64,000 nucleotides of DNA from sequence record OP870146.1. The stretch is one strand, 5' to 3'. Both the position numbers and the translations under genes were made by a program. The notes under the pieces were generated by a model, which had not been told where the DNA came from, did not search any database, and was given only the letters and a program-made list of their open reading frames with translations. Positions 1 to 64,000 of this stretch are shown piece after piece. How positions within the stretch are numbered: position 1 is the stretch's first letter; each line of letters opens with the position of its first letter. Source of the stretch: Escherichia phage vB_Eco_F27.

Positions 1-1
1 A

Positions 2-841
2 ACTACAGATCAAATTTATGATTGTATTTCACGAGCGTTAGAACTTTATGGTGAATACCATTTTGACGGGTTGAATAAAGGTTTCCATGTATTTTTTGTT
101 GATGACGAAGAAAAATACCGTCACGGCGTATTTGATATGCGTGGTTCTAACGTATTTGCTGTAACAAGAATTATAAGAACAAACGTTGGCTCTATTACTT
201 CAATGGATGGTAATGCAACTTATCCATGGTTCACTGATTTCCTTTTAGGAATGGCTGGTGTTTCAGGTGGTATGGGTAGTAATTGTGGTAAATTCTACGG
301 CCCGAACGCTTTTGGCGCTGACCTTGGGTATTATTCTCAATTAGTATCTTATATGGGTATGCTTCAAGATATGATTGCTCCTCTTCCAGATTTTTGGTTT
401 AACTCTGCAAACGAGCAATTAAAAGTAATGGGTAACTTTAGACAGAAAGATGTCATTATCGTTGAATCGTATGTTCGCTCTTATATCGAGACCCATAAGA
501 TGGTAGGAAATACAGTAGGGTACGGTCAGGTAGGTCCTCGTGATTCATGGTCTATTTCTGAACGTTATGATAATCCAGACCATAATTTGGTCGGACGCCG
601 AGTTGGTGAAGATCCTGCAACCAAACAAGGCGCATATAACAACCGCTGGGTTAAAGATTATGCAACTGCATTAGCTAAAGAGCTTAATGGACAAATTCTT
701 GCTAAACATCAAGGTATGATGTTACCCGGTGGCGTTACTGTTGATGGTGTTCGATTAATTGAAGAAGCTCGTTTAGAGAAAGAAGCTTTACGAGAAGAGT
801 TATATTTACTGGACCCTCCTGCAGGTATTTTGGTAGGTTAA
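2..841 (+). CDS. 13: Neck protein gp13, C-terminal part (5' end lies upstream of the window)
   Basis: Reading frame is open back to position 2; sits immediately upstream of gp14 as in the T4 neck/terminase cluster; assigned by synteny and length. Confidence 0.7.
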
Positions 842-842
842 T

Positions 843-1607
843 ATGGCAACTTATGATAAAAATCTTTTCGCCAAGCTAGAAAATCGTGGTGGGTATTCTA
901 AAACCAATGAAACCGAGATTTTAAACAAATACGTGAACTTCAACAAATACGAAAATAGTCAAACCCTAGCTGATGTTCTAGTGGCAGAAAGCATACAAAT
1001 GCGCGGTATTGAATGTTTTTATGTTCCACGTGAATATGTTGCCGTGGACCTTATCTTTGGTGAGGACCTTAAAAATAAATTTACTAAAGCATGGAAATTT
1101 GCTGCATATCTGAACTCTTTTGAAGGTTATGAAGGAGCGAAATCGTTCTTCAGCAACTTCGGAATGCAAGTTCAAGACGAAGTTACATTATCTATTAACC
1201 CAGGTCTTTTCAAACACCAGGTCAACAATCAGGAGCCCAAGGAAGGTGATTTAATATACTTCCCAATGGACAACAGTTTGTTTGAGATTAACTGGGTTGA
1301 ACCATATGACCCATTCTATCAAGTAGGTAAAAATGCGATTCGTAAAATTACTGCAGGCAAGTTTATTTACTCTGGCGAAGAAATCAATCCGGTGCTTCAG
1401 AAAAATGAAGGTATCAATATACCTGAATTTAGTGACTTGGAACTTAACCCTGTTAGAAATCTTGACGGTATCCATGACATTAATATCGATGAATATTCTG
1501 AAGTTGAGCAAATCAATTCAGAGGCAAGTGAATACGTTGAACCGTATGTAGTAGTTAACAACCGTGGTAGACAAAATTCACCATTTGACGATGGGTTTAT
1601 GAATTAA
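843..1607 (+). CDS. 14: Neck protein gp14
   Basis: 254 aa (T4 gp14 ~256 aa as recalled); position between 13 and 15. Confidence 0.8.
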
Positions 1608-1656
1608 TAAATAGATAAGATAAAGCAAACACCGGTCGAAAGGCCGGTTAGGAGAA

Positions 1657-2481
1657 ATGATGTTTGGTTATTTTTACAACTCGTCGTTCAGGCGATATAT
1701 CACAATGATGGGCGATTTGTTTTCAAATATCCAAGTTAACCGTCAATTGTCTACAGGCAATAAATTAATTAGAGTTCCTATTACGTATGCATCTAAAGAG
1801 CACTTTATGATGAAACTTAATAAATGGACCTCTATAAACTCACAAGAAGATGTGGCTAAAGTCGAAACTATTCTACCACGTATAAATCTCCAAATGGTAG
1901 ATTTCGTTTATAACCCAACGTTTAAAACGAATATATTGAATAACTCTCTTTTGAGTAAATCGACTAAGGATATTGTAGACCAATACAACCCATCACCAAT
2001 TAAAATGATTTTTGAACTGAGCATCTTTACTCGTTATGAAGATGATATGTTCCAAATCGTTGAGCAAATTATTCCATATTTTCAGCCGCATTTTAATACG
2101 ACTATGATTGAGCAATATGGGCAGGATATTCCATTTGAAAGGGATATTAAAGTCGTATGGATGGCAGCAGCAATGGATGAACAAATAGACGGTGATAATT
2201 TATCTCGTCGACGTTTAGAGTGGTCATTAACATTTGAAGTAAATGGATGGATGTATCCTCCGGTAGGCGCAGCTGAAGGCCTTATTAAAACGACTTATCT
2301 TGATTTTCATGCTAACGAACGAGACCTTCAAACAGCCGCCAGTGTTTTTGAATCAGTTGATACAGAAATTAAACCGAGAGACGTTGAAGCACAAGATTGG
2401 AATGGCGAAGTTGAACAAACTTATACTCATGATATTCCAATCCCGACTCCACCAACCCCTCCTGGTCCTAGAAAACAATAA
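1657..2481 (+). CDS. 15: Tail sheath stabiliser / tail completion protein gp15
   Basis: 274 aa starting MMFGYFYNSSFRRY; T4 gp15 begins MFGYFYNSSFRRY as recalled, so the true start may be the second ATG at 1660; AGGAGA RBS at 1644-1649. Confidence 0.8.
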   Translation: MMFGYFYNSSFRRYITMMGDLFSNIQVNRQLSTGNKLIRVPITYASKEHFMMKLNKWTSINSQEDVAKVETILPRINLQMVDFVYNPTFKTNILNNSLLSKSTKDIVDQYNPSPIKMIFELSIFTRYEDDMFQIVEQIIPYFQPHFNTTMIEQYGQDIPFERDIKVVWMAAAMDEQIDGDNLSRRRLEWSLTFEVNGWMYPPVGAAEGLIKTTYLDFHANERDLQTAASVFESVDTEIKPRDVEAQDWNGEVEQTYTHDIPIPTPPTPPGPRKQ

Positions 2482-2490
2482 GAGGTAAAT

Positions 2491-4807
<2,317 letters not shown>

Positions 4808-4834
4808 AAATAAAGCAAATTAAGAGGAATTAAA

Positions 4835-6817
4835 ATGGCACTTCTCTCTCCGGGCGTTGAGCTCAAAGAAACTACCGTACAGAGTACTGTAGTTAATAAC
4901 TCCACTGGTACTGCTGCCCTGGCTGGAAAATTCCAATGGGGACCTGCATTCCAGATTAAACAAATCACTGATGAAGTTGCATTGGTTGATATGTTTGGTA
5001 CTCCTAATACAGATACAGCAGATTATTTCATGTCTGCTATGAACTTCCTTCAATATGGTAATGACCTTCGTGTTGTACGCGCAGTTGATCGTGATACTGC
5101 TAAGAACTCATCTCCTGTAGCAGGCAATATTGAATTCACAATCTCTGCTGCTGGTAGTAACTATGCAGTTGGTGATAAAATTATCGTTAAGTATTTGACC
5201 GAAACTGTTGAAGCAGATGGTTATGTCACTTCAGTTGATGTCGATGGTAAAATTCTTAACATTTATATCCCAACCGGTAAAATTATTGCTCGTGCAAAAG
5301 AAATTAATGAATATCCGGCATTGGGTTCTAACTGGACCGCCGAAGTTGCCAGTTCTTCTTCTGGACTCTCTGGCGTTATTACAATTGGTTCTATCGTAAC
5401 CGATTCAGGTATTCTGTTAACTGAAGTTGAAACTTCTGAAGAAGCTATTACTTCTCTAACTTTCCAAGAATCTATTAAAAAATATGGTGTCCCGGGCGTA
5501 GTTGCTCTTTATCCTGGTGAACTTGGCGACCAGCTCGAAATTGAAATCGTATCTAAAGCAGACTATGACAAAGGTGCTTCAGCCCAGTTAAAAATTTATC
5601 CTGATGGTGGTACTCGTGCATCTACGGCTAAAGCAATCTTTGGGTATGGCCCACAAACTGATGACCAATATGCAATTATCGTTCGTCGTAACGATGCTGT
5701 AGTTCAGAGCGTAATTCTTTCTACTAAACGCGGTGAACGCGATATTTATGGTAGTAATATCTTTATTGATGATTTCTTTGCTAAAGGCGCAAGCAATTAT
5801 ATTTTCGCTACTGCACAAGGTTGGCCAAAAGGTTTCTCTGGCGTAATCAAACTGGGTGGTGGCTTATCATCTAATGAAACGGTTGACGCTGGTGATTTAA
5901 TGGAAGCTTGGGATTTGTTTGCTGACCGCGAATCTGTTAATGCGCAGTTGTTTATTGCCGGTTCTTGTGCAGGTGAATCTTTAGAAGTTGCTTCTACAGT
6001 TCAGAAACATGTTGTAGCAATTGGTGATTCTCGCCAAGATTGCTTGGTTCTTTGCTCACCACCACGTGCAACTATAGTCGGTATTCCTGTTAATCGTGCA
6101 GTTGATAATCTGGTTGATTGGCGTACTGCGTCAGGAACTTACACTGATAATAACTTTAATGTAAGTTCTACTTACGCGGCTATTGATGGTAACTATAAAT
6201 ATCAATATGACAAATATAATGATGTGAATCGTTGGGTTCCATTAGCTGCTGATATTGCTGGTCTTTGTGCTCGCACAGACAATATTTCTCAGCCTTGGAT
6301 GTCTCCTGCCGGTTATAACCGTGGACAAATTCTTAACGTTATTAAGCTTGCAATTGAAACTCGCCAAGCGCAGCGTGATCGTTTGTACCAGGAAGCTATT
6401 AACCCTGTTACTGGTACAGGTGGTGATGGGTATGTTCTGTACGGTGATAAAACTGCCACTTCTGTTCCTTCACCATTTGACCGTATTAACGTTCGTCGTT
6501 TGTTCAATATGGTTAAAACGAACATTGGTTCAGCATCTAAATATCGTCTGTTTGAATTGAACAACGCATTTACCCGTTCTTCTTTCCGTACAGAGACTTC
6601 TCAATATCTACAGGGTATTAAAGCTCTCGGTGGTGTATATAACTTTAAAGTTGTTTGTGATACTACCAATAACACCCCAGCAGTTATCGACCGTAATGAA
6701 TTTGTAGCTACTTTCTACTTACAACCTGCCCGCTCGATAAATTATATTACGTTGAACTTTGTAGCAACAGCAACTGGTGCCGATTTCGACGAACTGATTG
6801 GTGCTGTAGGTAGTTAA
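4835..6817 (+). CDS. 18: Tail sheath protein gp18
   Basis: 660 aa (T4 659 aa); preceded by a TATAAATA late promoter. Confidence 0.9.
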   Translation: MALLSPGVELKETTVQSTVVNNSTGTAALAGKFQWGPAFQIKQITDEVALVDMFGTPNTDTADYFMSAMNFLQYGNDLRVVRAVDRDTAKNSSPVAGNIEFTISAAGSNYAVGDKIIVKYLTETVEADGYVTSVDVDGKILNIYIPTGKIIARAKEINEYPALGSNWTAEVASSSSGLSGVITIGSIVTDSGILLTEVETSEEAITSLTFQESIKKYGVPGVVALYPGELGDQLEIEIVSKADYDKGASAQLKIYPDGGTRASTAKAIFGYGPQTDDQYAIIVRRNDAVVQSVILSTKRGERDIYGSNIFIDDFFAKGASNYIFATAQGWPKGFSGVIKLGGGLSSNETVDAGDLMEAWDLFADRESVNAQLFIAGSCAGESLEVASTVQKHVVAIGDSRQDCLVLCSPPRATIVGIPVNRAVDNLVDWRTASGTYTDNNFNVSSTYAAIDGNYKYQYDKYNDVNRWVPLAADIAGLCARTDNISQPWMSPAGYNRGQILNVIKLAIETRQAQRDRLYQEAINPVTGTGGDGYVLYGDKTATSVPSPFDRINVRRLFNMVKTNIGSASKYRLFELNNAFTRSSFRTETSQYLQGIKALGGVYNFKVVCDTTNNTPAVIDRNEFVATFYLQPARSINYITLNFVATATGADFDELIGAVGS

Positions 6818-6828
6818 TAAGACGCCTG

Positions 6829-6850
6829 ATGGGCTATTTCGGTAGCCCAT
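6829..6850 (+). terminator. Stem-loop after gene 18 (possible terminator or RNA stability element)
   Basis: ATGGGCTA-TTTCGG-TAGCCCAT 8-bp stem; no clean U-run follows. Confidence 0.4.
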
Positions 6851-6857
6851 ATAAATA
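6850..6857 (+). promoter_or_regulatory. Late promoter (TATAAATA) for gene 19
   Basis: Exact TATAAATA in the 18-19 intergenic region, just after a stem-loop. Confidence 0.7.
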
Positions 6858-6929
6858 TACTATATCGTTTAAAAATTAATTCTATGGGCATCCGGTTAAT
6901 CCTAAGCCCATATTACTACAGAGGCTAAT

Positions 6930-7421
6930 ATGTTTGTAGATGACGTAACTCGCGCCTTCGAATCTGGTGATTTCGCTCGCCCTAACCTGTTCGAAGTAGA
7001 AATCTCTTATCTTGGGCAAAACTTTAGCTTCCAGTGTCGTGCTACGGCTCTTCCTGCTGCGATCGTTGAAAAGGTTCCTGTTTCTTATATGAACCGTAAA
7101 ATTAACGTGGCCGGTGATCGTACATTCGATGATTGGACTATTACAGTAATGAACGATGATGCTCATAGCATTCGTCAGAAATTTGTTGATTGGCAAGGTA
7201 TTGCAGCAGGACAAGGTAATGAAATTACCGGTGGTAAACCTGCTGAATATAAAAAGTCTGCTATCGTTCGTCAATTTGCTCGTGATGCTAAAACGGTCAC
7301 TAAAGAAGTTGAAATTGTCGGCTTGTGGCCTACTAACGTTGGCGAAGTATCTCTTGATTGGGATTCGAATAACGAGATTGAAACGTTCGAAGTAACTCTT
7401 GCTCTTGATTGGTGGGAATAA
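6930..7421 (+). CDS. 19: Tail tube protein gp19
   Basis: 163 aa (T4 163 aa); late promoter upstream. Confidence 0.9.
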   Translation: MFVDDVTRAFESGDFARPNLFEVEISYLGQNFSFQCRATALPAAIVEKVPVSYMNRKINVAGDRTFDDWTITVMNDDAHSIRQKFVDWQGIAAGQGNEITGGKPAEYKKSAIVRQFARDAKTVTKEVEIVGLWPTNVGEVSLDWDSNNEIETFEVTLALDWWE

Positions 7422-7469
7422 TCTGGTTGGGGAGAAATCCCCAGCTTCCCGTGATGACGGAGAAGTCCA

Positions 7470-7477
7470 TATAAATA
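7470..7477 (+). promoter_or_regulatory. Late promoter (TATAAATA) for gene 20
   Basis: Exact TATAAATA 29 nt upstream of the gene 20 ATG. Confidence 0.7.
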
Positions 7478-7505
7478 TAACTATAATTCCCATTCGGAGA
7501 ATACA

Positions 7506-9077
7506 ATGAAATTTAATATCTTAAGTTTGTTTGCTCCATGGGCAAAAATGGACGAACGTGATTACAAAGACCAAGAAAAAGAAAATTTAGAATCTATCAC
7601 CGCACCAAAATTAGATGACGGCGCTAAAGAATACGAAGTATCTGAAAATGAAGCACAGCAAACATATAATGCTATGTTTCAGAGAATGTTCGGTAGTCAA
7701 GAACCAGGGCTCAAATCAACCCGTGAATTAATCGATACGTATCGAAATTTGATGACGAACTATGAAGTGGATAATGCAGTCTCCGAAATAGTTTCCGATG
7801 CTATCGTATATGAAGATGATACAGAAGTCGTTTCTATAAATTTAGACAACACAAAATTTAGTCCAAATATCAAATCAATGATGTTGGATGAATTTAACGA
7901 AGTGTTAAATCATTTATCTTTCCAACGTAAAGGTTCAGATCATTTTAGACGTTGGTATGTGGATTCTCGAATTTTCTTCCATAAAATTATTGACCCTAAA
8001 CGCCCCAAAGAAGGTATTAAAGAGCTTCGTCGTTTAGACCCACGTCAAGTTCAATATGTCCGTGAAGTTATTACAACCACTGAAGCCGGTGTTAAAATAG
8101 TCAAGGGTTATAAAGAATATTTCATTTATGACACATCACACGAATCTTATGCTTGTGATGGTCGCATATATGAAGCTGGCACAAAAATAAAAATCCCTAA
8201 AGCCGCGATTGTTTATGCCCATTCTGGTTTAGTTGATTGTTGTGGTAAAAATATCATCGGTTATTTGCATCGGGCTATTAAGCCAGCGAACCAATTAAAA
8301 CTTCTTGAAGATGCTGTCGTAATTTATCGTATTACTCGTGCTCCCGATCGTCGTGTATGGTACGTTGATACAGGTAATATGCCTTCAAGAAAAGCAGCCG
8401 AACATATGCAACATGTTATGAATACGATGAAAAACCGTATTGCATATGATGCTACTACAGGCAAGATTAAAAACCAGCAGCATATTATGTCGATGACCGA
8501 AGATTATTGGTTACAACGACGTGATGGTAAAGCAGTAACAGAAGTTGACACATTACCAGGTGCAGATAATACTGGAAATATGGAAGATGTACGTTGGTTC
8601 CGTAATGCGCTTTATATGGCTTTACGTATTCCTATTACCCGTATTCCAAGTGACCAAGGTGGTATACAGTTTGATGCTGGTACTTCTATTACACGAGATG
8701 AATTGACATTTGGTAAATTTATTCGTGAGCTGCAACATAAATTTGAAGAGATATTCCTAGACCCGCTTAAAACTAATTTAATTCTTAAAGGAATTATTAC
8801 AGAAGATGAGTGGAATGATGAAATAAATAATATTAAGATAAAATTTCATCGGGATAGTTATTTCTCGGAATTAAAGGATGCTGAGATTCTGGAGCGTCGC
8901 ATTAATATGCTTCAGATGGCCGAACCATTTATTGGTAAATATATTTCTCACAGAACAGCTATGAAAGATATTCTTCAGATGTCTGACGAGGAAATTGAAC
9001 AAGAGGCTAAGCAAATTGAAGAAGAGTCGAAAGAGGCTCGTTTCCAAGACCCCGACCAAGAACAAGAGGATTTTTAA
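7506..9077 (+). CDS. 20: Portal vertex protein gp20
   Basis: 523 aa (T4 524 aa); late promoter upstream. Confidence 0.9.
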
Positions 9078-9313
9078 TGGACGATTTAATTCAAGCTATT
9101 AAATCAAACGACCTCGTTGCTACTCGAAAGTTTTTTGAAAGTGCAATGGCAGAAAAAACGGTTCGTTTGATTGAAGCACGCAAAGCAGAAATCGCTTCTC
9201 AATTTTTGATTGAAGGCGAAGAACCTGAAGAAGAAAAGAAAGCTAAAGCTTCGGAAGACGACGCTGATGAAGGCGATGACGACGAAGACGAAGATGATGA
9301 GGACGATGAATAA
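9077..9313 (+). CDS. 67: Prohead core protein gp67
   Basis: 78 aa with acidic D/E-rich C-terminus; TAATG overlap with gene 20 stop; position 20-67-68-21. Confidence 0.75.
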
Positions 9314-9738
9314 TGTATCTTATCCCTGAATCTTATGAATTGGTACTCGAAAATGTCGAAGCACTTATTCCTGAAGCACAGGGCCGAATCGATGCATTGT
9401 CTTCTGCTCTCGATATTGACGATATAAATACTATTATCGAGAACATGCTTGAAACTGAAACGGATTTAGCTGTTGCAATGGCTTCCATTATTAATGAAGA
9501 ACAGTTAAATGAGTTTATCGTTAAACATGTTTCTTCTCGTGGTGAAGTCACCCGCACTAAAGACCGTAAAACTCGTGAACGTAACGCGTTCCAAACCACT
9601 GGTCTTTCTAAAGCAAAACGTAGACAAATCGCTCGTAAGGTCGTTAAAGCTAAAAAAGCTAACCCTTCAGGCCAAGTTAAAGGCTTGCGTAAGCGTAAAA
9701 AGGCTCTTAAACGTCGTAAAGCATTAGGATTAAGCTAA
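9313..9738 (+). CDS. 68: Prohead core protein gp68
   Basis: 141 aa, same as T4 gp68; overlapping start/stop codons with neighbours. Confidence 0.75.
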
Positions 9739-10379
9739 TGAATAAACCCGAGTTACTTATTGAAACTTGGGGTCAACCCGGTGAGATTATTGATGGCGTT
9801 CCAATGTTGGAATCTCATGATGGAAAAGATTCTGGCTTAAAACCAGGGCTTTATATAGAAGGTATTTTTCTTCAGGCAGAGGTTGTTAACCGAAATAAAC
9901 GTTTATATCCTAAACGCGTTTTGGAAAAAGCAGTAAGTGACTATATTAAAGAACAAGTCGCAACCAAACAAGCCCTTGGAGAATTAAACCATCCACCTCG
10001 TGCAAATGTTGACCCTATGCAAGCCGCTATCATTATTGAAGATATGTGGTGGAAAGGAAACGATGTATATGGACGTGCTAGAATTATTGAAGGCGACCAT
10101 GGTCCCGGTGATAAATTAGCTGCTAATATACGAGCTGGTTGGATTCCAGGTGTTTCCTCTCGTGGTCTTGGTTCTTTAACCGACACCAATAAAGGGTACC
10201 GTATCGTGAACGAAGGATTTAAATTAACCGTCGGCGTAGATGCCGTATGGGGACCTTCTGCTCCAGATGCTTGGGTTACTCCTAAACAAATATCAGAATC
10301 AGAAAATTCGGTGGAAATCACCAAAAACAGTGCTGACGAAGCATTTAAAGCTCTCGCAGAGAGTTTAAAAGCATTATAA
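9738..10379 (+). CDS. 21: Prohead core protease gp21
   Basis: 213 aa (T4 212 aa); position upstream of scaffold gp22. Confidence 0.85.
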   Translation: MNKPELLIETWGQPGEIIDGVPMLESHDGKDSGLKPGLYIEGIFLQAEVVNRNKRLYPKRVLEKAVSDYIKEQVATKQALGELNHPPRANVDPMQAAIIIEDMWWKGNDVYGRARIIEGDHGPGDKLAANIRAGWIPGVSSRGLGSLTDTNKGYRIVNEGFKLTVGVDAVWGPSAPDAWVTPKQISESENSVEITKNSADEAFKALAESLKAL

Positions 10380-10382
10380 ATA
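10375..10382 (+). promoter_or_regulatory. Late promoter (TATAAATA) for gene 22
   Basis: Exact TATAAATA overlapping the gene 21 stop, 31 nt upstream of gene 22. Confidence 0.65.
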
Positions 10383-10412
10383 ATAATGTAATCTAAACCA
10401 CAGGACACTAAA

Positions 10413-11225
10413 ATGATCAAAGAACAACTTTTGAAAGAAGCTCAGAATATCGAGACTTCAGTTGCTCTTAATAGTGTTTTCGAATCAGTAGAACTGTCTC
10501 CGGACGTTAAAGCTAATTTCAGCACTGTATTCGAAGCCACCGTTAAGCAGGAAGCAGTCAAACTGGCTGAATCTCATATCAAAGCCATCGCCGAAAAGGC
10601 CGAAGAAGAAGTTGAAAAGGCTAAAGAAGATGCTGAAGAGAAAGCTGATAAAAAATTGGCTGAACAAGCTTCTAAATTCCTAGACCATCTTGCAAAAGAA
10701 TGGCTCGCAGAAAACCAAATCGCAGTTGATAAAGGCATTAAAGCTGATTTGTTCGAATCCATGCTTGGTGGTCTGAAAGAACTGTTTGTTGAACATAACG
10801 TTGTTGTTCCAGAAGAATCTGTAGATGTTGTAGCAGAAATGGAAGAAGAGCTGGCCGAACATAAAGAAGAAACCGCTCGTTTGTTCGAAGAAGTTACCAA
10901 ACGTGATGCATATATCAATTACGTTCAGCGTGAAACCGCTATTAATGAAAGCGTAAAAGACCTGACTGAATCTCAGAAAGAAAAAGTTATTGGCCTGGTT
11001 GAAGGTATGGATTATTCTGACGCATTTGGTACTAAGTTAACTGCTATTGTAGAAATGGTTAAAGGTTCTACTAAAGAAGAAGCCGCTATTACCGAAAGTA
11101 TAAATACAGTTGACAATGACGCTGCCGGTCTTAATTTTGTTGCCGAAGCAGTTGACACTACCACAACTCAGGTAGAACAGAATTCTAATGTAAGTTTATA
11201 TGCGAAAGTCGCATCTCGTTTCTAA
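10413..11225 (+). CDS. 22: Prohead core scaffold protein gp22
   Basis: 270 aa, acidic, coiled-coil-like E/K-rich composition; TATAAATA at 10375-10382 upstream. Confidence 0.85.
   Translation: MIKEQLLKEAQNIETSVALNSVFESVELSPDVKANFSTVFEATVKQEAVKLAESHIKAIAEKAEEEVEKAKEDAEEKADKKLAEQASKFLDHLAKEWLAENQIAVDKGIKADLFESMLGGLKELFVEHNVVVPEESVDVVAEMEEELAEHKEETARLFEEVTKRDAYINYVQRETAINESVKDLTESQKEKVIGLVEGMDYSDAFGTKLTAIVEMVKGSTKEEAAITESINTVDNDAAGLNFVAEAVDTTTTQVEQNSNVSLYAKVASRF
11099..11106 (+). promoter_or_regulatory. Candidate late promoter for gene 23, inside the 3' end of gene 22
   Basis: Exact TATAAATA ~135 nt upstream of the gene 23 ATG; no closer match exists. Confidence 0.45.
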
Positions 11226-11242
11226 TTTAAAGGTTAACACAA

Positions 11243-12811
11243 ATGACTACTATCAAAACTAAAGCTCAGCTCGTAGACAAATGGAAAGAACTGCTGGAAG
11301 GTGAAGGCCTGCCGGAAATCGCTAATAGCAAGCAGGCTATTATCGCTAAAATCTTCGAAAACCAGGAAAAAGATTTCGAAGTATCCCCTGAATATAAAGA
11401 CGAGAAAATCGCTCAGGCATTTGGTTCTTTCTTGACCGAAGCTGAAATTGGTGGTGACCATGGTTATAATGCTCAGAACATCGCAGCAGGTCAAACCTCT
11501 GGTGCAGTAACCCAAATTGGGCCGGCAGTTATGGGTATGGTTCGTCGTGCTATTCCTAATCTGATCGCTTTTGATATTTGTGGTGTTCAGCCTATGAACA
11601 GCCCGACCGGTCAGGTATTTGCTCTCCGTGCAGTATATGGTAAAGACCCTATCGCTGCTGGCGCTAAAGAAGCTTTCCATCCGATGTATGCTCCAGATGC
11701 GATGTTCTCTGGTCAGGGTGCTGCTAAGAAATTCCCAGCTCTGGCTGCTGACACTACTACTGTTGTAGGTGATATCTATACTCACTTCTTCCAAGAAACT
11801 GGTACTGTATATCTGCAAGCTTCTGCTGTCGTAACACTTGATTCTGGTGCAACTGACGCATCTAAATTAGATGCCGAAGTTAAGAAACAAATGGAAGCTG
11901 GTGCACTGGTAGAAATCGCTGAAGGTATGGCTACTTCTATCGCTGAACTCCAGGAAGGTTTCAACGGTTCTACCGATAACCCATGGAATGAAATGGGCTT
12001 CCGTATCGATAAACAAGTTATCGAAGCTAAATCTCGCCAGCTGAAAGCTGCTTACTCTATCGAATTAGCACAAGACCTCCGTGCAGTACACGGTATGGAT
12101 GCTGATGCTGAACTGAGCGGTATTCTGGCTACAGAAATTATGCTAGAAATCAACCGTGAAGTTGTTGATTGGATTAACTACTCTGCACAGGTTGGTAAAT
12201 CTGGTATGACCCTGACTCCGGGTTCTAAAGCTGGTGTATTTGACTTCCAGGACCCGATTGATATCCGTGGTGCTCGTTGGGCCGGTGAAAGCTTTAAATC
12301 TCTGTTGTTCCAGATTGATAAAGAAGCAGTTGAAATTGCTCGTCAAACCGGTCGTGGTGAAGGTAACTTCATTATCGCTTCCCGTAACGTAGTTAACGTA
12401 CTGGCTTCAGTTGATACTGGTATTTCTTACGCTGCACAGGGCCTGGCTTCTGGTTTTAATACCGACACTACTAAGTCTGTATTTGCCGGTGTACTTGGTG
12501 GTAAATACCGCGTATACATCGACCAGTATGCTAAACAGGATTACTTCACCGTTGGTTACAAAGGCGCTAACGAAATGGATGCAGGTATTTACTATGCTCC
12601 TTACGTTGCACTTACCCCACTGCGTGGTTCCGATCCTAAGAACTTCCAGCCGGTAATGGGCTTTAAAACTCGTTACGGTATCGGTGTTAACCCGTTTGCT
12701 GAAAGTTCCCTGCAGGCTCCAGGTGCTCGCATCCAGTCCGGTATGCCGTCTATCCTGAACAGCCTTGGTAAGAACGCTTACTTCCGCCGTGTATATGTAA
12801 AAGGCATCTAA
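11243..12811 (+). CDS. 23: Major capsid protein gp23
   Basis: 522 aa; near-identical over long stretches to T4 gp23 as recalled (MTTIKTKAQL...IAKIFENQEKDF...GVQPMNSPTGQVFALRAVYGKDP...FRRVYVKGI). Confidence 0.97.
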   Translation: MTTIKTKAQLVDKWKELLEGEGLPEIANSKQAIIAKIFENQEKDFEVSPEYKDEKIAQAFGSFLTEAEIGGDHGYNAQNIAAGQTSGAVTQIGPAVMGMVRRAIPNLIAFDICGVQPMNSPTGQVFALRAVYGKDPIAAGAKEAFHPMYAPDAMFSGQGAAKKFPALAADTTTVVGDIYTHFFQETGTVYLQASAVVTLDSGATDASKLDAEVKKQMEAGALVEIAEGMATSIAELQEGFNGSTDNPWNEMGFRIDKQVIEAKSRQLKAAYSIELAQDLRAVHGMDADAELSGILATEIMLEINREVVDWINYSAQVGKSGMTLTPGSKAGVFDFQDPIDIRGARWAGESFKSLLFQIDKEAVEIARQTGRGEGNFIIASRNVVNVLASVDTGISYAAQGLASGFNTDTTKSVFAGVLGGKYRVYIDQYAKQDYFTVGYKGANEMDAGIYYAPYVALTPLRGSDPKNFQPVMGFKTRYGIGVNPFAESSLQAPGARIQSGMPSILNSLGKNAYFRRVYVKGI

Positions 12812-12835
12812 TCTTAATTGATTAAATCTTATTTT

Positions 12836-12861
12836 GGGAGACTTCGGTCTCCCATTTTTGG
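12836..12861 (+). terminator. Intrinsic terminator after gene 23
   Basis: GGGAGACTTCGGTCTCCC (7-bp GC-rich stem, UUCG tetraloop) followed by ATTTTTGGTTTTATTT. Confidence 0.8.
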
Positions 12862-12863
12862 TT

Positions 12864-13133
12864 TTATTTCTGTGCAATTTCGATGTAAGTTTTCAAAATA
12901 TTTTGCCAATTAGGCATACCTTCTTGGACATATGCCGGAGAACCATCTTTGTTTTTGAATGATGCAAGTTTATCAGTGGCCCAATAACCTTTAGCTCGAG
13001 CTTCAGAATCAACTTTCATCCATACTTTGTTGAAGGCATTACCATTAACTTTTGCACCATATTTTTCTACTAACTTAACCGCTTCAGCTTCCAGAACTTT
13101 TAAAGTATCTCGTAAGAAACGTGCTTTAGTCAT
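12864..13133 (-). CDS. Hypothetical 89-aa protein, antisense insertion between late genes 23 and 24
   Basis: ORF with GAGGAG RBS, its own early-type promoter (GTTTAC-N16-TGtGATACT) at 13166-13193; stop codon abuts the gene 23 terminator hairpin. Confidence 0.6.
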   Translation of the reverse strand: MTKARFLRDTLKVLEAEAVKLVEKYGAKVNGNAFNKVWMKVDSEARAKGYWATDKLASFKNKDGSPAYVQEGMPNWQNILKTYIEIAQK

Positions 13134-13165
13134 TTTGTTTACTCCTCTGTAGTTGATAAGTCTAT

Positions 13166-13193
13166 AGTATCACATACCAAATACGTTGTAAAC
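13166..13193 (-). promoter_or_regulatory. Early-type promoter for the antisense ORF between genes 23 and 24
   Basis: Minus strand reads GTTTAC-N16-GATACT with TGn immediately upstream of the -10. Confidence 0.55.
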
Positions 13194-13199
13194 AATCTT

Positions 13200-13207
13200 T
13201 ATAAATA
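13200..13207 (+). promoter_or_regulatory. Late promoter (TATAAATA) for gene 24
   Basis: Exact TATAAATA 28 nt upstream of the gene 24 ATG; abuts the -35 of the antisense early promoter. Confidence 0.7.
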
Positions 13208-13234
13208 ATCTATATCACATAAGGAAAAAATGCA

Positions 13235-14518
13235 ATGAGTAAAATCCAAAAATTATTGCGTGAATCTACAACGTCTACTAGCAACTCAATCGGTCGCCCA
13301 AATCTCGTTGCTTTGACTCGCGCTACGACTAAATTAATATATTCTGACATTGTAGCAACACAAAGAACTAATCAACCTGTTGCTGCTTTTTATGGTATCA
13401 AATATCTTAACCCAGACAACGAATTAACATTTAAAACTGGTGCTACTTATGCAGGCGAAGCTGGATATGTAGACCGAGAAAAAATTACCGAACTCACAGA
13501 AGAATCAAAAGTCACATTAAATAAAGGCGATTTTTTCAAATATAATAATATCGTCTATAAAGTGTTAGAAGATGCACCATTTGCAGATATTCAAGAAAGT
13601 GATCTAGAATTAGCTCTTCAGATTGCGGTCGTTCATTTAAAGGTACGGTTATTTTCGGATGCAGCGGTAACAAGCAAATTTGAAAGCTCTGGTAGCGAAA
13701 TTTCTGATGCAAGATTCCAGATTAATAAATGGCAAACTTCAGTCAAATCTCGTAAACTTAAAACCGGCCTCACGGTTGAATTAGCGCAAGATTTGGAAGC
13801 AAATGGATTTGATGCCCCTAACTTCTTAGAAGATTTGCTTGCTACTGAAATGGCTGATGAAATTAATAAAGATATTCTTCAGTCTTTAATTACTGTATCG
13901 AAACGTTATAAAGTTACTGGAATTACTGACACTGGATTTATTGACTTGAGCTATGCGTCTGCTCCAGAAGCAGGCCGTTCGTTATACCGAATGGTATGTG
14001 AAATGGTTTCGCATATCCAAAAAGAGTCAACTTATACTGCAACGTTTTGCGTAGCTTCAGCTCGTGCAGCTGCTATTCTTGCTGCTTCTGGTTGGTTAAA
14101 ACATAAGCCAGAAGATGACAAGTATCTTTCACAAAATGCTTATGGATTCTTGGCAAATGGATTACCTCTTTACTGCGATACCAACAGTCCGTTAGATTAT
14201 GTTATTGTGGGTGTTGTAGAAAATATCGGTGAAAAAGAAATTGTAGGGTCCATCTTTTATGCTCCATACACTGAAGGAGTAGATTTAGATGACCCGGAAC
14301 ATGTTGGTGCTTTTAAAGTTGTAGTTGATCCAGAAAGCTTGCAACCGTCTATCGGATTATTGGTTAGATATGCTTTATCAGCAAATCCTTACACAGTAGC
14401 AAAAGACGAAAAAGAAGCGAGAATAATTGATGGCGGGGACATGGATAAAATGGCAGGACGTTCAGACTTGTCTGTTTTACTCGGTGTTAAATTGCCTAAA
14501 ATTATTATAGATGAATAA
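13235..14518 (+). CDS. 24: Capsid vertex protein gp24
   Basis: 427 aa (T4 427 aa); late promoter TATAAATA at 13200-13207. Confidence 0.9.
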   Translation: MSKIQKLLRESTTSTSNSIGRPNLVALTRATTKLIYSDIVATQRTNQPVAAFYGIKYLNPDNELTFKTGATYAGEAGYVDREKITELTEESKVTLNKGDFFKYNNIVYKVLEDAPFADIQESDLELALQIAVVHLKVRLFSDAAVTSKFESSGSEISDARFQINKWQTSVKSRKLKTGLTVELAQDLEANGFDAPNFLEDLLATEMADEINKDILQSLITVSKRYKVTGITDTGFIDLSYASAPEAGRSLYRMVCEMVSHIQKESTYTATFCVASARAAAILAASGWLKHKPEDDKYLSQNAYGFLANGLPLYCDTNSPLDYVIVGVVENIGEKEIVGSIFYAPYTEGVDLDDPEHVGAFKVVVDPESLQPSIGLLVRYALSANPYTVAKDEKEARIIDGGDMDKMAGRSDLSVLLGVKLPKIIIDE

Positions 14519-14526
14519 ACGAAAAA

Positions 14527-14552
14527 GGGACCGTAAGGTCCCTTTTTTTTTG
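14527..14552. terminator. Bidirectional terminator between convergent genes 24 and rnlB
   Basis: GGGACCGTAAGGTCCC followed by T9 on the plus strand; T-rich on the minus side too. Confidence 0.8.
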
Positions 14553-15551
14553 TTATGATACTAATTCAATCCATGCAGGACGCAGAACATCTTGCACCAT
14601 TCGGACTAATTCTTTCTTAACAAGATTCGGATTATCGGATGATGTTAATACAATACCTTCACGAGAAGTTTCTTCCAGAATATCTTGAACAGTCAATCCC
14701 ATCACTTTGCCAAAATCTTTTGGCGTTACAGTCCCAATCTTAGAAATCACATTATTAACACGATTTAATGTAACATAACAAGCTAGAACATCAAGCAAGT
14801 TTTTGTCAATTTCGGTTAATGGAAGCTGAGTTTTAATAGGCTTATCAGACTTTTTCTTTTCACTGAATTTAGAGTTCTTGCACTTAATAGCTACACGAGT
14901 ACCGTTTGGCAGCCATTTAGGGAAACAAGGCTTCAGAACATAACCTTCTGCTGTATTATCGCCAATAACATTAGCATCAAATACACAATTATTTGCTTCT
15001 ACAAGGTCTTCTGACGCAGTAGCATTATAAGCGGCTAAAACGGAATCAAGGTCATTTGGAATCGCGATAAGAGCATCGAATGTTCCACGTCCGAGCATTG
15101 GTGCCATTTTAAAACCGAATTCATTACAGAAATCTTGCATTTCGTAATCGGTCAAATACGTATTATCACCACTTTCTGTATTGATAAGGATATCGAACAC
15201 ATAAAAATCTTTTTCACCATAGTCAACACCTTTCTGTATTCCACCACCAGCGAATTCACCGAATACTTGATATGATACGGCTCGAGCTGTGTACATGAAT
15301 TCCTGAACGGCTTTAATAGCTTTATCATACTTCTTAAGTACGATTTCATAACCATAAAAATCTTCTGCTGGAAGAATAGGGCCTGTGCGCTTGGCGCATG
15401 TGACGTTGTCACGTTCAATTATTAACGAGAAGTTGGTCCCGTGGATTTTCTCACGTGCTACCCAAACACCAGTAGTCAAACCATTAGTGTAGAGTTTTTC
15501 AATAAACTTGTTGTTGTAGTGGTTTTCAAGACTGCTGTATTTCTTAAACAT
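14553..15551 (-). CDS. rnlB: RNA ligase 2 (Rnl2)
   Basis: 332 aa; nucleotidyltransferase lysine motif KIHGTN near the N-terminus; position next to gene 24 as in T4. Confidence 0.9.
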
Positions 15552-15643
15552 AAATCACCATTATAAATAATAATATCAAAATAATTAGCAGAGACTCTGT
15601 CTCCGACCGGATGTTTAATTTGAATGGATAGAACCTAGATTCA

Positions 15644-15668
15644 TTATACCATCAAAAAATGTAAAGCA
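15644..15668 (-). promoter_or_regulatory. MotA-dependent middle promoter for rnlB
   Basis: Minus strand reads TGCTTTA (MotA box), 12 nt, TATAAT; matches the T4 middle promoter layout. Confidence 0.55.
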
Positions 15669-15670
15669 TA

Positions 15671-15922
15671 TTAGAACTTGATTTCTATCCAATGTCCGTC
15701 ACGTTGGTCATGATTAATTTTATACTGAAAGCCGTTATCACGAAGCCATTGACCGACTTGTTCAGTTATAGTTAAATCGTTCTTTGACGGGTAGTATGTA
15801 AATTGTGTCTGGCCTTTGTCAGCGGCTTTCTCTGCCATCGCAGAGAAGTTAGTAATAAAATCACTCAACAAATTGGCTTTAGTGGCCAGAGCCCTTTCTC
15901 TTAATTCCTGTGCAAAACTCAT
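15671..15922 (-). CDS. Hypothetical protein (T4 24.2 position)
   Basis: 83-aa ORF between rnlB and hoc; no recognisable motif. Confidence 0.5.
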   Translation of the reverse strand: MSFAQELRERALATKANLLSDFITNFSAMAEKAADKGQTQFTYYPSKNDLTITEQVGQWLRDNGFQYKINHDQRDGHWIEIKF

Positions 15923-16119
15923 TTCTTCACCTTTTTATTAATCAGACGTTTACGGTATACAACTTTTTCTTTTGCTTTAAACTTTGACCGAGCTGTCTCG
16001 GCTTTAGTCCATAGTAATCCAACTTCTTTAGGTTGTAAACCGATTTTTTGAGCAATTTCTACGAATGAAAATCCCGCCTCATGTAATGTATAAACTTCAA
16101 CTTCAGCTCTCATAATCAA
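15919..16119 (-). CDS. Hypothetical small basic protein (T4 24.3 position), possible helix-turn-helix
   Basis: 66 aa; segment FSFVEIAQKIGLQPKEVGLLW resembles an HTH; 4-nt overlap with downstream ORF. Confidence 0.5.
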   Translation of the reverse strand: MIMRAEVEVYTLHEAGFSFVEIAQKIGLQPKEVGLLWTKAETARSKFKAKEKVVYRKRLINKKVKK

Positions 16120-16179
16120 TCCCGTATTATTTGGTTTGTGCCATTATACACATCAATCTCAAGTTGTGTTTTGTATGCT

Positions 16180-16208
16180 TTAAAAACGAAGAAAGGGGCC
16201 GAAGCCCC
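16180..16208 (-). terminator. Intrinsic terminator after hoc
   Basis: Minus strand GGGGCTTCGGCCCC followed by TTTCTTCGTTTTT. Confidence 0.65.
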
Positions 16209-16214
16209 TTACGA

Positions 16215-17345
16215 TTACGGATATGTATAGATGATACCAGTTTCCAAAGCAGTTTTATGGATGATGTATCCATTACGTGATTCTTGAACATCAACTTCCG
16301 GATAGTCTTTCATCATCTTCTGAAGAGTGTAACGATGCAGGTAGTATTTACTATCTGGATCTTCAGTTTTCCAATCTTTACCTTCTTCAGTCATTTTTTG
16401 GATTTCATCCATAACCCACCAACCGCACCAGATGTAAGCTGAAGTACGATGTGGAAGAGGATGAACATAAGGTAGTTCACCTTCTGGTTCTGGAGCAACT
16501 TTATCAGTCACTTGAACTTGGCCTTCTGCTGTAATAGTTTTGCTATCATAGTCATCTGCAGTAACGACGGCAGTCACTTCAATAGTTTGACTTCCAACAG
16601 ATGAAGTATCAACAGTATATACATTAGTTGACCCTTCTACAGGAGAAGAATCTTTCTTCCATGAATAAGTAATTTGTGCCGGTTCTGGTGCACCAGTGAC
16701 ATTAGCGGTAAATGTAGCTGAAGCATCTTGCTGAACGTTAATAGAAGGAGGAGTCAATGTAACCTGTGGATTCATTGTCTTTTTATTAACAGTCAGTGAC
16801 ACTTCATTAGAAGTAACGCTTAGTGCGTCATAATCTGTTGCGGTTACTTGGGCTACACATTTAATTCTTTTTACCCCGCTTTCAGCAGGAGTGTAATTGA
16901 ATGTAGCGTTAGTTGCTTCGCCAACAGGAGAATCATCTACATACCATTGATAAGTAGCAGACGCTCCAACCGGTTGAGAAGCTAAGGCCGCAGTAAATTG
17001 AACTGGGGTTCCAATTACTCCAGCTGAAGGGCTATTAGGAGTTACAGCTAAGGTAGTCGTTTGTGTCTTATTTTTAACCGTGATAGTCGTAGTAATTTCT
17101 GCTGTTTCAGCATCAGTATCAGGAATAGTATTTGTTGCAACAACTTTAATTGTTTTTGTTCCAGCGGGTCCTTTTAACACATAATCAAAAGTTTCTGCCG
17201 ATCCTACTTGAGGAGCATCGTCTACACTCCATGCATAGGTAATAGTTCCACCTCCAGTTTCACCACTGGGAGTAGCAGTAAACTGCTTAGTCTCATCTAT
17301 AACCCCAGTAGGTGTTTTAGGAGTTATATCAACTGTAAAAGCCAT
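16215..17345 (-). CDS. hoc: Hoc, highly immunogenic outer capsid protein (Ig-like domains)
   Basis: 376 aa (T4 Hoc 376 aa); repeated beta-rich T/S/V-rich modules; followed by terminator hairpin. Confidence 0.85.
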   Translation of the reverse strand: MAFTVDITPKTPTGVIDETKQFTATPSGETGGGTITYAWSVDDAPQVGSAETFDYVLKGPAGTKTIKVVATNTIPDTDAETAEITTTITVKNKTQTTTLAVTPNSPSAGVIGTPVQFTAALASQPVGASATYQWYVDDSPVGEATNATFNYTPAESGVKRIKCVAQVTATDYDALSVTSNEVSLTVNKKTMNPQVTLTPPSINVQQDASATFTANVTGAPEPAQITYSWKKDSSPVEGSTNVYTVDTSSVGSQTIEVTAVVTADDYDSKTITAEGQVQVTDKVAPEPEGELPYVHPLPHRTSAYIWCGWWVMDEIQKMTEEGKDWKTEDPDSKYYLHRYTLQKMMKDYPEVDVQESRNGYIIHKTALETGIIYTYP

Positions 17346-17354
17346 AAGTTATCC

Positions 17355-18023
17355 TTATTTTAATGTTACGAAAGAAGAATTACGAGTTTCACGAATTAGA
17401 ACTGATCCATCGCGATTAATATAATAAATTAAGCTAAATAATGTTTGGTGAGCAGAAGCGTGCACAAAACTGGTTGGACGAGATTTCCAATCTGGAGTTT
17501 CGGCTATCCATTGATAAATCCACCAAGGAACAGTAACATACCCTGGGCCTTTGCCTAATTTAATGAGTGTAGGACTAAAATTTTCAGGCAGAACAAATTT
17601 TACTTCTTTATTTACCTCTGACTCGGGCTCTTTTTCGGATTCAACAACCTGAGTAATTGCTTCTTCGAATTTATCGTGGTCGAATTCTTTTTCTTGTTCG
17701 ACAACTTCTAATACTTCAACTTGTTCTGTTGGAGAATCAAACAACAGAATAGCTTCTTCTTTAACTTCTTCGTTGGTGAAATTAACACCGTCTACATCAT
17801 CTGCGGCAGTAATTAAATCGGTGATAGATAATCCATCAGTTTCAGGTAATGGTTCATCAGCCAGTGCGTTAAGAGCTTCTTCGATATCAATAACAATATT
17901 ATCGAATGATTTTGTTTTCTTAACACTAATACCAAATTGTGCCGCGTATTCAAACAGTTTAGCTTTGGCTTCCTTTTTATCAGAAAGAGCACGTAACTCT
18001 TCAATATAGTCTTTATCGATCAT
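17355..18023 (-). CDS. inh: Inh-like protein (inhibitor of prohead protease), acidic
   Basis: 222 aa (T4 Inh ~226 aa); position directly upstream of hoc on the same strand. Confidence 0.7.
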   Translation of the reverse strand: MIDKDYIEELRALSDKKEAKAKLFEYAAQFGISVKKTKSFDNIVIDIEEALNALADEPLPETDGLSITDLITAADDVDGVNFTNEEVKEEAILLFDSPTEQVEVLEVVEQEKEFDHDKFEEAITQVVESEKEPESEVNKEVKFVLPENFSPTLIKLGKGPGYVTVPWWIYQWIAETPDWKSRPTSFVHASAHQTLFSLIYYINRDGSVLIRETRNSSFVTLK

Positions 18024-18036
18024 GTTATTTCCTCAT

Positions 18037-18044
18037 TATAAATA
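18037..18044 (+). promoter_or_regulatory. Late promoter (TATAAATA) for uvsW
   Basis: Exact TATAAATA 30 nt upstream of the uvsW ATG in the 50-bp inh-uvsW divergent spacer. Confidence 0.65.
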
Positions 18045-18073
18045 TAACTATATTTATTACATGGTAATTTGAC

Positions 18074-19588
18074 ATGACTGACATTAAAGTACATTTTCAT
18101 GATTTTAGTCACGTGCGCATTGAATGCGACGAAAGTACGTTTTACGAACTTCGTGACTTTTTTAGCTTTGAAGCCGATGGGTACAAATTCAACCCGCGTT
18201 ACAAATATGGGAACTGGGATGGTAGAATTCGACTTTTAGATTACAATCGTTTGTTACCATATGGACTTGTAGGACAAATAAAAAAGTTCTGTAACAATAT
18301 GAGTTATTCTGTATGGATTGACCCTAAAATCTTTGAGACCGAAGACCTTACCAGGGAAGATTTTGACGCATGGCTTTCTAAACAAGAAATTTATTCCGGC
18401 AATGCCAAAATCGAACCACATTGGTATCAAAAAGATGCAGTATATGAAGGACTAGTTAATCGTCGTAGAATTTTAAACCTTCCGACATCAGCAGGTAAAT
18501 CACTAATCCAAGCACTTTTAGCTCGATATTATCTAGAGAACTATGAAGGTAAAATTCTCATTATTGTCCCTACAACAGCATTGACAACCCAGATGGCTAA
18601 TGATTTTGTTGATTATCGCTTGTTTAGTCATTCGATGATTAAGAAAATTGGCGGTGGCGCTGATAAAGCGGACAAATCTAAAAACGACGCTCCAATTATT
18701 GTTGGCACATGGCAAACGGTAGTTAAGCAGCCTAAAGAATGGTTCTCGCAGTTCGGTATGATGATGAATGATGAATGCCACTTAGCAACAGGCAAAAGTA
18801 TTTCTTCAATCATCTCAGGATTAAATAATTGCATGTTTAAATTCGGTTTATCCGGCTCATTAAGAGACGGAAAAGCCAATGTAATGCAGTACGTAGGTAT
18901 GTTCGGCGAAATCTTCCGTCCTGTTAGCACGTCTAAATTAATGGAAGACGGTCAGGTAACTGAGCTTAAGATTAATAGTATTTTCCTTCGTTATCCAGAC
19001 GAATTCACTGTTAAATTAAAAGGTAAAACATACCAAGAAGAAGTTAAAATTATTACCGGACTAAAACGACGTACAAAGTGGATTGCTCAACTTTCAGTCA
19101 AATTGGCTAAGAAAGACGAGAACGCCTTTGTAATGTTTAAACACGTTACACACGGTAAAGAAATATTTGAAGCTATTAAAGAGCTTGGATACGAAAAAGT
19201 TTATTACGTATCAGGTGAAGTTGATACTGAAACACGTAACGCGCTTAAAGTCATGGCAGAAAATGGTAAAGGCGTTATTATTGTCGCATCATATGGAGTA
19301 TTCTCTACTGGTATTTCAGTAAAGAATCTTCATCATGTTATTTTTGCCCATGGTGTTAAATCAAAAATTATCGTACTTCAAACCGTAGGTCGCGTGCTTC
19401 GTAAGCATGGTTCTAAAGCTGTTGCTACAGTTTGGGATCTCATCGATGACGCAGGTGTAAAACCTAAATCATTAAATACTAAAAAGAAGTATACTCATCT
19501 TAATTACTTGTTAAAACACGGTATTGATCGTATCCAACGTTACGCTGATGAGAAATTTAACTATGTAATGAAAACAATTAATTTATAA
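18074..19588 (+). CDS. uvsW: UvsW SF2 DNA/RNA helicase
   Basis: 504 aa; helicase motif I LPTSAGKS and motif II DECH; late promoter TATAAATA at 18037-18044. Confidence 0.9.
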   Translation: MTDIKVHFHDFSHVRIECDESTFYELRDFFSFEADGYKFNPRYKYGNWDGRIRLLDYNRLLPYGLVGQIKKFCNNMSYSVWIDPKIFETEDLTREDFDAWLSKQEIYSGNAKIEPHWYQKDAVYEGLVNRRRILNLPTSAGKSLIQALLARYYLENYEGKILIIVPTTALTTQMANDFVDYRLFSHSMIKKIGGGADKADKSKNDAPIIVGTWQTVVKQPKEWFSQFGMMMNDECHLATGKSISSIISGLNNCMFKFGLSGSLRDGKANVMQYVGMFGEIFRPVSTSKLMEDGQVTELKINSIFLRYPDEFTVKLKGKTYQEEVKIITGLKRRTKWIAQLSVKLAKKDENAFVMFKHVTHGKEIFEAIKELGYEKVYYVSGEVDTETRNALKVMAENGKGVIIVASYGVFSTGISVKNLHHVIFAHGVKSKIIVLQTVGRVLRKHGSKAVATVWDLIDDAGVKPKSLNTKKKYTHLNYLLKHGIDRIQRYADEKFNYVMKTINL

Positions 19589-19600
19589 GGGCTTCGGCCC
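19589..19600 (+). promoter_or_regulatory. GC hairpin with UUCG loop between the uvsW stop and the uvsW.1 RBS
   Basis: GGGCTTCGGCCC starts directly after the uvsW stop codon; then AGGAGA RBS. Confidence 0.4.
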
Positions 19601-19613
19601 TTAGGAGATAAAA

Positions 19614-19844
19614 ATGGTACTTGAATTTAAACAATTTTTATACGAAGCATCTATTGACGAATTCATGGGTAAAATTGCTAGTTGCCATACCCTAGAAGGG
19701 CTTGAAGAATTGGAAGCTTATTATAAGAAACGTATAAAAGAAACGGAATTAAAAGATACAGATGATATTTCTGTCAGGGATGCCTTAGCAGGTAAGCGTG
19801 CCGAACTTGAAGGCGATGATGAGGATGCGGAAGAAGACTTCTAA
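19614..19844 (+). CDS. uvsW.1: UvsW.1 small acidic protein
   Basis: 76 aa directly downstream of uvsW, RBS AGGAGA; same arrangement as T4. Confidence 0.7.
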   Translation: MVLEFKQFLYEASIDEFMGKIASCHTLEGLEELEAYYKKRIKETELKDTDDISVRDALAGKRAELEGDDEDAEEDF

Positions 19845-19847
19845 TTA

Positions 19848-19880
19848 AAAAAAGGCCCGACCTTTTTGGAAGGGCCAAAA
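19848..19880. terminator. Candidate bidirectional terminator between convergent uvsW.1 and the uvsY.-2-position ORF
   Basis: AAAAAGG-CCCGA-CCTTTTT and TTTTTGG-AAGGG-CCAAAAA adjacent hairpins; A/T-rich stems, so weak. Confidence 0.4.
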
Positions 19881-19902
19881 ACCATAGGCAAAAAAGGTAA
19901 CA

Positions 19903-20070
19903 CTATAGTAAAAGTTGGGTTTCGTTCAATTGCTCTTCTGAACTTTCTGAAACCGGCAATTGTTGGACATAGTTATAACAAGGACCAGGATGTGCTGGGC
20001 CTTTGTCTGTTTCAACAACCAATGCAGAATCGATTGGAGTTTTACAGACAACACAAATCTTATCTGACAT
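19903..20070 (-). CDS. Small Cys-containing protein (T4 uvsY.-2 position), 55 aa
   Basis: Hand-translated: MSDKICVVCKTPIDSALVVETDKGPAHPGPCYNYVQQLPVSESSEEQLNETQLLL; RBS GGAGG 7 nt upstream; not in the >=60 aa ORF track. Confidence 0.5.
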   Translation of the reverse strand: MSDKICVVCKTPIDSALVVETDKGPAHPGPCYNYVQQLPVSESSEEQLNETQLLL

Positions 20071-20102
20071 GATTGCCTCCTAAGTTGAAATTACATATCT
20101 AT

Positions 20103-20327
20103 TTATACAACTCTCATATGCATATCAATGCCCATATCTTTAGAATAAAAATATTCATCAAGATATCCGGCAAATTTTCCTTTAATATAAAGGACGTCTT
20201 CACCACACGGGTGGTCTGCCAGGATACGAATATCCTGACGACGTAGACGATACTTTTCCATTAAGAATTTAATTTCAGTTTCAAATTCTTCGTCATTATT
20301 AAAGGCATCTTCAATTGAATAACGCAT
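20103..20327 (-). CDS. Hypothetical protein (T4 uvsY.-1 position)
   Basis: 74-aa ORF immediately downstream of uvsY; start overlaps the uvsY stop. Confidence 0.5.
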   Translation of the reverse strand: MRYSIEDAFNNDEEFETEIKFLMEKYRLRRQDIRILADHPCGEDVLYIKGKFAGYLDEYFYSKDMGIDMHMRVV

Positions 20328-20740
20328 TATTGCCCCGCTTCAAATTCTCGCATATCCTGGATATGTTTAAGTGCAAAACTACGAGACTTAACTGCGTCAA
20401 GTGCACCACTACAGAACTCAAGTAAAATTCCCCAGTATTGTAAAGTAGTCTCTATTTTAAGCACATCTTTATCTGCAGCCAGGACAGTTTTCATTTCAGA
20501 TTTCTCGTATCGGTCCATACTGAATTCATCACCGTCACCTCGTCCCGAGTAGTAGTCTAATCTTGCTTTTAGAGCAGTTTTCTTCTGAGTCTCTATACGC
20601 AACATTTCTTTACGAATAAATGAGTGCTTACGTAGCCATTTGCTGTATAACTTAACATTATTCGCTGTCTCATATTGCAACTTTGTTGTATCAATAGCTA
20701 AGTCTGCGTCTAACTCTTCCTGTAAATCTTCCAGCTTCAT
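20327..20740 (-). CDS. uvsY: UvsY recombination mediator protein
   Basis: 137 aa from the internal ATG (MKLEDLQEEL...), closely matching T4 UvsY as recalled; the 27-codon upstream extension in the ORF track covers the promoter and is not coding. Confidence 0.88.
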   Translation of the reverse strand: MKLEDLQEELDADLAIDTTKLQYETANNVKLYSKWLRKHSFIRKEMLRIETQKKTALKARLDYYSGRGDGDEFSMDRYEKSEMKTVLAADKDVLKIETTLQYWGILLEFCSGALDAVKSRSFALKHIQDMREFEAGQ

Positions 20741-20795
20741 AATATTCTCTCTTTTAACTAATAATCTCCCGGCTGTATCGGAAGGACCTAAAACC

Positions 20796-20821
20796 ATTAT
20801 ACATAGGTTGCCTTGAAGCAT
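20796..20821 (-). promoter_or_regulatory. MotA-dependent middle promoter for uvsY, inside the 3' end of gene 25
   Basis: Minus strand reads aaTGCTTCA, 12 nt, TATAAT, ~55 nt upstream of the uvsY ATG. Confidence 0.55.
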
Positions 20822-21219
20822 TACACTCTATTGCTTGACGCTAACTGAAGTTTAATTTGTTCAATATCGTCAGGGTTGTCTACGACCGAAAATCTAATCT
20901 CTACTATAACCGTATAGTCATCATATACTGGCGTTACACTTACAGAAAGTTTGTCGATGCGTGGCTCATAGTTACGGACAGCTGCCTGGATATTACGCTC
21001 AATCGTATCGGCTGTAAGTGGTGTCATGTTCTCGAAAAGTTCGTCGACCAAATCACATCCAAATTCAGGGTCGAAGGGGCGTGAGCCTTTTCTAGTTGTC
21101 ACTATGCCAAGAAGACTATTTTTAATAGAACGAAGTCCTACAGAACGAGCAACGTCCTTGTTCCAATCCATACGCATTTCTGGGTCGATATCTGAATAAA
21201 GTTTATTGATATTAGACAT
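20821..21219 (-). CDS. 25: Baseplate wedge protein gp25
   Basis: 132 aa (T4 gp25 132 aa); position upstream of uvsY. Confidence 0.85.
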   Translation of the reverse strand: MSNINKLYSDIDPEMRMDWNKDVARSVGLRSIKNSLLGIVTTRKGSRPFDPEFGCDLVDELFENMTPLTADTIERNIQAAVRNYEPRIDKLSVSVTPVYDDYTVIVEIRFSVVDNPDDIEQIKLQLASSNRV

Positions 21220-21845
21220 TATAGTAACTCAAAGAATTCTTTGAGGCCTCGTATTGTGTGAACGTGTGACGCCCCACATTTGGGACATTTAATAGGGGTT
21301 GCCAGATAAATCGATGGCGATACCAAAAGATTTTTAATATTGATCATGTCATCTTCTGTTATAAGGCCGTAAAGGTCGTTTATTTCTGCTTCAGTTAAAT
21401 CTTCAACAGGGATGGACTCTCCATTGACAAAAACGGCCTCAATACATGAAGCAATCATTAATGCGATATTTTTATCGTCAAATAATTTAGGTTGACGGAA
21501 CTTAATTTTAATACCACTAAACGAATACCAGGGATCGGCCTGTTCATCTAATTGAGTGTGCAATAAATTCATATAGACTTGAAATGAATGCCCACAGGAA
21601 CAATTCCAGGTGTGTTCTTGATTCACTTCACCTAATGAGTGTGCCCAAAGATTTACCAACAATAACTCGGCTTCTTGTTTAGTCAAGTTTTTAGCGTTAG
21701 AACAATTAGTGATAATATTGTTCACTGCGGATTCAATAGTACCGGTAGCCCGCGCACCTATGAGTCCTAAATATTCTTTTAAAGTAAAGGCTCTACAATT
21801 CACTTCTTTATCGCCTAAACGTACTGTAAACGTATATTTGTACAT
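21219..21845 (-). CDS. 26: Baseplate hub protein gp26
   Basis: 208 aa (T4 208 aa); divergent from gene 51 across a palindromic late promoter. Confidence 0.8.
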   Translation of the reverse strand: MYKYTFTVRLGDKEVNCRAFTLKEYLGLIGARATGTIESAVNNIITNCSNAKNLTKQEAELLLVNLWAHSLGEVNQEHTWNCSCGHSFQVYMNLLHTQLDEQADPWYSFSGIKIKFRQPKLFDDKNIALMIASCIEAVFVNGESIPVEDLTEAEINDLYGLITEDDMINIKNLLVSPSIYLATPIKCPKCGASHVHTIRGLKEFFELL

Positions 21846-21863
21846 GTTAACTCCTTTATTGTG

Positions 21864-21874
21864 TATTTATAAAT
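21864..21874. promoter_or_regulatory. Palindromic divergent late promoter pair for gene 26 (minus) and gene 51 (plus)
   Basis: TATTTATAAATA reads TATAAATA on both strands within the 47-bp spacer. Confidence 0.6.
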
Positions 21875-21892
21875 AATAGAAAAGGAGTAATT

Positions 21893-22645
21893 ATGGCTAA
21901 TATAATTCGTTGTAAATTACCGGATGGTGTTCATCGTTTTAAGCCGTTCACTGTGGCGGATTATAGAGACTTTTTACTAGTTAGAAATGATATCGAACAT
22001 CGTTCGCCGCAAGAACAAAAAGAAATAATTGCCGATCTGATTGATGATTATTTTGGCGAGTACCCTAAAACATGGCAACCATTTATATTCCTGCAAGTTT
22101 TTGCAGGCTCTATAGGCAAAACAAAAGTTCCCGTTATTTTCACTTGCCCTAAATGCTCTAAAGAAAAAACTGCACCATTTGAGATATATCAAAAAGAACT
22201 AGTCGAACCTGAACTTGATGTTGCTGGTATAAAAATACGTTTTTCTTTCCCTGAAAAATTTTATGACAACAAGGCATTAATGATAAGTGAAAACATAAAA
22301 GAAATATATTATAATAACGAATGGTACCCATGGAATGATTTGACTGAAGAGAACCAAATCCAAGTAATAGAAGCAATAGACATTGACTCGCTCGAGAAGG
22401 TTATTGCTTCTATGAACCCTATTAATTTGACCCTTAGATTAGGTTGTTGTGAACGTCATGTTAAAACATATACTGATATCTTAGAGGTTTTTAAATTGTT
22501 AGTTAACCCTGATGAGATTTTTACATTCTATCAGATAAACCATTCACTAGTAAAGAGTCAATACACATTGGATTCTATTATGCAAATGATTCCTGTTGAA
22601 CGTGGTATTGCTTTAACATTAGTAGAAAAGGACCATAAAAAATGA
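21893..22645 (+). CDS. 51: Baseplate hub assembly protein gp51
   Basis: 250 aa (T4 249 aa); two CxxC pairs; synteny. Confidence 0.8.
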
Positions 22646-23814
22646 CAGTATTCCAACGTCCAGGATATCCTAACTTAAGCGTTAAATTATACCAAGATTA
22701 TTCGGCTTGGCACGAAAATAGATACGTTGAACTCGCAGCAACAATAACAACTTTAACCATGCGAGATTCACTATATGGAAGAAATGAAGGGATTCTTCAA
22801 TTTTATGACACTAAAAACATCCACACTAAAATGGATGGTAGACAGATAGTCCAAATCTCTGTTTCAAATTCAAACACACCTCTCCAAGTTAGAACTCGAA
22901 TTTACGGATGTAGACATTATTCTGTGTCTGTGGACTCAAAAGGTGACAATATTATTGCAATTGAGCTTGGAACAATACATTCTATAGAGAACCTTAAATT
23001 TGGGCGACCATTCTTCCCAGACGCAGGAGAATCTATACGTGAAATGTTAGGTGTCATATATAAAGACCGTACGTTAATTACTCCGCCAATAAACACTATT
23101 AATGCTTATGTTCCTGATATTCCTTGGACAAGCACATTTGATGATTATTTGGCATATGTCAGAGAATTAGGACTTGCTACAGCGAGTGATAAGTTCGTAT
23201 TCGTATGGCAAGATATTTTAGGCGTAAACATGATTGACTACGATACTCTTATTGGTCAGGAAGGCATTAAGATGGTTGTAGGCGAGCCAAATACCGTAGG
23301 TCAGTATATTCAAGAGCTTGAGTATCCATTAGTATGGGATTTCACCTGGATGACTAAAGCTAACCAATTTACAAGAGACCCTATTAAAAACGCCACGATA
23401 TTCGCCCATTCATTTTTAGATACATCTATTCCGGTTATTGTTACAGGCGATGGTGATAATGCTATTGTTGTGTCAAGATCCGGTGGATATTCCGAAATGA
23501 CCTATCGTAATGGATTTGAAGAAGCAAGTCGTCTTCAGACAATGGCTCAATATGACGGATATGCTAAATGCACTACTACCGGTAATTTTAACATAACGCC
23601 TGCTACTAAAATTATATTTGTTGACCAAAAGAACCAATTCAAATCCGAATTTTACGTCGATGAAGTTATTCATGAGTTATCAAATAACAACTCACAAACT
23701 CATCTGTACATGTTTACCAACTCAATGGTGTTAGAACCTGTTAACCCAGTTAAGGTTAAAAATGAACTTAAATCTGATTCTACCTCTAAAGAAAATAATT
23801 CTACCACAGTCTAA
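22642..23814 (+). CDS. 27: Baseplate hub protein gp27
   Basis: 390 aa (T4 391 aa); synteny 51-27-28-29. Confidence 0.85.
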
Positions 23815-24295
23815 TAAAAAGGTAATGATTCCCAAATTAGGGCTCAAACATTATAATCTTTTAAAGGACGTTAAAGGCCCTGATGAAAACATGAAAATCT
23901 TAGCTGATTCTATTTGTAAAAATATGAGTCCCGCAGATTTTGATTTTGCATGTCTACACATATTGGAATTTAATAACAAACTTAAGTCTGAAGTTGAAAA
24001 AGACGGATTCACTTATAAACTAGACGACGTCTATGTATGCCAACGAACAGAATTCCAATTCCAAGGCAATACTTTTTATTTTAGACCCCCAGGCAAATTT
24101 GAACAATTCGCTACAATCAGTGAAATGCTATCAAATTGCTTAATAAAAGTTAATGACGAAGAGAAAGAAATTTCTTTCCTTGAGATGCCTGCTTTTGTAA
24201 TCAAATGGGCAGAAGACCTTTCGACAACTATTGCTATTACAGGCCCTAATGGTCCTATTAAGGGTATAGCAGAAATTATTGGATTGCTTGAATGA
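23762..24295 (+). CDS. 28: Baseplate hub distal subunit gp28
   Basis: 177 aa as in T4; overlaps the gp27 3' end by 53 nt, so the true start could be the internal ATG at 23825. Confidence 0.7.
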
Positions 24296-26064
24296 AACCT
24301 GAAGAAATGAAATCCATGCGTAGAAATAAGGTCATTGCCGATAATAAACCACAAAAAGTAGCTGCTGTTGCAGCTACCGATTCATTAGAAGCATTGAATA
24401 ACATTTCATCAAAACTAGACGATGTCCAAGCCGCGTCTGAACTCACATCACAAAGTGTAGAAGATAAAGGCAATGGAATCATTGAATCAATTGGAGACTT
24501 AAAGAATTCGACAGATAATACTGCTGAAGGCACAGAGCTTATCGCAGAAGTTATTGAAAAACAAACTGAAGTCACTAAAAGTATAAACGAAGTTTCTAGT
24601 GCAATAAGCTCTAAGTTAGACCGATTAGCTACATTATTAGAGCAAAAATTACAAACATCTACCGCTATTCAAAATACAGGAGGCACCTCTCTTGAAGTAA
24701 TTGAGAACGCAATACCTGTTAAAGTGGTTGAGAATGAAACTTCTGATGAGTTGTTTAAAGCATTCCCTACACCTGAAAAGATTGATAATAAGCCAGACGA
24801 AGATTTCTTCCCAGCGCCGGTTCAAGAAAGTGCTAATTCTACTTCCGATTCTAAAGGCGGAATTAGCTTTAAATTGAGCGATAAAATTGCAATGCTCACC
24901 AAAACAGTTCAAACCGGGTTTAATAAATCAATATCAATTTCAGACAGAATTGCTGGAATGCTTTTCAAATACACTATAACGGCTGCTATTGAAGCAGCAA
25001 AAATGGCCGCACTTATTCTTGGTATTGTTATCGGTATTGATTTATTGATAGTCCATTTCAAATATTGGACAGACAAGTTCACTTCTGCCTGGGATTTATT
25101 TGATGAAAACTTTACTAAATTCTCCGATGAAGCTAAAGAGTGGGGTAAATTCTTAAGTGATATATTCACTTCTATTGACTCGATAAAACAAATGTGGGAA
25201 GCTGGAGACTGGGGTGGTTTAACCGTTGCTATTGTCAAAGGTGTAGGAACAGCATTAATGAACTTAGGTGAACTAATTCAATTAGGAATGGCTAAACTCT
25301 CTGCGTCTATATTGCGTGCTATAGGTTTTGGCGATACCGCAGACGAAATAGAAGGACGTGCTTTAGAAGGATTCCAAGAAACTACTGGGAACAAATTAAA
25401 GAAAGAAGACCAAGAGAAAGTCGCTAAATATCAAATGAAGCGTGACGATGGGGAATTAGGAACCGTTTCTAAAGGTCTTGATATGTTACAACGTGGCAAA
25501 ACATTCGTTACTAACTGGGTTCGTGGTAATGACAATAAAGAAGAGTTTAGTACAAGCGATGAGCGTGCTGCGGAATCGGCAAAATTAAAAGAGTTACCTG
25601 AAGAGGAGCGTAAAGAGGCGTATATAAAAGCTAATGAAACTCGTGCGGCACTGGTTAGATTTGAGGATTATATCGATAAAATCGATATGACTAATCCGGA
25701 AAATGCTAAAAACGTCGAGAAGTCTTATGCTGATTTAAGTAAACTTATTAAAGACCCTGAACTTAATAAAACTCCTGTTGTTAAAAAGGAATTAGATGCT
25801 AGATTTGAAAAGCTAAATAATAAAATGGCTGAAGCCAAAAAGGCTCAGACAACAGTTAAGCCTGAATCTTCGTCTAAATCTCCGGAAGCAAAACAAGTTC
25901 AGTCAATAGAGAAAGGACGTGCTTCTGAATCTAAACAACAGCAACCGGTAGCGGCGATTAGTAACACAAATAATGTCGTCAAAAAGAATACCGTAGTCCA
26001 GAATATGACCCCTGTAACAAGTACAACGGCTCCTGGAATTTTCCATGCCACCGGTGTTAATTAA
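24292..26064 (+). CDS. 29: Baseplate hub / tail length determining protein gp29
   Basis: 590 aa (T4 590 aa); synteny. Confidence 0.8.
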   Translation: MKPEEMKSMRRNKVIADNKPQKVAAVAATDSLEALNNISSKLDDVQAASELTSQSVEDKGNGIIESIGDLKNSTDNTAEGTELIAEVIEKQTEVTKSINEVSSAISSKLDRLATLLEQKLQTSTAIQNTGGTSLEVIENAIPVKVVENETSDELFKAFPTPEKIDNKPDEDFFPAPVQESANSTSDSKGGISFKLSDKIAMLTKTVQTGFNKSISISDRIAGMLFKYTITAAIEAAKMAALILGIVIGIDLLIVHFKYWTDKFTSAWDLFDENFTKFSDEAKEWGKFLSDIFTSIDSIKQMWEAGDWGGLTVAIVKGVGTALMNLGELIQLGMAKLSASILRAIGFGDTADEIEGRALEGFQETTGNKLKKEDQEKVAKYQMKRDDGELGTVSKGLDMLQRGKTFVTNWVRGNDNKEEFSTSDERAAESAKLKELPEEERKEAYIKANETRAALVRFEDYIDKIDMTNPENAKNVEKSYADLSKLIKDPELNKTPVVKKELDARFEKLNNKMAEAKKAQTTVKPESSSKSPEAKQVQSIEKGRASESKQQQPVAAISNTNNVVKKNTVVQNMTPVTSTTAPGIFHATGVN

Positions 26065-26072
26065 GGATTATT

Positions 26073-27182
26073 ATGATTAGTGTAAAAGAAATAGTAGTAG
26101 ATGCAAAGGATTTAAATAAAGCAATCCCAGTCTCAGAAAGTGCCGGGCAAAGCACTAAAACCGAAACAACTACTAAAACTTATGTTGCTCAATTTCCTAC
26201 AGGAAGAGCAGCCGGAAATGACTCCACAGGAGACTTCCAGGTAACAGACCTTTATAAGAATGGATTATTATTTACCGCGTACAATATGTCTGCACGCGAT
26301 TCAGGATCCCTCAGGAATTTACGTCCGGCGTATGCCGGTACTTCATCTAATGGTATCATATCAGATTTAACTGATAATGTGAAAGATGCAGTGACTAAAT
26401 TCTCAAACGGATTGCTTCCTGCCGGAGCTAATAAGTCTACTATAAATAAAACTCCTGTTGCCAATATCCTTTTGCCACGTTCCAAATCTGACGTTGATAC
26501 AACTTCACATCGTTTTAATGATGTCGGTGATAGCCTTATTACTAAAGGTGGAGGTACTGCTACAGGTGTTTTAAGTAACATTGCTTCTACTGCAGTTTTT
26601 GGTGCATTAGATTCTATTACTCAAGGGCTTATGGCCGATAATAACGAACAGATTTATACGACTTCTCGTAGTATGTATGGCGGTGCTGAGAACCGTACTA
26701 AAGTCTTTACATGGGATTTAACTCCGCGTTCAACTGAAGACCTTATGGCTATTATAAACATTTACCAGTATTTTAACTATTTCTCTTATGGTGAAACTGG
26801 TAAATCACAGTATGCCCAAGAGATTAAAAGTTATTTAGACGAATGGTACCGTTCAACGTTTATTGAGCCTATGACACCAGACGATGCAGTAAAAAATAAG
26901 ACATTGTTTGAAAAGATTACTGCGTCATTAACAAACGTATTAGTTGTAAGCAACCCTACAATTTGGATGGTTAAAAACTTTGGTTATACATCTAAATTTG
27001 ATGGATTAACTGACGTATTTGGCCCGTGTCAAATTCAAAGCGTACGTTTTGATAAAACTCCAAATGGACAATTTAATGGTCTCGCTGTTGCTCCTAACTT
27101 ACCATCAACATTTACGTTAGAGATAACAATGCGAGAAATTATTACATTAAACCGTTCTTCACTTTATGCGGGGACTTTCTAA
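26073..27182 (+). CDS. 48: Baseplate-tail tube junction protein gp48
   Basis: 369 aa (T4 364 aa); synteny. Confidence 0.8.
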   Translation: MISVKEIVVDAKDLNKAIPVSESAGQSTKTETTTKTYVAQFPTGRAAGNDSTGDFQVTDLYKNGLLFTAYNMSARDSGSLRNLRPAYAGTSSNGIISDLTDNVKDAVTKFSNGLLPAGANKSTINKTPVANILLPRSKSDVDTTSHRFNDVGDSLITKGGGTATGVLSNIASTAVFGALDSITQGLMADNNEQIYTTSRSMYGGAENRTKVFTWDLTPRSTEDLMAIINIYQYFNYFSYGETGKSQYAQEIKSYLDEWYRSTFIEPMTPDDAVKNKTLFEKITASLTNVLVVSNPTIWMVKNFGYTSKFDGLTDVFGPCQIQSVRFDKTPNGQFNGLAVAPNLPSTFTLEITMREIITLNRSSLYAGTF

Positions 27183-28144
27183 TGTACTCTTTAGAAGAAT
27201 TTAATAACCAAGCTATAAATGCAGATTTCCAACGAAACAATATGTTTAGTTGTGTATTTGCTACTACCCCATCGACCAAATCATCTTCACTAATTTCGTC
27301 AATTGGTAGTTTTGCTTATAATAACTTAGGGTTGGATTCTGATTGGCTAGGATTGTCTCAAGGTGATATCAATCAGGGCGTAACAACCCTGATTACAGCA
27401 GGAACACAGAAATTAATTCGAAAATCGGGTATAAGTAAATATCTGATTGGAGCAATGAGCCAACGTACGGTACAAAGCTTGTTAGGTGAGTTCACAGTAG
27501 GAGCTTATCTGATAGACTTCTTCAATATGGCATATAATAATACAGGTTTAATGATTTATTCTGTAAAAATGCCTGAGAACCGATTATCTTATGAAACGGA
27601 TTTCAACTATAACTCACCGAACATCCGAATTACCGGTCGTGAAATGGACCCGTTAGTAATAAGCTTTAGAATGGATTCTGAAGCATCTAACTTTAGAGCA
27701 ATGCAAGACTGGGTAAACTCAGTCCAAGACCCTGTAACAGGTCTTCGTGCTTTACCACAAGACGTCGAAGCAGATATTCAGGTTAATTTACATGCACGAA
27801 ATGGTTTACCACATACCGCTGTCATGTTCACTGGATGTATTCCTGTTAGTGTCTCTTCTCCTGAGTTAACGTATGATGGTGATAATCAGATAACAGTTTT
27901 TGATGTAACATTTGCTTATCGCGTTATGCAATCAGGTGCTGTAAATAGACAGGCTGCTTTAGAATGGCTGGAATCAGGACTTATTAGTAGTGTTTCAGGA
28001 ATGTTTGGAAATAATCAGAATGATTCTGGACTAGGAAGTGCAGTATCAAGACTTTCTAGATTAGGTGGGACTGCTGGTGGTGTGTCTAATATAAACACAT
28101 TGACAGGTGTGGTGAATTCTGCGTCAAGAGTTTTAGGACTATAA
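27182..28144 (+). CDS. 54: Baseplate-tail tube initiator gp54
   Basis: 320 aa (T4 320 aa); TAATG overlap with gene 48. Confidence 0.8.
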   Translation: MYSLEEFNNQAINADFQRNNMFSCVFATTPSTKSSSLISSIGSFAYNNLGLDSDWLGLSQGDINQGVTTLITAGTQKLIRKSGISKYLIGAMSQRTVQSLLGEFTVGAYLIDFFNMAYNNTGLMIYSVKMPENRLSYETDFNYNSPNIRITGREMDPLVISFRMDSEASNFRAMQDWVNSVQDPVTGLRALPQDVEADIQVNLHARNGLPHTAVMFTGCIPVSVSSPELTYDGDNQITVFDVTFAYRVMQSGAVNRQAALEWLESGLISSVSGMFGNNQNDSGLGSAVSRLSRLGGTAGGVSNINTLTGVVNSASRVLGL

Positions 28145-28150
28145 GAAAAA

Positions 28151-28170
28151 GGGAGACAACGTCTCCCTTT
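28151..28170. terminator. Bidirectional terminator between convergent gene 54 and ORF 28177-28469
   Basis: GGGAGACAACGTCTCCC; minus-strand reading is followed by TTTTTCTT. Confidence 0.7.
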
Positions 28171-28176
28171 AGGGGT

Positions 28177-28469
28177 TTATTTACGGAATGAAAGGAATGC
28201 TGGTGCTCGGAATGGAGTATCATCTTTAGAGTATTTAACTAATACGACCATTGGTACCTCTGTTTCTAAATGACCTGTCACCACACCGATAAAAATTTGA
28301 TCAGTGTGCTCAGGGTCACGAAAGTTTTTAAGAGGTTCCATAGCAATATGGAATGCACCTGGGAATACTCGATTCAATTCGTCAATCACAGCTTCGTTAA
28401 AAGCATCATCCGCCGGGATAGCATCTTCAACTACTAGTTCTTGACCGTTAAAGCGAAGCATAGATTTCA
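28177..28469 (-). CDS. Hypothetical 97-aa early protein
   Basis: Start reassigned to the internal ATG (MKSMLRF...) preceded by GAGGAAAA RBS and an early promoter at 28501-28528; terminator hairpin downstream. Confidence 0.5.
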
Positions 28470-28500
28470 TAACGTTTTCCTCATGTTGTTGATGGGATGA

Positions 28501-28528
28501 TAGTATCACACATCCATGTGTTTGTAAA
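28501..28528 (-). promoter_or_regulatory. Early promoter for ORF 28177-28469
   Basis: GTTTAC-N16-TGtGATACT, then conserved leader CATCAACAACATGAGGAAAA before the ATG. Confidence 0.55.
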
Positions 28529-30616
28529 CTATCCTTGGACAAATTTAAACGGAACTGATTCTAAATCCATTAAAGATGCTAACAATTTCAAACCTTTAGG
28601 TGCACTAGTTTTTTCTACAAATGAGGAGAACGATACCGGCTCAACTGATTCGATTTCACCCGTCATAGCAACCACCTCGCCTGTTTCCATGAGAACATCA
28701 CCATCGTAAATGACAGCTTCATCTAACTGGTCTGAGGACATGACTTCAGCTTGAATAAATTTAAGGTTGGATTCTAAACCTGCACCAGTGTCAGATGACG
28801 CATCTGTAATTTTATTTATCTGCAAGAGAATGCCTCTAGGCAAAATAATTTCTTGCTCATTAGGGTGATTACTCAACTGTCCCGGATAAATCACGTTAAC
28901 TTTATGGGCGCCATCAATAGCCCATCCAACGTTAACACGGATTTGTTCTGGTGCATGCATAGCTGTTCTTACTTGACTAGGAGAAATAGTAACACCTTCG
29001 TCATTATTGTCAATGTTAAGCTCTTTGCGAACTTCTTCAGGAGCAAGTCCAAGGGCAACGTTCTCTTTAAACCCACCGAAAATAATAGGAGCTAGTGAAG
29101 TGGAAACATAGTTTCTGAAATAGAATACCTTATTTTTAACCATTGCTTCGTAAATAGGCATTCTGATAGACTGAGCTCTATATAACGTTAGTCCTTCAGG
29201 TAAACGGTCTCCATTTAAAAACGCCGAATCAAGACCATCAATAGCGCGTTTAACTTCATCTTCATCTGCAACATCGTAAAAATCTGGTTTATAACGACCT
29301 AACAACATATTATTGATATCGGTATACGCAGAAGAGGCATATTCACGAATAGCTCGTTTTTCAGCAACAGAGTATTGTTTAGGGTCCCGATTCATTGTTA
29401 TATTAAAGGTGCCTCTAGCCGATTCTCGTGCATAAGTATACATCACATTAGACAAGAACGCTGATTTACGTTGTTTCCAAGTTTTTTCAGATACTTCAGC
29501 TAAAACATCGTCGGCCAGTTGGAAATTATCACGTCTAAAATCTTCAAACCATTCGTCTTTAATAGAGTCTGCAATTTCATTTGCAGCTTCAACAAAAGCA
29601 GCTAATGCTTTAACAGATGTTGTTTTTTCAGTTTTAATTTTCTTAGCAAACTTTTCTAAAGTTGGCTTAATAACACTACCATAAGAAACTTCATCAGCAA
29701 ATCTAAAGGATTCATCAATACGATTATAAATCTTATTTTCGATATCAGCAACTAAAGTGCCTTTTGCTGTGGATGATGCTTGGGCCAGTACGATTTCATA
29801 TGCTTCAGGAAGTAATTCGGCTGTAGCTGGGCCGCTAACTTCTTTAGCAGAATTTTCGTATTTCTGGAATAACTCACCTTCTTGGCGGTCAGCTTCTAAA
29901 GATTGACTTGCTGCAATAGCACGACGAGAAATTTTAGTACGAGCAATAACAGGCTTATCTTTACGTTTTTCTTCTACAGCAGCAATAGAACCAGCGATAG
30001 CCGTTTCTTTGGTGACCTTTTCGCCGGTCTTTTTACTCACATAAACTTCGCCAACATCAGAATCTACTTTCGCGTACAACTCTGTGTTAATGTTAGGGAT
30101 GCCTTTAATATCTTCAATGTTGGCATTTTTACGAACCATCATCACATAGGTGTGTTTACCTGTGAATTGATACATTGCCGACAATACTTTAAAACGACCA
30201 CTGGTTTTAGTAGAAACTAAACGAGCAAGAAGAGTTTGAAGCTGCTGTCCGCGTCCTTTCAATTTCTTGGTAGGGAATCGGAACAGAACCGCATCCATAC
30301 GAAGAGCTTTAACCTGTTCATACACTGTATTGAAAATGGTGTTGATTGCATCAATAGGAGCAGGACCAAGGCCATTTTTCAATTCAGCTAGATTACCCTT
30401 TTCAGACAGACTCATAATAACAACATGAGCGTATTTGTCGCCAAGTTTAACTTGTTTTACAGCGTCGCCTTCGGAAAGGTAAGAGAATAAACGAACTACA
30501 ATATTTGTATCGATATCACCAATTTTCCAGACTTGTGGAACTTTAGCTTTAGGGTTCAAATTGACGACAGGAAGACTGCCTTCAGATTCAAACACTTCAT
30601 TTAATTGTTCAGACAT
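28529..30616 (-). CDS. alt: Alt-like ADP-ribosyltransferase (virion-packaged)
   Basis: 695 aa (T4 Alt 682 aa); position between gene 54 and DNA ligase as in T4; assigned by synteny and size. Confidence 0.7.
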   Translation of the reverse strand: MSEQLNEVFESEGSLPVVNLNPKAKVPQVWKIGDIDTNIVVRLFSYLSEGDAVKQVKLGDKYAHVVIMSLSEKGNLAELKNGLGPAPIDAINTIFNTVYEQVKALRMDAVLFRFPTKKLKGRGQQLQTLLARLVSTKTSGRFKVLSAMYQFTGKHTYVMMVRKNANIEDIKGIPNINTELYAKVDSDVGEVYVSKKTGEKVTKETAIAGSIAAVEEKRKDKPVIARTKISRRAIAASQSLEADRQEGELFQKYENSAKEVSGPATAELLPEAYEIVLAQASSTAKGTLVADIENKIYNRIDESFRFADEVSYGSVIKPTLEKFAKKIKTEKTTSVKALAAFVEAANEIADSIKDEWFEDFRRDNFQLADDVLAEVSEKTWKQRKSAFLSNVMYTYARESARGTFNITMNRDPKQYSVAEKRAIREYASSAYTDINNMLLGRYKPDFYDVADEDEVKRAIDGLDSAFLNGDRLPEGLTLYRAQSIRMPIYEAMVKNKVFYFRNYVSTSLAPIIFGGFKENVALGLAPEEVRKELNIDNNDEGVTISPSQVRTAMHAPEQIRVNVGWAIDGAHKVNVIYPGQLSNHPNEQEIILPRGILLQINKITDASSDTGAGLESNLKFIQAEVMSSDQLDEAVIYDGDVLMETGEVVAMTGEIESVEPVSFSSFVEKTSAPKGLKLLASLMDLESVPFKFVQG

Positions 30617-30650
30617 AGTGTTTTCCTTTTAGTAATAATTTATATTTATG

Positions 30651-30672
30651 CCAAAAAGAGCCCGAAGGCTCT
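30651..30672 (-). terminator. Hairpin / possible terminator between the small ORF and alt
   Basis: Minus strand AGAGCCTTCGGGCTCT followed by TTTTTGG. Confidence 0.5.
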
Positions 30673-30860
30673 TAATCCACAATCGGAAGCAAAGTACGAT
30701 AAACTTCAAAATTAGAGCCTTTTTCGTACTTATCGAAATTGTCCATAAAAATATGATAGGAATCGTTATTAGGAAAATCTAATATAATCTGAGAGCAAGA
30801 GGTGGAAACATCTCCACCATCCTTCTTAGCTACAATAACTGTTTCTAAATAAGCTTTCAT
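30672..30860 (-). CDS. Hypothetical small protein
   Basis: 62 aa from the ATG that forms a TAATG overlap with the gene 30 stop (translational coupling); stop lies within a hairpin. Confidence 0.45.
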   Translation of the reverse strand: MKAYLETVIVAKKDGGDVSTSCSQIILDFPNNDSYHIFMDNFDKYEKGSNFEVYRTLLPIVD

Positions 30861-32353
30861 TATAAACCTGTCTGGGACCACGGTCCAAATACGTCTTCAA
30901 ACGAATCCGCTTCTGTTTTATCAAAACGGAACCCTTTAATAATTGGGAGGAAAATACCTACAGTGCCTTCACGTCCTTTAGAATGAACCCAACCATTGCA
31001 TTCACAATCAGCAATACGTCCAATCAATTTACCTTCACGAGCTTCGGTCATTAATCGTTCACGGTCCAAATCATGTCGCTCATCTAAAGGAATAAGAACC
31101 TTTACACCATCAACTGTTTTATGAGTTGTATCTTTAAACCCTGAACCACAATCGGTTGTAATACGACGACAACGTGATACGAGTTCGACACCACCTAATT
31201 TGTTAGGGTCTTTAGAGTGTTCATAGTATCCTACAACTTCTAAAGCGATATCAATAACTTCTTTAAATTTAATTAGGTTCTTAGAACGTTTGTTTTCCCA
31301 ATATGAATCACGGTTTTTAAGGATAATACCTTCAAGACCTTGGTCAACATATTTTTTATAAACCACTTTAGCTTCGTCAAGATTACGAACTAACTGATTT
31401 TCAATTGGCTCAATTCGTTTAAAGCCTTCAGCCATATTTTCAAGAGCAGCAAAACGAACATCGTATTTCTGACCTTTAATTTTGCCATCAGAATAGACTT
31501 CATCTAAAGGAACATAGTCCCAGGCTTGAAGAACCATACCTTCAGCTTCTTTAGGAGAAATAGTCCCTTGAAGAGATTTATTTGCTAAACCGTTTGAAGT
31601 GCTACGGTCTGCAACTTGTACTTCTTCGGATTCTTCATTATCACCAAATAAGAACGACAGGTCATTTCCTGAGCTCACAGCCTTTTTAATATCGAATGAA
31701 TGATAAACTAATTCACCGTCGATTAAAACCCCATTAGGGTGTCTTTCACGAGCTTCTTTAGTCATTTCCATTAGTTCATCCGCTAATAGGGTAAGACCAT
31801 GGTATTCATTACCAGCACGAGAAAAGAATTGAACACCATCATCGCGAACTTCAGCGAAACAACGAGCACCATCTGCTTTTAATTGAGCAAATGCAGGCCA
31901 TTTAATATTTTTAGTAATCAATTTCTCATCATATGCAGATGCTAACATCTGTGGTTGCAATTGAATAAGTCCAGGCCACACCTTATTCGCGATAGACACT
32001 GAAGCACCTACTTCAAGGTCGCGCATCATTACACGACGAAGGACTTCTACATCATCGGGTTTACCATCAGCGATATAACCCATGAGCTCTTTAATTGCAG
32101 CATTACCAGTGAGTTTACGAGTAGCTAATGTGAACTCAATAAAATCCAACATGTCATCTAATTCAAGAAGTCCATACGCTTGAGACCTTTCACCTGGTCC
32201 TGGCCATTTCTTAATATAATACTGGATACCACGTGCATATGTTAAACGATACACACGTTCAAGTAATTTGTTGTCCTTATTTTTCTTAAGGATTTCTTGT
32301 TTTGTTTTAGTAGAACCGATCGCAGCTATTTGGTTTAAAATATCTAAAATCAT
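30860..32353 (-). CDS. 30: ATP-dependent DNA ligase gp30
   Basis: 497 aa; adenylation motif KADGARC; T4 gp30 is 487 aa. Confidence 0.9.
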   Translation of the reverse strand: MILDILNQIAAIGSTKTKQEILKKNKDNKLLERVYRLTYARGIQYYIKKWPGPGERSQAYGLLELDDMLDFIEFTLATRKLTGNAAIKELMGYIADGKPDDVEVLRRVMMRDLEVGASVSIANKVWPGLIQLQPQMLASAYDEKLITKNIKWPAFAQLKADGARCFAEVRDDGVQFFSRAGNEYHGLTLLADELMEMTKEARERHPNGVLIDGELVYHSFDIKKAVSSGNDLSFLFGDNEESEEVQVADRSTSNGLANKSLQGTISPKEAEGMVLQAWDYVPLDEVYSDGKIKGQKYDVRFAALENMAEGFKRIEPIENQLVRNLDEAKVVYKKYVDQGLEGIILKNRDSYWENKRSKNLIKFKEVIDIALEVVGYYEHSKDPNKLGGVELVSRCRRITTDCGSGFKDTTHKTVDGVKVLIPLDERHDLDRERLMTEAREGKLIGRIADCECNGWVHSKGREGTVGIFLPIIKGFRFDKTEADSFEDVFGPWSQTGL

Positions 32354-32619
32354 TTGATGTCCTCGATTTTGGTTACGGTTCTATTATAAGCCACTTCATC
32401 TAGAAGCGATTTCAGCGTTTTCTGATAAGTGGTAATCCATTTACCGAGACCTTCAACATAATATTCTGAAATGTAGATGAACCCTTGTTCAACACACTCT
32501 TTAAATATTTCTGCGTCTTTTACTGAACGAAACAATGGCCAATCTCGAAAGAACATGTTAACGTGACCGTAGTCACGCGTTGTGTTTTTGCCATCTGTAA
32601 TATCATGAACTACAAACAT
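32350..32619 (-). CDS. Hypothetical protein (T4 30.1 position)
   Basis: 89-aa ORF; 4-nt overlap with gene 30. Confidence 0.5.
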   Translation of the reverse strand: MFVVHDITDGKNTTRDYGHVNMFFRDWPLFRSVKDAEIFKECVEQGFIYISEYYVEGLGKWITTYQKTLKSLLDEVAYNRTVTKIEDIK

Positions 32620-32628
32620 AATTAACCC

Positions 32629-33444
32629 TTAACAATTTATAGACCAAGTCCATTTAGACGAATCTAAAGGAAAGTTTTGAATCGTCCACCATGGCTGCAT
32701 ATCGGTTGGTCCTGGAGTTCGCCAGGTATACGGATTCGACGGAGCGCCGATTTGATTAGGCCATGCGCCTGGACTTGTTGTACCAGATTCTTTAAGCAAA
32801 TCCGCCAATCGTTTTAAAAGGTCTTCACGATCTGAATCTGAATTATGCTCTGGTGGAACCAAACGAGATTCAATATCATCCCACGTGTGTACACGTTGTG
32901 CAGTACGAGGAATGGCATCACGTTCACCACGAGCCAACCAATAAATCGGTACATTAAGAATTTCTGCTGCATGGTCACAGTGATGAGCTAAATCGTCAAC
33001 GTAACAAATCACGTTATATTTTGTTTTAGCTAGTTCGAATAATTGTTCCTTTGAAGAATCATGACCACACATCATTACTTCAGAGAAAGCGCCTGGGAAC
33101 AAAGCATTCAAATTAAATTGTCTATTCAATCGAGCATCAATTGAATCACCTAGCGCCGTCACAGCTACAAAATTATAGTCTTCTTTTAGTTTATTGATAA
33201 CTCGAAGAGCATCCGAATAAGGCGCTAAGTAACGAATAAAATCAGAGCGATTATATTTTTCTATTAATTGTTTACCGAGATTATCGTCGGTATTGAATAG
33301 TTTACCAGGAGAAATAAATTTTTCGTCCTGAATCATTTTTAAAATATGTTCTAATGGAAGATTATATTTTTGGGCAAAATAAGGAAGTCCAGATTGCCAG
33401 CTTAAACATACACCATCAATATCAGTCAAAATAGTAGGCTTCAT
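32629..33444 (-). CDS. HAD-superfamily phosphatase-like protein (T4 30.2 position)
   Basis: 271 aa; N-terminal DIDGV, matching the HAD motif I DxDG(T/V). Confidence 0.6.
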   Translation of the reverse strand: MKPTILTDIDGVCLSWQSGLPYFAQKYNLPLEHILKMIQDEKFISPGKLFNTDDNLGKQLIEKYNRSDFIRYLAPYSDALRVINKLKEDYNFVAVTALGDSIDARLNRQFNLNALFPGAFSEVMMCGHDSSKEQLFELAKTKYNVICYVDDLAHHCDHAAEILNVPIYWLARGERDAIPRTAQRVHTWDDIESRLVPPEHNSDSDREDLLKRLADLLKESGTTSPGAWPNQIGAPSNPYTWRTPGPTDMQPWWTIQNFPLDSSKWTWSINC

Positions 33445-33908
33445 AAAGAGTCTCTTAATAGGTTTAACACATCAACAAATTCAGCTTCGGTTAGTATTGT
33501 ATCATCTTTTGTTAGACCACTAGCCATGCTGTGCTTCAAAATTTTTCCTTTAGAGGCTTGTAAGGCATCACGAAACCCCTTGTTTTGGATCGCGGCTTCA
33601 AAATATGCATTTGTGTATAATTCTTTCCACGCTTCGGAGTATCTTGAAAATGGAACTCCTAACCAGAAGAGAGTCCCACGGTCCTGAGCTCTTGCATAAG
33701 ACCTTCCAGCTTGCTGTGCAGCCAATCCAGACAACCTAAATATACGTCTTTGTTGTTCAATATTTTTCACCTTACATCCTTGGAGAAATCCTTCAAGACC
33801 TCCGAATTGAATACCATCCATAACAAAAGGCCATTGAGCAAAGTTACTTAATGCACATGACGGCCATTTGAAATTACTTCTTATTTCTAATTCAGACATC
33901 TTTAACAC
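33441..33908 (-). CDS. NADAR / YbiA-like domain protein (T4 30.3 position)
   Basis: 155 aa; ALSNFAQWPFVMDGIQF resembles the YbiA/NADAR core (SNFaaWP...DG) as recalled from E. coli YbiA; ATGA overlap with the HAD-like gene. Confidence 0.6.
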   Translation of the reverse strand: MLKMSELEIRSNFKWPSCALSNFAQWPFVMDGIQFGGLEGFLQGCKVKNIEQQRRIFRLSGLAAQQAGRSYARAQDRGTLFWLGVPFSRYSEAWKELYTNAYFEAAIQNKGFRDALQASKGKILKHSMASGLTKDDTILTEAEFVDVLNLLRDSL

Positions 33909-34110
33909 TTATAATTTCAACATCAGCCCAATGTCCGTATCCAGGTATACGGTCTTCGATAGATAAATTTCTGTCATTTTTAGGCATTTTAATTGACGTA
34001 ACGTATGGTTCTAAACGGTTTTCCGCGTAATATGGAAAAACGTCGGTTACACGATAAGTAACTTCAATCATTTCCGTACCAAACAATTTCTGGATTAATT
34101 TATTCAACAT
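33892..34110 (-). CDS. Hypothetical protein
   Basis: 72-aa ORF in the 30.x early cluster, overlapping neighbours. Confidence 0.45.
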   Translation of the reverse strand: MLNKLIQKLFGTEMIEVTYRVTDVFPYYAENRLEPYVTSIKMPKNDRNLSIEDRIPGYGHWADVEIISVKDV

Positions 34111-34297
34111 GTTTCAACCCTTTAATAGGAGATAACTCTTTACCCATACGTATGTCAGAAGTCCCATCAACCCATTGAACAGCATACGCTTCATTGATAA
34201 TTCCAGCGGCAGTTTTAAATTCGTTGAGAACTTTAAAAATCATCCCAGGGATTCCAACACCTTTTAATTGGACTGTTTGTGCTATTAAAAATTTCAT
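34100..34297 (-). CDS. Hypothetical protein
   Basis: 65-aa ORF; promoter-like GTGTAC...TATAAT upstream at 34300-34345. Confidence 0.45.
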   Translation of the reverse strand: MKFLIAQTVQLKGVGIPGMIFKVLNEFKTAAGIINEAYAVQWVDGTSDIRMGKELSPIKGLKHVE

Positions 34298-34351
34298 ATT
34301 TTTCCACTTACTAAAGAAATCATTATACTCTAATCCGTCCTTGGATGTACA

Positions 34352-34966
34352 CTACTTAATGAAATTAATTTCTACCGGATGAACAACAGGTTGAGCAGTG
34401 ATATATTGAGTAATTGCTTTCATGACTAGAGCTTCAGAGCCAGGATTTTTCTCAACGAATTCACGTGCTTGGTTATGAGCTTCAAGTTCACTTAGTAAAC
34501 CACTTCGTTGACATCCACGGTCTTGAGTACCCTGTTCAGATAAAAAGGCGACGATGTATTTTTCATCGTCATACGGTTTAGACGGTTGAGCAAATGTTCC
34601 TTTACTTCCAAAAGGAGAGTTATGACGCCACATCACGCCGTTAGGAGTTTCAACCTTCGTATATTCGTGCGGGCCATTTTTCTTAGTTTCTTGATGTGGA
34701 ACTTCATGGACCTTAGGGTTAGGACATTCAATAAAATGCTCATCTAAATCAGTCGAGAATATTAAAGTAAAACAATTACTAAATTTACCAACACCTGCCT
34801 GATAAATTTTACCTTCAGACGTTCTAATTTCACAAACCGAGCCAGCATCAGTAACTTCTAAAACTTCAAAAGGCTCGATAAGATCATATGAGAACATGTT
34901 TTTAAGGCGTGGAGTAATATCCCCATTTTTAAAATTCATTTTATAAAAAGTATTAACTTTAAACAT
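34352..34966 (-). CDS. Hypothetical 204-aa protein
   Basis: Start reassigned to MFKVNTF..., preceded by GAGGAAA RBS and a GGGAGCUUCGGCUCCC leader hairpin. Confidence 0.55.
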   Translation of the reverse strand: MFKVNTFYKMNFKNGDITPRLKNMFSYDLIEPFEVLEVTDAGSVCEIRTSEGKIYQAGVGKFSNCFTLIFSTDLDEHFIECPNPKVHEVPHQETKKNGPHEYTKVETPNGVMWRHNSPFGSKGTFAQPSKPYDDEKYIVAFLSEQGTQDRGCQRSGLLSELEAHNQAREFVEKNPGSEALVMKAITQYITAQPVVHPVEINFIK

Positions 34967-35001
34967 AATTTCCTCAGTGGGAGCCGAAGCTCCCAATTAA
35001 T

Positions 35002-35367
35002 TTAGATATCAAATTCGTTAAGAACTACATCAAAGATTGCTTCGAGATGTTCAGGTTTAGCTCGGTTACTCAGGATATGACGAATCCAAGTTTTAACCAG
35101 AAGTTTACGATTAACACCATTCCAGCAAGGATGAGTACCTAAATCACGCTGACGGAAATCATCATCTAATGCAATTTTAAAATTTGAACCTTCCATCGTG
35201 ATTGAAACCGTGATACCATTTTCAAATCGCATATAAACGTAATTAGGAGTCATGCACTGTTCGATTTCACAAACTGTACCGTTTTCGTGTTTCCATAAGC
35301 AAATAACTTCAGAAGAACCAGCAATACCGTTAGAAACATATTTACGTTCGAAGTTGGTGTAGTTCAT
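35002..35367 (-). CDS. Hypothetical 121-aa protein
   Basis: ORF with its own early promoter embedded in a 9-bp inverted repeat at 35398-35438. Confidence 0.5.
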   Translation of the reverse strand: MNYTNFERKYVSNGIAGSSEVICLWKHENGTVCEIEQCMTPNYVYMRFENGITVSITMEGSNFKIALDDDFRQRDLGTHPCWNGVNRKLLVKTWIRHILSNRAKPEHLEAIFDVVLNEFDI

Positions 35368-35397
35368 TTTATTCTCCAGATGTTTAAGTTGTTTGTT

Positions 35398-35438
35398 GGT
35401 ACAGGTCTATAATAACATAACCTGTACCAAAGTAAACT
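35398..35438 (-). promoter_or_regulatory. Early promoter embedded in a stem-loop (PeSL-like), upstream of ORF 35002-35367
   Basis: GTTTAC-N17-TATTAT; perfect 9-bp inverted repeat GGTACAGGT...ACCTGTACC brackets the spacer and -10. Confidence 0.6.
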
Positions 35439-35441
35439 GGT

Positions 35442-35810
35442 TTATGCAACTTTAATCCAATTGTCTAAATTTAAAACACCTTTGGCTTTCATTTTTTCTA
35501 TCAGGTTATCTGCTGTAATGCGTCCATTTTGATACCATGTAACATCTTCAGAGTAACCAGTTTCTTCGTCAACATATGTTTCTGAACGAATTTTACCGGT
35601 AATAATAGTTTTTAATTCGTATGTGTCACCTGTGAAAAAGTTTGCTAACACAATTTTCCAAGAGAAATCATCAGAAGGACCTTCAGGGGTCATACAACCT
35701 ACGAACTCAAATTGCTCTTTGTATAACATCCACTGGAATTCTTTAATTTCGATAGCTTTATAACCATCGTGGTCTTTACATTTGATGTATGAGTTCAGAT
35801 TGATTTTCAT
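35442..35810 (-). CDS. Hypothetical 122-aa protein
   Basis: ORF with its own early promoter at 35853-35882. Confidence 0.5.
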   Translation of the reverse strand: MKINLNSYIKCKDHDGYKAIEIKEFQWMLYKEQFEFVGCMTPEGPSDDFSWKIVLANFFTGDTYELKTIITGKIRSETYVDEETGYSEDVTWYQNGRITADNLIEKMKAKGVLNLDNWIKVA

Positions 35811-35852
35811 TTTGTTCTCCAGGTTGTTTTATTGATTAGATGGTACAAGTCT

Positions 35853-35882
35853 ATAGTAACACATCCTACAGGAGAGTAAACA
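35853..35882 (-). promoter_or_regulatory. Early promoter upstream of ORF 35442-35810
   Basis: GTTTAC-N17-TACTAT on the minus strand. Confidence 0.55.
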
Positions 35883-35905
35883 TCTTTTTAAACTTTTTCT
35901 GCCCT

Positions 35906-35935
35906 AAACGCACAAAAGGGAGACCGAAGTCTCCC
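35906..35935 (-). terminator. Intrinsic terminator after the 59-aa basic ORF
   Basis: Minus strand GGGAGACTTCGGTCTCCC followed by TTTTGTGCGTTT. Confidence 0.75.
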
Positions 35936-35940
35936 TAAAA

Positions 35941-36120
35941 TTATGCAACAACCTTTCCAAAACGAGAAGCATCATCTCGAAGAACTGCACGTGCTCTGCG
36001 CATGATCTTCTCAACTGTTTGATTAATACGAGAGTTCGACCCACGCTTGTATCCAGCGCGTTTAGAGGTACCATCAACTTTCTTTTCAACTGCTTTCTTT
36101 GCTTTAGCTTGTTTTGCCAT
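35941..36120 (-). CDS. Small lysine/arginine-rich basic protein, 59 aa (not in ORF track)
   Basis: Hand-translated: MAKQAKAKKAVEKKVDGTSKRAGYKRGSNSRINQTVEKIMRRARAVLRDDASRFGKVVA; followed by a GGGAGACUUCGGUCUCCC-U-run terminator. Confidence 0.45.
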   Translation of the reverse strand: MAKQAKAKKAVEKKVDGTSKRAGYKRGSNSRINQTVEKIMRRARAVLRDDASRFGKVVA

Positions 36121-36414
36121 TATAAATTCTCTTTAAATGAAAATGCAGGACTTATTGACATTGCCTGCGCAAGCCCTCAATGGGAACATAGGTTTTGGAT
36201 ATTTAACGACAGGATAACCATAAACCCGTCATCATACCAACCACGACTTAGACAGATAACCTTTTTCTGACGCGTGATAGTACAAAATACATTCAAGAGG
36301 TACACCGTAAAACTGTCGGGGTCTTAAAACTATAATGATTCGCAAATCATTAATCAGACAGTTCGACGGCTCCTCGATTTTCTAGCCGCACTAAGGTAGC
36401 GAATCACCTAAAAC

Positions 36415-36663
36415 TTATTTAAGGGTAATAACAAAATGACGTACTGCTTTACGAGCGGCTGAAGCCAGAGGCTTAGCATATTTCAGTTCATCTTTTGCTT
36501 CCAGTTCAGAGGCCAAAGCTGCCTGTACCGGGTTCAGATGTTTGAAATATCGCAGGATTTCCAGTGCTTCGGCTTCAACATCAATCGACGCGCCGTAGTT
36601 TTCGTGACCGTTATTCCATGCGTTGCGTTGCAGTTCAAGAGCGTGTTGTAATTGTTTAATCAT
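36415..36663 (-). CDS. rIII: rIII lysis inhibition accessory protein
   Basis: 82 aa, same as T4 rIII; adjacent to gene 31; late promoter upstream. Confidence 0.8.
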   Translation of the reverse strand: MIKQLQHALELQRNAWNNGHENYGASIDVEAEALEILRYFKHLNPVQAALASELEAKDELKYAKPLASAARKAVRHFVITLK

Positions 36664-36779
36664 TTTAAATTCTCAATTCGAGATAATATTTAGTAGCCAC
36701 GTTCGTCTGAATTTCACCTTCTTTCGACAAGTCTCTCAGTTGTAGGCTACCGCTTAGAAGAGTGTTCTCTTCATATAGT

Positions 36780-36787
36780 TATTTATA
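36780..36787 (-). promoter_or_regulatory. Late promoter (TATAAATA on minus strand) upstream of rIII
   Basis: Reverse complement of TATTTATA immediately after the gene 31 stop. Confidence 0.5.
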
Positions 36788-37120
36788 TCACTTATAAAGA
36801 CACGGAATAGCTTTATAGTGGCATGTTACGAATTTCTGTTTAATTTCTTTAGGTTGTTTAAGTCCTAAAGCCACAAATGGATGTGGAACATTTCGAATTT
36901 GACCAACTGGTAGTGGAGTCAAATCACCGACTTCAGCAAAACCTTCAGGAACATCAGGACCTACAGAATGAACTACACATAGTTCAGGAACTTCACCTTG
37001 AACACGTTTACCAATCACAAGTCCTGATTCGGTAACTTCTTCATCACCTGCTTGAGCGGGTTCAGAAACCAGAATGACATATTCACCAACAGCACGAATT
37101 GGGAGTTGTACTTCAGACAT
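36788..37120 (-). CDS. 31: Co-chaperonin gp31 (GroES analogue)
   Basis: 110 aa; near-identical to T4 gp31 as recalled ([29 protein letters not shown]...[15 protein letters not shown]). Confidence 0.9.
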
Positions 37121-37177
37121 CTTATTTCCTTGTTGTTTGACGATAGATTAATAATACCATACTATTCGTAAAGCATA

Positions 37178-37486
37178 TTACATAAGAAGCAAACGTTCTA
37201 CAGGAGTACCATCAACCGAAATTACTTTATCAAGGCGGAAAGAACGCCACTGACCTAACTCGGTATCGAATGCTCGAACTGATTCACGAGGTTCAGAACG
37301 AACTTCTGTTGATGGGTTACTATTTTCATATTTGACTTCAAGTTCATCGCGGGAGGCAAACATCGTACGAACATCACCGTTAGCCTTTTCAAATACAACA
37401 CAATGAACGCCTACAGACAGAATAGTTTTAATACGTTCACGAAGAACCATAGTTTCTTGTTCAGTTAAAATCATATTATTCACCAC
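37178..37486 (-). CDS. Hypothetical protein (T4 31.1 position)
   Basis: 102-aa ORF between cd and gene 31. Confidence 0.5.
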   Translation of the reverse strand: MVNNMILTEQETMVLRERIKTILSVGVHCVVFEKANGDVRTMFASRDELEVKYENSNPSTEVRSEPRESVRAFDTELGQWRSFRLDKVISVDGTPVERLLLM

Positions 37487-38057
37487 AAAAGTTTCGGATT
37501 TGTTCCCAATTCAGAGAACGAAGATTATTACGAGAGTACTGAATTACTTCAATACCGGCTTGTTTTAGAATGTCTGCCCAATTTTCAGGAGATCTGTCAT
37601 ATAATTCTGCGTATACAACCTTTTTAATACCTGACTGCGTAATAGCTTTAGTGCAATCAGGACATGGAGAAAGTGTCGTATACAACGTAGCACCTTCAAT
37701 AGAATTACCTTTACGAGCTGCAAACAAAATTGCATTCAATTCCGCATGGATTTCGTTATTAGCAGACCATGCACTATGAGCAGCCCGATGTTCTTTAGCC
37801 AAAACAAAATTATCCACCCGTCCAAATGCTGTAGTGCCTTCTTTAGGCCCAGCAACGATGACCGGGCTTGGTTTATTCTTCAACCAACCGTTTTCGGATG
37901 CATGTTCGCAACAGTTTGTACCACCTGAAGGAGAGCCATTATAACCTGTAGAAATAATGCGTCCATCTTTTTCAATGACGGCACCAACTTTCCATGAACA
38001 ACATTTTGATTCTTGAGAAATCAAATAAGCAATTTGAAGATATGTGCTAGCTTTCAT
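37476..38057 (-). CDS. cd: dCMP deaminase
   Basis: 193 aa (T4 Cd 193 aa); zinc-binding deaminase motifs HAE and PCxxC. Confidence 0.9.
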   Translation of the reverse strand: MKASTYLQIAYLISQESKCCSWKVGAVIEKDGRIISTGYNGSPSGGTNCCEHASENGWLKNKPSPVIVAGPKEGTTAFGRVDNFVLAKEHRAAHSAWSANNEIHAELNAILFAARKGNSIEGATLYTTLSPCPDCTKAITQSGIKKVVYAELYDRSPENWADILKQAGIEVIQYSRNNLRSLNWEQIRNFCGE

Positions 38058-39049
38058 TATTGAACCTTATTAATATAAGTTAACAGCTCTTTAGTTTGTT
38101 CCCAACTGATGCACGCATCGGTAACGGAAACGCCATAGGACATATTATCAGAAATTTTTTGATTTCCTTCATGTAGGAATGATTCTATCATAATTCCTTT
38201 GACCAAATCATTAGCTGCTAAATTTTTACCAATACCAATTTGATTGCTATAATGCCCAGCAGCGTTTGCATGGCTACAGTCAACCATTACATAATGATTC
38301 AGACCTACTGCACTTGCTTTGTTAGAAGCTTCTTGAATATCAGAAGAATGATAGTTCGGGCCGTTAGTCCCGCCACGCAATACGATATGCGTATTCTGAT
38401 TACCTTCAGCTTCAACAATGCCTACAGTACCATCGACGTCCATACCCATATACCGATGAGGCCAGGCGGCACTATACATCGCGTCTGTAGCTACTTTAAT
38501 AGAACCATTGGTTGCGTTCTTGAAGCCTACGCACATCGGTAGACCTGAAGCAATTTCACGATGTGTCTGACTTTCAGTCGTACGGGCGCCAATAGCAACC
38601 CATGAGAAAATACCAGAAAGATACTTAATCGTGAATGGGTCTAATACTTCAGTTGCTAATGGAAGTCCCATACGTAGAAGTTTACGACACAATGTTCGTG
38701 CAACTATAAGACCGTGGTTCATATCAAAACTTCCATCAAGATATGGATCATTTACAAGACCTTTCCAACCTACGGTAGTTCGAGGCTTTTCAAAATAAAC
38801 GCGCATCACTAACAGAACATTAGGAAGACGAGTTTGAAGTTCAGCCAGACGTTTGCCGTATTCAACAGCAGCAATAGGGTCATGAATTGAACAAGGACCT
38901 ACAACAATAAGTTTGCGTGGGTCTTCACCGTTCATAATCGAATTAACTTGTTCGCGATGAGAAGCCACTTGTGATGCGTAAGCTTCCGACAAAGGAATAA
39001 TCTCAGCCAGTTCTTTTGGAGAAATAAGTTTTCCGACGACAGGTAACAT
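38057..39049 (-). CDS. 3-deoxy-7-phosphoheptulonate (DAHP) synthase, class I AroG/F/H-like
   Basis: 330 aa; roughly half the residues match E. coli AroG as recalled, including GPCSIHD, VMRVYFEKPRTTVGWKG, IGARTTESQ(T/V)HRE, GFKN, ESxLxEGNQ, ITDACI; 1-nt overlap with the cd start. Confidence 0.85.
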   Translation of the reverse strand: MLPVVGKLISPKELAEIIPLSEAYASQVASHREQVNSIMNGEDPRKLIVVGPCSIHDPIAAVEYGKRLAELQTRLPNVLLVMRVYFEKPRTTVGWKGLVNDPYLDGSFDMNHGLIVARTLCRKLLRMGLPLATEVLDPFTIKYLSGIFSWVAIGARTTESQTHREIASGLPMCVGFKNATNGSIKVATDAMYSAAWPHRYMGMDVDGTVGIVEAEGNQNTHIVLRGGTNGPNYHSSDIQEASNKASAVGLNHYVMVDCSHANAAGHYSNQIGIGKNLAANDLVKGIMIESFLHEGNQKISDNMSYGVSVTDACISWEQTKELLTYINKVQ

Positions 39050-39169
39050 AACAATCCTTAGGAGATATAAACAGATTCTGATTCAACAATACCTTTAACC
39101 GGATTAGACAGGCTAAGTTGGTAGTGCTCAGATTTATGACCATTCTCGATAGTAATGAGATAGCTCTCA

Positions 39170-39406
39170 TTATAGTGTTCCATATACTCGAGTTGCTTCA
39201 ACTAAACCGTCACTGCCTAATTTAAGGCTAGTAATCTGGTCACCATCTTTAGGATTAACAATTATGAGAAAAGAACGTGGAGATTCTTGAATAACTCGTA
39301 ATGTTGCATCCTGGAAACGTTCAGACACTTTATTGATGAGTGCTTGAGCAAATTCTTTTACTTTAATCTGAAATTCGTGTACTGTAATTGGGTTTTCACT
39401 TAGCAT
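39170..39406 (-). CDS. Hypothetical protein
   Basis: 78-aa ORF with early promoter and conserved leader at 39407-39464. Confidence 0.45.
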   Translation of the reverse strand: MLSENPITVHEFQIKVKEFAQALINKVSERFQDATLRVIQESPRSFLIIVNPKDGDQITSLKLGSDGLVEATRVYGTL

Positions 39407-39436
39407 TTCTATTTCCTCATTTGTTGGTAGAGTTAT

Positions 39437-39464
39437 AGTATCACAACTCCACCATGTTGTAAAC
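39437..39464 (-). promoter_or_regulatory. Early promoter upstream of ORF 39170-39406
   Basis: GTTTAC-N16-GATACT, then leader CTACCAACAAATGAGGAAATAGAA before the ATG. Confidence 0.55.
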
Positions 39465-39466
39465 CA

Positions 39467-39742
39467 TTAAATTGCTTTGCATTCAATTTTTTGTGTACCG
39501 AAATTGATATCACATTGGATAACTAAATCGCCGTCAAGATCAAATACCACTATGACGTGCGCAGACCCAGGAAGAAGAGTAATAGCAATAGAATCTACTT
39601 GGTCTGGGAGCAAAGCATTGAGTACATGAGTTACTTGAGCATGAACTCTGAGTTCGGCTGCATTATCAAGCACTTCAAACATATTATTAGCAATAATCTG
39701 ACTGAAGACTACCTTTACAATTTCAGAATAAGTTGGGAACAT
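39467..39742 (-). CDS. Hypothetical protein
   Basis: 91-aa ORF in the cd-pseT cluster. Confidence 0.45.
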   Translation of the reverse strand: MFPTYSEIVKVVFSQIIANNMFEVLDNAAELRVHAQVTHVLNALLPDQVDSIAITLLPGSAHVIVVFDLDGDLVIQCDINFGTQKIECKAI

Positions 39743-39749
39743 AATTACC

Positions 39750-39974
39750 TCAATGCACAGTATTTACTTTAACTCGAACAACAAATCGCTCGGTTGGTTC
39801 ACCTACAGGAACAAACTCTACATGATATTCACCTTTGTAACGAGTATTCAGATCATTACGAATTCCTGCGAGTTTGTTGATTAATGTAGGACTCATATTA
39901 AGTCCCACTAGTTTACGAAGCATTTTGTATGCTTCGTCTTCGATTTCATGATGTTTATCGTACATAGTTTTCAT
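39750..39974 (-). CDS. Hypothetical protein
   Basis: 74-aa ORF in the cd-pseT cluster. Confidence 0.45.
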   Translation of the reverse strand: MKTMYDKHHEIEDEAYKMLRKLVGLNMSPTLINKLAGIRNDLNTRYKGEYHVEFVPVGEPTERFVVRVKVNTVH

Positions 39975-40145
39975 TTAACCATTCAATTGCCCGGTCGACG
40001 TTATCAAATATACCGCCGTCCAAACGTTCTTCATGCTCATAGTCCAGCACATCAATACCGAACTGTCCATTTACTAAAGGCCAGGCTACAAACAAATATT
40101 CTTTATGCTGTTCGATGGCCTCAATCACTTCATATAATCGTTTCA

Positions 40146-40146
<1 letters not shown>
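39955..40146 (-). CDS. Hypothetical protein
   Basis: 63-aa ORF overlapping its neighbours on both sides. Confidence 0.4.
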
Positions 40147-41232
<1,086 letters not shown>

Positions 41233-41233
<1 letters not shown>

Positions 41234-41532
41234 TATTTTATTCCTAAGAAAGTTTCAAGAATACGAATGTTATGCTCGCGCCGGTCTTTATTAATTTCAG
41301 CAACGTTTTTATTAATTGACGTACTTCTAACGTTTGAAGAAATAAATTTAATCATATGACTTTTGAGTTGTTGCAAATCCAACCCTTTTTCTTTAGCAGC
41401 TTTACGAAGAGCTTTACCTGCTTCATCTAGTGCCTTTGCTGCATCTTTGTCATAATTGACAAGTGACATTCCACGGCAGATATCAATATACTCATCAGAC
41501 CGTTTGATGTAATTCTCTAGTAATGTTTTCAT
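41233..41532 (-). CDS. Hypothetical protein
   Basis: 99-aa ORF. Confidence 0.45.
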
Positions 41533-41589
41533 TTAGATTTCCTCAATTATCCATAGGAGCATTATACTCTGCTCCCGAGAGTTTGTAAA

Positions 41590-41814
41590 CTATTTTACTA
41601 AAGATTCAATATACTCATGAAGAGCTTTAGTCGCTACTGCCCACTTATTCTGATATTCATTTTTCAGATTAGCACGAGACTGAACTAACAAGCGGTCATT
41701 AGTCGGAGGCAAAGATTCTAATCGTTGAATCTGGCGTCCATAAATCATAGCCGCCATTTCAGATTCATAGATAAGCCCTTTAATGTATTCGTGCTGTTCT
41801 TTAGTCATTGGCAT
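41590..41814 (-). CDS. Hypothetical protein
   Basis: 74-aa ORF. Confidence 0.45.
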   Translation of the reverse strand: MPMTKEQHEYIKGLIYESEMAAMIYGRQIQRLESLPPTNDRLLVQSRANLKNEYQNKWAVATKALHEYIESLVK

Positions 41815-42095
41815 TTTTCCTCTTTTAAACTACTACGATAATAACATAACATAGTCTTCTGGTCATGTACATATCTTTTTACGTCGTTTAACCAGATACG
41901 AAATTCTTGAGAGTCTTCAAATGGCATTCCAACCCACGGATTACCATCAATAACCTTTACTTGCCATTTCTGGTTATATTCAACAATAGATTCAGGCCAT
42001 GGTGGATGTAAAGTTTCTTTAGGGCTTAAGAGCACATCCTGGGCACATCCAGCCAAAATGCCAATAGATAATACAACTGCGGTTAATTTAATCAT
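41805..42095 (-). CDS. Outer-membrane lipoprotein, probable o-spanin
   Basis: 96 aa; N-terminal signal with lipobox LAGC (MIKLTAVVLSIGILAGCAQ); immediately downstream of and overlapping the i-spanin-like gene (T4 pseT.2 position). Confidence 0.6.
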   Translation of the reverse strand: MIKLTAVVLSIGILAGCAQDVLLSPKETLHPPWPESIVEYNQKWQVKVIDGNPWVGMPFEDSQEFRIWLNDVKRYVHDQKTMLCYYRSSLKEEKCQ

Positions 42096-42448
42096 TCTGA
42101 GAGCTTCCTGAGGTCTTCTGCAAAGGAATCGAAGGACCTGTTGATTTGTTTTTCGACCAATCCTGGTTTACTTGCCACCACGTTCTTCTTCTTCGAATCC
42201 TTACGGAGCTTTTCATTTTCGGCCTTAAGTTGGTCAACTAAAACACGGTTCTTATAAGTCATTTCTTCGATTGACTGATATTGAACCTTGAAGTCGTCTA
42301 ATACTTTAGCATTGTTTTTAGCGGTCTCTTTGACAGAAGCTAATTCAGTATTCAACGAATCAACTTTGTTGTTTAAGACAACTATTGTTACCGTAGAAAC
42401 TAGAGCAAAAGCTGCTACTATAGCATAAATCGGATTTACTTTAAGCAT
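42092..42448 (-). CDS. Probable i-spanin (N-terminal TM helix plus coiled coil)
   Basis: 118 aa; hydrophobic IYAIVAAFALVSTVTIVVL then a charged coiled-coil-like region (T4 pseT.3 position). Confidence 0.6.
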   Translation of the reverse strand: MLKVNPIYAIVAAFALVSTVTIVVLNNKVDSLNTELASVKETAKNNAKVLDDFKVQYQSIEEMTYKNRVLVDQLKAENEKLRKDSKKKNVVASKPGLVEKQINRSFDSFAEDLRKLSE

Positions 42449-42936
42449 GTTTTAATAATCTCAATGATTTCATCTCGGGATAATCCGTTGATAAGAACGG
42501 TTTTCAAACCATCACACTGGATTTTGTACGATTCAAACAATACACACAACTCTTCTGCTGTATGATACGGACTTGAAATTCCGAGGCGGTTGAATTTGTC
42601 GGTAAGAGGGTCGCAAATAATGTAGAATTTTATACCAGCGATATGTACGTTTGGTTGACTAATATTAATGAACACATTAGCGTCATATTTAGTCAAATTG
42701 TTTTGAAGAAATTCTACCATGGCATTAACTGCTTCCGGCATCGCTTCGCGTTTCTCTTCAGCGTATCGGGTGGAATACTCTTTTTGTTTTACTTTCTTTT
42801 TAAGATTTTTGGCCAGTGTAACACGTAGGTCAGTAAGATAACCAACTGGACGTCCTTTCTTAAAGACCCGGATTCCGTCAGTTGTGTCTCCAAAAGCGGT
42901 TACGACCATATCGTTAGTAATCAATTGCATATTCAT
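42436..42936 (-). CDS. alc: Alc-like protein (host transcription unfolding/termination), by position
   Basis: 166 aa from the ATG preceded by GAGGAG RBS and an early promoter; T4 Alc ~167 aa and sits between rnlA and the spanins. Confidence 0.55.
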   Translation of the reverse strand: MNMQLITNDMVVTAFGDTTDGIRVFKKGRPVGYLTDLRVTLAKNLKKKVKQKEYSTRYAEEKREAMPEAVNAMVEFLQNNLTKYDANVFINISQPNVHIAGIKFYIICDPLTDKFNRLGISSPYHTAEELCVLFESYKIQCDGLKTVLINGLSRDEIIEIIKTCLK

Positions 42937-42966
42937 AATTTTCTCCTCGTGTTGTTGATAAAAGCC

Positions 42967-42996
42967 ATAGTAACACCTTCCTTGGTGTTTGTAAAC
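42967..42996 (-). promoter_or_regulatory. Early promoter for the alc-like gene
   Basis: GTTTAC-N18-TACTAT just after the rnlA stop; leader TATCAACAACACGAGGAGAAAA before the ATG. Confidence 0.55.
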
Positions 42997-42998
42997 CA

Positions 42999-44132
<1,134 letters not shown>

Positions 44133-44148
44133 TCAGTTAGTTTTTTTA

Positions 44149-44179
44149 AATTGTACCACAATCCTTGTGGTATGTAAAC
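44149..44179 (-). promoter_or_regulatory. Early promoter for rnlA
   Basis: GTTTAC-N18-TACAAT with internal inverted repeat CCACAAGGATTGTGG; -35 overlaps the denA stop. Confidence 0.55.
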
Positions 44180-44589
44180 TACTTTTTCTTATGTTGGATA
44201 TTCCAAGGCGGGTTGAACTTTTTGATAAAAAGTGGTTCTTCAAGATCCATTGTTGCGATGGTCATTGAACCGAGTTCATTGGTGACTGAAAGGTCAAAAC
44301 ATTGGCGGGCCCAGAATTCAACCTTTTTGCCTTGCATTAAGGCATCCAAAATCATAAGTGATTTTCTTGAATCTGAAGTCTGGTCTTTTCGATTTATGGC
44401 TGTTCGATAATAGTTAATGCGTTTCTTTAAATTCTTGGTTTTACCAATATACACAAGTTCGTCATCTATAGCAATAGCGTATATGACATTTTTCTTATTA
44501 GGGACATCAACTGTTTTAATTGTTGCATCTTCTAATAGCTCCAATTCTGTATATTTAATAAAGGAATATTCGGCGGCAATATCTTTCAT
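44179..44589 (-). CDS. denA: Endonuclease II (GIY-YIG family)
   Basis: 136 aa, same as T4 EndoII; GIY-YIG motif VIYAIAIDDELVYIGKTKNLKKRINYYR. Confidence 0.85.
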   Translation of the reverse strand: MKDIAAEYSFIKYTELELLEDATIKTVDVPNKKNVIYAIAIDDELVYIGKTKNLKKRINYYRTAINRKDQTSDSRKSLMILDALMQGKKVEFWARQCFDLSVTNELGSMTIATMDLEEPLFIKKFNPPWNIQHKKK

Positions 44590-44615
44590 AATAAAGTGGG
44601 ACCGAAGTCCCGTCC
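44590..44615 (-). promoter_or_regulatory. Structured translation initiation region of denA (hairpin between an SD-like AAGGA and the AUG)
   Basis: Minus strand UAAGGAC-GGGACUUCGGUCCC-ACUUUAUU-AUG. Confidence 0.45.
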
Positions 44616-45794
44616 TTAGAAATATTTTTTGTATGAATTGATTACATTTTGGTCTACATCATTATCAATTTGTGCGACAAGATAAGAGCTGATTTCAACT
44701 TCCTGAGGAGCTGCTTGAACTAAATCGGAGTTCAGATATTCACGAATCCAAGGATACGGATGCTTGGTCGGAGCATCAGTGATTGGGCATGGCAAACCAC
44801 ACTGTTTCATACGAGACACAGTCAAGTAATCAACAAAAGCACACATACTCTGTGTATTGATACCTGGGCATGTACCGTCTTTAAAGAGGTGTGCAGCCCA
44901 TTCCTTCTCTTGACTATTTACTTCCATAAAAATGTCAACTGCTTCTTGTTCACATTCTTTAGCAATTTGAACCCACTCATCGCCATCAGTACCAGATTGA
45001 AGTTGACGGATAATGTACTGAGTACCCTTGAGGTGGAGTTGTTCGTCACGAGCAATGAACTTCATAATCTTTGCATTACCTTCCATAATTTCCATATTTT
45101 TATGGAAGTTGAAAGTACATGCAAATGATACGTAAAAACGAATAGCTTCTAAGGCGTTGATAACATGCAAACAGAGGTAAAGAGATTTCATTAGCTCACG
45201 CTTCCAATATGTCTCATGCTCAATAGCATCTTCAATAACGTCTTCGTCTGCATTAATTTCTTTTTGGTATTCGATATCAGCTTTGGCATTTTCCCAATAA
45301 CGAGCTTTAACCAGAACATCATCATAATATCGTCCGATAGATTCGGCACGCTTCATAATAGCTTCATCTAATACAATCTCATCAAACACCTTCGATGGAT
45401 CTGTATAAAGATTTCGCATAATATGAGTATATGAACGAGAGTGAATAGTTTCACTGAAAGTCCATGTAGCAACCCATGTATCTAATGAAGGGTCTGAAAG
45501 CAATGACATAAGTACCGCAGATGGTGCTCTACCTTGGATAGAATCTAATAATGATTGATACTTAAGGTTGTTGGTAAAGATGTCCTGTTGGAACTGTGGA
45601 AGCTTATTAAACTGGGCCGAATCCAACATCAAGTTTACTTCCTCGGGACGCCAAAAGAACGAGAGCTGCTTTTCGATAAGCTCTTCAAAAACTTTATGAC
45701 GCTGAATATCATAACGTGCGAGGCCAAGACCAGAACCAAAGAACATCGGTTCATTCAAAACATCGACTTGTTGTGTGTTAAAAACTGTACTCAT
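44616..45794 (-). CDS. nrdB: Ribonucleotide reductase small subunit (class Ia)
   Basis: 392 aa, uninterrupted reading frame (no intron); position downstream of nrdA. Confidence 0.9.
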   Translation of the reverse strand: MSTVFNTQQVDVLNEPMFFGSGLGLARYDIQRHKVFEELIEKQLSFFWRPEEVNLMLDSAQFNKLPQFQQDIFTNNLKYQSLLDSIQGRAPSAVLMSLLSDPSLDTWVATWTFSETIHSRSYTHIMRNLYTDPSKVFDEIVLDEAIMKRAESIGRYYDDVLVKARYWENAKADIEYQKEINADEDVIEDAIEHETYWKRELMKSLYLCLHVINALEAIRFYVSFACTFNFHKNMEIMEGNAKIMKFIARDEQLHLKGTQYIIRQLQSGTDGDEWVQIAKECEQEAVDIFMEVNSQEKEWAAHLFKDGTCPGINTQSMCAFVDYLTVSRMKQCGLPCPITDAPTKHPYPWIREYLNSDLVQAAPQEVEISSYLVAQIDNDVDQNVINSYKKYF

Positions 45795-45849
45795 TATATT
45801 TTCTCACTTAGTTATTAACTCATCCATGAGTAAATTATAATCAAAAGTC

Positions 45850-48105
45850 TTAAAGCTTACAAGCAGAACAATCTTCAGCTTTAGGTGTTTCTAATTCATA
45901 GTCATCTGTACCTGACCCATCACGAGTGTTATGATAGTAGAGGTTTTTTCCGCCAAAGTACCAGAAGTAAAGCAGATCGTCAAGCATTACTGACATTGGC
46001 ACTTTACCTTTCTCAAATACTGCAGGGTCATAGTAAGTATTAGCAGAAGCAGATTGGCACACCCATTTCAACATGATAGCAACTTGGGTCAAATAAGGTT
46101 TATTACCTTTCTTAGCAAGTTTCCACGCATAGTCGTAAAGACTCATGTTATGTTCGATATTAGGAACAACCTGACGGAAGTTGCCTTCTTTAGATTCTTT
46201 AATACTTACTGGACCGCGTGGGGGCTCAATCCCGTTTGTAGAGTTTGATACTTGACTGCTTGACTCACAAGGCATAAGTGCAGACAACGTTGAGTTACGA
46301 ATTCCATGTTCTTTGAGTTCAGCTCGAAGTTCTTCCCAGTCACAGACGTAGTTCGGGGCTGCGATTTGGTCAATCTTTTTATTGTACCAGTCGATAGGTA
46401 ATTCGCCTCTAGACCATTTAGTGTCTGAATAATACTCGCAATATCCTTTTTCTTTGGCGAGTTTGATTGAAGCTTTGATAAGGCCATATTGCAATCTCTC
46501 AAACAATTCATGAGTCAAATCGTTAGCGTCTTCGTATGAAGCAAAGTTAGAAGCTAACCATGCAGCATAGTTCGTAACACCAACACCAAGATTACGACGC
46601 TTTTTAGCTTTTAAAGCTTCTGGAACCGGATAATCTTGATAGTCTAACAGGTTATCAAGTGCACGTACTTGTACTTCAGCAAGTTCATTAATTTTATCTT
46701 GGTCTTGCCAATCAAATTTATCTAATACAAAAGCAGATAATGTGCATAAACCAATTTCAGCATCAGGACCATTCACATCATTAGTTGGAATAGCGATTTC
46801 ACAACATAAGTTACTCTGACGAATTGGAGCTTTTTCACGAATAAATGGAGTGTAGTTATTCGTGTTATCAACAAACTGTGGATAAATTCGAGCAGTGCCA
46901 GAACGTTCAGTCATGAACAATTCAAAGAGTTCTAGTGCTTTGATTCTTTTCTTTCTGATTGTTGGGTCTTTTTCAGCTTTCTCATAAAGCTCACGGAATT
47001 TATCTTGATCTTCAAAGAACGAGTAGTATAGTTCGCCTGACATTTCATGAGGGCTAAATAAAGTAATATAATCATTTTTACCAAGGCGTTCCATCATAAG
47101 GTCATTAATCTGAATTCCGTAGTCCATATGTCGAATACGGTTTTCATCCACGCCTTTGTTATTTTTCAGAACTAATAGGTTCTCTACTTCTAAGTGCCAC
47201 ATCGGATAATACGCTGTAGCAGCACCACCACGAATACCACCTTGAGAACAAGATTTTACTGCAGTTTGGAAATGTTTCCAGAATGGAATAACACCCGTAT
47301 GTCGAACTTCACCCATACCGATCTTAGAACCTTCTGCACGAAGCATACCAACGTTGATACCAATACCAGCCCGTTTAGAAATATATTCAATAATTGATGC
47401 TGAAGTTTTGTTAATAGATTTTAACGAATCACCGGCTTCAATAACTACACAACTAGAGAACTGGCGAGTTGGAGTACGAGCACCTGCCATAATTGGGGTT
47501 GGCAATGAAACTTGATGAGTAGAAACGGCATCATAAAAACGAATAATATGTTTCAAACGGTCATGAGTTTCGTCTTGATGTAAGGCCATACCAATAGCCA
47601 TGATAGCAAACTGTGGAGTTTCATAAATCTTCCCAGTTGTTTTATCTTTAACTAGATATTTTTCTTTAAGCTGCATAGCACCAGCATAAGTCAGGTCAAA
47701 GTCTCGTTCATGTTTAATCTGTGAATCGAGATAAATGATTTCTTCTGCTGAATATTGAGACAACAGCTCAGGGTCATATTTGCCTTCATTAACACAATAA
47801 GAAATATGGTCGATAAAAGCAGGCGGTTCAAACTGCCCATATACATCTTTACGAAGTGCAAACATTAGCCCTTTGGCGGCGACATACTGATAATCAGGTT
47901 CTTCGACAGAAATCGAGTTAGCTGCAACTTTAATACAAATCTTCTGAATATCTTTGGTGCTCATCCCATCGACAAGATGAGTCTTAATTTCTTCGTACAA
48001 TTCATATGGGTCAATTTGTGTTCCTTCACATTGCCAAGTTAAGACTTGAATAATTTTCTGTGCATCAAAATTTTGGGATACACCACTGCTCTTAGTTACT
48101 TGCAT
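45850..48105 (-). CDS. nrdA: Ribonucleotide reductase large subunit (class Ia)
   Basis: 751 aa; C-terminal CSACKL redox tail; structured leader with extended -10. Confidence 0.92.
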   Translation of the reverse strand: MQVTKSSGVSQNFDAQKIIQVLTWQCEGTQIDPYELYEEIKTHLVDGMSTKDIQKICIKVAANSISVEEPDYQYVAAKGLMFALRKDVYGQFEPPAFIDHISYCVNEGKYDPELLSQYSAEEIIYLDSQIKHERDFDLTYAGAMQLKEKYLVKDKTTGKIYETPQFAIMAIGMALHQDETHDRLKHIIRFYDAVSTHQVSLPTPIMAGARTPTRQFSSCVVIEAGDSLKSINKTSASIIEYISKRAGIGINVGMLRAEGSKIGMGEVRHTGVIPFWKHFQTAVKSCSQGGIRGGAATAYYPMWHLEVENLLVLKNNKGVDENRIRHMDYGIQINDLMMERLGKNDYITLFSPHEMSGELYYSFFEDQDKFRELYEKAEKDPTIRKKRIKALELFELFMTERSGTARIYPQFVDNTNNYTPFIREKAPIRQSNLCCEIAIPTNDVNGPDAEIGLCTLSAFVLDKFDWQDQDKINELAEVQVRALDNLLDYQDYPVPEALKAKKRRNLGVGVTNYAAWLASNFASYEDANDLTHELFERLQYGLIKASIKLAKEKGYCEYYSDTKWSRGELPIDWYNKKIDQIAAPNYVCDWEELRAELKEHGIRNSTLSALMPCESSSQVSNSTNGIEPPRGPVSIKESKEGNFRQVVPNIEHNMSLYDYAWKLAKKGNKPYLTQVAIMLKWVCQSASANTYYDPAVFEKGKVPMSVMLDDLLYFWYFGGKNLYYHNTRDGSGTDDYELETPKAEDCSACKL

Positions 48106-48192
48106 ATATTCCTCAGTATAGGTTGATAGACATTACTCCAAACGGGATAGTATTTATCCCGTTAATTTATTATACACTTTTAAACTGAAGCG

Positions 48193-48447
48193 TTAATTAT
48201 CCTCAGCAATAATTTCTTCATATTCTTTAGGTGTCAAGACTGTGATATTGAAATAAACCAACGGTTCTTTTTCTATACCGAATCCACCACAGAATTCACG
48301 ATATTCATAAATTCGTTCATGTGAATAACAAATGAATCGTTCACCTTTAACTGTGATTTCACTATTCGGTGAAGGGATATCTAGTTCGGTAGGATTTTTC
48401 ATTTCAAAAATTGTGGTGCCATATGAATTAATAAAACGTAAAATCAT
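48193..48447 (-). CDS. Hypothetical protein (T4 nrdA.1 position)
   Basis: 84-aa ORF between td exon 2 and nrdA. Confidence 0.45.
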   Translation of the reverse strand: MILRFINSYGTTIFEMKNPTELDIPSPNSEITVKGERFICYSHERIYEYREFCGGFGIEKEPLVYFNITVLTPKEYEEIIAEDN

Positions 48448-48448
48448 T

Positions 48449-48760
48449 TTATACCGCCATTTTAGCTTTGATAGCTGGATGTGATTCGTAATTTTTAAGA
48501 ACGAAATCAGAATGTGTCATCGTTCCAGTAACCCAGTCCATTTGGATTTTTGTAGGCCAATTCTCAAAATTACTAGGCCAATTAATTTCAAGAGAACATA
48601 ACTCTTTAGGTTCACGACGAAGAACTTCTTTGCATTGTTCTACATGATTGCTGTAGATATGCGTGTTGCCGCCTGAGAACACTAAATCACCTGGGATAAG
48701 GTTACACATCTTCGCTACAATATGCGTCAAGGCAGCGTACGAGGCAATGTTGAACGGCAG
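48449..48760 (-). CDS. td: Thymidylate synthase, exon 2 (codons 184-286 plus stop)
   Basis: Encodes LPFNIASYAALTHIVAKMCNLIPGDL...KMAV, the C-terminal part of thymidylate synthase; the apparent ATG at 48761-48763 belongs to the intron 3' end. Confidence 0.9.
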   Translation of the reverse strand: MPFNIASYAALTHIVAKMCNLIPGDLVFSGGNTHIYSNHVEQCKEVLRREPKELCSLEINWPSNFENWPTKIQMDWVTGTMTHSDFVLKNYESHPAIKAKMAV

Positions 48761-49776
48761 CATTATGTTCAGATAAGGTCGTTAATCTTATCCCGGAATT
48801 ATATCCAGCTGCATGTCACCATGCAGAGCAGACTATATCTCCAACTTGTTAAAGCAAGTTGTCTATCGTTTCGAGTCACTTGACCCTACTCCCTAAAGGG
48901 ATAGTCGTTAGGCATTTATGTAGAACCAATTCCACTTATCAGATTTTACACGGTAAGTAACTAATCCTGATGAAATTTCAAAATGTCTAGCCGCATCGGC
49001 TGCACATTCAAAAATAATCCCATCGCATGAAATCTTTTTGATGTTAGCTGGCTTTTTGCCTTTCATCTTTTCAGATAGTTTAGTTTTAGTTTTTTCTGAA
49101 TGTTTGTGATTAAAGAACGGGTTATTTTCACCTGAACGTTTTCGGCACTTTCCACAAGTATCGGCCGAAGATGGTATGCGAACACCGCATTTACAAAACT
49201 TGTGGTTTTCTGGATTCCATCGGCCATTTTTACTTCCGTGTTTACCATAAAGAGCTTTCCGACCATCAGGACCAAGCTTAAGCATCTTAGCTTTAACAGT
49301 TTCAGCTCGTTTCTTAGCAATTTCTTCTTTTAATGGATGATTTGAAAGCACATCGCCAAAAGACGCATCAGCAATATTATATCCATTAATTTTAGAATTT
49401 AGCTCTTTAATCCAAAAATTTTCTCGTTCAATAATCAAATCTTTCTCATATGGAATTTCTTCCAGTACAGAGCATTCAAAAACATTACCATGTTTATTAA
49501 AAGACCTTTGAAATTTTATAGAAGAGTGAACACCGTTTTCAAGGTCTTTAAAATGCCTCTTCCATCTTTTCTCAAAATCTTTAGCACTTCCAACATACAC
49601 TTTACCGTTTAAAGTGTTTTTAATCTGATAAATTCCGCTTTTCATAAACACCTCTTTTTATATAGAAGTATTTATTAAAGGGTAGTCCTACAATTTAGCA
49701 CGGGATTGTCTACTAGAGAGGTCCCCCGTTTAGATAGATTACAAGTATAAGTCACCTTATACCTAGGCCTAAATTA
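48761..49776 (-). mobile_element. Group I self-splicing intron in td (1016 nt) carrying the I-TevI homing endonuclease gene
   Basis: 5' end reads UAAUUUAGGCCUAGGUAUAAGGUGACUUAUACUUGUAAUCUAUCUAAACGGGG..., 3' end ...AUAAGAUUAACGACCUUAUCUGAACAUAAUG; matches the T4 td intron as recalled; exon 1 ends GGU and exon 2 resumes in frame. Confidence 0.88.
48908..49645 (-). CDS. I-TevI GIY-YIG homing endonuclease (intron ORF)
   Basis: 245 aa from MKSGIYQIKNTLNGKVYVGSAKDFEKRWKRH; GIY-YIG motif and C-terminal DNA-binding region very close to T4 I-TevI as recalled. Confidence 0.9.
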   Translation of the reverse strand: MKSGIYQIKNTLNGKVYVGSAKDFEKRWKRHFKDLENGVHSSIKFQRSFNKHGNVFECSVLEEIPYEKDLIIERENFWIKELNSKINGYNIADASFGDVLSNHPLKEEIAKKRAETVKAKMLKLGPDGRKALYGKHGSKNGRWNPENHKFCKCGVRIPSSADTCGKCRKRSGENNPFFNHKHSEKTKTKLSEKMKGKKPANIKKISCDGIIFECAADAARHFEISSGLVTYRVKSDKWNWFYINA

Positions 49777-50325
49777 ACCTAAGAAAACATCGACACTGCG
49801 TTGGTACCATTGTAAATCAAGATGTCCATTACGCACATTGAACTGATAGAACATATGGCAAGGAGGAAGAGCCATTTGGTCAATTTCGGCCGGGTTCCAT
49901 GCAGAAACTATTTGACGTCGATCATTAGGAAGAGCTTTAATACGGTCGATAGTTTTGACCAATTGGTCCACACCACCGAAATCACGCCATTGCTTACCAT
50001 AAATAGGACCAAGTTCGCCGCTATGATATCCAAGGTCTTTTGCCTGATTTTCATAGTTGTCGTCCCAAATAGTTTTACCTTGAATAAGACTACCATGAGT
50101 ACGAATACGCAAATCATTAACATTGGTAGAACCAGACATGAACCACAGTAACTCGGCAATACAAGCTTTCCATGCTAATTTCTTAGTTGTTACTGCAGGA
50201 AATCCTTTAGTAAGGTCCCATCGCAATTTAGTTCCGAATAGAGCAATTGTTCCGGTACCTGTACGGTCGTCTGTTTCATAGCCATTTTCTAAGATATCTT
50301 TAATCAAATCTTGATATTGTTTCAT
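49777..50325 (-). CDS. td: Thymidylate synthase, exon 1 (codons 1-183)
   Basis: MKQYQDLIKDILENGYE...active-site region ALPPCH...QRSVDVFLG; in-frame stop immediately follows inside the intron. Confidence 0.9.
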
Positions 50326-50909
50326 TTATATACGCTCTCAGTAATTTCGGTGAGTTCATCGATTCTGTAGTAATGAGATTCTACCATAGAACGTTGAAGC
50401 ATAATATCCTGGACGAAATCTTTATCAAGTTGAACATCTGAATTAACACGACATTTCTTAATGATTTTAGTCATCACAATTTCATCAGCATAAGGCAATG
50501 CTTGTTTCAATAAAGCAGGGCCACCAATAACAGATACATCAACATGTTCAGTAGAAAGTTTAAACGGTACGTCAGTTGCAGGGCTAAACAGGTTAATTTC
50601 AGCACCAGTCACCAGGGTAATAAATTCAGATTGGGTGATATAGAAACGCGCAAGTTCGTTGGTTTTGGTCCTAGGCAGTTCTCTGGTCATATCAGTGACA
50701 ACCACATGAGTACGATCTGGTAGTAGACGAGGTAATGATGCAAAAGTCTTAGCACCCATAACCATTACAGTGTTTTTAGTGCGAGCAACAAAGTTACTCA
50801 TATCTTGTTTGATATGCTTCCATGGAAGTCCATCACCTAATCCAAAAGCATATTCCAGTTTATCATCAACTGTTTTAGTCGGAGCACATGCGAATACTAA
50901 TTTAAGCAT
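50322..50909 (-). CDS. frd: Dihydrofolate reductase
   Basis: 195 aa; matches T4 Frd as recalled (AFGLGDGLPW...VIGGPALL...ALPYADE...ESVYK); 4-nt overlap with the td start. Confidence 0.88.
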   Translation of the reverse strand: MLKLVFACAPTKTVDDKLEYAFGLGDGLPWKHIKQDMSNFVARTKNTVMVMGAKTFASLPRLLPDRTHVVVTDMTRELPRTKTNELARFYITQSEFITLVTGAEINLFSPATDVPFKLSTEHVDVSVIGGPALLKQALPYADEIVMTKIIKKCRVNSDVQLDKDFVQDIMLQRSMVESHYYRIDELTEITESVYK

Positions 50910-50911
50910 TT

Positions 50912-51160
50912 TTATTTCCTCAGATTTTTCTTAACAACTTTCCAATCAGCTTTAAACGATTCAACATCAGAGTGGTGAATCCAGAATCCTGCACTTTCAC
51001 CATCTTCGTAGAGTGGACATCCATCACATTCTTCGTTCCAACCCATTTCACGTAAAGCTTCTTCAGCTTGTTCAAGGAGTTCAGCGTCTTTACCAACGAT
51101 GTTGAAGTACCATTTACCTCTAACTTCAGAATCTTTGATGCTCTGGCGTTGCAATCTCAT
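50912..51160 (-). CDS. Hypothetical 82-aa protein (T4 frd.1 position)
   Basis: Start reassigned to MRLQRQ... preceded by AAGGAG RBS; the longer ORF-track version would cover its own promoter. Confidence 0.45.
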   Translation of the reverse strand: MRLQRQSIKDSEVRGKWYFNIVGKDAELLEQAEEALREMGWNEECDGCPLYEDGESAGFWIHHSDVESFKADWKVVKKNLRK

Positions 51161-51222
51161 TTTATTCTCCTTCACTTTTGATTTGATAGGGCTACTATAA
51201 CATAACCCTATCTGATTGTACA

Positions 51223-51615
51223 CTACTTTTTAAAAGTGTTTTGTAAAAGTTTGATGATTTCGTCGACGTTGGTTTCATCTACGATACAATGGATTTTTGT
51301 TACACCTAAAGCTATACCTTCGTTAGTAGGTTGAGGCTTTACTAAATCTACCTCAGTAAAGTATTTGAACTCGTCAGGATAAATCTCAAAATAAGTTTCA
51401 ATTTCACCACCGGCAGAACATACAGTACCATCTTCCATAGTTACACTTACTACGTTTGACGTATCGCTATCATAATCAGGTTCCATTCCGTTTACAACAA
51501 AACTAGGCCCGTGGAGTTCAATCAATTTTAACATCTTAGCGTTATTATGTGGTGCTTCTTGAACAAAGTCATCTTTAAATAAAGGGTTAATGATATAAGA
51601 TTTTCCGATTTCCAT
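51223..51615 (-). CDS. Hypothetical 130-aa protein (T4 frd.2 position)
   Basis: ORF with early promoter and conserved leader at 51616-51673. Confidence 0.5.
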   Translation of the reverse strand: MEIGKSYIINPLFKDDFVQEAPHNNAKMLKLIELHGPSFVVNGMEPDYDSDTSNVVSVTMEDGTVCSAGGEIETYFEIYPDEFKYFTEVDLVKPQPTNEGIALGVTKIHCIVDETNVDEIIKLLQNTFKK

Positions 51616-51644
51616 TTTGATTTCCTCATGTTGTTGATAGGTCT

Positions 51645-51673
51645 ATAGTAACACATCTAGGGAAGAAGTAAAC
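51645..51673 (-). promoter_or_regulatory. Early promoter for ORF 51223-51615
   Basis: GTTTAC-N17-TACTAT, then leader CTATCAACAACATGAGGAAATCAAA before the ATG. Confidence 0.55.
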
Positions 51674-51692
51674 AACTTTTTCAGTAAGTTAT

Positions 51693-51722
51693 AGATACTC
51701 AAAAGGGAGACCGAAGTCTCCC
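51693..51722 (-). terminator. Intrinsic terminator after gene 32
   Basis: Minus strand GGGAGACTTCGGTCTCCC followed by TTTTGAGTATCTAT. Confidence 0.75.
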
Positions 51723-51728
51723 AATTTA

Positions 51729-52631
51729 TTATAGACCAGCTAACAGGTCATCGAGGTCGCCATCATCAGAGGATGAGGTAGAGCTCATGAAGTCATCTTC
51801 AGTTTTTGCAGAACTAAAGGCTTCCATGTCTTTATCAAAATCGTCAAGGTCAGAAGCAACTTTATCTGCAACAGAAGCTGCGGCAGCAGCTGCACCACCC
51901 AGAGCGGCAGTACCAAGAACCTTAGCGAAAGATTCATTTAATTTTTCAAAAGATTTGAACTGATCTTTAGCCGTCAAAGTAGTAAGGTCTACCATCTGGT
52001 CATATAGTTCTTTCTGGAATGCTTCGTCATTAATACGAGGAATTTCAGATTGACCCAAGAATTTAGATTCGTCATAGTTGCTAAAACCTGAAACCTGCTT
52101 AGCTTTCAGAACGAAGTTGGCACCTTCAAACGGACAAGTAACATCAACTGGAGTTTCACCCATTTCGGTATCAACAGCAATCATTGCATTGATTTTGTCC
52201 CAAATCTTTTTACCGAAACGATATTTAAATACTTTACCTTCGTTATCTGGAGCTTGAGGGTCTTTAACAACCAGAATATTAGCCCAATAAGAAGTTTTAC
52301 GTTTCAGTTGAGAATATTCATTTTTGTTGGTATTGTACAGGTCATTTTTACTAATGTACTGACATACAGGACAAGAGTCATAATCACCATGTGTAGAAGA
52401 GCAATTTTCAATATACCATTTACCATTTTTCTTGAAACCGTGGTTAACAAGAATTGCAAATGGTAGTGCATCATCAGTTTTTGCTGGCAAGAAACGAATT
52501 ACCGCTTGACCATTACCTGATGCATCTAGCTTCAGCTTCCATTCGCCTTTATCTTCTGAAGAGAAACCTTTGTTACCGTTCAGTTTAGCCATTTGAGCAG
52601 CGAGGTCAGCAGTAGATTTACGTTTAAACAT
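51729..52631 (-). CDS. 32: Single-stranded DNA-binding protein gp32
   Basis: 300 aa; close match to T4 gp32 as recalled ([36 protein letters not shown]...), acidic C-terminus; terminator hairpin downstream. Confidence 0.95.
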
Positions 52632-52747
52632 TATATTTACCTTTATTTAGATTATTTAATTTATTTACAGTTGGTTGCTACGACACTTATACCTCGTAGC
52701 TGGTATGATTTATTTATAAAGTAATTTTAACACACAAGAAATAAAGC

Positions 52748-53401
52748 TTAATACTTACATGATTTGATTGTTTCTATGAACAATTTCTTAGCAGCATTTC
52801 CATCGATTTGAAGTATTTTTCGATATGCCTTTAATTTGGTAGAATAATTTTGCCAGACTAAGTTATCGGTGAGTTCGTCGTGCTTATCTATAATATTCAA
52901 AAACGAGTCCAACAATAAGAAAGTTTCAAATGAAATTATATTGCTTTGTAGCAATTTAAATATGTAGCTCGACTGAACGTTGTTATTATAATCAAATATC
53001 TCTTGAAGCGCACTAACTTCAACTTTCTTACTGAAATAGTAGATGTTACGTACGTCTTCAGCAAACGACTCTTTAGCTTGTTTGAGACGTCCAATATATT
53101 CCCTATAGAAAACTAATGCATCAGCGTCCGATATCTCACCAATCCATGCGTCTTGGTTAGCAACTAAGTTGCTTATGAATATCAAGGTGAGTTCCTTCAA
53201 TTTATATTTCTCTGCTAGTTTTTCAAAGAAATATTTATCTCGGCGTTTTTGATACGCATTATCCGAAACACGCATGCACCAGTTATATTTGATTACGTCA
53301 TACCGACCACCAAAATGGTTTTTGCACATCAAATATAGTTTATATACCGATTTTCCGTTAATATAACGTTCTCCATCAGGAGGCATGCGTATTTTAATCA
53401 T
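52748..53401 (-). CDS. 59: Helicase loader gp59
   Basis: 217 aa; close match to T4 gp59 as recalled. Confidence 0.92.
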   Translation of the reverse strand: MIKIRMPPDGERYINGKSVYKLYLMCKNHFGGRYDVIKYNWCMRVSDNAYQKRRDKYFFEKLAEKYKLKELTLIFISNLVANQDAWIGEISDADALVFYREYIGRLKQAKESFAEDVRNIYYFSKKVEVSALQEIFDYNNNVQSSYIFKLLQSNIISFETFLLLDSFLNIIDKHDELTDNLVWQNYSTKLKAYRKILQIDGNAAKKLFIETIKSCKY

Positions 53402-53736
53402 AATAAGAAATCTAACGTATTAGTTTTTTCACCACGAGCAACTGATGGGCGAAGCATGTTTTCGTCAATTGCTTCGCTTGTAATTTTTTCAACAATTCCT
53501 GTAGGAATAAATTTAGCAAATTGTGTTTCCGGAATAGAATTTTCTTCCAAGAAAGCAGTTGTTGCTTCTAAATAAGACATACCAAATTGTTCAACCATGG
53601 ATTCGATAATGAATCCGTTTTCTTGTCGGTCAAGCAATTTAGCGATATCATCTTTATCGTGTTTTACTGCTAATTCTTGTTCAGATAAACCGGCCTCATC
53701 AACCGGTTTAATATCACTTAGTGAAAACTGTGTCAT
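53398..53736 (-). CDS. 33: Late transcription co-activator gp33
   Basis: 112 aa (T4 gp33 112 aa); position between 59 and dsbA. Confidence 0.75.
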   Translation of the reverse strand: MTQFSLSDIKPVDEAGLSEQELAVKHDKDDIAKLLDRQENGFIIESMVEQFGMSYLEATTAFLEENSIPETQFAKFIPTGIVEKITSEAIDENMLRPSVARGEKTNTLDFLL

Positions 53737-53983
53737 AAAGCTCGACTACCTCTTCGTTTTCAGCTTCAAATTGGTCACGAGCGTCTTTATGATAAAGAGC
53801 TAACAAACGATTAAACATTTTTCCATCGACACCAAGCTCTTCTTTAGCACGAGTACGAATGTCTTTAATCAGTTCATTATAACCAGAAATTTTAAGTTTG
53901 TTATCGGAAGCTTCCTTGACTAGTTTAGCCAGTTCTTCACCATGCACATCTTGATTAAATTCAACTGCTTCTTTCTTAGCCAT
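53714..53983 (-). CDS. dsbA: Double-stranded DNA-binding protein DsbA
   Basis: 89 aa from the second in-frame ATG (T4 DsbA 89 aa); position between rnh and 33. Confidence 0.65.
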   Translation of the reverse strand: MAKKEAVEFNQDVHGEELAKLVKEASDNKLKISGYNELIKDIRTRAKEELGVDGKMFNRLLALYHKDARDQFEAENEEVVELYDTVFTK

Positions 53984-53990
53984 GTTTACC

Positions 53991-54908
53991 TCAGAATTCA
54001 TTAATTACACTTGTTAATTTAGAAAGACCAGATTTTACAAAATATGAATAAATCTTGCCTTTAGGTTGTTGTTTATATGAGTTATAATACTCTATAATGG
54101 TTGAAGCAATATTATCAGGGATATAATCAAAATCAATGAGAACCAAATTTTCTTGATACCGTTTATATTCTTCTGCACTTAATAATACTTCAGCTTGAGA
54201 ACGGTCGTTAGCAATTGCTTCAATAATTGATGTTTTCATGCTTGGAGTTCGTTCACCATCAACTCTGGTAAACCAGAAGTCGCCACGAACTCGAACAGAT
54301 GCAACACCATCCTTACGGTCACCTTTAAGAATTTTAGTCATGCAATCAATTTCAGCAGAACCGTTCTTAATTTTAACCCATTTTTTCTGTGGTGGCGACC
54401 ACTGTTTAACGTTAGGATATTTGTGTAATTGTGTAAAGTCACCATCTGATGCAACAATACATACCTTATGACCAGCTAATGACAAATATTTAGTTAATAC
54501 ACCGATATGGTCATCCGCTTCATACTTGTCAATATCCATTACAACGTATGGCATGTATTTCTTAATCTCATCAACAACTTGATGGAGTGCAGTAAAATAT
54601 CCTTCCCAATCCCACTTTGAAGCTTCACGATCAGTTTTACGATTTTTCTTGTAATAGTAAGCAAAGTCACGACGCCAATAACCTGAAGTAGCATTATCCA
54701 TACACAATACAAATTTTGTATAACCTTGCTTACGGAACATCACTACGTTTTTACGAATTGAATTCAAGATTACATGGCGAACCATCGGAACAGTAATTTT
54801 ATCGCCGTCTTCAAAGTTGTTTAATGCGGCTGCCAATGCAATGTTACTAAAGTCGGCAAGTGCAATACCTTCTTTGTAATCTTCATCCAACATCATTTCT
54901 AAATCCAT
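53991..54908 (-). CDS. rnh: RNase H (5'-3' exonuclease / flap endonuclease)
   Basis: 305 aa (T4 RNase H 305 aa); early promoter at 54941-54970; synteny. Confidence 0.88.
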   Translation of the reverse strand: MDLEMMLDEDYKEGIALADFSNIALAAALNNFEDGDKITVPMVRHVILNSIRKNVVMFRKQGYTKFVLCMDNATSGYWRRDFAYYYKKNRKTDREASKWDWEGYFTALHQVVDEIKKYMPYVVMDIDKYEADDHIGVLTKYLSLAGHKVCIVASDGDFTQLHKYPNVKQWSPPQKKWVKIKNGSAEIDCMTKILKGDRKDGVASVRVRGDFWFTRVDGERTPSMKTSIIEAIANDRSQAEVLLSAEEYKRYQENLVLIDFDYIPDNIASTIIEYYNSYKQQPKGKIYSYFVKSGLSKLTSVINEF

Positions 54909-54940
54909 ATGAACCTCTTGTTCAGTTAGTCAACTTGTCT

Positions 54941-54970
54941 ATAGTAACACACTCATTTGAAAGCGTAAAC
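54941..54970 (-). promoter_or_regulatory. Early promoter for rnh
   Basis: GTTTAC-N18-TACTAT on the minus strand, 33 nt upstream of the rnh ATG. Confidence 0.55.
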
Positions 54971-54973
54971 TGG

Positions 54974-54981
54974 TATAAATA
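54974..54981 (+). promoter_or_regulatory. Late promoter (TATAAATA) for gene 34
   Basis: Exact TATAAATA 31 nt upstream of the gene 34 ATG; adjacent to the -35 of the divergent rnh early promoter. Confidence 0.7.
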
Positions 54982-55011
54982 AGTATTATTGAAACAATAA
55001 AGGAAAAACGA

Positions 55012-58000
55012 ATGGCCGACATCAAACGTAAGTTCAGAGCCGAAGACGGTCTGGACGCCGGTGGCGACAAGATTGTTAACGTAGCATTAGCCGACCGTAC
55101 AGTAGGTACTGATGGCGTAAACGTTGACTTCCTGGTACAAGAAAACACCGTTCAAGTATATGATTCTACGCGTGGATATAACAGAGGATTTGTTGTTCTT
55201 TATGACAATCGTTTATATCAAGCAATAAATGATATCGTGTCTCCTTCCGGGGCATTTAACCTTTTACAATGGCGTGCAGTTCGTACCGATGCACAATGGA
55301 TAACTGTCGCTTCTGGGACTTATCAACTTTCTTCAGGTGAATCGATTTCGGTTAACACTGGTGCCGGCAATGATATGGTTTTCACATTGCCAAATACACC
55401 GGTTGATGGTGATACTGTTGTTTTGGCTGATATTGGCGGAAGAACCGGGACAGTTAAAGTACAGATTAACGCGTCTGTGCAGAGTATTTTAAACTTTAGA
55501 GGTGAACAAGTTCGTACAGTTTTAATGACGCGCCCACGTTCACAACTATTGTTTGTGTTTAGTAATCGTTTGTGGCAGATGTATATTACCGATTATGGTA
55601 AAGAATCAATCACTGTTACACCTGCGACACCATATCAAGCACAAGCAAATGATTTTATCGTTCGTCGTTTTACTAGTGCAGCACCAATCAACATTACACT
55701 TCCACGTAATGCTAACAATGGTGATATAATCAGCCTAGTCGATTTAGATAGATTAAACCCACTGTATCATACAATTGTTAAAACATTTGATGATACAACG
55801 TCTATTGGTGAAGTCGGGACTCATATTGCCGAAGGCAGAAATGACTCTGACGCGTTTTTTGTTTTTGATGCTGCAAATAGTTTATGGCGTATATGGGAAG
55901 GCGACCAGAAATCGCGTCTTCGTATTATCCGTGCGGATTCAAATATTCGTCCAAATGAAGAAGTTCTTATTTTTGGCACAAATAACGCTACAGCCGGAAC
56001 TATTAATCTTACGCTGCCTACCGGAATTTTGAGTGGTGACACTGTTAAAATTTCAATGAACTACATGCGTAAAGGCCAAACAGTAAAAATTAAAGCTGCC
56101 GAAGGTGATATAATTGCTTCTTCTGTTGCATTGCTTCAGTTCCCTAAACGTTCTGAATATCCACCTGATGCTCAATGGGTCTCTGTTACTGAACTAGAAT
56201 TCAATGGCACTACTTCATATGTTCCTGTATTAGAATTAGCGTATATCGAAGACACCGTTGCTGGTACAAGTTATTGGGTTGTTCAACAAAACGTCCCAAC
56301 TGTAGAACGTGTCGATGCTGGAACTGATACAACTAGAGCTCGTGTAGGTGTTATTGCTCTTGCAACTCAGGCACAGGCAAATGTTGATTTTGAAAATTCT
56401 CCGGCTAAAGAAGTTGCTATTACTCCTGAAACGTTGGCAAATCGTACAGCAACTGAAGCTCGACGTGGTATCGCTAAAATTGCTACAACAGCACAAGTTA
56501 ACCAGAATTCCACAGCAGCATTTGTGGACGATACTATTGTTACGCCTAAAAAACTAAATGAGCGTACAGCAACTGAAACTCGTCGCGGACTTGCTGAAAT
56601 TGCTACTCAGGTTGAAACCGATGCTGGTCTTGATGACACAACGATTATTACACCTAAGAAATTGCAGGCACGTCAGGGTTCTGAAACACTGTCCGGTATA
56701 GTTAAATATGTATCAACTACTTCTGCTACTCCGGCTGCATCTCGTGGAACTGCAGGTACTAATGTTTATAATAAAGACACAACCACGTTAACTATTTCTC
56801 CTAAAGCCCTTGACCAATATAAAGCAACTTATGCTCAACAAGGTGCAGTAATTTTAGCTGTTGATAGTGAAGTAATTGCTGGTCAATCACAAGCAGGTTA
56901 TTCTCACGCTGTAGTAACTCCTGAAACACTACATAAGAAAACTTCTACTGATGGACGTATTGGTTTAATTGAAATTGCTACGCAAGCAGAAACTAATGCT
57001 GGGACTGATTATACACGTGCAGTAACGCCTAAGACGTTAAATGATAGGAAAGCTACGGAAGGATTATCCGGCATAGCCGAAATTGCTACGCAAGTTGAAT
57101 TTGATACTGGAACTGATGATACTCGTATCTCGACTCCACTGAAAATTAAAACTCATTTTGATTCTTCTGACCGTACCAGTGTTAATTCTGATTCCGGACT
57201 TATTGAAGAAGGAACCTTGTGGAACCATTATACTCTTGATATTTCTAAAGCAAATGAAACACAACGTGGTACACTTCGAGTAGCGACTCAGACAGAATCT
57301 AATGCAGGAACTTTAGATGATGTTCTTATTACTCCTAAAAAGCTTTTAGGGACTAAGTCCACTGAAACGTCTGAAGGCGTAATTAAGGTTGCTACTCAGG
57401 TTGAAACTGTAACAGGAACTTCTGCTAATACTGCTGTATCTCCTAAGAATTTAAAATGGATTGTCCAGTCTGAACCAACATGGGCTGCTACTACGGCGCT
57501 TCGTGGATTCGTTAAAACTTCATCTGGTTCTATTACATTCGTTGGTAATGATACAGTTGGTTCAACACAACCTTTAGAATCATATGAAAAAAATAGCTAT
57601 GCTATATCTCCATATGAATTAAACCGTGTACTTGCTAACTATTTGCCATTAAAAGCAAAAGCTGCTGACGCAAATTTATTAGATGGCCTAGATTCATCTC
57701 AGTTCATTCGTAGGGACATTGCACAGACGGTTAATGGTTCACTAACCTTAACCCAACAAACGAATCTGAGTGCCCCTCTTGTATCATCTAGTACTGCTAC
57801 GTTTGGTGGTTCAGTTTCGGCAAATAGTACATTAACTATTTCTAACTCTGGAACAGCTACTCGTCTGATTTTTGAAAAAGGACCTCAAACTGGAACTAAC
57901 CCAGCACAGACGATGACTATCAGAGTTTGGGGAAATGAATTTGGTGGTGGTTCAGATAAAACACGTTCTACTGTATTTGAAGTTGGCGATGAAACATCTA

Positions 58001-58887
58001 ATCACTTTTATTCTCAACGTAATAAAGCTGGGAATATAACGTTTAGTATCAATGGTACTGTGATGCCAATAAATGTTAACGCTTCAGGCACGTTAAATGC
58101 GAATGGCGTTGCAACATTTGGTCGTTCAGTTACAGCCAATGGTGAATTCATTAGCAAGTCTGCAAATGCTTTCAGAGCAATTAGTGGTGATTACGGATTC
58201 TTTATTCGCAATGATGGAGGCAGCACATATTTTATGCTTACTGCATCAGGTGATCAGACTGGTGGATTTAATGGATTACGTCCATTATCAATTAATAACC
58301 AATCCGGTCAAGTTACGATTGGTGAAAGCTTAATCATTGCCAAAGGTGCTACTATAAATTCAGATGGTTTGACTGTTAACTCGAGAATTCGTTCTCAGGG
58401 TACTAAAACATCTGACTTATATACTCGTGCGCCAACATCTGATACTGTAGGATTCTGGTCAATTGATATTAATGATTCAGCCACTTATAACCAGTTCCCT
58501 GGTTATTTTAAAATGGTTGAAAAAACTAATGAAGTGTCTGGACTTCCATACTTAGAACGTGGCGAAGAAGTTAAATCTCCTGGTACATTGACTCAGTTTG
58601 GTAATACACTTGATTCACTTTACCAAGATTGGATTACTTATCCAACAACTCCAGACGCACGTACCACTCGCTGGACACGTACATGGCAGAAAACTAAAAA
58701 TTCTTGGTCAAGTTTTGTTCAAGTATTTGATGGTGGAAACCCTCCTCAACCTTCTGATATTGGTGCTTTACCTTCTGATAATGCAACAATCGGAAACTTG
58801 ACAATAAGGGATTTCTTAAGGATTGGTAACGTCCGCATTATTCCAGACCCTGTGAATAAATCTGTTAAATTCGAGTGGATTGAATAA
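55012..58887 (+). CDS. 34: Long tail fibre proximal subunit gp34
   Basis: 1291 aa (T4 1289 aa); internal ~25-aa repeats; late promoter at 54974-54981. Confidence 0.9.
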   Translation: MADIKRKFRAEDGLDAGGDKIVNVALADRTVGTDGVNVDFLVQENTVQVYDSTRGYNRGFVVLYDNRLYQAINDIVSPSGAFNLLQWRAVRTDAQWITVASGTYQLSSGESISVNTGAGNDMVFTLPNTPVDGDTVVLADIGGRTGTVKVQINASVQSILNFRGEQVRTVLMTRPRSQLLFVFSNRLWQMYITDYGKESITVTPATPYQAQANDFIVRRFTSAAPINITLPRNANNGDIISLVDLDRLNPLYHTIVKTFDDTTSIGEVGTHIAEGRNDSDAFFVFDAANSLWRIWEGDQKSRLRIIRADSNIRPNEEVLIFGTNNATAGTINLTLPTGILSGDTVKISMNYMRKGQTVKIKAAEGDIIASSVALLQFPKRSEYPPDAQWVSVTELEFNGTTSYVPVLELAYIEDTVAGTSYWVVQQNVPTVERVDAGTDTTRARVGVIALATQAQANVDFENSPAKEVAITPETLANRTATEARRGIAKIATTAQVNQNSTAAFVDDTIVTPKKLNERTATETRRGLAEIATQVETDAGLDDTTIITPKKLQARQGSETLSGIVKYVSTTSATPAASRGTAGTNVYNKDTTTLTISPKALDQYKATYAQQGAVILAVDSEVIAGQSQAGYSHAVVTPETLHKKTSTDGRIGLIEIATQAETNAGTDYTRAVTPKTLNDRKATEGLSGIAEIATQVEFDTGTDDTRISTPLKIKTHFDSSDRTSVNSDSGLIEEGTLWNHYTLDISKANETQRGTLRVATQTESNAGTLDDVLITPKKLLGTKSTETSEGVIKVATQVETVTGTSANTAVSPKNLKWIVQSEPTWAATTALRGFVKTSSGSITFVGNDTVGSTQPLESYEKNSYAISPYELNRVLANYLPLKAKAADANLLDGLDSSQFIRRDIAQTVNGSLTLTQQTNLSAPLVSSSTATFGGSVSANSTLTISNSGTATRLIFEKGPQTGTNPAQTMTIRVWGNEFGGGSDKTRSTVFEVGDETSNHFYSQRNKAGNITFSINGTVMPINVNASGTLNANGVATFGRSVTANGEFISKSANAFRAISGDYGFFIRNDGGSTYFMLTASGDQTGGFNGLRPLSINNQSGQVTIGESLIIAKGATINSDGLTVNSRIRSQGTKTSDLYTRAPTSDTVGFWSIDINDSATYNQFPGYFKMVEKTNEVSGLPYLERGEEVKSPGTLTQFGNTLDSLYQDWITYPTTPDARTTRWTRTWQKTKNSWSSFVQVFDGGNPPQPSDIGALPSDNATIGNLTIRDFLRIGNVRIIPDPVNKSVKFEWIE
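56330..57420 (+). repeat. Tandem ~25-aa coding repeats within gp34
   Basis: At least six copies of the motif (I/V)TP(E/K)(T/K)L..R(T/K)ATE..RG(I/L)A(E/K)IAT(Q)(A/V)E. Confidence 0.7.
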
Positions 58888-58895
58888 GAGGTATT

Positions 58896-60023
58896 ATGGA
58901 AAAATTTATGGCTAAGTTTGGACAAGGATACGTCCAAACGCCATTTTTATCGGAAAGCAATTCAGTACGATTTAAATTAAGCATAGCGGGCTCTTGCCCG
59001 CTATCAACATCTCCTGCTTATATTAAGTTCCATGATAATCCACTTGGGTCCCAGGTTTTTTCCGTTGGATTAAATGTTCGTGTAATAAATCCTACAACAG
59101 GTGCAGTAGTTGAATCTAAGTCATATAATTTCTCTACTGAAAACGACGCCACGTCAAGTGCATTTGTTACTTTCATGGACACACATGCTTCAAATTTTAT
59201 ATTTGCTCTTGTTACTAACGCTAAAACAAACTTTCCACCCGAAGTTCTTGCATGGTTTACTAAAGCTGGGAGTTCTGCTATTCCATTAGCTCAACAAGTT
59301 TTAAATATAGTGGACATTTCTTATTCTGCATTTTATATTTCTGGTAAGAATGCTATAGCACTAGAACATATTAAGTATAGTAATAAGAAAACTTCAACCG
59401 ACTATAGTACACCACTTGATGTTGTGTACGACACGATCGATGATATTGGTGCTACCGGCTTCCCTAGTCGTACGTACGAATCGACAGACACATTTTTATC
59501 TGCTGTTGGAGGTACTAATAATGAAATTAAAAGGATGCCTACAACATCCCTTATTACACCTCTCACTGGGTATAAATTGAAGCCTGGAGATTTCCTTTAT
59601 ATGAAATTCCAACTAATGGCCGATGCTGATTTGTTAGCACAAGGGACGACACGACTTTCTATTCGTTTCTTTAAATCTCCTTCTACTTCACCTATTTCAT
59701 TTAAGGATATAAACTTTGATGGGGACGCAGGTGAATGGAAAATATATGAAGACTACATAGAAATTCCTGCTGGTGCTGACGGGTTCACGATTTATTGTTA
59801 TCGTACAGCTCCAGTCGGGCAAGGTGGATTAAGAAACGTTATATTCACTGAAGTATCATGTAACGGAAGCGTTTCAAAACCTGCTGAGTTTGGTATAAAT
59901 GGTATTCGTGTAAATTATGTTTCAGAATCTTTAAGTGCCCCGGACATAATGACATTACCTACTCAATCTTCAACTGATACTGGTAAGGTATTTGGACAAG
60001 AATTTAAAGAAGCATCAGAATAA
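58896..60023 (+). CDS. 35: Long tail fibre hinge connector gp35
   Basis: 375 aa (T4 372 aa); followed by terminator hairpin. Confidence 0.8.
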   Translation: MEKFMAKFGQGYVQTPFLSESNSVRFKLSIAGSCPLSTSPAYIKFHDNPLGSQVFSVGLNVRVINPTTGAVVESKSYNFSTENDATSSAFVTFMDTHASNFIFALVTNAKTNFPPEVLAWFTKAGSSAIPLAQQVLNIVDISYSAFYISGKNAIALEHIKYSNKKTSTDYSTPLDVVYDTIDDIGATGFPSRTYESTDTFLSAVGGTNNEIKRMPTTSLITPLTGYKLKPGDFLYMKFQLMADADLLAQGTTRLSIRFFKSPSTSPISFKDINFDGDAGEWKIYEDYIEIPAGADGFTIYCYRTAPVGQGGLRNVIFTEVSCNGSVSKPAEFGINGIRVNYVSESLSAPDIMTLPTQSSTDTGKVFGQEFKEASE

Positions 60024-60028
60024 ATTTA

Positions 60029-60053
60029 GGGAGACTTCGGTCTCCCATTTTTG
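60029..60053 (+). terminator. Intrinsic terminator after gene 35
   Basis: GGGAGACTTCGGTCTCCC followed by ATTTTTGT. Confidence 0.8.
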
Positions 60054-60061
60054 TATAAATA
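60054..60061 (+). promoter_or_regulatory. Late promoter (TATAAATA) for gene 36
   Basis: Exact TATAAATA just after the gene 35 terminator, 25 nt upstream of the gene 36 ATG. Confidence 0.7.
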
Positions 60062-60085
60062 TGGTATACATATAAGGAGACAACT

Positions 60086-60751
60086 ATGGCCGATTTAAAA
60101 GCTGGTAGTACAACTGGCGGTGCCGTTATATGGCATCAAGGTAATTTCCCTTTAATGCCAGCAGGTGATGACGTCCTGTATAAAACGTTTAAACTCTATT
60201 CAGAATATAATAAACCACAAGCTGCTGATAACGATTTCGTTTCTAAAGCTAATGGTGGTACTTACGCTTCAAAGGTAACATTTAACAGTGGCGTGCAAAT
60301 ACCATATGCTATAAACAATACAAACCAAAGCGGTATTTTTCCTGGTAACGGTGATGCAGCTACTTTTGTTACAGCAAATATTGATATTGTTTCATGCTAT
60401 GGTATTGGTTTTAAATCATCACAAGGAACAGCGGGTAGAACTGTAGTAATCAATACACGTAATGGTGATATTAATACAAAAGGCGTTGTGTCTGCTTCAG
60501 GACAAGTAAGAAGCGATATGACTGCTCCTATAGCAGCAAATGATCTCACAAGAAAAGATTATGTTGATGGACGAATAAATATTGTTACGGATAACGCAAA
60601 TTCCCGTGTATTGCGTTCTGGCGATACCATGGCTGGTACTTTAACAGCACCAAACTTTTTCTCACAGAATCCGGCGTCTGAGGCTAATCATGTTCCTCGT
60701 TTCGACCAGATTGTAATTAAAGATTCTGTTCAAGATTTCGGCTATTATTAA
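60086..60751 (+). CDS. 36: Long tail fibre distal connector gp36
   Basis: 221 aa (T4 221 aa); late promoter at 60054-60061. Confidence 0.8.
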
Positions 60752-60759
60752 GAGGACTT

Positions 60760-63700
60760 ATGGCTACATTAAAACAGATACAATTTAAAAGAAGCAAAGT
60801 AGCAGGAGTTAATCCTACTGCAGCACAATTAGCCGAAGGCGAATTAGCGATAAACTTAAAAGATCGAACTCTTTTTACCAAAGATGACCTCGGTAATATT
60901 ATTAGCCTAGGCTTTGCTAAGGGCGGGGATATTAACGGTAATGTAACTCATGTAGGTAACTATACTCAGACAGGTACATTTAATTTAATAGGCTCACAAA
61001 ATGTTGCATCTGGTGGATATATCGAATTTGCTTATAAGGCCACCGGAGTTGGTTCTTGGGCCGGTCAACACACGGCAAAAGCCCCTATTTTCATGGATAT
61101 TTCCGCATCAACCGCTACTTCAGAATATAACCCGTTAATTAAGCAACGTTATAAAGATGGTACTTTCTCATTAGGGACCTTAGTTAATGAAGGCTCAATG
61201 AAGATGCATTATATTGATGAAACAGGCACTTCGAAATATTGGACCTTTAACCGTAATGGTAATTTTCAAGTTGATTCCGGAAATTTATTAGTAGCTAATG
61301 GATATTTAGTTACTCAAAGTAATATTGAAACTAAAGCTGGTTCTTTAATTGGTCCTAAAGTTATTACCAAAAATATCAATGTGAGCACTAAATCTTGGGA
61401 CACTAATATTGATACTGCATATGATTTAGTTTCATTACCGACTTGGCAGTATACTCCAACCGAAACGGATTTGGATACTAATGGTATAAACTACCTTCGT
61501 AAATTCCGCGGACATGTTTCTTCTGCTATTTTCCATGAAATTGCCGATGCTCGTTCAGGTAAACCACAGAATATTTCATATTGGACTGGACGCAATGCTG
61601 AAGTTTATCAATGGTCTTATACCACCGACGGGCGTATGTCTGTTGCTAATTCGATAGGTGTAGGTCTTGCCGATGTCGGCTCCCAAGGGCGTTATCCTTT
61701 GGCAACATTTGGTAAAGGTATTGCAATTGGTGATAATGACACTGGTGTTAAATGGGTTCGTGACGGTGTTATTGATTTGGTTGCTAATGGCATTTCGGCG
61801 GGTACAATAAACAGCAATGGTATTAACAGTACTAAAAAATTGATGGTTGGTTATAGCCGTGATTCCGGAACTACATGGGATTACCCAAATAACAACCAAG
61901 CAATGTTTACTGCGCGTACCGATGTTGATGGTAATAATAATGGTGATGGTCAAACTCATATCGGTTATAGCAGTAATTCTAAAATGTATCACTATTTCCG
62001 TGGCACGGGTCGTATGTCCATTAGTATGGGTGATGGGCTTCTTGTTGAGCCTGGCATTTTAGATATTAAAACCGGTTCAAATTCGTTAAATTTGCGTGCT
62101 GATGGTACCATCGCTTCTGTTCAAACATTAAAACTTAATAATGGATTATATTTTAATGGTGATGGAACTAATGCTTCTCTAGTTTTTAAAGCAGCTTCAG
62201 GTATTGATGGCACTAAGCAAATTTTGTGGGAAGGCGGTACTCGTGCTGGTCAGAATAAAAGCTATGTAACTGTTAAAGCATGGGGTAATTCATTTAACGC
62301 ATCTGGCGATCGTAATCGTGAAACGGTTTTTGAAGTATCAGATGGGCAAGGATATTATTTTTATTCACAGCGTGTGGCTCCAAGTGGCTCTGAAACTACT
62401 GGGCCTGTTGTAACGCAGTTCAATGGACAAGTTAATGCTAGAGGAAGTATTATTACTGACGGAAGTTTTAAAGTTAATGGATTAAGCACTTTAAATGGTG
62501 CAGTTACCATGAGCAATGGACTTAATTTAACAGGCGGTTCTTCTATCACAGGTCAAGTTAAAATTGGTGGAACAGCAGATGCATTAAGAATTTGGGATGC
62601 TGAATATGGTGCTATTTTCCGTCGTTCTGAAGATAAATTTTATATAATTCCGACCCCAAAGGACGCTGGCGGAACTGGTGGTATTTCCAACCTTCGTCCA
62701 TTTACCATGACTCTTAGTACTGGTAAAATGGAATTTAAACATGATGTTGGACTTGGTGATAACGGCTCCGGCGGAAGCATATTATTTGTAGATAACACTA
62801 ACAAAGCCACTACTAATAATGGTCGTTTATACGTTAATATGTCAAGTGATGCTATAGTGCTTAATGCTCCTACACAAGAAACATCTAACTTTATCCAAGG
62901 ACGCAAAGCTAACGTCACTAAATGGTATGTTGGTATTGGCGACAGCGGTGATTCTGTTCGTATGCATAGTTATGCATATTCCCACGGCTTGGTATTAAGT
63001 GCTAACTCCGTTGATATTACTAAACCTCTTAAAGTCGGAAATGCTCAATTCGGTACTGATGGTAATATCACCGGTGGTTCTGGTAATTTTGCTAACTTGA
63101 ATACCACAATAAATAACCTTAAGACGGATATTGTCTCAAGTTATCCTATTGGTGCTCCGATTCCTTGGCCTACTGATACACCTCCTGAAGGTTATGCCAT
63201 AATGGAAGGTCAAACATTTGATGCTGGCTTGTATCCTAAGTTAGCTGCGGTGTATCCTTCCGGCGCTCTGCCTGATATGCGTGGTCAAACTATCAAGGGT
63301 AAACCATCTGGGCGTGCTGTATTGAGTACAGAAGCAGACGGTGTTAAGTCACATAGCCATAGTGCAAGTGCATCAAGCACAGATTTGGGTACTAAGACCA
63401 CTTCTAGTTTTGATTACGGTAGCAAAACGACTTCAAGCTTTGATTATGGTACTAAGACCAGTAATACCACTGGCAACCATAACCATACAGTGAGTGGTAA
63501 TACTAGCGCAGCAGGTAACCACCAGCACTCACAGACCGGTCCAAGGGGTCCTAATAACCAACCGACCGGGATATTTCCTAATGGGGCTACTCTAATTAGT
63601 GGAACCCAGGTTGTTGGTTTTGGCCTAAGCAACGGTGTCGTGCCTGGTTCAAGCCAATATATTGCAAAGTCATCGACAGAAGGTAACCATACCCACTCTT

Positions 63701-63900
63701 GGTCAGGAACTACTAGCGCTACGGGTAACCATGCCCACACCGTTGGTATTGGTGCCCATACACATACTGTAGGTATTGGTGCCCACTCTCATTCGGTAGC
63801 GATTGGTTCCCATGGACATACAATAACTGTAAATGCCACAGGAAATACAGAAAACACAGTTAAAAACGTTGCTTTTAACTATATCGTTCGTTTAGCATAA
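60760..63900 (+). CDS. 37: Long tail fibre distal subunit gp37 (receptor-binding tip)
   Basis: 1046 aa; C-terminal His-rich GNHxH / GAHxH repeats typical of the T4-type gp37 needle domain. Confidence 0.9.
63391..63832 (+). repeat. His-rich coding repeats in the gp37 tip (GNHxH / GAHxH boxes) plus the tandem KTTSSFDYG duplication
   Basis: [61 protein letters not shown]; [23 protein letters not shown]. Confidence 0.8.
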
Positions 63901-63933
63901 GGAGAAGGGACTTCTGTCCCTTTTTATAATATG
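63901..63933 (+). promoter_or_regulatory. Structured (split) translation initiation region of gene 38: SD, hairpin, AUG
   Basis: GGAG at 63901-63904, hairpin GGGACTTCTGTCCC at 63907-63920, ATG at 63931; resembles the T4 gene 38 hairpin-bridged RBS. Confidence 0.55.
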
Positions 63934-63999
63934 AAACTCTATCACTATTATTTTGACACTAAAGAATTTTACAAAGAAGAAAATTATAAACCATTAAAA
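63931..63999 (+). CDS. 38: gp38 tail fibre assembly chaperone, N-terminal 23 codons (continues past window end)
   Basis: Translation MKLYHYYFDTKEFYKEENYKPLK closely matches the T4 gp38 N-terminus as recalled; SD-hairpin-AUG initiation region upstream. Confidence 0.7.
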   Translation, partial: MKLYHYYFDTKEFYKEENYKPLK

Positions 64000-64000
64000 G

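Follow-up and report, generated by a model that had tools for sequence, protein, structure and literature searches.

The closest described counterpart of the gene pair examined here contains gene 30.3 of phage T4, which was renamed adfN by Johannesman et al. (Nat Commun 2025; PMC11825919) and the function of which is already known, AdfN being the published anti-DarTG1 factor. T-even phages need AdfN to withstand the DarTG1 toxin–antitoxin defence, for which it is also sufficient, and the enzyme strips ADP-ribose from DarT1-modified DNA in vitro; its full rescue activity needs E36 and K43, as found by mutagenesis in T4, and also the C-terminal helix (PMC11825919). An independent in vitro study found the same activity (PMC11125620). 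Among NADAR proteins, those of phages are marked by a His residue in the last strand, at the position of Glu in YbiA and of Asp in DarG1 (PMC11125620, PMC11543638). In uninfected cells, T4 AdfN is no substitute for DarG1 (PMC11825919, PMC11125620), and its full activity is seen only during T-even infection, for which the authors postulate a T-even factor (PMC11825919). The DarTG1 sensitivity of phage RB69 is due to an insertion of one base, by which its adfN allele loses 15 residues, and Bas46 and Bas47, the two closest tested relatives of RB69, are both resistant (PMC11825919).

As to gene 30.2, which lies next to adfN, a full-text literature search for "gp30.2" returned no papers, and some GenBank records already label the gene as HAD hydrolase, phosphatase or 5' nucleotidase. 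In T4 on K-12, 30.2 is non-essential, with 72/72 TA sites hit, and a transposon screen found it neutral in minimal (M9) versus rich (LB) medium (HIDEN-SEQ preprint, 10.1101/2025.11.20.689424); the gene is dispensable in T4 under every condition screened so far. The HAD enzymes that gp30.2 most resembles are probably the NT5C 5'(3')-deoxyribonucleotidases (PF06941; PDB 3bwv, 6g2n and 2jao).

Results

The locus in a Mosigvirus genome

The window analysed here is a stretch of 64,000 nucleotides from Escherichia phage vB_Eco_F27 (OP870146.1), an RB69-like T-even phage (Mosigvirus). For the 2 kb around the gene pair, the best DNA match was vB_EcoM_G2469, an Escherichia phage of Mosigvirus, with 99% identity, and many further Mosigvirus genomes matched the same 2 kb at 97–98%. 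The gene order on the minus strand, namely alt, alt.1, 30, 30.1, 30.2, 30.3, 30.4 and 30.5, is that of the T4 map. Gene 30 encodes an ATP-dependent DNA ligase (30860–32353, minus strand; Pfam DNA_ligase_A_M, 1.9e-26), and gene 30.1 (DUF3045; 32350–32619, minus strand; PF11243, 1.4e-26) is situated between 30.2 and the ligase gene.

A preliminary description of this DNA had listed two open reading frames, 32629–33444 and 33441–33908, and both are present there on the minus strand. It had placed the pair just downstream of DNA ligase, which is not correct; with both genes on the minus strand, the pair is upstream of the ligase gene in the direction of transcription. The first of these frames is 30.2 (271 aa), the first residues of which are MKPTILTDIDGV; with this N-terminus, the DxDGV motif falls at residues 8–12. 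The second, 30.3, opens as listed at GTG. An ATG at 33899 gives 152 aa, which equals T4 gp30.3 as well as the annotated CDS in close relatives, and since the length is that of T4 gp30.3, the real gene is most likely 33441–33899.

Gene 30.3 encodes a NADAR protein of the AdfN type

That gp30.3 has a NADAR core, as the preliminary description had proposed, was borne out by Pfam, profile and fold comparisons. PF08010 (Phage_30_3) matched gp30.3 with 229.1 bits (cutoff 36; E 1.9e-68) over profile positions 1–138 of 138, and a profile made from 57 gp30.3 homologues matched E. coli YbiA with an E value of 0.0058. The AF2 model of gp30.3 (pLDDT 92.8, pTM 0.88) was searched against the PDB with Foldseek, and the top three matches were all NADAR proteins, namely YbiA (2b3w; 9.7e-5, TM 0.67), PnNADAR of Phytophthora (8bau) and GlNADAR, a DarG1-type protein of Geobacter (8bat); the PDB matches beyond these three all had a probability of 0.06 or less. 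Structure prediction combined with fold comparison thus assigned gp30.3 to the NADAR fold, as it did gp30.2 to the HAD fold (see below). Furthermore, E36, K43 and H123 are present in gp30.3 of the window and invariant among the 57 homologues; H123 is found within LKHSM, directly after the modelled strand 120–122, and residues 138–152 are also present and modelled as a helix.

The window gp30.3 and T4 AdfN are equal in length and 95% identical in amino acids over all 152 residues, with seven substitutions, even though the genomes belong to different genera (Mosigvirus and Tequatrovirus, respectively). The two genes also have a common genomic position, with an 8-nt overlap with the upstream 30.4 and the ATGA overlap with the downstream 30.2, whereas the internal ORF 30.3' annotated in T4 is not kept in the window. 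Gene 30.3 (33441–33899, minus strand; 152 aa, PF08010) is, therefore, an intact adfN allele for a predicted phage-type NADAR DNA ADP-ribosylglycohydrolase. Because of the 95% identity to T4 AdfN, we infer that the window protein would remove guanine-linked ADP-ribose from DNA and would protect against DarTG1. The anti-DarT role that the preliminary description had suggested for the NADAR protein is right, but it has already been published for T4 AdfN (PMC11825919, PMC11125620).

In comparison with other NADAR subfamilies, the fold and the conserved Glu/Lys pair are common to gp30.3, DarG1/BC4488-type NADARs and YbiA, and chemistry on guanine-linked ADP-ribose is probably common as well. DarG1-type antitoxins differ from gp30.3, however, in that gp30.3 has His in place of the last-strand Asp and, with its 152 aa, no N-terminal extension. 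Also, darT1 adjoins the genes of the DarG1 type, whereas gp30.3 is neighboured by the phage genes 30.4 and 30.2 with no adjacent DarT gene. In terms of YbiA, it is the last-strand Glu defining this subfamily that is replaced by H123, which places gp30.3 outside the YbiA subfamily.

This replacement bears on another suggestion of the preliminary description, namely metabolite damage control in the manner of YbiA; in such a pathway, the NADAR protein would cleave reactive intermediates of the riboflavin pathway and the HAD enzyme would dephosphorylate intermediates of the pathway. While YbiA is the best match to gp30.3 among solved structures in both sequence and fold, and one metagenome annotation calls a gp30.2 homologue "FMN phosphatase YigB", phage NADARs carry His for the diagnostic Glu of YbiA. 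T4 gp30.3 acts, moreover, on ADP-ribosylated DNA, its sole known phenotype being counter-defence against DarTG1, and no phenotype was seen in minimal versus rich medium. We consider this kind of metabolite repair extremely improbable for the locus.

The adfN allele is truncated in RB69 but intact in the window

RB69 gp30.3 comes from the same genus and the same locus and is 96% identical to the window protein over the first 137 residues. In the DNA alignment, AACCGAAG of the window corresponds to AACTTGAAG of RB69, which carries one additional base here. Through this base a TGA codon arises, and the last 15 residues (i.e., the terminal helix) are lost in RB69, whereas the window allele is intact. 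As the allele is full-length and has every known catalytic residue, the window phage is predicted to be resistant to DarTG1, in line with Bas46 and Bas47 and unlike RB69.

Gene 30.2 encodes a capped HAD phosphatase

For gp30.2, the preliminary description had pointed to a HAD phosphatase, and the fold together with intact motifs I–IV supports this claim. Among 57 homologues, the residues of motif I (DxD; D8, D10) and motif III (K132) do not vary, and those of motif II (T96) and motif IV (DD; D150, D151) are found in at least 90%. The AlphaFold model, with pLDDT above 90 across residues 1–195, has a Rossmann-like HAD core fold, and helices inserted after motif I and ahead of motif II correspond to a C1-type cap; this HAD phosphatase core with its cap (residues ~12–75) is encoded by 32860–33444 (minus strand). 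At the level of sequence, no HAD model of Pfam reached its threshold for gp30.2 (HAD_2, 15.5 bits, under the cutoff of 23.8), and its homologues had sub-threshold matches only, to Hydrolase, NT5C and HAD_2. Searching sequences in the PDB with either the single sequence or the profile gave best E values of 0.25–0.5 and nothing significant, and the NCBIfam and PADLOC searches found nothing for gp30.2. With no significant sequence match, the placement of gp30.2 among HAD proteins is based on the modelled fold and the motifs.

When 1.8 billion representative proteins were searched with a profile, 1059 relatives of gp30.2 were found, which were mostly stand-alone proteins of 190–230 aa, and NT5C led the Pfam families among 58 more distant relatives (19 members, best E 4.2e-10). 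In the HAD superfamily, helical caps go with small-molecule substrates, and DNA-end phosphatases are without them. We conclude that gp30.2 is a small-molecule phosphomonoesterase, most likely with a nucleoside monophosphate as the substrate; the assignment to the NT5C type draws on sub-threshold sequence matches and on a likeness in fold that is common to HADs of other specificities. Unlike NT5C enzymes, gp30.2 has an extra disordered tail of ~75 residues and no above-threshold match to the HAD models of Pfam.

This Trp/Pro-rich C-terminal tail comprises residues 196–271 and is encoded, with the stop codon, by 32629–32859 (minus strand). It is largely predicted to be disordered, with pLDDT mostly below 50 from around residue 231, while residues 203–221 are modelled as a helix. 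The tail is also fast-evolving, its dN against T4 being 0.81 compared with 0.05 for residues 1–100, and many homologues either lack it or cannot be aligned over it.

Overlapping junctions and the transcription unit

The ATGA overlap between the two genes (33441–33444, minus strand), also reported in the preliminary description, was confirmed by reading the sequence: the ATG of 30.2 is at 33444–33442, and the TGA of 30.3 is at 33443–33441. The overlap is kept in 13 loci of close T-even phages and, at a greater distance, in the single locus L015 (47% NADAR identity), whereas RB69 is without it, the truncated 30.3 leaving a 42-nt gap ahead of 30.2. Selection for co-expression could be the reason for this conservation. 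The neighbouring junctions overlap as well, namely by 4 nt in ligase/30.1, 4 nt in 30.2/30.3, 8 nt in 30.3/30.4 and 11 nt in 30.4/30.5, and in the annotated neighbourhood as a whole, about one junction in three is overlapping. Overlapping junctions are the norm in this early cluster, which counts against a special pairing of 30.2 with 30.3. Upstream of 30.5, a sigma-70-like promoter candidate was noticed as a consensus match only (34322–34351, minus strand; TGTACA-N18-TATAAT, 10/12 consensus matches), and phage SA79RD has an annotated promoter at the equivalent position. This candidate would probably start an early transcription unit of 30.5-30.4-30.3-30.2-30.1.

Adjacency of 30.2 and 30.3 is lineage-specific

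The preliminary description had linked the two proteins in function, and such a coupled pathway would have AdfN free ADP-ribose, or process an NAD-derived signal, and gp30.2 dephosphorylate the product or the substrate. Several observations are in favour of the coupling. In addition to the ATGA overlap, which close T-evens and L015 have in common, both genes count as near-core among T4-like phages, where their spread over hosts is very similar (1510 and 1444 phage records). In bacterial systems, moreover, phosphatases, one of them a HAD 5'-nucleotidase, are often found coupled to ADP-ribosyl-glycohydrolases (PMC9503650). For its full effect in vivo, furthermore, T4 AdfN depends on a T-even factor (PMC11825919); gene 30.2 occurs in RB69 and was found in no phages other than T4-like ones, which makes its absence from T5 and Bas25 probable.

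When the genomic neighbourhoods were compared, nonetheless, only ~24 out of 80 NADAR loci in viral contigs had a 30.2 homologue within 6 kb, and ~56 had none. Seen from the other gene, DNA ligase is directly downstream in 70 of the 77 loci with 30.2, whereas a NADAR gene is nearby in 36; it is thus with the ligase gene, and not with the NADAR gene, that 30.2 keeps a conserved neighbourhood. Even where both genes occur, they are often 0.7–1.2 kb apart, as in many T4-like phages, and several complete genomes have them separated by more than 50 kb (e.g., contig 2706796796, with loci L050 and L117). The adjacency of 30.2 and 30.3 is lineage-specific. Fifty flanking ORFs (at least 120 aa) of the NADAR loci without 30.2 encoded nucleases, helicases, glycosyltransferases and one ligase, with no recurrent partner and none of the phosphatase families, and a NADAR–phosphatase pairing that recurs in other phages was rejected on these 50 ORFs. 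Also, no HAD–NADAR fusion was found among 107 NADAR homologues (83–201 aa). Divergence from T4 is unequal in the two genes, dS being 0.47 for 30.3 versus ~1.8 (saturated) for 30.2, which indicates that they are without one shared recent history; a recent transfer of both genes together, as a single block, from one T4-like genus to another was rejected on this contrast.

Functional data in T4 also speak against the coupling. In the supplementary table of the HIDEN-SEQ bioRxiv preprint, from which the Tn-seq values were taken, insertions in 30.3 are lost on the DarTG1 host (mean 261.0 to 0.7, log2FC −7.25, q 0), whereas those in 30.2 are neutral (71 sites, 271.5 to 249.8, log2FC −0.12, p 0.61), and 30.2 is not among the two significant genes in this comparison, which covers one DarTG1 system and says nothing on a joint role against other ADP-ribosylating defences (10.1101/2025.11.20.689424). 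Purified AdfN works alone in vitro (PMC11825919, PMC11125620). A coupled pathway of AdfN and gp30.2 is thus very unlikely, and the proposed functional link was not upheld, given the lineage-specific adjacency, the lack of a recurring phosphatase neighbour and the neutrality of 30.2 on DarTG1. We also considered gp30.2 as the T-even factor that potentiates AdfN, which is unlikely with 30.2 neutral on DarTG1 in the T4 Tn-seq.

With the ligase gene as the conserved neighbour, gp30.2 might instead be a partner of DNA ligase, acting either as a 3'-phosphatase that heals nicks before ligation or as an enzyme that removes a by-product of the ligase. The gp30.2 model has, however, the helical cap between motifs I and II, its match to PNKP covers only 125–127 residues of the core at rank 58–60, and its remote relatives match NT5C and not the PNK phosphatase. 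T4 ligase is essential, moreover, while 30.2 is fully dispensable, and gene order is generally conserved in T4-like phages, so that the adjacency may be simply inherited. A ligase-related role of gp30.2 is hence improbable.

The upstream gene 30.4

Gene 30.4 (72 aa; 33892–34110, minus strand; phrog_2042) precedes adfN, and 8 nt are common to the end of 30.4, with its stop codon, and the start of adfN (33892–33899, minus strand). Homologues of gp30.4 were found only in 13 close T-even loci, all of which have the 8-nt overlap arrangement; in phmmer and profile searches of 72 ORFs upstream of NADAR genes, E values were 0.18 or higher outside the 13 T-even loci. A widely conserved small ORF related to gp30.4 upstream of NADARs was therefore rejected, the homologues being confined to these loci. 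The clade with gp30.4 is the same as that to which full in vivo activity of AdfN is restricted.

In the T4 Tn-seq on DarTG1, the two significant genes were adfN and 30.4 (log2FC −1.79, q 0.014; 10.1101/2025.11.20.689424). The simplest explanation for the effect of 30.4 is polarity of its insertions on adfN expression; this reading agrees with the downward trend of the upstream 30.5 (−3.0, not significant), from the downstream 30.2 and 30.1, neither of which was lowered, and from the promoter-like site just upstream of 30.5. That gp30.4 is itself the clade-specific T-even factor potentiating AdfN is unlikely.

Discussion

In terms of function, 30.3 (AdfN, the anti-DarT1 NADAR) and 30.2 (a HAD phosphomonoesterase) very probably represent two separate activities encoded side by side and not a module of two enzymes. 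In the mechanism that we propose, the DarT1 toxin of the host would attach ADP-ribose to guanine of the phage DNA, and AdfN would hydrolyse, as a stand-alone enzyme, the N-glycosidic bond between guanine and ADP-ribose, upon which replication could proceed in DarTG1-bearing hosts. Separately, gp30.2 would act as a Mg-dependent, nucleotidase-like phosphomonoesterase. The preliminary description stands, therefore, in its domain assignments and in the anti-DarT role, whereas the partnership of NADAR and phosphatase and the YbiA-style repair do not.

The locus as found matters little in itself, since AdfN has been published and some GenBank records already carry a phosphatase label for 30.2. The link by guilt of association between an overlapping phosphatase and NADAR can nonetheless be set aside, which saves experimental effort. 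Being widespread, with a highly conserved core and with DNA ligase as its conserved neighbour, gp30.2 would lend itself to a screen for substrates, and the intact adfN of the window bears on the choice and the engineering of T-even phages for hosts that carry DarTG1.

Discussion

When adfN (gene 30.3; window 33441-33899, minus strand), which encodes a NADAR predicted to remove DarT1-added ADP-ribose from guanine in DNA, was compared with its counterpart at the T4 locus (L083:2501-2959), the nucleotide identity was 90% and dS was 0.47. This synonymous divergence is far below that of the neighbouring genes 30.1, 30.2, and 30.5, for all of which dS is saturated, and suggests that Tequatrovirus and Mosigvirus have exchanged this segment in mosaic fashion or that an additional constraint acts on the DNA. 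Gene 30.7 resembles adfN in its low divergence from T4 (dS 0.70).

T4 records also annotate an out-of-frame ORF, 30.3', inside 30.3, the position of which corresponds to 33536-33763 (minus strand) of the window. In the corresponding frame of the window, however, the ATG is replaced by ATA and an in-frame stop codon is present; judged from the sequence, therefore, 30.3' is not conserved here, and its annotation as a gene is probably spurious.

Gene 30.4 (window 33892-34110) overlaps adfN by 8 nt (33892-33899), and homologues of gp30.4 were found solely in close T-even phages, in every case overlapping the start of adfN. In the published transposon screen of T4 on a DarTG1 host (HIDEN-SEQ; bioRxiv 10.1101/2025.11.20.689424), 30.4 was the only gene besides adfN to be significantly depleted (log2FC -1.79, q 0.014), which would reflect either polarity or a genuine partnership of gp30.4 with AdfN. 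Immediately upstream of the adfN operon, furthermore, lies a variable, mosaic slot (window 34100-34996), which is occupied by 30.5 and a 214-aa ORF (phrog_17531) in the window, by 30.6 without 30.5 in RB69, and by both 30.5 and 30.6 in T4.

As for gp30.2, the HAD-superfamily phosphatase, its Trp/Pro-rich C-terminal tail (residues 196-271; window 32629-32859) has evolved very rapidly (dN 0.81 vs T4), and pLDDT is <50 over most of the tail in the predicted model. While many relatives of gp30.2 terminate in a loosely conserved motif, (G)xEYLxx(R/Q)PT, the Mosigvirus tail lacks it. The tail may be a short protein-binding peptide. In two remote relatives, P0261 (591 aa) and P0299 (660 aa), the HAD domain is located at the C-terminal side of a far longer protein, the N-terminal 380-500 residues of which had no Pfam match at the threshold applied.

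In a metagenomic phage (IMG/VR contig 3300029986_000086; L018:6001-7756), a gap of 5 nt, devoid of any HAD gene, separates a NADAR of the AdfN type (41% identity) from the DNA ligase that follows it (30% identity); NADAR and ligase can thus be adjacent without 30.2. In the window, alt (28529-30616), encoding the packaged ADP-ribosyltransferase Alt, begins ~240 bp beyond the ligase gene on the same strand as the ligase and the adfN cluster, so that the NAD-consuming transferase and the ADP-ribose-removing NADAR are separated by ≤5 kb. Indeed, the nearness of two such enzymes in T4-like phages has been remarked by Iyer et al. (PMC9503650).

Follow-up and report, generated by a model that had tools for sequence, protein, structure and literature searches.

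In bacteriophage T4, genes 30.7, 30.8 and 30.9, together with the region that regulates them, are reportedly the subject of a 2006 paper by Truncaite, Zajanckauskaite, Arlauskas and Nivinskas (Virology 344:378; cited in PMC9409239 and PMC1702504), and Tuerk et al. are said to have described in 1988 the CUUCGG tetraloop hairpins of T4 intercistronic regions. The T4 genes follow each other in the order rIII-30.9-30.8-30.7. Gene 30.9 is followed by a terminator, 30.8 and 30.7 are preceded by early promoters, the -10 element of the 30.7 promoter (P30.7) is spanned by a stem-loop, and there are GGAG SD sequences that fit the RegB target. The consensus of the RegB/S1 target is GGAGAAUAAAA, that is GGAG followed by an A-rich 7-mer, and a structured GGAG is resistant (PMC1702504). 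T4 30.7 mRNA is a known target that is cleaved by RegB (PMC9409239). Early, middle and late promoters serve rIII in T4. A second described system of interest is the PeSL (promoter-early stem-loop) cassette of T4-type phages, in which a stem-loop terminator is directly followed by an early promoter (Arbiol et al. 2010, PMC2839356; Comeau et al. 2014, PMC4122927).

Our analysis covers a 64-kb stretch of DNA (64,000 nt, hereafter the window) that is about 98% identical to many phages in GenBank and comes from a Mosigvirus, a T4/RB69-like coliphage. We assign positions 34352-36120 to the genes 30.6-30.9 region of this T4-like phage. We would put the probability of the joint account, meaning the identity of the segment, the proposed expression scheme and the protein assignments, at roughly 85%.

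The 30.6-30.9 region and its T4-type layout

All genes considered here are encoded on the minus strand; they are flanked by rIII on one side and, on the other, by the genes leading to the DNA ligase gene 30 (Table 1). The annotation of relatives and of T4, Pfam, PHROG and BLASTP against T4 agree on their identity. Of the related loci whose sequence extends far enough upstream, 38 of 39 have rIII ahead of 30.9; the exception is L052. The window has the T4 gene order, the terminator after 30.9, the two early promoters, the stem-loop and the GGAG RegB sites within the SD sequences; its layout matches the published T4-type layout. Early accessory genes at a 30.x position had been predicted, with ORFs of 204, 121 and 122 aa, and all three ORFs are indeed there. 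The locus holds known T4-type genes in a published arrangement, an ordinary finding in which gp30.9 is no novelty. As stated, the original prediction rediscovers T4 30.7-30.9 together with the published promoter, RegB and terminator layout, and matters little.

Table 1. Positions of genes, signals and RNA modules in the window
Feature	Position	Strand	Evidence or remark
Early-promoter-like GTGTAC-N-TATAAT of 30.5	34322-34352	minus	overlaps end of 204-aa ORF
204-aa acidic ORFan, T4 gene 30.6 slot	34352-34966	minus	phrog_17531, E 6e-145
SD GAGGAAA of 204-aa ORF	34969-34975	minus	read directly from sequence
GGGAGCUUCGGCUCCC UUCG-tetraloop hairpin	34979-34994	minus	between 30.7 stop and 204-aa SD
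Gene 30.7, 121 aa	35002-35367	minus	PF06919, 174 bits vs cut-off 27
30.7 SD GGAGAAUAAAA	35367-35377	minus	11/11 positions of RegB/S1 consensus
Inverted repeat GGUACAGGU...ACCUGUACC over P30.7 -10	35398-35428	minus	conserved in T4
P30.7, GTTTAC-17-TATTAT	35409-35437	minus	pattern scan and generic sigma-70 scan
Gene 30.8, 122 aa	35442-35810	minus	PF06019, 149.2 bits vs cut-off 25
30.8 SD GGAGAACAAAA	35810-35820	minus	10/11 positions of RegB consensus
P30.8, GTTTAC-17-TACTAT, A-rich upstream element	35853-35881	minus	pattern scan
61-aa TTG frame, spurious	35904-36089	minus	overlaps 30.9 and terminator
Putative intrinsic terminator, AGGGAGACUUCGGUCUCCCU UUCG hairpin and UUUUGU	35912-35936	minus	ends rIII-30.9 unit
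Gene 30.9, 59 aa, basic, pI 11.35	35941-36120	minus	phrog_1427, T4 BLASTP, LR027383 annotation
ORF-free rIII-30.9 spacer, 294 nt, structured RNA modules	36121-36414	minus	covariation
Weak SD hairpin	36127-36143	minus	last of spacer
Module D	36145-36186	minus	after C
Module C, pseudoknot	36187-36236	minus	after B
Module B	36237-36288	minus	after A; 52 nt, extra relative to T4
Low-confidence promoter-like GTGTAC-17-TACTAT	36277-36305	minus	one mismatch, inside spacer
Module A	36289-36378	minus	after M1
Module M1	36379-36408	minus	first of spacer in transcription order

The window differs from T4 in four respects: an extra module B in the spacer before 30.9, a promoter-like site of 30.5's own, an unrelated 204-aa ORF in the 30.6 slot, and the divergence of gp30.8. 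The last protein falls into the Pfam family Phage_30_8 and is only 37% identical to its T4 counterpart. By comparison, gp30.7 is 92.6% identical to T4 gp30.7, and the family Phage_T4_Gp30_7 covers residues 1-120 of its 121. Both are conserved early proteins without an assigned function.

Early promoters were searched with the pattern GTTTAC-N16-18-TAnnAT on the gene strand upstream of an ORF. The window has 11 such sites, without exception on the minus strand, against about 1.05 expected by chance, and none of 100 shuffles reached this number. The sites share a stereotyped architecture. The prediction that each of the three ORFs is preceded by an individual early promoter holds for 30.8 and 30.7, which have exact sites, and fails for the 204-aa ORF, which has none; this is the one correction to be made. 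The space for a promoter of 30.5 does not exist in T4, because 30.6 and 30.5 overlap there. A candidate site at 36277-36305 could give 30.9 a start of its own in this phage. It is not conserved: L016, a relative, has a spacing of 11 nt, and T4 lacks the -10 hexamer.

The hairpin behind 30.9 begins 4 nt past the stop of the 59-aa gene and consists of an 8-bp stem with a UUCG loop (dG -14.7 kcal/mol, z -4.5). Its U-tract makes it a likely intrinsic terminator. The pattern scanner missed it (the first U belongs to the closing A-U pair), and the hairpin was folded directly. A hairpin with a U-run and compensatory changes follows 30.9 in all 12 of the relatives listed. The leader hairpin predicted for the 204-aa ORF was found as well (dG -13.1 kcal/mol, z -3.0), with GGGGCUUCAGCCCC at the corresponding position in T4. 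This hairpin is annotated as a putative terminator in one relative. It is followed by ACUGAGGAAAUU and has no U-run, and hence it should not be a canonical intrinsic terminator. In both hairpins a C(UUCG)G loop tops a G+C stem that includes GGAG, just as in the CUUCGG hairpins of T4, and there is nothing unusual about them; one would terminate, whereas the other lacks the U-tract. Between 35853 and 35936, the terminator and P30.8 together have the form of a PeSL-type terminator/early-promoter composite. The inverted repeat over P30.7 would fold into a stem-loop in RNA that reads through from P30.8 (dG -17.9 kcal/mol, z -5.2).

From these elements, together with published work on T4, we infer how promoters, termination and RegB cleavage would act together. 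Gene 30.9 would be the last gene of an rIII-30.9 unit read from promoters upstream of rIII, and the transcript would cross the structured spacer before ending at the terminator. Directly past the terminator, host sigma-70 RNA polymerase would start at P30.8 and P30.7, both of which look strong. Transcripts from the two promoters would run through 30.8, 30.7 and the nonterminating UUCG hairpin into the 204-aa ORF, which would be translated from its own ribosome-binding site only, while the further early-type promoter would serve 30.5. Since the SD sequences of 30.8 and 30.7 consist of GGAG, at 35817-35820 and 35374-35377 respectively, and an A-rich tract, the RegB/S1 target, RegB shut-off should occur, and cleavage would end translation of the early 30.8 and 30.7 messages within minutes. 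GGAG buried in hairpin stems would resist RegB, and the hairpins would protect 3′ ends.

The 204-aa ORF in the 30.6 slot

The position of the 204-aa ORF is occupied by an unrelated 95-aa 30.6 in T4 and in three relatives (L005-L007). BLASTP of the 204-aa ORF against T4 gp30.6 gave nothing at E <= 10, so the two have only their genomic slot in common, and a Pfam search gave no match. The ORF occurs in only two clusters among 5.8e9 proteins, both of Mosigvirus type. Weak BLASTP links lead to other accessory ORFs of 30.x regions (E 1e-4 and 0.016). An AF2 model built from a three-sequence alignment has a pLDDT of 34 and is unusable. The mechanically called version of the ORF starts with a TTG at 34996, within the hairpin; the start we assign is the ATG at 34966, 7 nt past the SD.

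The ORF seems to be a lineage-specific cassette that replaces 30.6 between conserved regulatory joints. This resembles PeSL cassettes, where variable ORFs are swapped between such joints. Unlike in a PeSL, the upstream joint of this putative exchange is a hairpin and an SD without a promoter.

How the ORF is transcribed follows from what lies in front of it. The space between 30.7 and the 204-aa ORF is 35 nt long and contains only the hairpin and the SD; no exact-pattern early promoter precedes the ORF. Because it has no promoter of its own, it must presumably be read through from P30.7 and P30.8. One could also argue that an early promoter is hidden in the 3′ part of 30.7. The nearest relaxed match, GTTTAT-17-TATCAC at 35210-35238, lies there, about 240 nt upstream of the ORF. 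Yet it has two mismatches, and matches of this quality are background (171 on the minus strand vs 178 on the plus strand), an exact site is absent from this part of 30.7, and in T4 the same junction of hairpin and ACUGAGGAAA couples 30.7 to 30.6. We therefore regard a hidden promoter as improbable and keep to read-through from P30.7 and P30.8.

Gene 30.9 and its basic protein

The 59-aa Lys/Arg-rich protein had been predicted to be unannotated and absent from the ORF list. This does not hold: the mechanical list contains the 59-aa ORF, and gp30.9 is annotated both in LR027383 and in T4. Homology searches identify the protein as gp30.9, a member of a conserved phage family (PHROG 1427; E 2.4e-31), and not as something new. 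It is 96% identical to T4 gp30.9 (NP_049823; BLASTP, E 1e-34), similar to the family over its full length, and encoded between rIII and 30.8 with a terminator behind it. The family has more than 1000 tblastn-positive phage records.

The prediction that the ORF is genuine stands, with the strong terminator that follows it, a frame that is open in all relatives, and purifying selection. In about 50 relatives the frame is intact, and other frames contain stops. In closer relatives, where rIII identity is no more than 67-77%, the 38-codon core has accumulated 9-12 synonymous and 0-2 nonsynonymous changes, concentrated at third positions. The core is identical in T4, in this Mosigvirus and in the Klebsiella/Enterobacter-type relatives L028 and L029, whereas identity of neighboring genes goes down to 37-69%. 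Among 1.8e9 representative proteins, an HMM search retrieved only 18 relatives, which are small and phage-like.

Could the conservation of 35941-36120 belong to an RNA or DNA element, with the ORF remaining untranslated? The protein went undetected in a T4 proteome study (PMC9697503). This is, however, expected when a protein so small and so rich in Lys/Arg is digested with trypsin for mass spectrometry. In the same study, T4 30.9 RNA is classed as early, and 30.4-30.8 are early both as RNA and as protein (PMC9697503 Table S2). The adjoining spacer is also conserved despite being noncoding, and 30.9 has a weak SD, AAGAGA, part of which may be sequestered. Against these points stand the intact frame and the predominance of synonymous, third-position substitutions. 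Distant homologues of 55-92 aa keep the motif SKRAGYKR in the protein although their DNA has diverged, and indels cluster immediately 5′ of the ATG and spare the ORF itself. An untranslated element is very improbable, and gp30.9 is by its substitution pattern a genuine protein of 6.6 kDa under strong purifying selection. The title of a 2003 paper points to a study of gp30.9 expression in vivo. An older 97-aa "11.1 kDa" extension of the T4 ORF was discarded; it would need a 1-nt indel, and the window has a TAA five codons before the ATG.

The overlapping +1 frame of 61 aa had been called spurious, and we agree. That it encodes an expressed product has next to no chance of being true: the frame is open in the window and in T4, but it starts with TTG, matches no family in Pfam or PHROG, passes through the terminator hairpin, and is interrupted by one to four internal stops in L005-L013.

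The gp30.9 protein contains 18 K+R against 5 D+E and the invariant motif SKRAxYKR-SN-R. In the AF2 model (mean pLDDT 67.6) it is essentially a single helix, confident at residues 30-54. The N-terminal tail is rich in Lys and Ala and is probably disordered, since the pLDDT of residues 11-16 is below 50. Searches of Pfam, NCBIfam and PADLOC gave no match, and Foldseek against the PDB gave nothing at E <= 0.001. A helix of SlmA, returned by the PDB profile search at E 0.19, was dismissed as chance. No recognizable DNA- or RNA-binding domain or fold thus emerged from Pfam, NCBIfam, PADLOC, the PDB profile search or Foldseek. Because sequence and fold searches found no homologue with a known function, it is the composition (pI 11.35) that suggests nucleic-acid binding. 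As our best guess, with about an even chance of being right, gp30.9 would bind some conserved polyanion in infected cells. RNA or the ribosome seems a likelier putative target than DNA, because 30.9 would be cotranscribed with the gene for the S1-binding protein RIII. The protein is among the most conserved small early proteins of T-even phages. Strongly conserved yet without an assigned function, it is a good candidate for a factor of host takeover with a conserved target.

The structured spacer between rIII and 30.9

A conserved chain of folded RNA upstream of 30.9 is the one point of our analysis that may be new. Rfam gave no meaningful match to positions 36100-36800 at E <= 10, and at E <= 1 only chance-level matches to 30-40 kb of the window and six related loci. 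The 64-kb window contains no other copy of the spacer.

The best-supported module is C, which occurs once in each of the 38 distinct rIII-30.9 spacers (38/38). It folds as a pseudoknot of the H type whose loop 3, CGUUAAAUAUCCAAAAC, is conserved, and covariation supports both helices. The helices predicted in the spacer include P1 (GACGGG/CCUGUC) and P2 (UAUGG/CUAUG). None of 185,579 bacterial and archaeal genomes contains the core sequence of the module. Our tentative reading, less likely than not, is that the modules represent an undescribed class of T-even RNA, cis-regulatory or stable and noncoding, that would control or cooperate with gp30.9 and/or the S1-binding RIII. If functional, these RNAs would add to the short list of T4 RNA regulators.

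The modules could instead be recombination scars, or joints of DNA shuffling as in PeSLs, without any function as RNA. They are present, absent or reordered between phages, and the position of module C within the spacer varies. The 31-rIII spacer contains a further copy of part of one module variant, as would be expected of mobile regulatory cassettes (PMC2839356, PMC4122927). Yet mere scars do not fit the five base pairs of module A that are kept by compensatory double substitutions. Nor do they fit the covariation score of module C, which is 0.419, whereas shuffles score 0.187 and sliding the structure along the sequence gives no more than 0.178, or the universal retention of this module. 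Finally, G-U pairs are fixed on the gene strand, which argues for an RNA of gene-strand sense. We think that scars are possible but rather unlikely, and we continue to favor, tentatively, RNAs with a function.

If the RNAs do function, gp30.9 might bind the spacer before its own gene, for example to repress itself through the pseudoknot of module C. Action on the leader of the protein's own message is known of T4 gp32, of RegA and of ribosomal proteins. The pseudoknot operator of T4 gene 32 and the leaders of ribosomal proteins offer a parallel, since here too an H-type pseudoknot lies upstream of the gene for a small, very basic protein. The universal occurrence of module C with its two covarying helices would fit this idea, as would a possible SD-sequestering hairpin before the start in several lineages. 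Module C has neither sequence similarity to these leaders nor an Rfam match. The pseudoknot also differs from them in lying at least 67 nt from the start codon, at a position that changes from phage to phage. In the window, SD-sequestering hairpins before 30.9 and before rIII are insignificant; that of 30.9 has a dG of -1.9 kcal/mol, and 53 of 200 shuffles fold as well. Moreover, in L052, L054 and L056 the distant 30.9-like genes are preceded by short leaders of an ordinary kind that contain no module; hence, the protein does not appear to need the RNA. The modules could equally serve rIII or act in trans. Binding of gp30.9 to its own leader is therefore doubtful, clearly more so than the scars, and within the functional reading we leave the partner of the RNAs as gp30.9 and/or RIII. 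At the place of these modules, many relatives also carry a 135-nt multihelix RNA (M3), which is present as a single copy per genome.

Genes between rIII and the DNA ligase gene

The finding correctly reads a set of T4-type genes and signals that are ordinary and have been described before. It makes one factual error, in giving the 204-aa ORF a promoter, and one overstatement, in calling a protein unannotated. The finding itself brings nothing new, and the sole element that may be new is the set of RNA modules in the adjacent spacer. Dozens of Mosigvirus genomes (T4/RB69-like coliphages, e.g. JM17, WFK, mar005P1) match the 2.7 kb around the finding at 97-98% identity over the full length. The minus-strand order 31, rIII, 30.9, 30.8, 30.7, the 30.6 slot, 30.5, 30.4 and then DNA ligase gene 30 is common to the Mosigvirus records and T4. 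A 2006 study by Truncaite et al., cited in PMC9409239, reportedly dealt with this very region of T4-type phages. The predicted ORFs of 204, 121, 122 and 59 aa are all present (see table). That the 59-aa protein is unannotated, as the original prediction had it, does not hold in a general sense, because the label gp30.9 is used in LR027383 and the protein matches T4 and phrog_1427.

Features of the locus
Feature	Position	Strand	Evidence or remark
204-aa ORF	34352-34966	-	ATG at 34966, GAGGAAA before it; start used in relatives
gp30.7, 121 aa	35002-35367	-	PF06919, 174 bits (cut-off 27); 92.6% identity to T4
gp30.8, 122 aa	35442-35810	-	PF06019, 149 bits (cut-off 25); only 37% identity to T4
gp30.9, 59 aa	35941-36120	-	phrog_1427, E 2e-31; 96% identity to T4 NP_049823; labelled gp30.9 in LR027383
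Early promoter of 30.8 (P30.8)	35853-35881	-	exact pattern match
Early promoter of 30.7 (P30.7)	35409-35437	-	exact pattern match
Early-type promoter-like site serving 30.5	34322-34352	-	pattern scan
Hairpin after 30.9	35912-35936		dG -14.7 kcal/mol, z -4.5
Inverted repeat at P30.7	35398-35428		dG -17.9 kcal/mol, z -5.2
GGGAGCUUCGGCUCCC hairpin before the 204-aa ORF	34979-34994		dG -13.1 kcal/mol, z -3.0
rIII-30.9 spacer	36121-36414	-	294 nt, ORF-free
Module C	36187-36236		fits an H-type pseudoknot
M3 RNA	between rIII and 30.9; not in window		L019-L021, L023, L024, L026, L028-L033, L038, L043, L045, L047, L049-L051, L053

It had also been proposed that the 59-aa ORF is genuine and the overlapping 61-aa ORF (35904-36089) probably spurious. 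This call was right, since all relatives examined keep the 59-aa frame open, the +1 frame of the 61-aa ORF contains one to four internal stops in the related loci L005-L013 and crosses the terminator hairpin, and differences in the 38-codon core of gp30.9 cluster at third codon positions. The core shows 9-12 synonymous versus 0-2 non-synonymous codon changes in the relatives with only 67-77% identity in the rIII protein. A historical 97-aa version from T4 ("11.1 kDa protein in Gp30-rIII intergenic region") requires an indel of one base shortly before the ATG; in the window this extension is shut by a TAA five codons upstream of the 30.9 ATG.

Promoters, hairpins and the 204-aa cassette

The T4 early-promoter pattern GTTTAC-N16-18-TAnnAT occurs at 11 sites in the 64-kb window, all on the gene strand, where about 1.05 would be expected by chance. 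All 11 have an A-rich element upstream, the string TACTAT with "agac" after it, and a Shine-Dalgarno sequence (SD) and ATG some 40 nt downstream. The proposal of an individual early promoter for every ORF stands for 30.8 and 30.7 and fails for the 204-aa ORF: behind the 30.7 stop, the 35-nt junction holds only the hairpin and ACUGAGGAAAUU, and relaxed promoter matches nearby are at background frequency. With no promoter there, the 204-aa ORF would have to be translated from read-through transcripts of P30.7 and P30.8. In read-through RNA from P30.8, the strong inverted repeat that covers the -10 of P30.7 would fold.

The hairpin after 30.9 is a canonical intrinsic terminator because it combines a UUCG loop with a UUUUGU tail. 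All 12 relatives listed have a G+C hairpin at this position, with a U-run and with compensatory changes in the stem. The hairpin before the 204-aa ORF lacks a U-tract, and the SD of that ORF comes immediately after it; a counterpart stands before 30.6 in T4. The mechanical version of the ORF (214 aa) begins inside this hairpin, at a TTG at 34996. The 11-nt consensus of RegB/S1 targets in T4 is matched exactly by the 30.7 SD (GGAGAAUAAAA); the SD of 30.8 is GGAGAACAAAA. T4 30.7 mRNA is a standard RegB substrate (PMC9409239), and RegB resistance has been reported for GGAG motifs buried in UUCG hairpins (PMC1702504).

The 204-aa ORF is an ORFan, with two clusters among 5.8e9 proteins, both Mosigvirus-type. 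It is covered by one PHROG with no assigned function, searches of Pfam, NCBIfam and PADLOC gave no match, and AF2 gave no usable model (pLDDT 34). The same slot in T4 and the related loci L005-L007 holds an unrelated 95-aa 30.6, and L009-L011 carry other ORFs of 155-187 aa nearby with only weak similarity to the 204-aa ORF (E 1e-4 and 0.016). The upstream joint of the cassette (34967-35001), a hairpin plus ACUGAGGAAA, is the same as before T4 30.6. The arrangement fits a swap of the 204-aa ORF and 30.6 between conserved regulatory joints, and in this respect looks like the shuffling of promoter-early stem-loop (PeSL) cassettes in T4-type phages (PMC2839356, PMC4122927). T4 differs in having no promoter-like site for 30.5 downstream, because 30.6 and 30.5 overlap there, whereas the window has one.

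Nine further exact T4-type early promoters lie on the minus strand at 13164, 16011, 28500, 39435, 41561, 42967, 44150, 51645 and 54941. Their downstream layout is near-identical (TACTAT-agac...caacaaca-GAGGAAA-ATG), and they may represent PeSL-like cassettes in other parts of the window.

The gp30.9 protein

By tblastn, gp30.9 is found in 1006 records of phages of E. coli, Shigella, Klebsiella, Enterobacter, Yersinia, Salmonella and Serratia and of other T4-like phages, and its core shares 97.5% identity with T2/T4/T6. Over the 38-codon core it does not differ from T4-type relatives or from two Klebsiella/Enterobacter-type loci (L028 and L029), a conservation far above that of gp30.8, gp30.5 and gp30.4. 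The family is small and phage-restricted. Distant members (55-92 aa) retain the motif SKRAGYKR(K)SNKR followed by a basic helix; their genes have ordinary promoters of their own and short leaders, and one (L056) comes straight after a DNA ligase gene. The protein has a pI of 11.35, and its AF2 model (mean pLDDT 67.6) has a confident helix at residues 30-54 and values below 50 for residues 11-16 of the Lys/Ala-rich N-terminal tail. PDB sequence profiles and a fold search gave no informative match. Binding to a conserved polyanion (RNA, ribosome or DNA) is a reasonable putative function for gp30.9. In T4, 30.4-30.8 are early as RNA and as protein, and 30.9 is early as RNA with no protein detected (PMC9697503 Table S2).

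This distant 30.9-like gene (62 aa, motif GYKRSTNKR) that follows a DNA ligase gene is found in a phage-like, otherwise unrelated metagenomic contig (ERZ27276680 k141_17414; L056, 2501-2689). Hence, the linkage to ligase may predate the T-even group. In several RAST-annotated phage genomes (e.g., OR352946, PV390659, UniRef A0AB39C...), gp30.9 or the spacer is called "1,4-alpha-glucan (glycogen) branching enzyme, GH-13-type", evidently an annotation error spreading between records.

RNA modules in the spacers around rIII

The rIII-30.9 spacer is conserved with respect to T4 and present in all related loci having both genes, with lengths of 120-416 nt. Its modules are present, absent or reordered among T-even phages; those of the window are M1, A, B, C and D. 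A long hairpin of 25 predicted pairs forms module A; across 12 close variants, five of these pairs show double compensatory changes, and G-U pairs are fixed on the gene strand. Each of the 38 distinct spacers contains module C exactly once, and this module fits an H-type pseudoknot with helices P1 (GACGGG/CCUGUC) and P2 (UAUGG/CUAUG) and a conserved loop 3, CGUUAAAUAUCCAAAAC. In permutation and shuffle tests, whose significance is overstated because they ignore phylogeny, matched halves paired better than cross-phage halves for P1 (mean -4.20 vs -2.19 kcal/mol) and P2 (-3.92 vs -1.60 kcal/mol; 0/5000 permutations as good), and the covariation score in a MAFFT alignment was 0.419 vs 0.187 in shuffles (0/500 as high) and at most 0.178 with partners slid. 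Despite this overstatement, the number of distinct helix variants (about seven for P1 and about six for P2) is persuasive support for the predicted helices. P2 is weak in the window (-2.2 kcal/mol).

In many relatives module B is replaced by M3, a 135-nt multi-helix RNA (CGGCAAGUGCAUGC...GCUAACGGUGUGCAACAGAUAAGAG) that is single-copy per genome. Of its 40 pairs, 18 show double changes vs 7.2 in shuffles, a test that likewise ignores phylogeny and overstates significance; the RNA is 96.8% paired vs 31-42% when slid. No spacer module, M3 included, matched Rfam, and none of 185,579 bacterial and archaeal genomes contains the core sequence of module C. The modules may act as a translational operator of 30.9, in RNA stability or processing, or as stable non-coding RNAs.

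At the module A/B junction a promoter-like GTGTAC-17-TACTAT arises (36277-36305, minus strand), which might serve as a separate early start for 30.9 in the window's lineage; its spacing is not conserved in the related locus L016 and its -10 hexamer is absent in T4. In T4, early, middle and late promoters drive rIII. The 31-rIII spacer (36664-36787, minus strand) begins with a T4 late-promoter motif, TATAAATA (36780-36787), and contains a hairpin of 60 nt (about 36692-36751) that is homologous to the variant of module D found before 30.9 in two Klebsiella-type loci (L009 and L011). The initiation region GAGAAUUUAnAAUG is common to rIII and 30.9.

Follow-up and report, generated by a model that had tools for sequence, protein, structure and literature searches.

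A predicted early promoter of phage gene 30.7 overlaps a hairpin that probably belongs to read-through RNA from gene 30.8

Our analysis of the junction between genes 30.8 and 30.7 in the window (the whole 64-kb stretch of phage DNA under study) identifies a promoter and an inverted repeat which occupy the same few dozen base pairs and which, we believe, probably form a composite element of the PeSL type, i.e. a promoter combined with a read-through RNA hairpin that marks the 3' boundary of the upstream message. In such an element, an early sigma-70 promoter of 30.7 (P30.7) and an RNA hairpin would be written in the same 42 bp: the 5' arm would make use of the spacer, where a promoter is least constrained, the -10 box would lie in the loop and the 3' arm would coincide with the first dozen or so transcribed bases. 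Polymerase starting from P30.7 would do so within the 3' arm and produce a transcript that lacks the 5' arm and has an open, A/C-rich leader, whereas polymerase coming from the promoter of 30.8 (P30.8) through that gene would copy both arms, so that only read-through RNA would fold. We infer that the resulting hairpin, which is 11-15 bp long, lies 11 nt beyond the stop codon of 30.8 and folds at -18 kcal/mol, delimits the upstream mRNA on its 3' side by attenuating or pausing read-through and/or by protecting the 3' end of processed 30.8 mRNA.

Results

Layout of the 30.8/30.7 junction

The region is up to 98.7% identical to Mosigvirus genomes (RB69/JS09-like T4-type coliphages), and its junction genes all lie on the minus strand, as do the promoter and repeat elements, for which minus is likewise the coding strand (Table 1). 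Read on that strand, the 74-nt gap between 30.8 and 30.7 is TAA(stop)-acca-GTTTAC-tTTGGTACAGGTtatgt-TATTAT-ag-ACCTGTACCAA-caaacaacttaaacatct-GGAG-aataaa-ATG, and 30.8 abuts P30.7 with no terminator between gene and promoter. The GTTTAC-N17-TATTAT motif proposed by the initial annotation proved correct, with a TG two bases before the -10. Over the 25 nt upstream of the P30.7 -35 hexamer, which comprise the 3' end of 30.8 plus 4 nt, the A+T content is about 72% by hand count against 62% for the window, and a dedicated A/T tract is absent here, unlike at P30.8. Since a simple promoter scan returned 40 promoter-like sites against 37.2 in shuffles, conservation was relied on instead; the activity of P30.7 and its start site are predictions, the latter (about 35402) following from the usual distance of 7 nt past the end of the -10 box (35409). 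An antisense promoter was also considered and rejected: there is a perfect TATAAT on the plus strand (35408-35413), but it comes without an acceptable -35, and the scan listed no site there on that strand.

Table 1. Coordinates, context and fold stability of the junction features and of other early-type promoters in the window (free energies in kcal/mol).
Feature	Position	Strand	Content or context	Fold	z
Gene 30.7	35002-35367	minus	ORF; Pfam Phage_T4_Gp30_7 and annotated relatives		
Gene 30.8	35442-35810	minus	ORF including stop; Pfam Phage_30_8 and annotated relatives		
Genes 30.9, rIII, 31, cd		minus	upstream of 30.8/30.7; annotated relatives and Pfam		
Gene 30.8 stop TAA	35444-35442	minus	4 nt upstream of -35 hexamer		
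P30.7 -35 hexamer GTTTAC	35437-35432	minus	fits T4 early-promoter elements (PMC2988021)		
P30.7 spacer	35431-35415	minus	17 nt		
P30.7 extended -10, TG-n-TATTAT	35417-35409	minus	in hairpin loop; TG 35417-35416, TATTAT 35414-35409		
P30.7 5' arm TTGGTACAGGT	35430-35420	minus	spacer positions 2-12		
P30.7 3' arm ACCTGTACCAA	35406-35396	minus	starts 3 nt after -10; holds predicted start (about 35402)		
Inverted repeat, repeat finder	35396-35406 / 35420-35430		only repeat found in 35300-35520		
Gene 30.7 leader	35395-35365	minus	A/C-rich, unstructured; SD GGAG 35377-35374; ATG 35367-35365		
P30.7			abuts 30.8	-17.9	-6.4 (fixed frame)
cd.2 promoter	39464-39425	minus	abuts cd.3; -35 39464-39459; 5' arm 39454-39442; -10 39440-39435; 3' arm 39437-39425	-16.9	-6.1
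frd.1 promoter	51223-51185	minus	abuts frd.2; -35 51223-51218; arms 51212-51202 / 51195-51185	-16.3	-5.1
RB69ORF231c promoter, weaker version	41590-41555	minus	abuts pseT.1; arms 41576-41570 / 41561-41555	-12.2	-2.9
rnlA promoter	44179-44150	minus	abuts denA	-8.3	-2.8 (fixed frame)
rnlA hairpin, 8 bp	44172-44165 / 44161-44154	minus	TACCACAA gga TTGTGGTA		-2.5 (own segment)
alt.-3 promoter			abuts alt	-6.2	-0.9
30.8 promoter			U-tract terminator upstream	-5.5	-0.5
frd.2 promoter			U-tract terminator upstream	-4.7	-0.2
rnh promoter			faces divergent gene	-4.7	+0.1
Promoter of gene at 13133			faces divergent gene	-6.7	-0.65
P30.8 cassette	35940-35811	minus	U-tract terminator hairpin GGGAGACTTCGGTCTCCC 35935-35918, A/T-rich stretch, GTTTAC 35881-35876, TACTAT, AGACTTGTACCA		
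nrdA-leader hairpin	48141-48163		starts 5 nt downstream of a -10 box		

The inverted repeat and the RNA that can fold it

The repeat brackets the -10 box of P30.7 with arms of 11 nt that are 100% complementary and 13 nt apart, so the perfect 9-bp repeat first described here (GGTACAGGT/ACCTGTACC) is real yet understated, being the core of a longer one. The window contains three inverted repeats that are perfect over 11 bp or more and have a loop of 3-30 nt, against 0.7 +/- 0.7 expected per 64 kb from dinucleotide shuffles, and because 0.7 such repeats are expected per window, an 11-bp repeat is not compelling by itself. As a 46-nt segment it folds at -17.9 kcal/mol (z = -4.45), a stability reached by none of 200 shuffles, and it folds on both strands (-17.9 and -16.4 kcal/mol). 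The stem is followed by ACCAACAAACAAC (CAAACAACUU directly after it) rather than by a U-tract, and a terminator scan had no entry at this hairpin, for which reasons efficient intrinsic termination is unlikely. Rfam gave no match at the hairpin at E <= 1 and none at gathering score across the whole window.

Because the predicted start lies inside the 3' arm, RNA made from P30.7 itself would be without the 5' arm and could not fold the hairpin, at odds with the initial annotation, which had placed the hairpin, as one option, at the transcript 5' end. Indeed, RNA that starts at about 35402 has a predicted fold of -0.7 kcal/mol, which 186 of 200 shuffles match or better. For a 161-nt read-through RNA the centroid structure is the hairpin, with the 3' arm ending 18 nt before the SD, and with SD and AUG of 30.7 unpaired. 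A source of such RNA exists, since a second early promoter lies about 440 nt upstream of P30.7, before 30.8, and no terminator intervenes. Most likely, then, the hairpin forms only in transcripts that arrive from 30.8.

An intercistronic hairpin confined to polycistronic read-through RNA could in principle be an RNase III-type processing site which separates the cistrons of the early RNA, as RNase III does in T7 early mRNA. To our minds this is very improbable; the stems seen here measure 9-15 bp, which is short for RNase III substrates. Passages on T4 mRNA decay in a review (PMC3014915) discuss RegB, RNase E, RNase G and RNase LS, and we saw no role for RNase III there.

Pairing is conserved while the arms change

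In line with a comparison among related phages that the initial annotation had proposed, we compared the regions upstream of gp30.7 at about 35 loci from Mosigvirus, Tequatrovirus (including T4 and PST), Dhakavirus, Winklervirus, Marfavirus, Karamvirus, Gelderlandvirus, Klebsiella phages and IMG/VR contigs, and found the repeat conserved as a structure; gp30.7 itself is carried by about 990 phage records. The -35 and -10 elements are conserved across genera (the -35 being GTTTAC in every lineage but the Dhakavirus NC-G group, which has TTTTAC), whereas the arms change: seven lineage groups carry six arm sequences at the P30.7 position, each complementary to a block downstream. Among the close genera Mosigvirus, Tequatrovirus and Dhakavirus, there is hardly any variation in the core arms GGTACAGG/CCTGTACC, with the leader and the end of 30.8 diverging around them, and a C-to-T change in one contig (L015) converts one pair to G.U. 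GGTACAGG is common to T4 and the window, and T4 carries the same 30.8/30.7 element (NC_000866 129853-129920). In distant genera, where gp30.7 is only 45-56% identical, the arms differ yet stay complementary, reading GGTGAGAGTCT/AGACTCTCACC in Winklervirus, TTGGTGTAGGAGT/ACTCTTACACCAA in Marfavirus, GCTGATTGAGTGT/ACACTCAATCAGC in contigs L054, L055 and L061, and TTGGGTGGT/ACCACCCAA in L056. Karamvirus and Gelderlandvirus have CTCCGTTGTAT/ATACAACGGAG, of which the 3' block lies 31 nt downstream and contains the SD (-21 to -23 kcal/mol).

The 5' block begins at spacer position 4 in all 15 distinct sequences and, when it is fixed at spacer positions 4-12, each of the 15 pairs at 8-9 of 9 positions. 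Every one of pairs 1-7 is realised by 2-4 standard pair types; where pairs 1-8 depart from standard pairing (L015, L044, P545/L050), it is always as G.T on the sense strand, and the innermost pair (9) is A.A in four sequences and G.T in one (L054). A MAFFT alignment was gapped inside the 5' arm and out of structural register, so an explicit register with a shuffle control was used; this control, in which the downstream part is shuffled, takes account of the 3' block having been picked as the best match. The observed pairing was reached in 0.1-5% of shuffles for the hairpin lineages, against 17-87% for hairpin-less promoters without incoming transcription. With covariation drawn from the between-genus comparison, given the near-invariance of the arms within Mosigvirus, Tequatrovirus and Dhakavirus, the aligned loci argue that it is the pairing, not a sequence motif, on which selection acts.

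This in turn argues against two further explanations. One is a palindromic operator through which a dimeric DNA-binding protein, of the phage or of the host, would control P30.7, as a perfect 11-bp palindrome overlapping the -10 box and nearly invariant across three genera might suggest. However, other genera keep complementarity with unrelated arms and different loop lengths, each hairpin promoter of the window genome has an arm sequence of its own and tolerance of G.U is not expected of an operator, all of which leaves us giving this idea next to no weight. The other is that the palindrome arose by chance or hitch-hikes, without a function of its own, in a promoter cassette exchanged recently. 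While roughly 0.7 such repeats per window are indeed expected, and the near-invariant arms of the closest genera could reflect recent exchange, there are six complementary arm sets at the same position which are significant against shuffles, and the hairpin recurs at other promoters, in three genomes and in a context-dependent manner (see below). Chance is already contradicted by these data and, to us, hardly credible.

The sense strand is favoured

The one-sided changes in L015, L044, L054 and P545/L050 give G.U pairs on the sense strand and would be C.A on the other. Consistent with a constraint on the sense strand, mean folds over 60 early-type promoters (from the window, a Karamvirus and a Tequatrovirus genome) were -12.1 kcal/mol for sense against -10.0 kcal/mol for antisense (Wilcoxon p = 9e-5), and where a promoter was significant on either strand (31 cases) sense was more stable in 26 and antisense in 5. 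These numbers come from all 60 promoters, on which the test was redone, as an earlier version using hairpins chosen by their sense score was selection-biased. A hairpin in the non-template DNA strand would share the same G.T tolerance and sense bias; what favours RNA over DNA is that the hairpins depend on upstream context. Sense-strand G.U, sense stability and a context of incoming transcription, all read from sequence, together point to read-through RNA.

They bear directly on the initial proposal that the hairpin might occlude the -10 in single-stranded DNA, an idea that they do not support. More broadly, a DNA-level element could be envisaged, either a cruciform or single-strand hairpin that occludes or modulates the -10 or a structure that is itself a hotspot for recombination or nucleases. 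The palindrome is perfect and folds on both strands, mosaic boundaries occur at the cassette and, in RB49, the crossover of one mini-circle was mapped inside the loop of a stem-loop (PMC2839356). Yet, apart from the sense-strand signals above, the hairpins are largely absent where no transcription comes in, which speaks against a promoter-intrinsic function in DNA, and the crossovers we could map lie in -35/spacer or SD-ATG homology, of which 6-10 bp are enough for T4. Taken together, we regard a DNA-level role as decidedly improbable and continue with the hairpin as part of read-through RNA.

Hairpin promoters tend to abut an upstream gene

Fixed-frame scoring of the 10 GTTTAC-type promoters in the window's intergenic gaps (a later pipeline lists 12) revealed four further hairpin promoters besides P30.7 (Table 1). 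At the promoters of 30.7, cd.2 and frd.1 the -10 box sits in the loop; those of cd.2, frd.1 and RB69ORF231c are closer matches to P30.7 than the two sites to which the initial annotation had drawn attention, and had been overlooked. One of these two, at the rnlA promoter, does carry a repeat, though of different anatomy, as its hairpin lies wholly in the spacer and the first -10 bases and entirely upstream of the start; it is of the same broad class and occurs only in denA read-through RNA. The other, in the nrdA leader, is real as well, albeit located as given in Table 1 rather than at 48135-48160; the RNA of its own promoter would carry this hairpin at the 5' end, which is a different arrangement.

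Whether a promoter has a hairpin appears to be related to what precedes it. When the frame was extended to the start codon, only the spacer was shuffled and a hairpin was called at z <= -2.5, spacer-dependent hairpins were found in the window and Karamvirus EcL8g at 12 of 19 promoters which a co-directional gene abuts, i.e. runs up to, as opposed to 0 of 11 other promoters (Fisher p = 0.0006). One Tequatrovirus genome gave 13/18 against 3/12 (p = 0.014) and the three genomes pooled 25/37 against 3/23 (p = 3e-5). The promoters are predicted, the crude gene calls (ATG start, at least 45 aa) may have assigned some contexts wrongly, and homologous promoters of the three genomes do not count as independent. 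It is, moreover, a tendency rather than a strict rule, with 12 of 37 abutting promoters lacking a hairpin and 3 of 23 others having one, including P30.8 of the Tequatrovirus.

Two comparisons suggest how such a hairpin is gained or lost. P30.8 and P30.7 share the sequence after the -10 (AGACYTGTACCA), and a complementary spacer is present only at P30.7. Similarly, L056 has the hairpin and a 170-aa ORF that runs up to the promoter, while the cassette of its sister L057 comes after a 30.9-like gene and a terminator, keeps the 3' arm and differs at 7 of 15 spacer bases. As both pairs retain the 3' side and differ in the spacer, the hairpin seems to be made or unmade through spacer changes.

The hairpin promoters lie in intergenic gaps of only 55-74 nt. 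In gaps as short as these the hairpin would replace the separate U-tract terminator found before other early promoters, and its overlap with the promoter would be a consequence of genome compaction, there being no room for both. It is because the hairpins take the terminator's place, and do so in gaps of this size, that we prefer to see them as delimiting the upstream message on its 3' side.

The foremost alternative is a switch of translation or processing that depends on where the RNA originates, whereby read-through and promoter-proximal RNA would differ in what they offer to ribosomes or to RegB/RNase E. It finds support where the spacer pairs with the SD, as in Karamvirus and Gelderlandvirus (CTCCGTTGTAT/ATACAACGGAG) and at 4 of 7 EcL8g and 6 of 13 Tequatrovirus hairpins of abutting promoters, and in the precedent of e, soc, 49 and I-TevI of T4 together with the protection of GGAG from RegB (both in PMC3014915). 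We think it unlikely as an explanation of the 30.7 element, where SD and AUG are left free when read-through RNA folds; an SD is not involved in any of the five window hairpins, and the known T4 cases have late, not early, promoters. A switch clearly applies, though, to the predicted SD-pairing variants of Karamvirus, Gelderlandvirus and many Tequatrovirus promoters.

Mosaic boundaries coincide with the cassette

Compared with T4, gp30.7 of the window is 93% identical and gp30.8 only 37%. From one genus to another the neighbours of 30.7 are replaced, and in other genera no similarity to 30.8 could be detected for the ORFs upstream of 30.7. At the nucleotide level, homology to many Tequatroviruses ends at 35437, the edge of the -35 hexamer, and L056 and L057, whose sequences differ upstream of the cassette, switch at the UP/-35 edge. 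L011 is a mosaic of a window-type 30.8 end and an NC-G-type leader with the crossover within GTTTACTTTGGTACAGGT (-35/5'-arm block). Phage G2285 is without 30.8: a crossover between P30.8 and P30.7, which maps to the shared SD-ATG block CTGGAGAAYAAAATGAA, has joined its 30.7 to the P30.8 cassette. A switch within the stem was considered for G2285 and discarded, as the alignment puts it in the SD-ATG block instead. We note that the G2285 deletion is the product which excision of a mini-circle, formed in PeSLs through recombination of flanking cassettes, would leave. A gene inserted at the junction in JS09/ESCO47, suggested by two-piece matches, was likewise dismissed, given that their annotation has the same order of 30.9, 30.8 and 30.7.

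Judged from these alignments, gene-content breakpoints do coincide with the cassette, in agreement with the PeSL model, and the crossovers that could be placed fall in the -35/spacer and SD-ATG blocks rather than in the stem as such. Hence, of the idea that the repeat marks a recombination hotspot, the part that stands is that the junction is a mosaic boundary; the mapped swaps do not appear to be bounded by the repeat. No special property of the stem is required for recombination, since T4 recombines at 6-10-bp microhomologies in experiments, and it would be the conserved -35/spacer and SD-ATG blocks that provide the short homologies for exchange or deletion of neighbouring genes.

Discussion

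Taken on its own, the 30.7 element is one more PeSL-like cassette and changes little. What goes beyond the PeSL papers and T4 reviews consulted, in which we did not find it, is the structural selection with compensatory changes, the constraint on sense-strand RNA and the abutting-gene context, which may turn a descriptive motif into a testable hypothesis on insulation between densely packed phage early genes. With T4 carrying the same element, the hypothesis can be tested in a model phage. It is conceivable, if rather doubtful, that the early-promoter spacers of T4-type phages are systematically selected to pair with their own leader, be it the first transcribed bases or the SD. If true, each such early gene would have two RNA states, open when transcribed from its own promoter and closed when transcribed from upstream; this would extend the principle of e, soc, 49 and I-TevI from a few late-promoter cases to dozens of early genes and offer a reason why early expression falls after early-promoter shut-off despite continued read-through.

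In T4, the ribosome-binding site of these four genes is masked in long transcripts and translatable RNA comes from a promoter that lies within the helix, while RNA structure protects GGAG from RegB, as set out in the review cited above (PMC3014915). The 30.7 element resembles them in that the predicted P30.7 start lies inside the helix, local RNA is without its 5' half and open, and read-through RNA folds; at the Karamvirus and Gelderlandvirus 30.7 junction the 3' arm even is the SD. It differs from them in that the helix of the window leaves SD and AUG free, i.e. lacks the defining masking feature, and in that P30.7 is of the early type, unlike the late promoters of the known T4 cases.

What recalls an intrinsic terminator is that a co-directional gene ends at a stable hairpin, in the very place where other early promoters have a true terminator. 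However, the terminators before P30.8 and P-frd.2 consist of GGGAGACTTCGGTCTCCC-TTTT, while P30.7 is without a U-tract, has a 13-nt loop and overlaps the next promoter.

The closest relatives are PeSLs, the promoter-early stem-loop cassettes of T4-type phages (Arbiol et al. 2010, PMC2839356; Comeau et al. 2014, PMC4122927), the latter of which does not mention 30.7 or 30.8. In RB49 and phi1 the stem-loop is most commonly located between -35 and -10 or overlaps the -10; PeSL promoters were active, and with one RB49 stem-loop the drop in reporter expression was similar to that caused by rrnB T1 (PMC2839356). The authors proposed that the stem-loop attenuates transcription from upstream. PeSLs are repeated motifs with a preference for sites between small genes in variable (hyperplastic) regions. 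Judged by its sequence, the 30.7 element has what defines a PeSL and is a further example of these cassettes: a predicted early sigma-70-type promoter, a stem-loop, an SD and a start codon in a variable region. Its likeness to the published architecture, already pointed out by the initial annotation, extends to the overlap of the stem-loop with the -35/-10 interval and the -10 box as in RB49/phi1, to the four further hairpin promoters that repeat the motif in the window and to indels or replacements between close relatives (G2285, L011, L056/L057, Tequatroviruses) that the cassette adjoins. There are differences, too. Stem-loops of the T4/PST group were described just upstream of the promoter, whereas the stem of the window, like that of T4 itself, spans the -10 in RB49-like fashion; RB49 stems are frequently polyG/polyC, while the P30.7 arms are of mixed sequence and no U-tract is present; the only published experimental test of termination concerns a different, G/C-richer RB49 stem; and upstream of the P30.7 -35 lies the 3' coding end of 30.8 in place of a dedicated A/T-rich spacer. 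Finally, with crossovers located here in the -35/spacer and SD-ATG blocks, two roles which the PeSL proposal had merged appear to separate, the stem serving the RNA and the promoter and SD blocks giving homology for recombination.

Hairpins at promoters and gene junctions

An 18-nt UUCG-tetraloop hairpin, GGGAGACTTCGGTCTCCC, occurs in the window in four identical copies, three of which were inspected on their 5' side and found to be preceded by TTTA/ATT. The predicted early promoters of genes 30.8 and frd.2 (P30.8, P-frd.2) each have one such copy close upstream. GGGAGACTTCGGTCTCCC looks like a terminator cassette used several times over, and it may possibly correspond to the T4/PST-group form of the promoter-early stem-loop (PeSL), in which the stem-loop lies upstream of the promoter.

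Positions of hairpins, promoter-like sites and genes in the window
Feature	Position	Strand	3' of hairpin
GGGAGACTTCGGTCTCCC hairpin, copy 1	12836-12853	+	
GGGAGACTTCGGTCTCCC hairpin, copy 2	60029-60046	+	ATTTTTG
GGGAGACTTCGGTCTCCC hairpin, copy 3	35918-35935	-	TTTTG
GGGAGACTTCGGTCTCCC hairpin, copy 4	51705-51722	-	TTTTG
TATAAT in loop of P30.7 hairpin	35408-35413	+	
GGGAGCTTCGGCTCCC hairpin	34979-34994		
Gene 30.6A (204 aa)	34352-34966		
330-aa ORF	38057-39049	-	
Promoter-like site before nrdA	48141-48192	-	
Thymidylate synthase gene with insert	48449-50325	-	
Thymidylate synthase, Pfam profile 1-175	49774-50325	-	
Thymidylate synthase, Pfam profile 176-266	48449-48763	-	
GIY-YIG I-TevI-type homing endonuclease (245 aa), within insert	48908-49645	-	

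Pairing between the spacer and the Shine-Dalgarno (SD) region of the downstream gene was found at 6/13 hairpin promoters in Tequatrovirus BCH953P4 (L067-L070) and at four of seven in Karamvirus EcL8g (L063-L066). With such pairing, which recurs in many early promoters, the SD would be hidden only in read-through RNA arriving from the upstream gene; the Tequatrovirus 30.8 promoter is among these cases despite the terminator ahead of it. On the opposite strand, the loop of the P30.7 hairpin reads as a perfect TATAAT. No acceptable -35 hexamer was found 16-18 nt upstream of it and the promoter scan listed zero plus-strand sites at this position, so a plus-strand promoter was rejected.

Between the stop of 30.7 and the following gene lies the hairpin GGGAGCTTCGGCTCCC, at which DNA homology to Tequatroviruses and others starts (query 661/703). 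Downstream of it is gene 30.6A, at whose position T4 has an unrelated 95-aa gene, 30.6. The 30.7/30.6A junction is a second mosaic boundary, this one promoter-less. Escherichia phage G2285, a Mosigvirus (L028, 1071-1425), is without gene 30.8; its 30.7 ORF, shortened to 74 aa, runs on into unrelated sequence, and the cassette before the 30.7 coding start, a predicted promoter, is of the 30.8 type.

Comparison with related phages

The thymidylate synthase gene is split by an insert, at which Rfam reported no group I intron at gathering score, whereas td is continuous in the close relative JS09. Between cd and cd.2 sits a 330-aa ORF whose JS09 counterpart is annotated as phospho-2-dehydro-3-deoxyheptonate aldolase (DAHP synthase), and this putative DAHP synthase-like ORF is an unusual metabolic gene for the cd region of a T4-type genome.

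Upstream of nrdA, a promoter-like ATTAAC-17-TATAAT carries GCTTCA about 11 nt upstream of its -10 and resembles a MotA-box middle promoter. It is directly followed by a 9-bp hairpin and then UUUGG, an arrangement that may correspond to what has been reported from phage nt-1 as a 'promoter-middle stem-loop'.

Follow-up and report, generated by a model that had tools for sequence, protein, structure and literature searches.

A ToxI-like unit and conserved RNA structure modules in the rIII/30.9 intergenic region of a T4-like phage

The ORF-free island studied here lies in a 64-kb window, i.e. the whole stretch of 64,000 nucleotides analysed from Escherichia phage vB_Eco_F27 (OP870146.1). This 294-bp island is the rIII/30.9 intergenic region of a T4-like phage (Mosigvirus). 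Its minus strand, which is the sense strand for both rIII and 30.9, is assembled from structured RNA modules, which were gained, lost, and reordered among phages. One module, M0, is homologous to ToxI. ToxI is a pseudoknotted RNA antitoxin by which the endoribonuclease ToxN is kept inactive, and ToxIN is a toxin-antitoxin system of type III that also constitutes an abortive infection system. M0 is an orphan phage-borne copy of ToxI, not a toxin-antitoxin locus. On balance, the island probably represents a transcribed ToxN decoy (M0) joined to a structured leader in the 31-rIII-30.9 operon.

Genomic context and coding capacity of the island

The stop codon of rIII (36417-36415, minus strand) is separated by 294 nt from the ATG of a 59-aa basic ORF (36120, minus strand), and the limits of the island given in the initial annotation (36121-36414) are exact. 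The features of the region are as follows.

36780 to 36787, minus strand: TATAAATA upstream of rIII (the plus strand reads TATTTATA), taken as the T4 late-promoter consensus
36415 to 36663, minus strand: upstream gene rIII, encoding a lysis inhibition accessory protein (ORF list; phrog_1457, 3.8e-43; T4 annotation)
36377 to 36412, minus strand: M0, single ToxI-like unit (pseudo-ToxI), AGGUGAUUCGCUACCUUAGUGCGGCUAGAAAAU (blastn, model R2, covariation)
36290 to 36378, minus strand: M1, about 89 nt, three stacked stems (RNAalifold)
36239 to 36288, minus strand: M3, hairpin module, GUACUAUCACG..CAGA-AAAAGGUUA-UCUG..CGUGGUUGGUA (MFE fold)
36182 to 36238, minus strand: M4, H-type pseudoknot (covariation; model R1)
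36168 to 36187, minus strand: M5, candidate short hairpin, GUUCCCAUUGAGGGCUUGCG (alignments)
36145 to 36168, minus strand: M6, GCAGG-14 nt-CCUGC, last hairpin before the ribosome-binding site (sequence)
36121 to 36144, minus strand: A/U-rich spacer with the Shine-Dalgarno-like AAAGAG (~36134-36129) of 30.9 (sequence)
35941 to 36120, minus strand: gene 30.9 homologue, 59-aa basic protein, the downstream gene (phrog_1427, 2.4e-31; T4 annotation)
35918 to 35939, minus strand: GGGAGACUUCGGUCUCCC followed by UUUU, terminator-like hairpin ending the 31-rIII-30.9 unit (sequence)

The gene order 31 - rIII - 30.9 - 30.8 - 30.7 shows the same synteny in T4, where the rIII/30.9 spacer is 244 bp long, as compared with 294 bp here. 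The gp30.9 homologue matched no Pfam family. An intergenic spacer of 120-416 bp was found at the same position in all of the distinct relatives examined (57/57), and 773 phage records matched the island in blastn searches; the presence of the island across phages is therefore beyond chance. Neighbouring genes had been described as less than 60 bp apart. However, the immediate gaps are larger (124 bp between 31 and rIII, 130 bp between 30.9 and 30.8), and the island is the longest local gap, not a unique one.

The absence of any ORF above about 18 codons, as initially annotated, does not hold when alternative start codons (GTG and TTG) are admitted. The island contains ORFs of 42 aa (GTG, 36177-36305, minus strand), 37 aa (TTG, minus strand), and 26 aa (ATG, plus strand), and a plus-strand ORF of 83 aa that begins with TTG extends into it. 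The 42-aa ORF is the longest in the sense direction and is annotated as a hypothetical protein in some GenBank records. Its C-terminal half is frame-shifted by a 1-nt indel in RB69 and the relatives L016 and L030; the corresponding segment is missing from T4. Comparison with the relatives revealed no conserved reading frame among the island ORFs. The reported lack of promoter consensus was borne out, as the scan called no sigma-70-like promoter and TATAAATA is absent from the island; MotA-box middle promoters were judged by eye only. No terminator was called inside the island by the scan. The island is thus non-coding, with no promoter and no gene remnant.

The island is situated within the rIII-30.9 transcription unit. 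The TATAAATA element upstream of rIII, which we take to be the known T4 late-promoter consensus and hence presumably a promoter, would drive late transcription through the island. Transcription through the island is predicted from the positions of this promoter and of the terminator-like hairpin only. The GGGAGACUUCGGUCUCCC hairpin with its UUUU tract was overlooked by the simple terminator scan, and its Rfam matches were confined to the terminator portions of two sRNA models.

With Rfam 15 at gathering thresholds, no matches were obtained in the window or in seven related loci, and only chance-level matches appeared in two slices at E values up to 10. The Rfam scan proposed earlier was thus run and found no family; as Rfam 15 misses even genuine ToxI arrays, this negative is uninformative for ToxI. 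ARAGORN identified no tRNA or tmRNA genes in the window.

The ToxI-like unit M0

Only nt 15-59 of the island, corresponding to M0, matched a set of 72,556 plasmids in blastn searches. The plasmid matches form tandem arrays (up to 13 per record), which lie directly upstream of annotated ToxN/AbiQ toxin genes and on the same strand as them. A covariance model (R2), built from bacterial ToxI only (14 units from 7 plasmid toxIN loci), gave a single match in the 64-kb window, at 36377-36412 on the minus strand (38.7 bits, E 8e-6). M0 is 84-86% identical to bacterial ToxI units of subtypes A and B. It contains the core hairpin CGC-U-AC/GU-GCG, and its 3' end is the AAAU at 36380-36377.

The core stem of ToxI consists of the pairs U9:A25, G10:C24, C11:G23, A13:U22, and C14:G21 (numbering of PMC3475682). 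In 19 distinct phage and bacterial units, this stem is paired in 100% of 95 cells, as compared with 0-59% in slid controls; two of the pairs show compensatory changes, and in T4 one pair is G.U. M0 reads ...GUGCGG-C-U-AGAAAA, and both C27 and U28 are kept. These two bases make contact with ToxN; either C27G or U28A alone abolishes antitoxicity, and both changes occur in the pseudo-ToxI of phage PhiTE (PMC3475682). The U9C/A25G change and the extra 3' A of M0 are common to natural type B and C arrays. The loop of M0 is 2 nt shorter than the canonical ToxI loop.

The region of the rIII stop codon, UUAAAUAAG, provides an AAAU (36420-36417) on the 5' side of M0. The AAAU motifs at 36420 and 36380 flank a 40-nt fragment containing M0; if cut at the nearest AAAU, M0 would have a 5' tail of 9 nt, not 4. 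The processing sites are AA^AU for the P. atrosepticum ToxN and GAAAU for the E. coli ToxN. The exact GAAAU was not found in the island, which has GAAAAU instead, as do natural type B and C ToxI arrays. Judged by homology, M0 is one complete ToxI unit.

M0 is present once in the window and once in every T4-like relative that carries it, whereas bacterial loci have 2-13 units. Downstream of M0 lie the modules M1-M6 and 30.9, without a ToxN homologue or the terminator and toxN of a toxIN locus. The searchable literature describes no ToxI-like unit for T4-like phages.

The M0 units of different phages resemble different bacterial subtypes. The units of the window and L034 best match ToxI subtypes A/B (86-89%), those of L017, L019, and L022 match Enterobacter type C (81-87%), and that of L037 matches E. 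coli pCV839 type E1 (86%). Near-perfect single ToxI units were found in 241 phage records, unrelated phages among them; in the latter, one unit has its own TTGACA-17-TATAAT promoter, and another is followed by a terminator. The matches to differing subtypes and the near-perfect single units in 241 records are evidence that the resemblance to ToxI is selected, not accidental. M0 is absent from RB69 and about 40% of the relatives; in RB69 it is missing through a clean indel of ~33 nt relative to the window. The T4 copy is divergent (at most 75% identity to any sampled subtype, 22.5 bits), and blastn found no match to it in E. coli genomes. The T4 copy may have decayed rather than been retargeted.

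Structure and distribution of the other modules

Covariation on the sense strand was found in three modules (M0, M1, and M4), in line with the structured small RNA or long 5' leader that was among the candidates of the initial annotation. The folding energy of the whole island gave z = -1.19 on the sense strand, which is no outlier, and z = -2.70 on the antisense strand, which deviates more. Folding energy alone does not support structure; the modules were assigned to the minus strand because of covariation and G.U pairs.

M1 consists of the stems GAGG/CCUC and GCCGU..ACUGUC / GACAGU..ACGGU, and the hairpin AAUGAUU-UGCG-AAUCAUU. Its positions are paired in 99.1% of cells (25-62% in slid controls), and five pairs are changed on both sides, which was matched by 0/500 shuffles. 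Invariant G.U pairs tie the structure to the minus strand. The sole GGAG of the island, a RegB-type motif, is located at 36373 within M1.

Stem 1 of M4 pairs GACGGG (36230-36225) with CCUGUC (36213-36208). The pseudoknot is formed between the loop UGGUU (36220-36216) and AACC (36194-36191), with a long A-rich connecting loop, CGUUAAAUAUCCAAAA; the loops of M4 are 2-3, 2, and 15-16 nt long. In a set of 13 pairs and 30 distinct sequences, M4 was 82.2% paired (32-50% in slid controls), with a covariation of 0.396 (at most 0.12) and 66 doubly changed cells (9-17). The covariance model R1 found a single M4 in the window (70.8 bits). M4 occurs once in nearly every relative (54/57), and its distance to the 30.9 start varies from ~80 to 300 nt among phages. 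It directly adjoins M0 in five lineages; in L088, M4, M0, and a possible pseudoknot M8 are arranged head to tail with A-rich linkers between them.

M4 was also found in the tRNA clusters of two unrelated phages (L082 and L098), and tblastn of the flanks detected neither rIII nor 30.9 near these copies. In L082, it occupies a 58-nt spacer between two tRNAs, the next of which begins 3 nt after the pseudoknot. There is no Rfam family for M4. No bacterial counterparts of M1, M2, M3, M4, or M8 were identified by blastn among plasmids and 5,426 E. coli genomes. When 185,579 species genomes were scanned for the pattern, 17 single matches were obtained, about the chance estimate; all scored at most 19 bits with R1, and none were tandem. 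A looser pattern gave only chance matches in viral contigs.

Several other identities of M4 were considered and set aside. The T4 stable RNAs C and D gave no match. A small upstream ORF (AUGAUG...UAA, 10 codons) is broken in L012, L017, L023, and L037, and the elements required of HDV-like, hammerhead, or preQ1-I RNAs are missing, as judged by eye. It is also extremely improbable that M4 belongs or is related to the pistol class of self-cleaving ribozymes (RF02679), in which case it would process the rIII-30.9 transcript. M4 does share with pistol a hairpin whose loop pseudoknots with downstream sequence, and the hairpin is followed by an A-rich linker, CGUUAAAUA. A matching linker is presumably present in the env25 pistol sequence. 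Pistol RNAs are often phage-associated, as M4 is, and are defined by P1, pseudoknot, P2, P3, a GU cleavage junction, and 10 conserved nucleotides (PMC4604425). However, the pistol Rfam model did not match a 171-nt slice even at E values up to 10; P2, P3, and the GU junction are not conserved in M4, and the sequence 3' of the pseudoknot is unrelated between phages. The pistol assignment was rejected, as only the P1-like hairpin and the pseudoknot are present.

The evidence is weakest for M3, which is present in 14/57 relatives, including RB69 but not T4; its inner stem CAGA/UCUG is changed to CAGC/GCUG in L003 and L024. The candidate hairpin M5 recurs elsewhere in the spacer, directly after the rIII stop in L012, L023, L024, L027, L037, and L088. 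M6 corresponds to the inverted repeat GCAGGCAATGTCAATAAGTCCTGC of the initial annotation, which was located at 36168-36145 on the minus strand. A compensatory swap from A:U to U:A occurs in M6 of L021 and L026. In other lineages, among them L008, L017, and L023, its position is taken by unrelated, longer hairpins. M6 was not scored as a terminator by the scan.

Possible functions and known systems

The processing of M0, its binding to ToxN, and any phenotype are predictions here. Infection would shut off host transcription, the unstable host ToxI would decay, and ToxN would be released. The phage transcript, made early, middle, and late, may then supply M0 as a ToxI look-alike. By cutting at the AAAU motifs on either side (36420 and 36380), ToxN could excise M0, and the excised RNA would re-bind and block ToxN of the matching subtype, so that abortive infection would be blunted. 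The modules M1, M3, M4, and M5/M6 before the ribosome-binding site of 30.9 probably together form a structured leader. Their most likely role is in RNA processing or stability and in the control of 30.9 translation; a further decoy function of M4 is possible.

Several observations count against a decoy. M0 is a single unit here, as opposed to the 2-13 units of bacterial ToxI genes. Wild-type PhiTE, with 1.5 repeats, was unprotected, and expansion of the array was needed (PMC3475682). T4 has its own M0 copy, yet plasmid-borne E. coli toxIN restricts it strongly; it escaped toxIN by amplifying the protein inhibitor tifA, with no other escape route in the passages searched, and RB69 was the least toxIN-sensitive among T2, T4, T6, and RB69 (PMC9391042). 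The divergence of the T4 copy, the shorter loop of M0, its 9-nt 5' tail, the missing exact GAAAU, and the ordinary folding energy of the sense strand also weigh against a decoy. M0 cannot explain the lower sensitivity of RB69, because RB69 lacks it.

Some of these observations also fit a cis-acting leader or processing region, whose hairpins and pseudoknot control stability, processing by RegB, RNase E, or RNase III, and 30.9 translation, with M0 as a neutral and now functionless scar of recombination with toxIN plasmids. This seems unlikely. In its favour, the island lies directly before the 30.9 ribosome-binding site, with a hairpin just upstream of that site in every lineage, and the GGAG target of RegB described for T4 early mRNAs (PMC9409239) is matched by GAGGAG, which is invariant in M1, and by GGGAG in M2. 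The autoregulatory leader pseudoknot of T4 gene 32 provides a precedent (PMC10690425). M0 is dispensable, as shown by RB69 and the other relatives without it (~40% of relatives), and T4 is toxIN-sensitive despite its copy. Yet a neutral scar should decay, whereas compensatory changes maintain the stem of ToxI, and C27 and U28 are retained. The variants match different bacterial ToxI subtypes, and intact units occur in unrelated phages with their own promoter or terminator. Because the distance of M4 to the 30.9 start is variable (~80 to 300 nt) and M4 is also found between tRNA genes elsewhere, a role of M4 tied to 30.9 translation is disfavoured.

The whole island might instead be a set of decoys, in which M4, together with M8 and M2 in relatives, mimics other type III antitoxins (CptIN, TenpIN, or unsampled ToxIN systems); this we consider improbable. 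The crystallised type III antitoxins are all H-type pseudoknots with single-stranded tails, and CptI has a long A-rich second loop (PMC5086642); in ToxI homologues, loops of 3-4 nt and 1-2 nt are combined with a long variable one (PMC3401426). The layout of M4 (H-type; loops of 2-3, 2, and 15-16 nt) resembles these antitoxins, but H-type layouts are common among RNA pseudoknots generally. The head-to-tail array of L088 and the five lineages in which M4 abuts M0 would suit a series of decoys, and tRNA processing in L082 would presumably release M4 as a discrete small RNA. Against this, M1-M4 and M8 have no bacterial counterpart in the plasmids and E. coli genomes searched, and the matches in the 185,579 genomes were at chance level. 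M0-like repeats, and no M4-like ones, are present at each of the four divergent enterobacterial ToxN loci that were sampled. That the island is the relic of a decayed gene, or a site acting at the DNA level (replication origin or recombination hotspot), as also suggested among the candidates of the initial annotation, is very improbable. The automatic annotation of the 42-aa hypothetical protein in some records, and the clean junctions at which modules were shuffled, duplicated, and deleted (such as the 33-nt M0 indel in RB69), would fit such an origin. However, no frame is conserved, as seen from the 1-nt indel shift; the variation is compensatory for RNA stems, and the invariant G.U pairs exist on the sense strand only. 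There was no direct support for a replication or recombination site. No T4 replication origin is known to lie near rIII. The module shuffling between phages shows that recombination acted on module borders during evolution.

With the decoy-leader combination still as the preferred reading, a wider proposal may be put forward, although it is unlikely as it stands: the rIII/30.9 spacer of T-even-type phages could be a dedicated RNA anti-defence slot, fixed in the genome, in which small decoy RNAs with pseudoknots are collected, swapped, and retargeted, with M4, M8, and M2 acting as decoys for other RNA-guided or RNA-neutralised defences. If so, the ToxI mimics would be matched to the ToxIN subtype of local hosts, and tRNA operons of unrelated phages would be a further source of M4-type decoys. 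Experimental evidence of RNA mimicry of a type III antitoxin has so far come from a single Pectobacterium phage (PhiTE), and in that phage only after selection in the laboratory. If M0 is active, hundreds of T4-like phages, with hosts spanning E. coli, Klebsiella, Enterobacter, and Yersinia, would carry such mimics as a standing natural trait, as would unrelated phages of Salmonella and Erwinia; the mimics would lie at a fixed locus and match different ToxIN subtypes. An RNA layer would be added to the ToxIN/TifA arms race studied in T4, and the host range of therapeutic T4-like phages might be easier to predict. M4 and M1 are in any case conserved structured RNAs without an Rfam entry, in one of the best-studied virus families.

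Among the known systems, M0 is close to the pseudo-ToxI of PhiTE (Blower et al. 2012, PMC3475682). Both are phage-borne non-coding ToxI copies that depart from canonical ToxI in several of the same ways, namely by the compensatory U9C/A25G change, a shorter U-loop, and one additional A at the 3' end, and the proposed action of both is RNA mimicry that would neutralise ToxN. However, wild-type PhiTE has 1.5 out-of-phase repeats and no full unit, and protection requires that the locus expand to 2.5-5.5 repeats or capture real ToxI (PMC3475682); M0 is a single unit, complete and in phase, and retains C27 and U28, both of which are mutated in PhiTE. M0 is also embedded in an mRNA spacer among structured modules, unlike the PhiTE element, and the host phages differ (T4-like Mosigvirus and rv5-like, respectively). 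With the ToxI of P. atrosepticum pECA1039 and of small E. coli plasmids, M0 shares 84-86% identity over 36 nt, the core stem, the A-rich 3' tail ending in AAAU, and the orientation relative to transcription. Unlike ToxI, it is unrepeated, lacks the terminator plus toxN, is not bacterial, and has the loop shortened by 2 nt.

Similarly, M4 and the T4 gene 32 leader pseudoknot are both H-type pseudoknots in T4-family mRNA leaders, with covariation and no Rfam model (PMC10690425). They have no sequence similarity, and M4 differs in that its distance to the start codon is not fixed, it also occurs between tRNA genes in unrelated phages, and it has no known binding protein. The PeSL cassettes of the hyperplastic regions of T4-type genomes (Arbiol et al. 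2010) reportedly combine a strong early promoter with a terminator hairpin. Like these cassettes, the island consists of small recurring intergenic modules, which apparently mediate shuffling between T4-type genomes. Unlike them, it has no promoter or terminator in the scans, and it is made up of covarying pseudoknots and multi-stem RNAs.

The rIII/30.9 spacer and its modules

The minus-strand gene order around the island, cd - 31.1 - 31 - rIII - 30.9 - 30.8 - 30.7, is that of T4. Among named phages, RB69-like coliphages such as mogra and JK45 are the nearest, at 99% identity. The rIII/30.9 intergenic region, which is the island, is 294 nt long in the window, 244 nt in T4 (NC_000866 130541-130784), and 263 nt in RB69. 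The initial annotation placed it exactly (36121-36414), and the inverted repeat it mentioned is present at 36168-36145. Its neighbour gaps of under 60 bp do not hold at the flanks of the island, where the gaps are 124 and 130 bp. Its limit of ~18 codons on any ORF is exceeded by mechanical ORFs of 42, 37, and 26 codons if GTG/TTG starts are allowed, one of which some GenBank records list as a hypothetical protein. These ORFs were rejected as genes: in RB69 and in two other loci (L016 and L030), a 1-nt indel shifts the frame of the 42-aa ORF over its C-terminal half, and the segment carrying this ORF is missing from T4.

As had been noted, the island contains no late-promoter consensus; the scan also found neither a sigma-70-like promoter nor a terminator inside it. 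Together with TATAAATA upstream of rIII (36787-36780) and a GC hairpin with trailing U's downstream of 30.9 (35939-35918), this suggests that the island is transcribed within the 31-rIII-30.9 message. The product of the downstream gene, gp30.9 (35941-36120, minus strand), is a strongly basic protein of 59 aa (phrog_1427, no Pfam family), always encoded directly downstream of the structured spacer. Elsewhere in the window, a 330-aa ORF adjoining dCMP deaminase (38057-39049, minus strand) encodes a class I DAHP synthase (Pfam PF00793, 251.8 bits), which catalyses the first step in the synthesis of aromatic amino acids. There is no such gene at the equivalent position in T4 and RB69; it therefore seems to be an auxiliary metabolic gene.

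The island was found by blastn in 773 phage records. The rIII-to-30.9 spacers from IMG/VR, metagenomes, T4, and RB69 comprise 57 distinct sequences, 120-416 nt long. Their alignment showed no single conserved block; the spacer is a mosaic of modules that vary by phage in presence, order, and copy.

Order of modules in the window
36412-36377, minus strand: M0, ToxI-like unit
36378-36290, minus strand: M1
36288-36239, minus strand: M3
36238-36182, minus strand: M4, H-type pseudoknot
36187-36168, minus strand: M5
36168-36145, minus strand: M6
36144-36121, minus strand: ribosome-binding region, end of the island

Regular-expression search located M4 in 54 of the 57 spacers, M2 in 32, M0 in 30 (and in four more by the bacterial ToxI model or by eye only), M1 in 23, and M3 in 14. 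M2, which takes the place of some window modules in relatives, is an RNA of ~135 nt in three domains, including a hairpin with a GAAA loop. In some phages (L028, L035, L046, and L047) M1 and M2, the larger of the two, form a tandem; they have the motif GACCC...ACGGUGU in common and their stems are arranged alike, which suggests that they are paralogous RNAs. M7 and M8 also recur in the spacers of relatives. M7 (L008 1135-1200, L014, and L042) folds as a hairpin whose loop is UGUACG, with GGUAAC after it. M8 (L012, L024, L037, and L088) reads ACGGCUCUAUGC...CCGU...UAGAGC, with a U-run after it in some phages, and could be drawn as another H-type pseudoknot.

Covariation in M1 and M4

The structural case for the island rests on covariation and ToxI homology, not on thermodynamics: the whole-island folding energy does not stand out on the sense strand (z = -1.19; antisense, z = -2.70). 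The initial annotation was essentially right in what it observed, and right in its candidate of a structured RNA. In M1, 99.1% of cells are paired (14 distinct copies), and five pairs are changed on both sides, a number reached by 0/500 shuffles. Several invariant G.U pairs fix the strand. This covariation is real but shallow, because the copies are 92% identical. The sole GGAG of the island, the target motif of RegB (PMC9409239), lies within M1. M3, M5, and M6 show anecdotal compensatory changes only.

M4 aligned well over 30 distinct copies. The proposed fold has a 6-bp stem and a 5-7-bp pairing of the hairpin loop with sequence 15-16 nt downstream. Paired cells were 82% (32-50% in slid controls), doubly changed cells 66 (9-17), and the covariation score 0.396 (<=0.12). 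The pseudoknot partners include GUUGGUU/AACCAAC, GUAGUU/AACUAC, GUGAG/CUCAC, CAAGGUU/AAUCUUG, and GAUGG/CCAUC. The M4 covariance model had a single match in the window, at 70.8 bits, and a single match in T4. It also found M4 in two uncultured phages that are unrelated: in L082 (IMGVR_UViG_3300020045_002265) M4 is exactly the 58-nt tRNA-Asp/tRNA-Pro spacer (58.5 bits), and in L098 it lies after tRNA-Met (37 bits). These copies next to tRNAs suggest that M4 is an autonomous small RNA module. The L082 cluster (5800-8700) has 12 tRNAs and several unannotated spacers of 75-420 nt, which may hold further small RNAs; beside it are a 473-aa "RNA-binding protein" (phrog_850) and two HNH endonucleases.

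The likeness of M4 to the pistol ribozyme breaks down at P2, P3, and the cleavage junction. M4 is a conserved pseudoknot without a catalogue entry. The M4 loops are 2-3, 2, and 15-16 nt, the last one A-rich, a layout general to type III antitoxin pseudoknots (PMC5086642, PMC3401426). No bacterial counterpart was found in plasmids and E. coli genomes by blastn, or in species genomes by pattern scan; a decoy role of M4 would therefore be speculation.

Identity of M0 with ToxI

The M0 sequence AGGUGAUUCGCUACCUUAGUGCGGCUAGAAAAU resembles the 36-nt ToxI repeat. When the PLSDB plasmids were compared with the island by blastn, M0 was the sole segment matched, in 59 plasmids and at <=13 tandem places per record. 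Three plasmid loci were retrieved (P. atrosepticum pPA21A, an E. albertii plasmid, and E. coli pTA141-2), whose repeats share 84-86% identity with M0 of the window. The pTA141-2 repeat, AGGTGATTTGCTACCTTTAAGTGCAGCTAGAAATTT, agrees with the ToxI numbering of Blower et al. 2012 (U9, U16-18, A25, C27, U28; PMC3475682). A model built from 14 bacterial units of seven loci only found exactly one site in the 64-kb window (36377-36412, minus strand; 38.7 bits, E ~8e-6) and its counterparts in T4 and several relatives, with no match in RB69. The Rfam scan of the island was silent because Rfam 15 does not recognise even genuine ToxI arrays.

Across 19 distinct phage and bacterial units, 100% of the core-stem cells are paired, with compensatory changes at two pairs (C:G, U:A, and A:U; G:C and A:U). 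The T4 unit has a G.U pair in this stem, possible on the minus (sense) strand only. M0 of the window keeps C27 and U28, and changes at each of these abolish the antitoxic activity of the PhiTE pseudo-ToxI (PMC3475682). AAAU motifs, the cleavage context of ToxN, flank M0 at 36420 and 36380 as candidate processing sites. M0 is an orphan ToxI unit in a modular, pseudoknot-rich leader.

Spread of the unit and the decoy reading

Four further ToxN homologues, which share only 37-42% identity with the E. coli toxin, each have their own ToxI subtype; they come from Enterobacter, Klebsiella, E. coli pCV839-15-p3, and Pantoea. The M0 variants of different T4-like phages match different bacterial subtypes best.

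Best bacterial ToxI match of phage units
Window and L034 units: subtype A/B, 86-89% identity
Klebsiella-phage unit (L008): subtype A, 84% identity
L017, L019, and L022 units: Enterobacter type C, 81-87% identity
L037 unit: E. coli type E1, 86% identity
T4 unit: type E2, 74-75% identity, a weak match; no closer match found in E. coli genomes

A canonical unit occurs in 241 phage records, including unrelated phages and uncultured contigs. Near-perfect single units directly follow a coding sequence in Erwinia phage IT22 (38/38 nt) and in Salmonella phage 7-11 (NC_015938; L132 2426-2462; 35/35 nt), where an intrinsic terminator comes next. A 74-kb viral contig (IMGVR_UViG_3300044259_000056; L129 1800-1960) has a TTGACA-17-TATAAT promoter immediately 5' of a near-perfect unit, and a second, degenerate one; by sequence, this locus resembles a stand-alone pseudo-ToxI gene of a non-T4-like phage. 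RB69 (L104 8590-8606) differs from the window (36417-36375) by a clean ~33-nt indel that leaves it without the unit (UAAGU|AAAUCGAGG in RB69). The junction lies within the A-rich motifs flanking the unit, and the two spacers are otherwise nearly identical. Patchy presence, horizontal spread, kept pairing, and subtype matching are as would be expected of an accessory counter-defence element, and speak against M0 being a mere scar. The hypothesis raised is that T-even-type phages carry, at a fixed locus, decoys matched to subtype.

An active decoy has to be weighed against M0 being a single unit only, whereas PhiTE escaped ToxIN only after expansion of its 1.5 out-of-phase repeats (PMC3475682). 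In one study (PMC9391042), T4 was strongly restricted by plasmid-borne E. coli toxIN although it carries a unit, and escaped via the amplified protein inhibitor tifA; RB69, without M0, showed the lowest sensitivity among the four T-even phages tested. M0 is therefore neither necessary nor sufficient in general. These data do not refute the decoy idea, since the T4 unit is divergent and a canonical-subtype match is not expected of it. A term search of the accessible Laub- and Salmond-laboratory papers found no mention of a ToxI-like unit in T4-like phages. Judged by its likeness to the bacterial units, M0 is probably a further case of phage antitoxin-RNA mimicry.
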